The notes: generated by a model from the sequence alone, not told the origin. A stretch of DNA of 19,416 bases from a bacterium (GCA_041497675.1 JBGQGY010000072.1:1-19416), one strand, 5' to 3'; positions 1 through 19,416 are shown, counted from the first letter of the stretch. Numbers and translations are program-made.

Positions 1-72
1 CCATCGTCTAGGGGACCAGGACGCGGCCCTCTCAAGGCCGAAACGGGGGTTCGAATCCCCCTGGGGCCACCA
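1..72 (+). tRNA. tRNA-Glu (anticodon CTC), first ~4 nt lie outside the window
   Basis: Anticodon stem CGGCC(24-28)/GGCCG(36-40) with loop CTCTCAA (CTC at 31-33); T arm GGGGG-TTCGAAT-CCCCC (45-61); acceptor 3' strand TGGGGCC, discriminator A and encoded CCA ending at 72. Confidence 0.96.
54..72 (+). repeat. attL-like core (tRNA 3' end), direct repeat copy 1
   Basis: AATCCCCCTGGGGCCACCA is identical at 54-72 and 5654-5672 (21/22 match when extended to 51/5651). Confidence 0.92.
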
Positions 73-184
73 TCCCTTCGCGTGTTTCAAGCCCTGCACC
101 GGCGAGCACCCCGCCAAGTCTTAGTCGCCCGCTGAACCGATCGCCGCGCCGGCCCCCCTCGGCTACCACCCATGCCGCGTAGCA

Positions 185-365
185 CCTCGGTGTAGGTCTT
201 GTCCTTCGAGAGGGGGAGCGCGGGTCGTCGGCGAGGTCGAGACCGCGAAGGCTCCGGCGACGTCCATGTGAGGGACCCATCAAGGCCACGAACTCCCCCT
301 TGTCAACGTGCAGGGAGAGACCGCGCAGCGGCGCGACGTCGGTGTCTCCCACTCGATACGAGCTT
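185..365 (-). pseudogene. N-terminal remnant of a LolD/MacB-type ABC transporter ATP-binding protein
   Basis: Minus strand reads SYRVGDTDVAPLRGLSLHVDKGEFVALMGPS and breaks inside Walker A (no GKST); degenerate GLD..PT..LEGQDL follows in shifted frames. Confidence 0.75.
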
Positions 366-427
366 TGCGGGACAAGTGGCGCCAGCGAAACGCCTGGCGC
401 CAGCGAGTGCCATCGGACCGCCCTCGG

Positions 428-595
428 TCACACTGCTAGCATACGCCTCATTTCCTCGAACTGCTCGCGCGTGATTTCCCCGAGCGCATAGCGTCGCTTG
501 AGAATGTCTAGCAGTGATTCATTCTCCGGCGCGCTTGTCGCTGCTGTTTGAGTGTTATGCTCCGAGTGATCCATTCCATGCATTAGCATGCACAT
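428..595 (-). CDS. Small SHOCT-domain protein with a Met/His/Cys-rich N-terminus
   Basis: GGAGGAGG RBS just upstream of ATG 595; MCMLMHGMDHSEH...LLDILKRRYALGEITREQFEEMRRML (SHOCT signature). Confidence 0.85.
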   Translation of the reverse strand: MCMLMHGMDHSEHNTQTAATSAPENESLLDILKRRYALGEITREQFEEMRRMLAV

Positions 596-658
596 TTCGT
601 TCCTCCTCCGTTTGCACATCCAGTTCTTCTATTCCAACAAGATCGCCGCCCGAGCCAC

Positions 659-1132
659 TTACGGTAGCGTCTTCAAGTAGGCAAGTAGGTCATTCCACTC
701 GGGGTCGGTCGGCTGCCAGCGCGGCATTGGCCAGTCGAGTGGCTTGCCTTCCGCATCAATCCCCTGGGTGACTGCGCGCCGGATCAGGTCATCCGTGTAG
801 ATTGGGCCGCGTGTGCCATCTGGCTCTAACATGCCAGCCGAGTCAATGAGATTGCGGTAGGTGATGTTGGGGCCAACGAACATCGGCGTGCGCCAACCAT
901 GGCCGTCCAGCCCATGACAGCTGGCACAGCTTGCTCGCATCATCATGCCTCCAGAATAGGGAATCGGCCGCCCATCTGGATCGGCTCCTGTTCTGAAAAT
1001 CCATTCTCCTCGCGCGGCTGGAGTGCCGCTCGAAAGACCCAGGGTATTACCCCGGGAGCCGAGCAGCAGCAGTCCCACGATTCCGATGGCGAGGAGTGCT
1101 ATCCCGATGAACGATAGTTCCTTCGCTCGCAT
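659..1132 (-). CDS. Membrane-anchored monoheme c-type cytochrome
   Basis: N-terminal hydrophobic helix (LSFIGIALLAIGIVGLLLLG), CASCH heme motif, distal MPRW methionine and LLAYLKTL C-terminal helix. Confidence 0.9.
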   Translation of the reverse strand: MRAKELSFIGIALLAIGIVGLLLLGSRGNTLGLSSGTPAARGEWIFRTGADPDGRPIPYSGGMMMRASCASCHGLDGHGWRTPMFVGPNITYRNLIDSAGMLEPDGTRGPIYTDDLIRRAVTQGIDAEGKPLDWPMPRWQPTDPEWNDLLAYLKTLP

Positions 1133-1286
1133 AGTTCCTGCTCAAGATCCCGCCGGATCCTCAAGGTCTTTGCGCAGCTGCGATGAATCCGCAGCGAACG
1201 GTTTGCGAAGAAAGTGTGAGTTCTCACTTCCATGGATACCCCCCGGGAGTGCGATGCACTATCGGGTGAGCGACGGATTTTGCGAG

Positions 1287-1315
1287 TTGACAGTGCCTGC
1301 AAGCGGAATTACCAT
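1287..1315 (+). promoter_or_regulatory. sigma70-type promoter of the arsR-sqr-dsrEFH operon
   Basis: TTGACA (1287-1292), 17-nt spacer, TACCAT (1310-1315), ~45 nt upstream of the ArsR start. Confidence 0.75.
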
Positions 1316-1330
1316 GAGTGTAGTTTATAG

Positions 1331-1349
1331 AATTCATTACTATGAAATT
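1331..1349. promoter_or_regulatory. Putative ArsR-family operator
   Basis: AT-rich inverted repeat TTCAT-TACT-ATGAA (1333-1346), also readable as ATTC-N8-GAAA, just downstream of the predicted transcription start. Confidence 0.55.
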
Positions 1350-1360
1350 GAGATTTTCCT

Positions 1361-1702
1361 ATGCGACGAGGATCGCCGGATCGCTCAATTTTTGAGTTGC
1401 ACGCTCAGATCTGCCAGGCGCTGGCGAGCGCCAAGCGCCTGGAAATCCTTGATGCGCTCCGCGACGGGGAGCGCTCGGTGAGTGAGCTCATCGACGCGCT
1501 AGGCGTGCGCAAAGCGAACGTTTCTCAGCACCTGGCCGTGATGCGAGCCAAGGGGATTGTGGTGGCACGGCGGGAAGGCCAGACGATCTTTTACCGCCTC
1601 GCCACGCCGAAGGTCATTCAGGCGTGCGACCTGATGCGGCAGGTGTTGCTTGAGCGTCTGGAGCACAGCGGGCGGCTCGCCAGGAAGGCGGTCGGGAAAT
1701 GA
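1361..1702 (+). CDS. ArsR/SmtB-family transcriptional repressor (two Cys)
   Basis: ALASAKRLEILDAL...SVSEL...VSQHLAVMRAKGIVVARREGQTIFYRL winged HTH; stop overlaps the next start (ATGA). Confidence 0.95.
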   Translation: MRRGSPDRSIFELHAQICQALASAKRLEILDALRDGERSVSELIDALGVRKANVSQHLAVMRAKGIVVARREGQTIFYRLATPKVIQACDLMRQVLLERLEHSGRLARKAVGK

Positions 1703-2946
1703 CAAGCAAGACCGTGGTCATCCTCGGTGGTGGGGTGGGCGGTCTCGTGGCCGCCAACGAACTGCGCCGGCGGCTCCCCCAGCAGCACCGTGTGATACTC
1801 GTCGAAAAGGATCCCCGGCATGCATTCGCGCCATCGTTTCTCTGGGTGATGGTCGGTGATCGGCGGCCGGATCAGATTACACGCGACATGCGGACCCTAG
1901 TCTCGCGCGGCGTCGAGGTCACGCAGGCCCAAGTCGTCGGGATTGAGCCTGGTGGCGGGCGCGTGGAGACCACCAGGGGGCCGATCCATTTCGACTCCTT
2001 GGTGATCGCGCTCGGGGCTGAATACGCGCCCGAGATGGTGGCCGGACTAACGGAAGCAACGCACACCTTCTACACGTGGGAGGGCGCTACACGTCTCCAC
2101 CAAGCCCTGCAAGCATTTCCTGATCGCGGTGGACGCGTGGCGGTCGTCGTGAGCGCCCTGCCTTACAAGTGTCCCGGCGCTCCTCACGAAGGGGCGATGC
2201 TGCTCGCTGACTACTTCCGACGCCGCAACCTCGGGAGCCGGGTCGAGGTGCATCTCTACACCCCAGAACCCCAGCCGATGCCGGTGGCGGGCCCTGCTCT
2301 GGGCGAAGCGCTCAAAGAGATGCTTCAAATGCGGGGCGTGCTCTTCCACCCGCTGCACAAACTCGTGGCAGTGGACCCCGACGCACGCGAATTGGCGTTC
2401 GAGGGGCAGGCACCGGTGAAATTTGACCTCCTGGTCGCCATCCCGCCTCACAGAAGCCCGAGGGTCGTACGCGATGCCGGTCTGACCGGCGAGACGGGAT
2501 GGATCCCGGTGGAGCGGGCCACGCTGAGAACCCGTTACGAGAACGTCTACGCGGTGGGCGACGTGACGGCGATCTCGATCCCCGGGCGCTGGAAGCCCGA
2601 GATTCCTCTGATGCTGCCGAAGGCGGGGGTGTTCGCCCACGCCCAGGCCGAGGTGGTCGCGCGGCGGATTGCCGCTGAGATCGCCGGTGCCCCGATCACC
2701 GCTGAGTTCGGGGGGAACGGCTACTGCATGCTGGAGGCGGGAAAGGCGACGGCGGGCTTTGCCTTCGGGGATTTCTTCGCGGAGCCCAGCCCGAAGATGG
2801 AACTCCGGCGGCTGGGCCGCTCCTGGCACTGGGGAAAGGTGCTGTTCGAGCGGTGGTGGCTGACGCCACCGGGGCCGCGGCGTGAGGCGCTCCGCATGGC
2901 ACTCGGGCTTGGCGCCAGATGGTTAGGCGTTCCGGCTGTCGCGTGA
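1699..2946 (+). CDS. Sulfide:quinone oxidoreductase-like FAD-dependent oxidoreductase (SQR/FCSD family)
   Basis: GxGxxG Rossmann motif (ILGGGVGG), KCPGAPHE and GYCMLE redox cysteines, NVYAVGD FAD motif, PKAGVFA, amphipathic C-terminus WGKVLFERWWL. Confidence 0.88.
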   Translation: MTSKTVVILGGGVGGLVAANELRRRLPQQHRVILVEKDPRHAFAPSFLWVMVGDRRPDQITRDMRTLVSRGVEVTQAQVVGIEPGGGRVETTRGPIHFDSLVIALGAEYAPEMVAGLTEATHTFYTWEGATRLHQALQAFPDRGGRVAVVVSALPYKCPGAPHEGAMLLADYFRRRNLGSRVEVHLYTPEPQPMPVAGPALGEALKEMLQMRGVLFHPLHKLVAVDPDARELAFEGQAPVKFDLLVAIPPHRSPRVVRDAGLTGETGWIPVERATLRTRYENVYAVGDVTAISIPGRWKPEIPLMLPKAGVFAHAQAEVVARRIAAEIAGAPITAEFGGNGYCMLEAGKATAGFAFGDFFAEPSPKMELRRLGRSWHWGKVLFERWWLTPPGPRREALRMALGLGARWLGVPAVA

Positions 2947-2956
2947 GACGAATGCA

Positions 2957-3325
2957 GTGATCCTCAACGGCGTTTTTAGCATCTTACCCGTGCCGGCCGC
3001 CTCAGGACGATCTAACGCGGTAGAGGTCTTCGACCGCGCGGCCGAGCGCTATAACGCGTGGTTCGACTCTCGGCAGGAACGGATGCTCTTTCGAGCCGCG
3101 GTCCAGGCGATCCACCAGATTGTCCGCCACGTGCTGAAGAGTCCAGCGGGCCCAGCCCCAGAGGTTGGAGTCGGTACAGGTCGATTTGCTCAGGTTCTCG
3201 GAGTTCCCTATGGCGTGGATCCGGCTTTAGGGGCACTACGACTCGCCCGGCGCCGTGGCATCCGCGTCGTCCAGGCCCGTGGAGAAGCTCTACCGTTTGT
3301 CTGTCTGCTCGCGAGGAGGTCATAG
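2957..3325 (+). pseudogene. Truncated class I SAM-dependent methyltransferase (N-terminal half only)
   Basis: VFDRAAERYNAWFD, EVGVGTGRFA motif I, GVDPA..ARRRGIRVVQARGEALPF; similarity ends there and TAG follows. Start uncertain. Confidence 0.75.
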
Positions 3326-3326
3326 C

Positions 3327-3704
3327 TTGGAGCCGGAGGGCCCTGCATCACACAAGACGCTGACCATATTTCTGGCGGCAACTCCCTACGCTGGCGAGCA
3401 GGCCTCCACGGCGATCCGTCTGGCGAGGGCGGCGATCAATGCTGGTCATCGAGTGAGCATTTTTGCGTCCGCCGATGGCGTCTATGGGTTCACCGTGGGA
3501 CATCGGGCCAAAGGCCTACCTAACGCTGAGACCGGCTTCGGCGACCTCATCGCACGGGGAGCACACGTCGAGCTCTGCGGGAGTTGCCTGGCCACTCGAG
3601 GCCTGAAGCGGGAGAGCCTGCTACCAGGCGCTGATCCATCGTCGCTCGAAAAGCTGTTCCGCTTGATCCGAGAGAGCGATGTACTCCTCACCCTGGGGGA
3701 GTGA
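3327..3704 (+). CDS. dsrE: DsrE/TusD-like sulfurtransferase subunit
   Basis: GGAGG RBS before TTG 3327; TPY..A.RLA.AA...GHRVSIF..ADGVY and ELCGSCLATRG (active-site Cys region). Confidence 0.85.
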   Translation: MEPEGPASHKTLTIFLAATPYAGEQASTAIRLARAAINAGHRVSIFASADGVYGFTVGHRAKGLPNAETGFGDLIARGAHVELCGSCLATRGLKRESLLPGADPSSLEKLFRLIRESDVLLTLGE

Positions 3705-3705
3705 C

Positions 3706-4077
3706 ATGGACTCGTTCTGCATCCTGTTCCGGAAGGCACCGTACGGCACGATCGTGGCGGCGGAGGGACTCCGGCACCTCATCGCAGCTGCGGGGATGAT
3801 GGCAGCCCGCGCCATATTGCTCGACGACGGTGTCTACCTGGCGAAGCGCGGGCAAGAGCCGGGCGACAGCGGATGGATCAATCTGTCTCAGACGCTGGAG
3901 AAGGCTCTGGCCGACTGCCGGGCCGACCCATCCTGCCAGTTGCACGTGTACGTGCACGAAGGTTCGCTCAAAGAGCGGAACCTCGATCCCGCTGTTCTCG
4001 TGTCGGGCGTGGAACTCGCTGACGACGACCAAGTGGCTACGGTGATCGCCGAAGCCCGTCGCATGCTTATATTCTGA
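3706..4077 (+). CDS. dsrF: DsrF/TusC-like subunit
   Basis: ATG 2 nt after the dsrE stop; FRKAPYGT..AAEGLR, LLDDGVYL, YVHEGSLKERNL, ends in LIF. Confidence 0.85.
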   Translation: MDSFCILFRKAPYGTIVAAEGLRHLIAAAGMMAARAILLDDGVYLAKRGQEPGDSGWINLSQTLEKALADCRADPSCQLHVYVHEGSLKERNLDPAVLVSGVELADDDQVATVIAEARRMLIF

Positions 4078-4087
4078 GGGTGCGCTG

Positions 4088-4423
4088 ATGTCGAAGGTGC
4101 TTCTCATGATCGCCAGTTCTCCTCGCAGCATGGAAGCGCAACGCGCCTTTCATCTCGCGCGCACGTTGCACACGCAACGCCGGACCGTCTCTGTCGTCCT
4201 TCTGCAGGATGCCGTCCTGGCTGCCGTCGGGAACGGGCCTGCTCAGGACCCCGACGGTCTCGCCATGCTAGTGCCACGAGGAGTATCCGTCTACGTCTGC
4301 GAGCACGACCTGACACTGCGCGGGTTCGCGCCCGACATGATCGGCGGGGCCCAATCCGTGAACGATCAGCGCATCGTCGATCTGATGGTTGCCGACGACA
4401 CCCGCACCTTCGGGTGCTTCTAG
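4088..4423 (+). CDS. dsrH: DsrH/TusB-like subunit
   Basis: VVLLQDAVLAA, VYVCEHDLTLRGF, IVDLMV; third gene in canonical E-F-H order. Confidence 0.82.
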   Translation: MSKVLLMIASSPRSMEAQRAFHLARTLHTQRRTVSVVLLQDAVLAAVGNGPAQDPDGLAMLVPRGVSVYVCEHDLTLRGFAPDMIGGAQSVNDQRIVDLMVADDTRTFGCF

Positions 4424-4530
4424 GCGATGTGTGGTGCGGGAGTGAGTCATCCAATAGATCGACGGGAAATGTGAATACTCGGTAAGGGGCGGCACAGCCG
4501 TTCTCCCTCTCAAAGACGAGGTGAAGGATC

Positions 4531-4878
4531 ATGAGTGGACGTGATATTGGGATCATCGCGCTGGTGATCATTGGAGTGCTCCTCCTGGTCCCGGTACTCG
4601 GCGGAAGCATGATGGGTGGTTGGGGAATGGGCCCGGGAATGATGGGCGGCCAGTGGTACGGGGGACGTGGGGGCTGGGGCATGCCGCTCGTAGGTGGGCT
4701 GTTCTGGCTGGCCATTCTGGCCGGCATCGTTCTGCTGATCACTTCGGCCGCTCGCCATCAAGGGCCGTCGCGCCCCGCCGGCGCTGAGGAGCCGCCGCTA
4801 GACATTCTGAAGCGCCGCTTGGCGAAGGGTGAGATCACACGCGAAGAGTATGAATCGCTCAAGAAGGAACTCTCATGA
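4531..4878 (+). CDS. Two-TM membrane protein with Gly/Met-rich loop and C-terminal SHOCT domain
   Basis: GAGG/AAGGA RBS; TM1, MMGGWGMGPGMMGG loop, TM2, PLDILKRRLAKGEITREEYESLKKEL. Confidence 0.9.
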   Translation: MSGRDIGIIALVIIGVLLLVPVLGGSMMGGWGMGPGMMGGQWYGGRGGWGMPLVGGLFWLAILAGIVLLITSAARHQGPSRPAGAEEPPLDILKRRLAKGEITREEYESLKKELS

Positions 4879-5062
4879 GGCGGTGAGGACGCTAAGCCCT
4901 CTTGGCTCGGCGGAACGAATGCTTGCGGCGGCAGCGATGAGTCTGCCGGGCGTGAGTACGCTGCCAGGGTTCGGAGAACTTCACGCGTGCTGAAGCGCAG
5001 TTCCTCAGTACCCACGAGGGCGGCATCACCGGCGCTCGTACAGCCGAGCTACAGCTGGTACC

Positions 5063-5225
5063 TTATCCGCCGGCGAGGAGTCGGTCCATCCTCGCCGCGG
5101 CCGCCTTCTGGCATCGAAGGCACCGTGTGCGAATAGGTGTCCAGCGTCATACTGATCGCCGAGTGCCCAGGTGTCTCCTGCCCGACCTTGGGTAGGGCCT
5201 GCTCTGCAGGTGCAGCGTGGCGTCG
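5063..5225 (-). pseudogene. C-terminal remnant of a tyrosine recombinase/integrase
   Basis: Frameshifted pieces ATLHLQ / PKVGQETPGHSAISMTLDTYSHTVPSM / QKAAAARMDRLLAGG-TAA(5065-5063) match the box II LGH...T..Y.H motif carrying the catalytic Tyr. Confidence 0.88.
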
Positions 5226-5274
5226 GTTGGCGGGTTCGAGACCCTGAAGGCCGCCCCTGCGGCGACAATGAACT

Positions 5275-5400
5275 AGTCCAACCGCAGACGCTCTATTGCC
5301 CCGGCCCGCCGGTGCGCATGCGGCAGGTCGACCTAGGCGGCTAGCGCGACGCTGGCGAAGGTGACTTCGAGCGAACGCGCGGCGCCGTCGAATCTCCCTG
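5275..5400 (+). repeat. ~127-bp imperfect direct repeat, copy 1 (att-arm-like, ends in degenerate core TCGAATCTCCCTG)
   Basis: AGTCCAACCGCAG...CAGGTCGACCTAGGCGGCTA...GGCGAAGGTGACTTCGAGC...GCCGTC aligns with 5535-5663 (about 13 substitutions and 3 gap positions by manual alignment). Confidence 0.9.
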
Positions 5401-5534
5401 ACGGAGCAGACCGCCGGCACCGGCTATGCCGGGCAGTGGGAAAGGACGGGAACGCGTACCGCGATCTCCTCACGAGCAATGAAAACTACAGGGTTGAGCA
5501 AGCCCCCGCTACCGAAGATCTTTCGGGCGGCCTC

Positions 5535-5663
5535 AGTCCAACCGCAGCCGCTCTATCGCGCTGGCCCGCTAGGTGCGCCTGCGCTACAGGTCGACCTAGG
5601 CGGCTAACGCGACGCCGGCGAAGGTGACTTCGAGCAAACGCGCGGTGCCGTCAAATCCCCCTG
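5535..5663 (+). repeat. ~127-bp imperfect direct repeat, copy 2 (runs into attR core)
   Basis: Aligns with 5275-5400 and continues directly into the tRNA 3'-end duplicate. Confidence 0.9.
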
Positions 5664-5672
5664 GGGCCACCA
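5654..5672 (+). repeat. attR-like core (duplicate of tRNA-Glu 3' end)
   Basis: Identical to 54-72, including the terminal CCA. Confidence 0.92.
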
Positions 5673-5714
5673 CTGGCGCCCACATCGTCGCTGTGCGGGT
5701 CGTACACTGAGGCC

Positions 5715-6464
5715 ATGAATAGTGACGGCGTTCTCCTGCCCGTCTTGATCCTGGCGATGGCACTGCTCTACTCGTCCGTGGGGCACGCCGGCGCCTCGGG
5801 CTACTTGGCGGCAATGGCGTTGTTCGGGGTTTCGCCCACGATCATGAAACCCTCCGCGCTGGTGCTCAATATTCTTGTGGCCAGCATCGCGGTAGTGCAG
5901 TTCGCGCGGGCGGGCCGGGTCTCATGGTCGGCACTCTGGCCATTCACGGTCGGCTCGATCCCGCTCGCGTTTCTCGGCGGGGCGCTGCACCTTCCGGGCA
6001 CGATCTACAAACCGCTGGTGGGGGCAGTGCTCCTGTTTGCCGCTGGCCGCCTGCTCTGGTCCACGTTCCAGGAGACGGCGAGCCAGACGCGTGCTATCCG
6101 TAACGTTCCACCCGTGCCAGCCGTCGTCGCAGGGGCGGTCATTGGCCTTCTCGCGGGACTCACCGGCACCGGTGGCGGCATCTTTCTCAGCCCGCTTCTG
6201 CTCCTTACGGGGTGGGCTGAGATCCGCGGGACCGCGGGGGTCTCGGCGGCGTTCATTTTGGTGAACTCTGTCGCCGGATTGGCAGGCAACCTCACGAGTG
6301 TGCGGCAGGTGCCGGCGGCGGCACTCGTGTGGGCGGCAGCGGCTGCGATGGGTGGCCTCGTCGGTGCCCGCCTGGGAAGCCGCCGACTGGCGAGCATGAC
6401 GCTCCGGCGTCTTCTCGCGCTGGTGCTGGTGATCGCCGGAACCAAACTCCTCCTCGGCATCTAG
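5715..6464 (+). CDS. TauE/SafE (TSUP) family sulfite/sulfur-compound exporter
   Basis: About 8 hydrophobic helices; YSSVGHAGASGYLA and GLLAGLTGTGGGIFLSPLL repeats typical of the family. Confidence 0.92.
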   Translation: MNSDGVLLPVLILAMALLYSSVGHAGASGYLAAMALFGVSPTIMKPSALVLNILVASIAVVQFARAGRVSWSALWPFTVGSIPLAFLGGALHLPGTIYKPLVGAVLLFAAGRLLWSTFQETASQTRAIRNVPPVPAVVAGAVIGLLAGLTGTGGGIFLSPLLLLTGWAEIRGTAGVSAAFILVNSVAGLAGNLTSVRQVPAAALVWAAAAAMGGLVGARLGSRRLASMTLRRLLALVLVIAGTKLLLGI

Positions 6465-6474
6465 TCATAATCGC

Positions 6475-6796
6475 TCATGACGGGGTTCGCCGCGAGGCCC
6501 GCGCGGCCGCGGCAATCTGGGCATGGAGCCGCTCGACGGCCTCGGGATCCGCGTGTCGCGCGAAGAGTTCGATGGCCAGGCCCTCCAGCGAGGCCCGCAC
6601 CTCATAGAGCGCCTTCGAGTTCCAATTTGCGGAGCGCTTCGCGGATCGGCGTCCGGCTCACACCCATCTGCTGCGCGAGTTGACGCTCGGGGATCCGCTG
6701 ACCGGGCCGGAAGTGGCCGGAGAGAATCGCGTCGCGCAGCTTGCGCAGCGCCAGGTCGCGGGTGGGGACGTTTTCGGTAATCAGCAGCCTCGTCAT
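6475..6796 (-). pseudogene. GntR-family (FadR/FCD type) regulator, frameshifted by an internal deletion and C-terminally truncated
   Basis: HTH LRDAILSGHFRPGQRIPERQLAQQMGVSRTPIREALRKLELEG stops at 6602; another frame continues KALYEVRASLEGLAIELFARHADPEAVERL (FCD start) and stops at 6475. The wing/linker segment is missing. Confidence 0.85.
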
Positions 6797-8199
6797 GGTG
6801 CGGTTCCCGTGAGCATGGGCGCCAGGTCGGCGGCACGGTCAATCAGCCGGATGTCCCACAGGTGCGCCAGCAGCGCCGCCGCGCGGTCGGCCGGCATCAC
6901 GAGCGCGGCGCAGTCCATGAACTTTTCGTGCAGGTCGTCGCGGGTCATCGGCTTCCGCGGGTGCCCTTTTGCCGCGTCGGCGCGCCCGGACAGGTGCCGG
7001 CCGTCCTTGAGCGCGATCCCCACCGTCATTCGCATCTCGTTGTAGCCCAAGGCCTCGATCTCGGGGTCCACATGGACGAAGACCCGCTCCATCAGAGCGC
7101 GGGTACGAGCATCGCTCACCTTGGCGTCGACGAACTGCGCGATGCCGGCCGCGCGCTCGAGCACGCCAATGGCCATTTGAAACTGGAGGCTGAACTTGCC
7201 CTCCAGGGCCGTCGTGGGCCGCGTGTGGATGAGCGCGTTGGGCACGTGCGAGTTGACGCCCACGTCGATGCGCTCGACCTGCTCGGGCCGCACGCCGTGG
7301 GTGCGGACGAGATCGAGGAGGACATCCTGGGCGGGGTGGGAGAGGGAGCCGGACGGGTACGGTTTGATCGAGATGCCGGGCTCGACGAAGAAGTACGGTT
7401 TGCCGAGTTCGCCGATGATCTTGGCGGCGTTAAACCCGCCGGCGGCCGCGCTGTAGAAACCGCGCTTCGCTTCGAGGATGTTCTTCGCCGCGGTCCAGCC
7501 GCGGCGCGCCAGGAGGACCGCGAACAGGCCGTTTTCCGCCGCACGGCCGGCGTGGAAGGGTTTCGTCATCGTCCCGAAGTTCTCGCGCAGACCGGCGCTC
7601 ATGCTGGCGGCCAAACCAAACGCGCGCAGCGTCTGATCGAGGTCGCCGCGGTAGAGCCGCGCCGCCGCTGCGGCCGACCCGAAGACGCCCATGGTGGCGG
7701 TTGAATGGAATCCATCGCGATAGTGCCTCGGGTCTACCGCGTCGGCGATCCGGCACTCCACCTCGACACCGACGATATAGGCGTCGAGCAGGGCGGCGCC
7801 GGAGGCACCCGTGACCTCGGCAGCCGCGAGCGCGCCGGCCAGTGCCGGTACTGTAGGATGGGTCAGCAATCCGTAGACACTCTGCGGGTCGGTGGCCAGC
7901 TGGGTGTCGTCGTAGTCCATGGCGTGACCGGCAGTGCCGTTCGCCCACGCGGCCCCCTGCTGCGGCGCGCGCAGGGTCGAGCCCACGACGGTCGCCTGCG
8001 CGATGCCGCCGACCTCGCGCAGGTGGGCGCGGACGATCGCTCCGCTGGCCTCAGTGGCGCCCGAAAGCATCACCGCGATGCCGTCGACCAGGTGGTTGGT
8101 CGCAAGGGCCCGGACGTCGTCGGGGATCTCCCGCGTCTCGACGACGAAGCGGGCGATCTCCCGGGTTACAGGCGGCGCGGCCACCTCGCTCACTGCCAT
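6793..8199 (-). CDS. MmgE/PrpD family protein
   Basis: NGTAGHAMDYDD, HPTVP, GFHSTAT, FGTMTKPFHAGRAA, KPYPSG, GKFSL, KGHPRKPM motifs. Confidence 0.95.
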   Translation of the reverse strand: MAVSEVAAPPVTREIARFVVETREIPDDVRALATNHLVDGIAVMLSGATEASGAIVRAHLREVGGIAQATVVGSTLRAPQQGAAWANGTAGHAMDYDDTQLATDPQSVYGLLTHPTVPALAGALAAAEVTGASGAALLDAYIVGVEVECRIADAVDPRHYRDGFHSTATMGVFGSAAAAARLYRGDLDQTLRAFGLAASMSAGLRENFGTMTKPFHAGRAAENGLFAVLLARRGWTAAKNILEAKRGFYSAAAGGFNAAKIIGELGKPYFFVEPGISIKPYPSGSLSHPAQDVLLDLVRTHGVRPEQVERIDVGVNSHVPNALIHTRPTTALEGKFSLQFQMAIGVLERAAGIAQFVDAKVSDARTRALMERVFVHVDPEIEALGYNEMRMTVGIALKDGRHLSGRADAAKGHPRKPMTRDDLHEKFMDCAALVMPADRAAALLAHLWDIRLIDRAADLAPMLTGTAP

Positions 8200-8939
8200 T
8201 CCATCACCACCACCTGTGTCGTCGCCGGCAGCTGCTCGCGGGTCAGGCTGAGCGTGTGACCGCCGAGCCGCCGGACGCTCGGTTTGCCTTCCAGAAACGG
8301 CCGCTCATCGACGCCCGGCCACGTCGGCGGCCGCAGCGGGGTCTTATAGTGCATCGGGATGACGATCTTCGGGCGGATCTGATCGACCAGCCGGTTCGCG
8401 TCGGGCACGCTGACCGTGGGACCGGTGCCGACGGGAATCATCAGGACGTCGATTGGTCCCAACGCCCGCAACTGACCGTCGCTGAGGGTCGGCTGGCCGA
8501 TATCGCCGAGGTGGGCGATGCGGACGCCGCCAGAGTCGATGACGAAGAAGGCGTCGAGTCCTCGAGGAGTTGTCCCCTGCTCGCTGTCGTGGAAGCCGGG
8601 TACCGCGTAGACCAAGGTCCCGCCGATACGTTCGTAGACACGATTCCAGTCGGCCGCACCAGGCACCAGTCCCCGGAAGACCCGCGGGGCTCCCCGCACC
8701 AGCCCGACGTTGTTGTGGTCGCCGTGCTCATGGGTGACGAGTACCACGTCCGCTTCGACCGTCGGGAATGGGTAGCCGATGTTGCCATACGGATCAATGG
8801 CGATACGCAGGCCGTCGGCCGCCGTGACAAGGAAGAACGACCAGCCAAGGTAGCGGATTGAGACCGGCCGCTGCTGGGCCGAGACCACCGAGACCGTCAG
8901 CAACGCAACGCTCAGGATCACCGCGATGAGAGTTCGCAC
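8190..8939 (-). CDS. Exported MBL-fold metallo-hydrolase
   Basis: Likely GTG start at 8939 gives signal peptide MRTLIAVILSVALLTVSVVSA-QQ; IDPY, THEHGDH (HxHxDH), HLGD and IPMHY motifs. The track's upstream extension to 9059 is not protein-like. Confidence 0.9.
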   Translation of the reverse strand: MRTLIAVILSVALLTVSVVSAQQRPVSIRYLGWSFFLVTAADGLRIAIDPYGNIGYPFPTVEADVVLVTHEHGDHNNVGLVRGAPRVFRGLVPGAADWNRVYERIGGTLVYAVPGFHDSEQGTTPRGLDAFFVIDSGGVRIAHLGDIGQPTLSDGQLRALGPIDVLMIPVGTGPTVSVPDANRLVDQIRPKIVIPMHYKTPLRPPTWPGVDERPFLEGKPSVRRLGGHTLSLTREQLPATTQVVVMEWQ

Positions 8940-8983
8940 TATGATCACCGCCCTTTGCCTGCTATTTGCGGCGAATCGAGGGG

Positions 8984-9000
8984 TGGTATACAATATGCCA
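8984..9000. promoter_or_regulatory. Putative GntR/FadR-family operator
   Basis: TGGTATACAA near-palindrome within the inverted repeat TGGTATA-CAA-TATGCCA, ~45 nt upstream of the MBL-PrpD-GntR operon. Confidence 0.55.
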
Positions 9001-9161
9001 TTCGAGAATGAGAAATTCCTGCAGGTGCCGCAATCCGCGACGAACCCGGAACTATCCATCGGTCCTGACGCTACTGGAAAGCGAGGAGATCATTTCGAGT
9101 CCGACCTTCGAGGCGACCAGCGTCACAGTCTACTCGAAGTAGCAGGTCCCCTCGGTCCTGC

Positions 9162-9200
9162 GGGAGGGGGTCTCCGGCCCCCTCCCCCCACCTTTTTGTT
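9162..9200 (+). terminator. Intrinsic terminator-like hairpin
   Basis: Perfect 9-bp stem GGGAGGGGG(9162-9170)/CCCCCTCCC(9178-9186) followed after 6 nt by TTTTTGTT. Confidence 0.6.
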
Positions 9201-9259
9201 GTGGGATCGTGCTGTCAATGATCGTGATGCGACACGGCATAACGGTGTTGCGCCGGCTC

Positions 9260-9973
9260 GTGACCTGGCGCGATCAGCCAATGCCCCTCCTCGATCACAT
9301 GGAGGACCTGCGGCGGCGGATCCTGTTTGCGCTCGCCGGGCTGTTCGTCACATTCTCGGTGGGGCTCGCAGAGCAGGATCGGCTGCTCCACTGGCTGCTG
9401 CAACCGGCCGGGGTGCGGCAACTGGTCGCGCTCACCGTGCTCGAGCCGCTGCTCGTGAAGTTCAAACTGGCGATGGTCTTCGCTCTGGTGGCGGGTTTTC
9501 CGTGGCTGCTGCTGCAGGGCTTGCTGTTCGTCGGACCGGCGATGTCGGAGCGTGAGTCACGCTACATCATGCCTATCACCGGGGCGTCGCTAGTGCTGGC
9601 CGTCCTCGGCGTTCTCTTCGGCTATTACCTCATCATGCCGATTTCGACCCGATGGCTGATCGACCAGGCCGGCACTGTGATGACCCTGCAGATCACCGCG
9701 TTGTCGTACGTCTCGTACGCCCTGTGGTTTCTGGCCGCGGCGGCCATCACGTTTCAGACTCCGCTCGTCGTGCTGGCACTGGTCGGCATGGGGGTGATCT
9801 CGTCGGCGCGGCTGCGGCAGGAATGGCGATACGTCTACGCGGCCATCACCATTCTGGCCGCGGTGATCACACCGGACTGGAGCCCGGTGTCGATGCTGCT
9901 GGTCGCCGCGGCGATGGTTGCGCTCTACGAACTGAGCCTGCTGCTGGCGCGCGCGCTGATGCCGGGGCGATAG
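9260..9973 (+). CDS. tatC: Twin-arginine translocase subunit TatC
   Basis: MPLLDHMEDLRRR, LFVGPAMSERE, FQTP, WRYVY, AAVITPDWSPVSM, LYELS. Start uncertain (9209, 9260 or 9281). Confidence 0.93.
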   Translation: MTWRDQPMPLLDHMEDLRRRILFALAGLFVTFSVGLAEQDRLLHWLLQPAGVRQLVALTVLEPLLVKFKLAMVFALVAGFPWLLLQGLLFVGPAMSERESRYIMPITGASLVLAVLGVLFGYYLIMPISTRWLIDQAGTVMTLQITALSYVSYALWFLAAAAITFQTPLVVLALVGMGVISSARLRQEWRYVYAAITILAAVITPDWSPVSMLLVAAAMVALYELSLLLARALMPGR

Positions 9974-9988
9974 CCCGCGCGGCGGTGA

Positions 9989-11089
9989 TTACATCGCGCT
10001 GAGGATGTGCCTCCAAAAAGATGCCAGCCAGAACTTGAGCCGCGCGACCCGGCCGGGCATGTCCTCCACGCCAAGGCGCGCCGCGATGCGCTCCAGGCGC
10101 TCGGGCGAAAGCTCGCCGGTCAGCGTCATGTCCACGCCGCGGACCTGCCAGTGGAGGATCGCCACATCGCCGACCTGCCGCGCCGTGAGACGCCCATCGG
10201 CCATCGGTACGTTCGCCGCCGGTCGCAGCGTGCGGCGCGCACCTTCGATGGCGCGGTGCTCGAACAGGCTGATCGTCACCAGTCCGTCGGTGTACTGCAG
10301 CACTGCGACCCGAGACGCGTGCGAGCCGCTGGCCATCACGCGGTCCAGAATGAATCCGCCGGAGAGTTCCGTCGGGACGATCGGCTGGAACCCCATACGC
10401 GAGGCGATCTCATCAGCGCGCAGCGGTTCGCTCGACGACAGGTGCCGGACGTTGATGCCGCGCGACGGCGTAAACGTGAAGCGATCCGCGGGAGGCTCCT
10501 GGTACTGGATCTCGGTGAAGGCCGCCGCCTGGGCCAGCGAGCCGTCGGCGTGGCGCCGCTCGCTGCGCAGGACCAGACCGGTTTCCTTGTCAAGCCACAA
10601 CAGCAGGGTCGGCCGGGGCTCGCTACGCGGCCGTACCGCGATCACGACCGCATCGCGGCCGGCGACCCGATCGTCACCGGTGATCGTAAGCGTGTAGTTG
10701 GTGCGTAACAGTGACAGCCGGTTGGCCGGCAGGCCATCGTCGCCCGGCATCGGGGACGGGGACTGGAGCGCCAGGTGAGCGGCCGGCTCGTACTGCCATC
10801 GCGCCTTGCCGTCGTCGATCACGAGGCGGCGCGGGCGCCCAGGCGTCGGGACGTATTCCAGACGATAGCGGGCCGGCGCCAGATGATCCACCTGCACCGT
10901 CGACGCTTCCGCCCCCGTGCTCGACCATAACATGACGACCTTCGTGCCTCGATACGATACTGACGCCGGCGCCAGGGCCGCGCGGTCCAGCCACGTCGTC
11001 GGCGCAGGTGTCTGCGCTGCCGCACGAGATATGCTCAGCCCGAGCAGCGCCAGCCCGACCAGCACACGCGCAGCCAGCCGCCGGTTCAC
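9989..11089 (-). CDS. MucB/RseB-like extracytoplasmic sigma-E regulatory protein (LolA-like fold)
   Basis: Signal peptide ending AAA-Q; SYRG, NYTL...DRVAGR, LWLDKETGLVLRSE, YTDGLVTISLFE, LTGELS; third gene of an ECF operon. Confidence 0.85.
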   Translation of the reverse strand: MNRRLAARVLVGLALLGLSISRAAAQTPAPTTWLDRAALAPASVSYRGTKVVMLWSSTGAEASTVQVDHLAPARYRLEYVPTPGRPRRLVIDDGKARWQYEPAAHLALQSPSPMPGDDGLPANRLSLLRTNYTLTITGDDRVAGRDAVVIAVRPRSEPRPTLLLWLDKETGLVLRSERRHADGSLAQAAAFTEIQYQEPPADRFTFTPSRGINVRHLSSSEPLRADEIASRMGFQPIVPTELSGGFILDRVMASGSHASRVAVLQYTDGLVTISLFEHRAIEGARRTLRPAANVPMADGRLTARQVGDVAILHWQVRGVDMTLTGELSPERLERIAARLGVEDMPGRVARLKFWLASFWRHILSAM

Positions 11090-11541
11090 CGGCTGTAGAC
11101 CTCCGGTTCGAGACCCAGCGATGCGTCGGTACCCACCAACGTCACCACGGCTTCGTCCGAGAGCGAATGCCAGGCCCGGTAGCGCGCGTGCTCATGAACG
11201 TAGCCGTCGACACTGACCGGCACTTGCCCGACCGGCACCAGCGCCACCGCCGCCGCAGTGGCGATCGCGAGCGTGGCCGGGATCACCAGACGAAAGACCC
11301 AGCGGCGCCGCGCCAACCGATCGTGTTCCTCAGCAACCCTGATGGCCAGATGCGTCCAAAAAGTGGCGCGCGCTGCGGGGGCGTCCGCCTGACGGACTAG
11401 CGAGCGGATCTCGCGCAGGGCATCAATCTCGGCGCAGCACTCAGCGCACGCCTCCAGATGGCGCCCGGCGTCTGCCGCGGCCCGCGGATCGAGCCGCCCA
11501 TCCAACAACTCAGTGAGCCGTTCACCCAGATGCATAGTCAT
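11086..11541 (-). CDS. Zinc-binding (ZAS/zf-HC2) membrane anti-sigma factor
   Basis: ATG overlaps the sigma stop (ATGA); H...LLDGRL...HLEACAEC (HxxxCxxC) followed by one TM helix. Confidence 0.9.
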   Translation of the reverse strand: MTMHLGERLTELLDGRLDPRAAADAGRHLEACAECCAEIDALREIRSLVRQADAPAARATFWTHLAIRVAEEHDRLARRRWVFRLVIPATLAIATAAAVALVPVGQVPVSVDGYVHEHARYRAWHSLSDEAVVTLVGTDASLGLEPEVYSR

Positions 11542-12212
11542 TTGTCCCGCACATATGACCGCAGGCGCTCCCGCATGAGGCACCGGCCCCGGTGTAGCCG
11601 TGAGCGGACTGTTCCCACCGCGCAGTTCATGGCGTGGGCCGCTTCCTCATACGACAGCCCTTCCAGATCGACCAGGATGATGGCTTGGCGGAACTCCCGC
11701 GGTAGCGTGGCCAGGACGCGATGGACCTGCTGGCTTGCCTCCGCGCGCGTGACGGCCTCATCGGGGTTGTCGCCCGGCTCCGCGGGCGGACGCACTTCCG
11801 GTTGATCGAGCGAGATCGCCGGATGCCGGCGCCGCCAGCGCACGGAGTCGATAAACGTGCGCGTCATGATGCGGTAGACCCACCGATCGAAATGTGTGCC
11901 CGGCTGGAATTTCGCGAACGCCCTGAGGGCTTCGAGGAAGGCGTCTTGGGTAAGGTCTTCGGCGTCGGCCTCGCTGCCGGTCATGCGGTAGGCCATGCGA
12001 TAGATGGCCGGTCCATGGCGGCCTACCAATGCCTCAAAGGATTCGGTCGGCTGCCGCTCCGCAACCTCTGCGGCCGCAAGTTGTGGGAGATCCGCTGCGA
12101 GCTCCGCAGAACGCACGTCGTCCACCTGTCTGACAAGCGTAGCGGCGCGTCGCAGAGTTCCCGCCGTCACTGGCGGCGGCCGTCCAACCACCGTCTGCTC
12201 GTCCTGCATCAT
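11538..12212 (-). CDS. ECF-type RNA polymerase sigma factor (RpoE/SigW-like)
   Basis: FEALVGRH..IYRMAYRMTGSEADAEDLTQDAF, FDRWVYRI, LPREFRQAIILVDLEGLSYEEAA, GTVRSRLHRGR. Start uncertain; the track's 12587 start overlaps the kinase. Confidence 0.93.
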   Translation of the reverse strand: MMQDEQTVVGRPPPVTAGTLRRAATLVRQVDDVRSAELAADLPQLAAAEVAERQPTESFEALVGRHGPAIYRMAYRMTGSEADAEDLTQDAFLEALRAFAKFQPGTHFDRWVYRIMTRTFIDSVRWRRRHPAISLDQPEVRPPAEPGDNPDEAVTRAEASQQVHRVLATLPREFRQAIILVDLEGLSYEEAAHAMNCAVGTVRSRLHRGRCLMRERLRSYVRDK

Positions 12213-12297
12213 CTTACTGCCGGGAGGACCACCGTGATGCCGACATCCGACCCGCCTGAGCACGACCGGCCCCGAGGGATGATATCCTAGAGAGGCT

Positions 12298-13476
12298 ATG
12301 CCGGTCGATCGCCGCCTGGACATCTTTCGTAGCATCGCCGAGCTGCTCAACCGCTCGTTCACGCTGCGCGAGGCGCTGGACGGGGCGCTGCAGCGGATTG
12401 TGCAGCTCATGGACGTTGAGGCCGGGTGGATCTTTCTGCTCGAGCCTGAGACCGCGCAGTTCCGTTTGGCCGCGGACGTCAATTTGCCGGCGGCGCTTGG
12501 TGTGGCCAGCAAGCGGCGGATGGCGGGCGAGTGCCGCTGCATCTCCTTGCTTCGCGAGGGACAATTCGACAAGCCGATCAACGTCATCCAATGCCTGAGG
12601 CTCGAACAGGCGTTGCCGGGGCAGACTGACCAGCACCGTCACGCGTCGGTGCCGCTCGTGGCACAAGACCAATCGGTCGGGATCCTGAACCTGCTGCTGC
12701 CGCCGGGCCGCGAGTTCAGCGCCGAAGAACTGAACATGCTCGAGTCGGTCGGTCATGAAGTGGCGATCACCATTCAACGGTCGCGGTTGTTCGAGCAAGT
12801 GCGCGACCAGGAACACACGCGGCGGCAGTTGCTGCAGCGCCTGTTGGTGGCGCAGGAGGATGAGCGGCGGCGCATCGCGCAGGACCTACACGATCACGCG
12901 GGGCAGATGATGACGGCGCTGATCATCCAGCTGGCGCAGTTGGCGTCGAAGGCCGAAGAAGAGGGCGCCGTCGTGGCCGGGGCGCTGCGCCACCTGCATG
13001 ACCTCGCACAACAGGGCCTCGATGAGTTGCGCAAGCTCGTCTACGAACTGCGGCCGTCGATCCTCGACGATCTGGGGTTGGGGCCGGCGGTCCGCTGGTA
13101 CAGCGATACATATGTGCGACCGGCGGGTCTGCAGACGGAGGCCCACATCGGGGAACTGGGCCAGAGGCTGCCGGCCGAGCTGGAGACCGTCGCTTTCCGA
13201 ATCATCCAGGAGGCGGCAACGAACACACTCCGGCACGGGCAGGCGTCGAAACTCGAAATCCGTGTCGACGTTCGGGGGGAAATGCTCTTGGTGATGGTGC
13301 GCGACGACGGCGTGGGCTTCGACCTCGACAGGAGTGACCGCGACCGGCGCACCCTCGGCCTCCACGGCATGCGCGAGCGCGCGCAGCTTGTCGGCGGCAC
13401 CCTGCAAATCTTGTCCGTCCCAGGCGTGTGGACGACCGTCCTCGCGCGCCTGCCGCTGAATCGGGAGGAGTCGTAA
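12298..13476 (+). CDS. Soluble GAF-domain histidine kinase (HisKA_3 type, AirS/YhcY-like)
   Basis: No TM segment; GAF with CRC-x17-C and HASVPL; EDERRRIAQDLHD H-box, RPSILDDLGL, RIIQEAATN, DDGVGF, LGLHGMRER. Confidence 0.95.
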   Translation: MPVDRRLDIFRSIAELLNRSFTLREALDGALQRIVQLMDVEAGWIFLLEPETAQFRLAADVNLPAALGVASKRRMAGECRCISLLREGQFDKPINVIQCLRLEQALPGQTDQHRHASVPLVAQDQSVGILNLLLPPGREFSAEELNMLESVGHEVAITIQRSRLFEQVRDQEHTRRQLLQRLLVAQEDERRRIAQDLHDHAGQMMTALIIQLAQLASKAEEEGAVVAGALRHLHDLAQQGLDELRKLVYELRPSILDDLGLGPAVRWYSDTYVRPAGLQTEAHIGELGQRLPAELETVAFRIIQEAATNTLRHGQASKLEIRVDVRGEMLLVMVRDDGVGFDLDRSDRDRRTLGLHGMRERAQLVGGTLQILSVPGVWTTVLARLPLNREES

Positions 13477-14130
13477 ATGGGCAAGATCCGGATTCTCATT
13501 GCGGATGACCACAGCATCGTGCGTGAAGGCGTGCGCATGATCCTGGCCGGCCAGGAAGACTTCGAAGTGGTGGGGGAGGCCGCGACCGGCCGTCAGGCGT
13601 TGGAGCAGGCCCGCGCGATCAAACCCGACATTGTGGTCATGGACATCAGCATGCCGGACATGACGGGCATCCAGGCGACAGAGAAGATCCGGAAGGAACT
13701 GCCCCAGGTGCAGGTGTTGGGGCTCACGATGCATGAGGAGGAGTCGTACGTTTTCGAACTATTGAAAGTCGGGGCGTCGGGCTACGTGCTCAAGCGCGCG
13801 GCGGCCGAAGATCTCGTCTCGGCGGTTCGCGCGACACATCGGGGAGAGGCGTTTCTCTATCCGTCGGTCGCCAAGATGGTCGTGCAGGATTATCTGCAGC
13901 GCACCTCGGCGAAAGAGAAGGCGCAAGCGCTGGATGGGCTCACCGAACGCGAGCGTGAGGTGCTGACGCTGATCGCCGAGGGACTCACGAATCAGGAGAT
14001 CGCCGGCCGGTTGTTCATCAGCATCAAGACGGTGCAGACCCACCGCGCGCACATCATGGAGAAACTCAACCTGCACGACCGCACGGAGTTGGTCCGCTAC
14101 GCGATCCGCAAAGGGTTGATCGAGGCCTGA
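13477..14130 (+). CDS. NarL/LuxR-family response regulator
   Basis: IADDH, VMDISMP, LTMH, GYVLK receiver; LTEREREVL...TVQTHRAHIMEKL HTH; GGAGG RBS, abuts the kinase stop. Confidence 0.97.
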   Translation: MGKIRILIADDHSIVREGVRMILAGQEDFEVVGEAATGRQALEQARAIKPDIVVMDISMPDMTGIQATEKIRKELPQVQVLGLTMHEEESYVFELLKVGASGYVLKRAAAEDLVSAVRATHRGEAFLYPSVAKMVVQDYLQRTSAKEKAQALDGLTEREREVLTLIAEGLTNQEIAGRLFISIKTVQTHRAHIMEKLNLHDRTELVRYAIRKGLIEA

Positions 14131-14140
14131 GCGGCGGCAT

Positions 14141-15043
14141 TCACTCCGCAGTCGGTACCCTGACGAGCAGGACCGGAGCCGCCACGTGAGGCAGCAGGCG
14201 CGCCGCGACACTACCGGTCCACACGGCGGCCATGCCCGCGCGGGCGTGGGTGGCCATCACAACGAGATCGACCCGATTCGCCGTCGCGGCTGCCACGAGT
14301 GCCTGTACGGGCTCACCCCGCTCAACCATCGCTTGGGCATTGACGCCTGTAGCGTCGATGCGCCCGCGCAGCCCTTCGAGATACGTGGCCGCGCGCTCGG
14401 CCTCGTCATCGAGCATTGCCGCGGCCGCGGTGGGCATGAGCTGTGCTGCCGCGGCGCGGTCGCCCGGCAGCGTCATGAGTGTCGGGACGACGTGGACGAG
14501 GAAGACCTCGGCACTGAAGGCTTGGGCGAGCGCGGAGGCCACGGGGAGCGCCGCCTCAGACGGCCCGGTCCCATCGAGGGGAACCAGAATCCTCCGGCAC
14601 GTAAACGGCGGCTGCTCGCCGCCCGCCGGCCGGATCAGCAGCACAGGGATCGTCCCGCTCCCAAGGACCTGCTGGGCCACGCGGCCGAAGAGCAGGTCGC
14701 GCAGGCCGCCGTAGCCGTGCGTGCAGATGACAATGAGATCGGCGCCCTGGGTTGCCGCGCGTGCCGCAATCGTCCGAGCGACGTCCTCCCGTTCGTGATC
14801 GACGATGCATTCAGCCGTGATGCGTTGCGCCGCGAGCCCTTTGGCCACGCCGTCGAGATACGCCTGCGCGTCTTGTGATCGTGTGAGATGCGGTTCGCCG
14901 TGCACGGTCTCGGGCGCGCCGTGCTCCAGGACATGCAGCAGCGTGACGCGAGCGCCGAGCCGTCCGGCCAACGCGCCGGTCGCCGGTAGTACGGCCGCGG
15001 CCAGTCGGGATCCATCCAGCGGAACCAACAGGTGCCGAAACAT
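14141..15043 (-). CDS. Tandem-domain universal stress protein
   Basis: MFRHLLVPLDGS...DLIVICTHGYGG..GRVAQQVL and RRILVPLDGT...DLVVMATHAR..GSVA; GGAGG RBS 8 nt before ATG 15043. Confidence 0.94.
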   Translation of the reverse strand: MFRHLLVPLDGSRLAAAVLPATGALAGRLGARVTLLHVLEHGAPETVHGEPHLTRSQDAQAYLDGVAKGLAAQRITAECIVDHEREDVARTIAARAATQGADLIVICTHGYGGLRDLLFGRVAQQVLGSGTIPVLLIRPAGGEQPPFTCRRILVPLDGTGPSEAALPVASALAQAFSAEVFLVHVVPTLMTLPGDRAAAAQLMPTAAAAMLDDEAERAATYLEGLRGRIDATGVNAQAMVERGEPVQALVAAATANRVDLVVMATHARAGMAAVWTGSVAARLLPHVAAPVLLVRVPTAE

Positions 15044-15044
15044 C

Positions 15045-16280
15045 TCATGCACCTCCGCGTAGCAACTGAGCGAGCAGCAGCAGATTCAACACGATGATGG
15101 CGACGGTGATCGCCCCGGCCAGGATCGTCGTGCTGCGCCGGTTGACCAGTGGTCCCATCAAGGTTCGGCGGCTGGTAAAGAGCACCAGGGGCACCAACGC
15201 AAAGGGCAGCCCGAAACTCAGCATGACCTGGCTGATCACCAGTGTGCGCGTTGGGTCGAGGCCAAGGGAGATCACGATGATGGCCGGCGTCATGGTCACC
15301 AGCCGCCGAAACCACACGGGCACCACCCGGTGCAGGAAGCCCTGCATGATAACCTGCCCGGCCATGGTGCCCACGGTCGACGACGCCAGTCCGGACGCCA
15401 GCAGCGAAATCGCGAAGACCGTACTGGACAACGACCCGAGCAACGGCGCCAGGGTCTTGTGCGCCTCTTCGATGGTGGCCACGTGTGTGAGCCCAGTGCG
15501 GAAGAACGCGGCCGCGGCCATCACGAGCATCGCGCCGTTGACCAACCCGGCCAGACCCATCGCGATCAGTACGTCCACGACCTCAAGATGGAAGATCCGC
15601 TTGGCCTCAGCGGGGGTGGCCGGGATAATACGCCGCTGCGTCAGGGCGGAATGGAGGAAGATCACGTGGGGCATGACCGTTGCGCCCAGAATCCCGGTGG
15701 CCAGCAGCATCGTCTCGGTGCCGGCGAAGCGGGGGACGAAGGCGCCGACGGCCACCGAACGCCAGTCGGGCCGGTCAAGGATCGTCTCGATCAGATATGA
15801 GAGCGCGATCACGCCCACGAACACGCTGATGACGATCTCGATACCGCGATAGCCCTGCCGTTCCATCGCCAGGATCAGCAGCGTGATGACACCGGTGATC
15901 AGCGCGGCGGGCAGCAGCGGGATGTGGAGGAGGAGGTTGAGGCCGAGCGCCGCGCCCAGGAATTCGGCTAGGTCGGTAGCCATAGCGACCAGCTCGCTCA
16001 CCACCCACATGCCCCAGACCACCGGCGTCGAGAACTGGTCCCGGCACATCTCGGCCAGGTTGCGACCGGTGGCGATGCCGAGTTTGGCGGAGAGCGCCTG
16101 GATCAGCATGGCCGTCAGGTTGCTGGCCACGATGACCCACAGGAGCATATAGCCGAACTGCGCACCCGCCTGGATATTGGTCGCAAAATTGCCGGGGTCG
16201 ATGTAGGCGACGCTGGCGACGAACGCCGGGCCCATGTAGGGTAAGAGCCTGCCGAGGCGGCGAACGGGTCGGGGACGCAC
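15045..16280 (-). CDS. mntH: Nramp-family divalent metal (Mn2+/Fe2+) transporter
   Basis: AYIDPGNFATN and GATVMPH motifs, GTMAGQVIMQGF, SQVMLSFGLPFAL; about 11 TM helices. Confidence 0.96.
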   Translation of the reverse strand: MRPRPVRRLGRLLPYMGPAFVASVAYIDPGNFATNIQAGAQFGYMLLWVIVASNLTAMLIQALSAKLGIATGRNLAEMCRDQFSTPVVWGMWVVSELVAMATDLAEFLGAALGLNLLLHIPLLPAALITGVITLLILAMERQGYRGIEIVISVFVGVIALSYLIETILDRPDWRSVAVGAFVPRFAGTETMLLATGILGATVMPHVIFLHSALTQRRIIPATPAEAKRIFHLEVVDVLIAMGLAGLVNGAMLVMAAAAFFRTGLTHVATIEEAHKTLAPLLGSLSSTVFAISLLASGLASSTVGTMAGQVIMQGFLHRVVPVWFRRLVTMTPAIIVISLGLDPTRTLVISQVMLSFGLPFALVPLVLFTSRRTLMGPLVNRRSTTILAGAITVAIIVLNLLLLAQLLRGGA

Positions 16281-16332
16281 AGTATGTGATCCTCCGCGCG
16301 TGGCGCGAGGACCTGCAGGACCGGCCTGCGGT

Positions 16333-16567
16333 TCAGGACTGCTGCAGAGTGCTCTTTAGGTCGATGTATTGTTCCTTCGTGATCTCGCCCTTCGCCAGCC
16401 GCTGCTTCAGCACTGCCAGGGGGTCATCGGCGGGATGCCGTCTGGAGAGCAGCGCGAATCCACGGACCCATCATGCCGGGGCCCATGAAGAACATGCCGA
16501 GCGCGGGCAGCAGCACGAGTGCGCCGAGAATCACAAGCAATACGATGCTCAGGTCTCTGGAACTCAT
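16333..16567 (-). pseudogene. Frameshifted SHOCT membrane protein, homolog of 4531-4878
   Basis: Good RBS; MSSRDLSIVLLVILGALVLLPALGMFFMGPGMMGPW runs out of frame (TGA 16426-16424); a second frame gives GFALLSRRHPADDPLAVLKQRLAKGEITKEQYIDLKSTLQQS-TGA. Most of TM2 is missing. Confidence 0.85.
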
Positions 16568-16686
16568 GGTCCACCCCTCCTCGTTTCAAGCGTCCTCTGG
16601 CGTCCACTTCTGGTCCGTGGCACAATGAACACGCGCATGTGGACGCGGGATTTTTGGCGTGCTACTTCACACAATGAGGATGCATT

Positions 16687-19410
16687 GTGATGTCCGATCC
16701 GCTTAACGCCCGCGCCACGCTCACGGCGGGCGGCCAGACCTACGCGTATTACCGCCTGGCGGCGCTGCGTGACCACCTGGCGCTGCCGCTGGAACGGCTG
16801 CCGTTCACCGTCAAGGTGCTGGTCGAAAACGTCCTGCGAAACGCCGGCACCGAGCCCTTTACGAAAGACGACGTCGTGCGCCTGGCGTCATGGAAGCCAG
16901 GGCAGGCGGCCAGTAACGCACGCGAGTTCCCCTTCCTGCCCGCGCGCGTTATCTTGCAAGATTTCACGGGCGTCCCGGCGGTCGTGGATCTCGCCTCGAT
17001 GCGATCGGCGATGGCGCGCGTCGGCGGTGATCCGAATCGGATCAACCCGTTGGTGCCCGTCGATCTCGTGATCGACCATTCGGTGCAGGTGGATATGTTC
17101 GGCTCGGCGGGCGCATTCGCGTTCAACGTGCAGAAGGAATACGAGCGCAACCGCGAGCGCTACACGCTGCTGCGGTGGGCGCAACAGGCCTTCCACAACT
17201 TCCGCGTGGTGCCGCCGGGTACCGGCATCGTGCACCAGGTGAACCTCGAATACCTCGGCAAGGTCGTCTGGACGGACACACGCAACGGCGAGACGGTCGC
17301 ATATCCAGATACGCTCGTGGGCACCGACTCGCATACCACCATGATCAACGGCCTGGGTGTGCTCGCATGGGGCGTGGGCGGCATCGAGGCCGAAGCCGCT
17401 ATGCTCGGACAGCCCATCTACATGCTGACACCAGACGTGGTGGGCTTCAGGCTGGTCGGCGAGCCGCCGGAAGGCGTGACGGCCACCGACCTCGTGCTGA
17501 CCGTTGCGCAGATTCTCCGGAAGACCGGCGTGGTCGACAAATTCGTCGAGTTCTTCGGGGCGAGCCTCAAGCACCTGTCGTTGCCCGACCGCGCGACGAT
17601 CGGCAACATGTCGCCCGAGTTTGGCTCGACCTCGACCATGTTCCCTATCGATGAAGAGACGCTGCGCTATATGCGGCTGACCGGTCGGAGCGCCCAGCAG
17701 GTCGCGCTGGTGGAGGCGTACGCGAAGGCACAGGGCTTGTTCCGCACCGAGGCCAGTCCCGACCCAGAGTTCGATCATGTCGTCACGCTCGATTTGTCGA
17801 CGCTCGAACCCAGCGTTGCGGGACCTCGGCGGCCGCAGGATCGCGTGGCGCTGGGGCAGATCGGCAAGAGCTTCCACACGGCTTTTGATGAGAGGATTGC
17901 CGATGGTGCGGGCGGGGCGACCGGCGGCGTGGCCGTGGCGGCGAAGCCCAGAGCGGTCGACATCAAGATGGACGGCGCGCGCGCGCCGCTGACCGATGGG
18001 TCGGTGGTGATTGCCGCGATCACGTCGTGCACGAATACGTCAAACCCGGCTGTGATGGTCGCGGCGGGCCTGCTCGCGAAGAAGGCGGTCGAACGCGGCC
18101 TCACGGTGCCGCCGACCGTAAAGACCAGCCTGGCGCCGGGCTCGACGGTCGTCACATCGTACCTGGTGCGCGCCGGGTTGATGCCGTACCTCGAGACGCT
18201 GCGGTTCCACCTGGTCGGCTACGGCTGCACGACGTGCATCGGCAACAGCGGTCCGCTGCCCGATCCGGTGGCGCAGGCTGTGCAGGAAAATGATCTGGTC
18301 GTGGCCGCCGTGCTCTCGGGTAACCGCAACTTCGAGGGGCGTATCCATCCGCAGGTGCGCGCCAGCTACCTCGCCTCGCCTCCGCTGGTCGTCGCGTTTG
18401 CACTGGCTGGGTCGGTCGACATCGACCTGACGACGCAGCCGGTCGGACGCGACCGCAACGGCAAGCCCGTCTTCCTGCGCGACCTCTGGCCGACGTCGAA
18501 GGAAATCCAGGACACCATCGCACGCTCGCTCGGCCCCGAGCAGTTCGAGGAGCGCTATCGCGACGTCTTCCACGGCGACGACACCTGGCGGGCGTTGCCG
18601 GTGCCGGCCGGTGGCCTCTACGCCTGGGACCGGCAGTCGACCTACGAGCAGGAGCCGCCCTTTTTCACCGATCTGAGCATGGATCCGCCGCCGGTGCGCG
18701 ACATCAAGGGCGCGCGCGTGCTCGCAGTGCTCGGCGATTCGATCACGACCGACCATATCTCGCCTGCCGGTTCGATCGCCGCGGACAGCCCCGCGGGACG
18801 ATACCTGATGGAGCACGGGGTCCCGAAGGCCGACTTCAACTCGTACGGCTCGCGGCGCGGCAATCATGAGGTGCTGGTGCGGGGGACGTTTGCGAACGTC
18901 CGTCTGCGCAACACACTGGCCGGCGGCAAGGAAGGCGGTTGGACGACCTACCTGCCGACCGGTGAGGTGATGGCGATCTATGATGCGGCGATGCGGTATC
19001 AGGCGGACGGAACACCGCTCATTGTGATCGGTGGGAAGGAGTACGGTTCAGGCTCGTCGCGCGACTGGGCGGCCAAGGGGCCGAAGTTGCTCGGTGTGCG
19101 CGCGGCGATCGCGGAGAGTTTCGAGCGTATCCACCGCACCAACCTGGTGCAGATGGGTGTGCTGCCGCTCCAGTTCAAGCCGGGGAAGACCACAGCGTCG
19201 CTCGGGCTGACGGGGCATGAGGTCTTCGATATTGCAGGCATCGGAAAGGGCATCACTCCGGGGCAGACAGTAACGGTACGGGCGAAGCGCGACGACGGCA
19301 GCACGGTGACGTTCCAGGCGACGGTGCGGATCGACAGCAATATCGAAGTGGAATACTATCGCCACGGCGGGGTGCTGCCGTTTGTGCTGCGGCGGCTCAT
19401 GAGTTCCTGA
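16687..19410 (+). CDS. acnA: Aconitate hydratase A
   Basis: [50 protein letters not shown] and [12 protein letters not shown]e-S ligands, [10 protein letters not shown]. Start at GTG 16687 or ATG 16690. Confidence 0.98.
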
Positions 19411-19416
19411 CGTCGG

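Follow-up and report, generated by a model that had tools for sequence, protein, structure and literature searches.

An operon encoding an ArsR repressor, a predicted sulfide:quinone oxidoreductase (SQR), and DsrE-, DsrF-, and DsrH-like proteins lies on a tRNA-integrated island in a bacterial stretch of 19,416 nucleotides (the window, meaning the whole stretch analyzed). The operon recurs in other genomes, and on balance we believe that it detoxifies sulfide: a predicted type III SQR would make polysulfide, which would be taken over by the DsrE cysteine of a predicted DsrEFH-like heterotrimer without TusA or DsrC. Judged from sequence, a sulfide/sulfane-sulfur detoxification cassette of this kind is the most likely role. 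Since neither of the two proteins that usually partner such a carrier turned up in the nearly complete genome, the trio probably takes up the reactive sulfur product of SQR by an undescribed route.

A predicted SQR and a divergent DsrEFH-like trio

1287..1315, + strand: candidate sigma-70 promoter, TTGACA-17-TACCAT, 10/12 consensus
1332..1347, no strand assigned: putative ArsR operator, ATTC-N8-GAAA, lying between the promoter and the start codon
1361..1702, + strand: ArsR/SmtB repressor (NF033788, 87.2 bits, cut-off 55)
1699..2946, + strand: predicted SQR, type III-like, with C158, C343, and two C-terminal helices
2957..3325, + strand: 5′ half of a class I SAM methyltransferase gene, the rest of which is missing
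3327..3704, + strand: DsrE-like subunit with CGSC motif (PF02635, 63 bits); TTG start behind AGGAGG
3706..4077, + strand: DsrF/TusC-like subunit (TIGR03010, 43, below 94.15; Allochromatium vinosum DsrF, E 8.5e-9)
4088..4423, + strand: DsrH/TusB-like subunit (PF04077, 30.1 bits, over 24.4; TIGR03011, 36.8, below 49.2)

The SQR-like flavoprotein has both redox cysteines ascribed to it in the earlier note. C158 and C343 are its only cysteines, align to Aquifex C156 and C347, and are invariant in 30 aligned sequences; Aquifex C124 is faced by Y125, and no leader precedes the FAD-binding motif. Its top PDB matches by sequence and by fold are SQRs, and every Foldseek match listed to rank 19 is an SQR (TM 0.79-0.82), followed by NDH-2 and FCSD at 0.71-0.76. 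In the predicted model (pLDDT 89), helices 374-387 and 393-409 align to the Aquifex C-terminal helix and are predicted to bind the membrane; residues 290-306 form a conserved extra loop in both alignment and model. Fold and active-site cysteines therefore fit a predicted SQR. It appears type III-like from the two-cysteine pattern and the best NCBIfam model, NF049943 (type III selenoprotein subtype), at 223 bits, below the subtype cut-off of 525, the SQR tree holding no references of named type. A plasmid search with the SQR returned distant relatives only (best identity 37.5% among the matches listed), and the single RNA run listed had short pieces over sqr only, which is no evidence of transcription.

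The DsrE-, DsrF-, and DsrH-like genes follow in the canonical order previously reported. As in DsrEFH generally, they are syntenic genes of E, F, and H fold with a cysteine at the active position of E, but all three fall below the TusDCB family cut-offs (TIGR03012/03010/03011; 22.8 versus 89.25 for dsrE). The best PDB match of the DsrE-like protein is YchN (E 0.0018), with TusD at 0.04. Both CGSC cysteines (codons 3576-3578 and 3585-3587) are present in at least 90% of 42 DsrE homologs; the DsrF/TusC-like alignment has no conserved cysteine and the DsrH/TusB-like alignment no invariant one. We take the first CGSC cysteine to be the reactive residue because 5 of 50 single-DsrE loci have TGA at that position and 8 of 149 distant relatives stop exactly ahead of it; a search of viral contigs gave no DNA for the truncated DsrE of the Nitrospirota type.

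The same motif admits another reading, in which the CxxC or UxxC DsrE is a thiol-disulfide redox catalyst that reduces polysulfide or oxidized thiols, is recycled by thioredoxin, and buffers the SQR product without serving as a carrier. CxxC is found in YchN, whereas E. coli TusD has a single cysteine; the second cysteine is conserved, the first can be replaced by TGA as above, and UxxC DsrE-like selenoproteins are listed as uncharacterized. We nonetheless think this reading quite unlikely: the trio matches proven sulfur carriers both in its E/F/H layout and in where its first cysteine sits, and no thioredoxin gene was seen at the gene-called trio loci.

Relay partners and descent of the trio

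Searches of the genome, which is 98.6% complete, turned up no TusA, DsrC, DsrA, or YeeE; profiles PF01206 (TusA) and PF04358 (TusE/DsrC) gave no match in it although the positive controls did, nor was TusA found in two genomes of the same genus. Of the partners noted earlier as lacking in the window, dsrC, tusA, and dsrA were not found in the genome either. Persulfide dioxygenase (PDO) and rhodanese differ: neither gene is in the window, but a rhodanese-persulfide-dioxygenase-like fusion is encoded elsewhere in the genome. Counting against the reading preferred here, five other trio genomes include 4 with an unlinked TusA and 2 with a DsrC-like gene.

Trees (for DsrE a quick one) place F with TusC and H with TusB; trio-E and TusD form separate clades, each with 99% SH-aLRT, whose sister relation is not rejected (p-AU 0.415), with 6 TusD references only. 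Canonical reverse-Dsr DsrE references over cut-off numbered 0 in searches of 14, 30, and 121 genomes, and the tree contains no type I sequence. These groupings, together with MnmA in the genome, would suit a displaced TusDCB-like relay, serving tRNA thiolation or cofactor synthesis and merely travelling with sqr. Set against it, and leaving the earlier proposal unrefuted on this point, are the subthreshold scores, the failure to find TusA and TusE/DsrC in the genome, and the rarity of a close DsrE homolog, present in just 3 of 94 genomes from the phylum, unlike a housekeeping function; we regard such a relay as highly improbable.

The operon recurs, with exchangeable partners

Conservation of the gene order elsewhere, on which the earlier proposal hinged, is evident at ten metagenome loci, where sqr lies ahead of dsrE in 9, dsrF follows dsrE in all 10, and dsrH is present in 9. 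Among 80 related sqr loci, 55 have a DsrE-like (DsrE-fold) gene and none has tusA; the full trio is found at 4, and one more trio is cut by a contig end. Two Chloroflexota genomes again have the trio with sqr, in a second gene order, whereas Chloroflexota trio L141 has no sqr within its 9.5 kb and trio L140 none upstream, a contig end cutting the locus. A search of 301 genomes from another phylum gave trios of other types, and one single DsrE adjoining sqr. Four changes of the trio label are needed on the SQR tree, where the trio SQRs fall among single-DsrE SQRs. The counts overstate independence, since the loci are related to one another and include several near-copies, L110 repeating L025. 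Given DsrE-like genes at 55/80 loci, tusA at none, and the trio at 4, the trio looks like a heteromeric variant, under the TusDCB/DsrEFH cut-offs, of the known pairing of sqr with a single DsrE4-like gene. A point against our reading is that the trio is dispensable, since SQRs of the same clade lack any DsrE (L003 and L027) or have a rhodanese-PDO-like gene instead (L028), and it is no simple replacement for PDO and rhodanese, since two trio loci carry both in the same cluster.

That DsrEFH may be the direct acceptor for SQR we infer from gene context. In its strictest form the trio would dock on SQR and the DsrE cysteine would take sulfur from the enzyme persulfide, as glutathione or rhodanese do for type II SQRs, the type used by SqrR/BigR/CstR detoxification operons. 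The adjoining genes without tusA at 55/80 loci suit such channelling, and the conserved loop at SQR residues 290-306 could be a docking site, but we consider it unlikely. No fusion with SQR occurs among 834 longer DsrE candidates (a weak point) or among the best 150, where the two long fusions are one VTT-rhodanese-DsrE and one with a DsrE match alone; moreover, partners are exchanged freely among single DsrE, trio, and rhodanese-PDO, so that a diffusible product, as in the polysulfide reading that we prefer, fits better than a fitted interface. A complex prediction that combined SQR, E, F, and H gave a score of 0.00 and a mark of 0.32 without folded controls, and was counted neither way.

A broken methyltransferase within the operon

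While the 3′ end of arsR overlaps the sqr start (ATGA), the genes are not tightly coupled throughout, as had been claimed: 380 nt separate the sqr stop from the dsrE start, a gap filled by the methyltransferase stub, which the earlier note overlooked. The stub is 62% identical to residues 14-100 of an intact 222-aa gene in the same position in L109, is present in public contigs, and is missing from the closest relatives, L104 and L105, where the other genes are intact. Methyltransferase genes at 16/80 sqr loci and at 5 trio loci, and a nearest named SQR model that is a selenoprotein subtype, might point to another chalcogen or thiol substrate (selenide, methanethiol, or an organic thiol), with the methyltransferase part of the route. 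We find this very unlikely, as the methyltransferase is broken here and missing from the closest relatives with other genes intact, and, of four methyltransferases scanned, not one scores above the cut-off of a named family.

A second operon copy in the genome, on contig C99, is broken, its dsrE being a 36-codon stump; this stump and the broken methyltransferase count against detoxification. Together with a broken integrase, they could also mean that the island copy is decaying cargo without present function, but nothing is broken in arsR, sqr, E, F, H, the promoter, or the operator, and near-identical intact copies of the operon occur in many sediment data sets, which makes decay a far-fetched explanation.

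A candidate promoter, operator, and repressor

The "strong promoter" of the earlier note was not confirmed as such. What supports the candidate is conservation, TTGACA recurring in 8 of 10 close upstream regions, one of them that of the window; sites of this score numbered 2 against 1.0 ± 1.0 in shuffles, so that the score alone is not above chance. Overlooked in the earlier note was the candidate operator, which matches the published SqrR operator core, ATTC-N8-GAAT, at 7/8 positions in the window and 8/8 in four relatives. Matches of at least 7/8 occur in 10/10 close upstream regions (shuffles: mean 0.5, maximum 3), and a match in 3/19 distant ones (shuffled: 1.5).

The repressor scores 59.2 bits with the BigR model, below the cut-off of 155. 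It is a two-cysteine ArsR as described, with C18 in helix 1 and C89 in helix 5, both present in 26 of 33 ArsR matches of at least 45% identity, but the pair differs from that of SqrR/BigR persulfide sensors, in helices 2 and 5. The helix-2 cysteine of SqrR aligns to D31, and its helix-5 cysteine position corresponds approximately to L97 (extrapolated beyond the alignment end), with no cysteine at either position among the ArsR homologs listed. The ArsR lacks the cysteine pair of any characterized persulfide sensor, which counts against our reading. From sequence, the conserved C18/C89 repressor with an operator of known type is a candidate for a new class of sulfur sensor.

The tRNA-Glu island

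1..72, + strand: tRNA-Glu(CTC), island left border, 5′ end cut by the contig edge
428..619, - strand: small SHOCT-domain protein, island cargo (PF09851, E 1.2e-6)
659..1132, - strand: membrane-anchored monoheme cytochrome c-like protein (CxxCH), island cargo, divergent from arsR (PF13442, E 7.4e-6)
4531..4878, + strand: Gly/Met-rich membrane protein with SHOCT domain (PF09851, E 4e-9)
5106..5210, - strand: remnant resembling a tyrosine integrase C-terminal tail; two other genome sites match, 49-55% over 33-35 aa
5275..5663, + strand: two ~130-nt direct repeats (5275-5400 and 5535-5663), 87.6% identity
5651..5672, + strand: attR, tRNA 3′-end copy, island right border, 21/22 nt identical to 51-72

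The operon is island-borne, as first suggested: it sits on 5.6 kb inserted at tRNA-Glu, bordered by the 3′ part of the tRNA and the 3′-end repeat, with the integrase present as a remnant only and a GC content of 63.3% versus 65.9% for the genome. ARAGORN calls the whole tRNA-Glu(CTC) gene on contig C19, which overlaps the first 141 bases of the window at 100%, and 0 genes on the window alone; in run X5 a contig break and a depth step coincide with attR. The direct repeats are likely attachment-arm scars. The remnant, with no match in a Pfam scan, we take on motif grounds to be a tyrosine integrase tail. An empty-site search in 5 relatives showed no such site directly and was uninformative (the G001 homolog of tauE lacks a tRNA within 3.7 kb), and relatives have the operon outside any recognizable island.

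Two neighbors were set aside as partners: the cytochrome c-like gene, with no tblastn match at 80/80 sqr loci, and a cst-like role for tauE (5715-6464), which lies outside attR and also has no match at 80/80. Genes similar to the 4531..4878 SHOCT membrane protein recur at 8/80 sqr loci.

A proposed pathway

We envisage the following steps: i) ArsR would bind ATTC-N8-GAAA, conserved over the leader, and repress the operon; ii) sulfide-derived sulfur would modify the conserved C18 and C89, releasing ArsR; iii) SQR, with the fold and cysteines described, would work at the membrane's inner face, transfer electrons to quinone, and give off polysulfide; iv) polysulfide would persulfidate the first CGSC cysteine of DsrE, by a chemistry suggested by type I and type II DsrEFH, F and H serving as cysteine-free scaffold subunits, the trio taking the place held, beside most related SQRs, by a single DsrE-like gene with CG[ST]C; and v), the weakest step, sulfur might pass to the rhodanese/PDO-like enzymes encoded elsewhere, or leave through the second cysteine.

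A bolder reading, which we hold doubtful, is that of a distinct Dsr-independent DsrEFH serving as a dedicated, TusA-free acceptor for type III SQR, with an undescribed helix-1/helix-5 ArsR persulfide sensor on an SqrR-type operator, in a cross-phylum module using cysteine here and selenocysteine in Nitrospirota.

DsrEFH is used as a genomic marker for Dsr-based sulfur oxidation, a use that a 2026 paper extends to a second type. We wish to stress that the marker can mislead, because the sqr-linked trio is a third setting, in a genome where Dsr genes, TusA, and YeeE were not found. If true, the proposal would tell where type III SQRs deliver their sulfur and what a widespread family of CxxC/UxxC DsrE proteins does. 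Being all-cysteine, the set of four proteins can be expressed more readily than its selenocysteine counterparts, so that the proposal is open to experiment.

Comparison with known systems

No description of an sqr-linked trio was found in the literature searched. Already in print, as far as the source texts go, are a DsrE-like gene paired with sqr (DsrE4, PMC4175335) and non-canonical DsrEFH trios (type II, PMC13293266). DsrE4 genes (prototype Mcup_1724; Liu et al. 2014, PMC4175335; Tanabe et al. 2024, PMC11094781) lie downstream of sqr, and a part in the detoxification of reactive sulfur has been proposed for them, much like the arrangement here; by description, however, Metallosphaera has one DsrE and a neighboring tusA, whereas the island has three different subunits and no tusA.

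DsrEFH type II/YTD (PMC13293266, PMC13047784) resembles the island trio as a divergent E/F/H set overlooked by standard models, with one active cysteine on E and a proposed role downstream of type III SQR; subtype 1 is mostly from Nitrospirota, where relatives of the island DsrE also occur. As described, type II comes with tusA and yeeE, mostly in dsrAB genomes, passes sulfur to DsrC, and is unlinked to sqr, whereas here sqr is inside the operon, TusA, YeeE, DsrC, and DsrA were not found, and the locus shows neither tusA/yeeE/yedE synteny nor reductive dsrAB. Polysulfide is reported to load DsrE type II directly in vitro, though such loading can be non-specific, and in cable bacteria specific loading was obtained with TusA alone among the proteins tested.

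DsrEFH type I (A. vinosum, PDB 2HY5) and TusDCB (E. coli, PDB 2D1P) share with the trio the E-F-H order, the fold family, a Cys78-equivalent cysteine, and the grouping of F and H with TusC and TusB. Unlike them, the trio lies below three TIGR cut-offs, its E has CxxC and is nearer YchN by sequence, there is no dsrABC linkage, and neither TusA as donor nor DsrC/TusE as acceptor turned up in the genome.

The sqr-pdo-rhodanese operons of SqrR/BigR/CstR (PMC9163753, PMC10054925, bioRxiv 10.64898/2026.05.15.721447) are likewise described as repressor-headed sqr operons with sulfur carriers, Staphylococcus aureus CstA containing a TusD domain, and the island operator fits the SqrR core; the island differs in its type III-like SQR, in having no pdo or rhodanese in the operon, and in a repressor whose cysteines lie in helices 1 and 5, not 2 and 5. 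The enzyme itself resembles, in the published accounts, type III SQR (SqrC; Caldivirga; PMC9666304, PMC13047784), with which it shares C-terminal helices and two cysteines placed like the canonical pair, at 158/343 here and 159/339 in cable bacteria.

Layout and proposed regulation of the operon

The arsR-sqr-dsrEFH operon of the window (contig C72) is real, recurring, and mobile, and is laid out as follows.

1332-1347, candidate operator ATTC-N8-GAAA, between promoter and start
1361-1702, arsR, overlapping the start of sqr
1699-2946, sqr
3327-3704, dsrE, with dsrF and dsrH close behind
3706-4077, dsrF
4088-4423, dsrH

The tight gene coupling claimed in an earlier note holds for the arsR/sqr overlap and for the closely spaced dsrE, dsrF, and dsrH, but not for the 380-nt gap between sqr and dsrE, which that note overlooked. 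The gap is occupied by a SAM methyltransferase gene of which only the 5′ half remains. This stub, also present in public contigs, aligns at 62% identity with residues 14-100 of its intact counterpart in the same position at L109 (a related locus adjoining topA and rpsB, with no tRNA), and the gene is wholly gone from the two closest loci. The promoter described as strong is, as a match alone, no better than chance (2 found, 1.0 expected), yet 8 of the 10 close upstream regions retain TTGACA. All 10 of these regions, which are kin, match the published SqrR core ATTC-N8-GAAT at 7 or 8 of 8 positions at the candidate operator (shuffled mean 0.5; two rows lacking a true upstream region were left out); 19 distant upstream regions show no excess of the core (3 vs 1.5). 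Among 33 ArsR matches of at least 45% identity, from bacteria and archaea and including some duplicates, 26 keep both C18 and C89 and 6 keep C18 alone; these cysteines differ from those that known persulfide sensors carry in helices 2 and 5, and this ArsR is a candidate new sensor.

The encoded proteins

The flavoprotein has just two cysteines, C158 and C343, invariant across 30 relatives. Because i) they align to the Aquifex SQR pair, with Tyr at the position of Aquifex C124; ii) the predicted structure (pLDDT 89) matches SQRs ahead of NDH-2 and FCSD; iii) the best family model is a type III subtype, at a score below its cut-off; and iv) the cysteine spacing fits the type III pair given in PMC13047784, identity as an SQR is well supported and membership of type III likely. 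That the cassette acts on another substrate is improbable.

DsrE has the motif CGSC and is closer in sequence to YchN than to TusD, F is closest to A. vinosum DsrF, and H matches DsrH weakly; neither F nor H has an invariant cysteine, and all three score below the TusD/C/B cut-offs. In quick trees (113 and 37 rows, no reverse-Dsr or type II sequence included) the E genes of the trios group in a single clade separate from TusD, a sister relation of the two not being rejected (p-AU 0.415), while F falls with TusC and H with TusB. The genome, in which TusA and DsrC/TusE were not found (see below), encodes MnmA, and a Tus-like role for the trio is highly improbable.

Recurrence in other genomes

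The gene order recurs, as the earlier note required: with the window DsrE as query, sqr lies upstream in 9 of 10 metagenome loci, and both F and H are present in 9 of 10, the tenth being only 1.25 kb long. Close DsrE relatives occur in 3 of the 94 genomes, all of a single order, that make up the window's phylum, and in 3 of a 401-genome sample of the phylum to which another genome, G096, belongs; at two of the latter three loci, both near contig ends, no sqr was found in the available DNA. Species genomes gave 181 SQR relatives, and the flanks of the best 80 contain a DsrE-fold gene at 55 loci, a full trio at 4, a cut trio at 1, a rhodanese at 25, a methyltransferase at 16, a persulfide dioxygenase (PDO)-like gene at 3, and tusA at none; flanks are full at just 30 of the 80, of which 21 have DsrE and 0 PDO. 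SHOCT-like genes lie near 8 of the 80.

The single DsrE-like genes beside sqr have CG[ST]C in common, and in 5 of 50, one labelled archaeal, the first Cys of the CxxC is an in-frame TGA codon, probably selenocysteine:

L026:5068-5418
L045:7339-7689
L049:5578-5904
L059:1528-1878
L064:7246-7596

Among distant DsrE relatives, 8 of 149 proteins end exactly ahead of the first Cys; one cluster of these includes Nitrospirae proteins. Action of DsrE as a redox catalyst is quite unlikely.

At L144 and L145, rhodanese and PDO-like genes share a cluster with the trio; at L144 (3790-6928, 8628-9135) an ArsR-rhodanese fusion, a rhodanese-PDO-like gene, and an MFS gene lie upstream of sqr and the trio. tRNA-Val and an integrase-arm-like remnant adjoin this cluster, making it another setting that resembles an island. 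On the flanks of the operon at L107:1628-2386, L109:3746-4489, and L105:5244-5621 are membrane genes resembling isoprenylcysteine methyltransferases. Another recurring cluster (L166:4534-11728, L167:3094-11743, L183, L186, L189; labels by eye) has two E/F/H-like trios, two TusA, ThiS/MoaD-like, JAB or cysteine-synthase-like, HdrC/D-like, and GcvH-like genes, and a Rrf2-like regulator. L168:3739-7080 holds in one run arsR (sharing the Cys-containing helix-1 motif), a second SQR-like gene, and DUF1641-like, DsrC/TusE-like, and DsrE2-like genes; dsrA was not found in its genome.

The genomic island and a second copy

Window 73-5650 is a genomic island (GC 63.3% vs 65.9%) that begins after tRNA-Glu(CTC) and is followed at 5651-5672 by a copy of the tRNA 3′ end (21 of 22 nt). 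Inside it lies a remnant, with no Pfam match, whose motif we take to be that of an integrase tail. Two repeats of about 130 nt (5275-5663, ending at attR) suggest successive integrations into tRNA-Glu. One contig of public run X5 covers 165-5683 at depth 14.3, both flanks having depth 25.9, and a single contig of run X1 crosses the right border; together these hint at some cells without the island, no empty site being seen directly.

Window 109-288 also resembles contig C227. A TauE/SafE-family gene (5715-6464) with no detected connection to the sqr family lies immediately outside attR; three SHOCT-domain genes lie at 428-619, 4531-4878, and 16342-16428; and a GntR-type gene of 64 codons (6602-6796, minus strand), downstream of an MmgE/PrpD gene and encoding the DNA-binding domain only, is probably truncated.

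A second arsR-sqr, with the same operator and a 74% identical SQR, lies on contig C99 of this genome (L016:9357-11147); its dsrE is a 36-codon stump that breaks off at a tRNA-Val-like sequence lying on the opposite strand. Two FtsX-type permeases, an ATPase, and a lipoprotein follow, then an integrase-tail remnant and tRNA-Arg. That the island copy in the window is itself in decay has a very slim chance.

Sulfur partners and a proposed route

Near relatives of the SQR are labelled Armatimonadetes, which, with a phylum of 94 genomes in a single order, would fit CSP1-3/Sysuimicrobiota (PMC11604079). Family searches with positive controls found no TusA, DsrC/TusE, DsrA, or YeeE in the genome (3.97 Mb, 98.6% complete), extending to the genome the lack of dsrC, tusA, and dsrA partners reported for the window; its only three PF02635 matches are all in the window. 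The reported absence of PDO and rhodanese partners is true of the window but not of the genome, which has 8 rhodanese matches, including on contig C232 a rhodanese–metallo-beta-lactamase fusion, PDO-like in its motif, that passed no named model. Other trio-bearing genomes encode unlinked TusA (4 of 5), a DsrC-like gene (2 of 5), and dsrA (1 of 4 searched).

The genes, their order and recurrence, the residues, the operator match, and the missing partners are observed; from them we infer, at somewhat better than even chances, a route in which ArsR would repress the operon from 1332-1347 until sulfide-derived sulfur modified C18/C89 and released it; SQR would oxidise sulfide to polysulfide; and a DsrE cysteine would capture polysulfide sulfur without TusA, then pass it to rhodanese/PDO-like enzymes or release it via the second cysteine. 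In PMC13293266, type II DsrE is loaded by polysulfide in vitro; the authors caution that loading of this kind may be non-specific, and TusA is the only specific protein donor among those tested. Direct docking of the trio on SQR, akin to the acceptor role first proposed, is unlikely.

Comparison with known systems

No description of an sqr-linked trio was found in the open-access literature. The arrangement is less isolated than was thought. Both sqr with a single DsrE and divergent trios are in print. In PMC4175335, DsrE4 is a single DsrE adjoining sqr with tusA beside it, whereas the window has a trio and no tusA. DsrEFH type II comprises divergent trios tied to tusA, yeeE, and mostly dsrAB, about a fifth of genomes having neither dsrAB type by the figures quoted from PMC13293266; S. 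aureus CstA fuses rhodanese, TusA, and TusD domains. To these systems the present operon adds a cysteine version of the sqr-trio arrangement from a genome in which searches for the usual partners came up empty, a larger TusA-free sqr-DsrE family surrounding it, and, in its ArsR, a possible addition to the known sensors.
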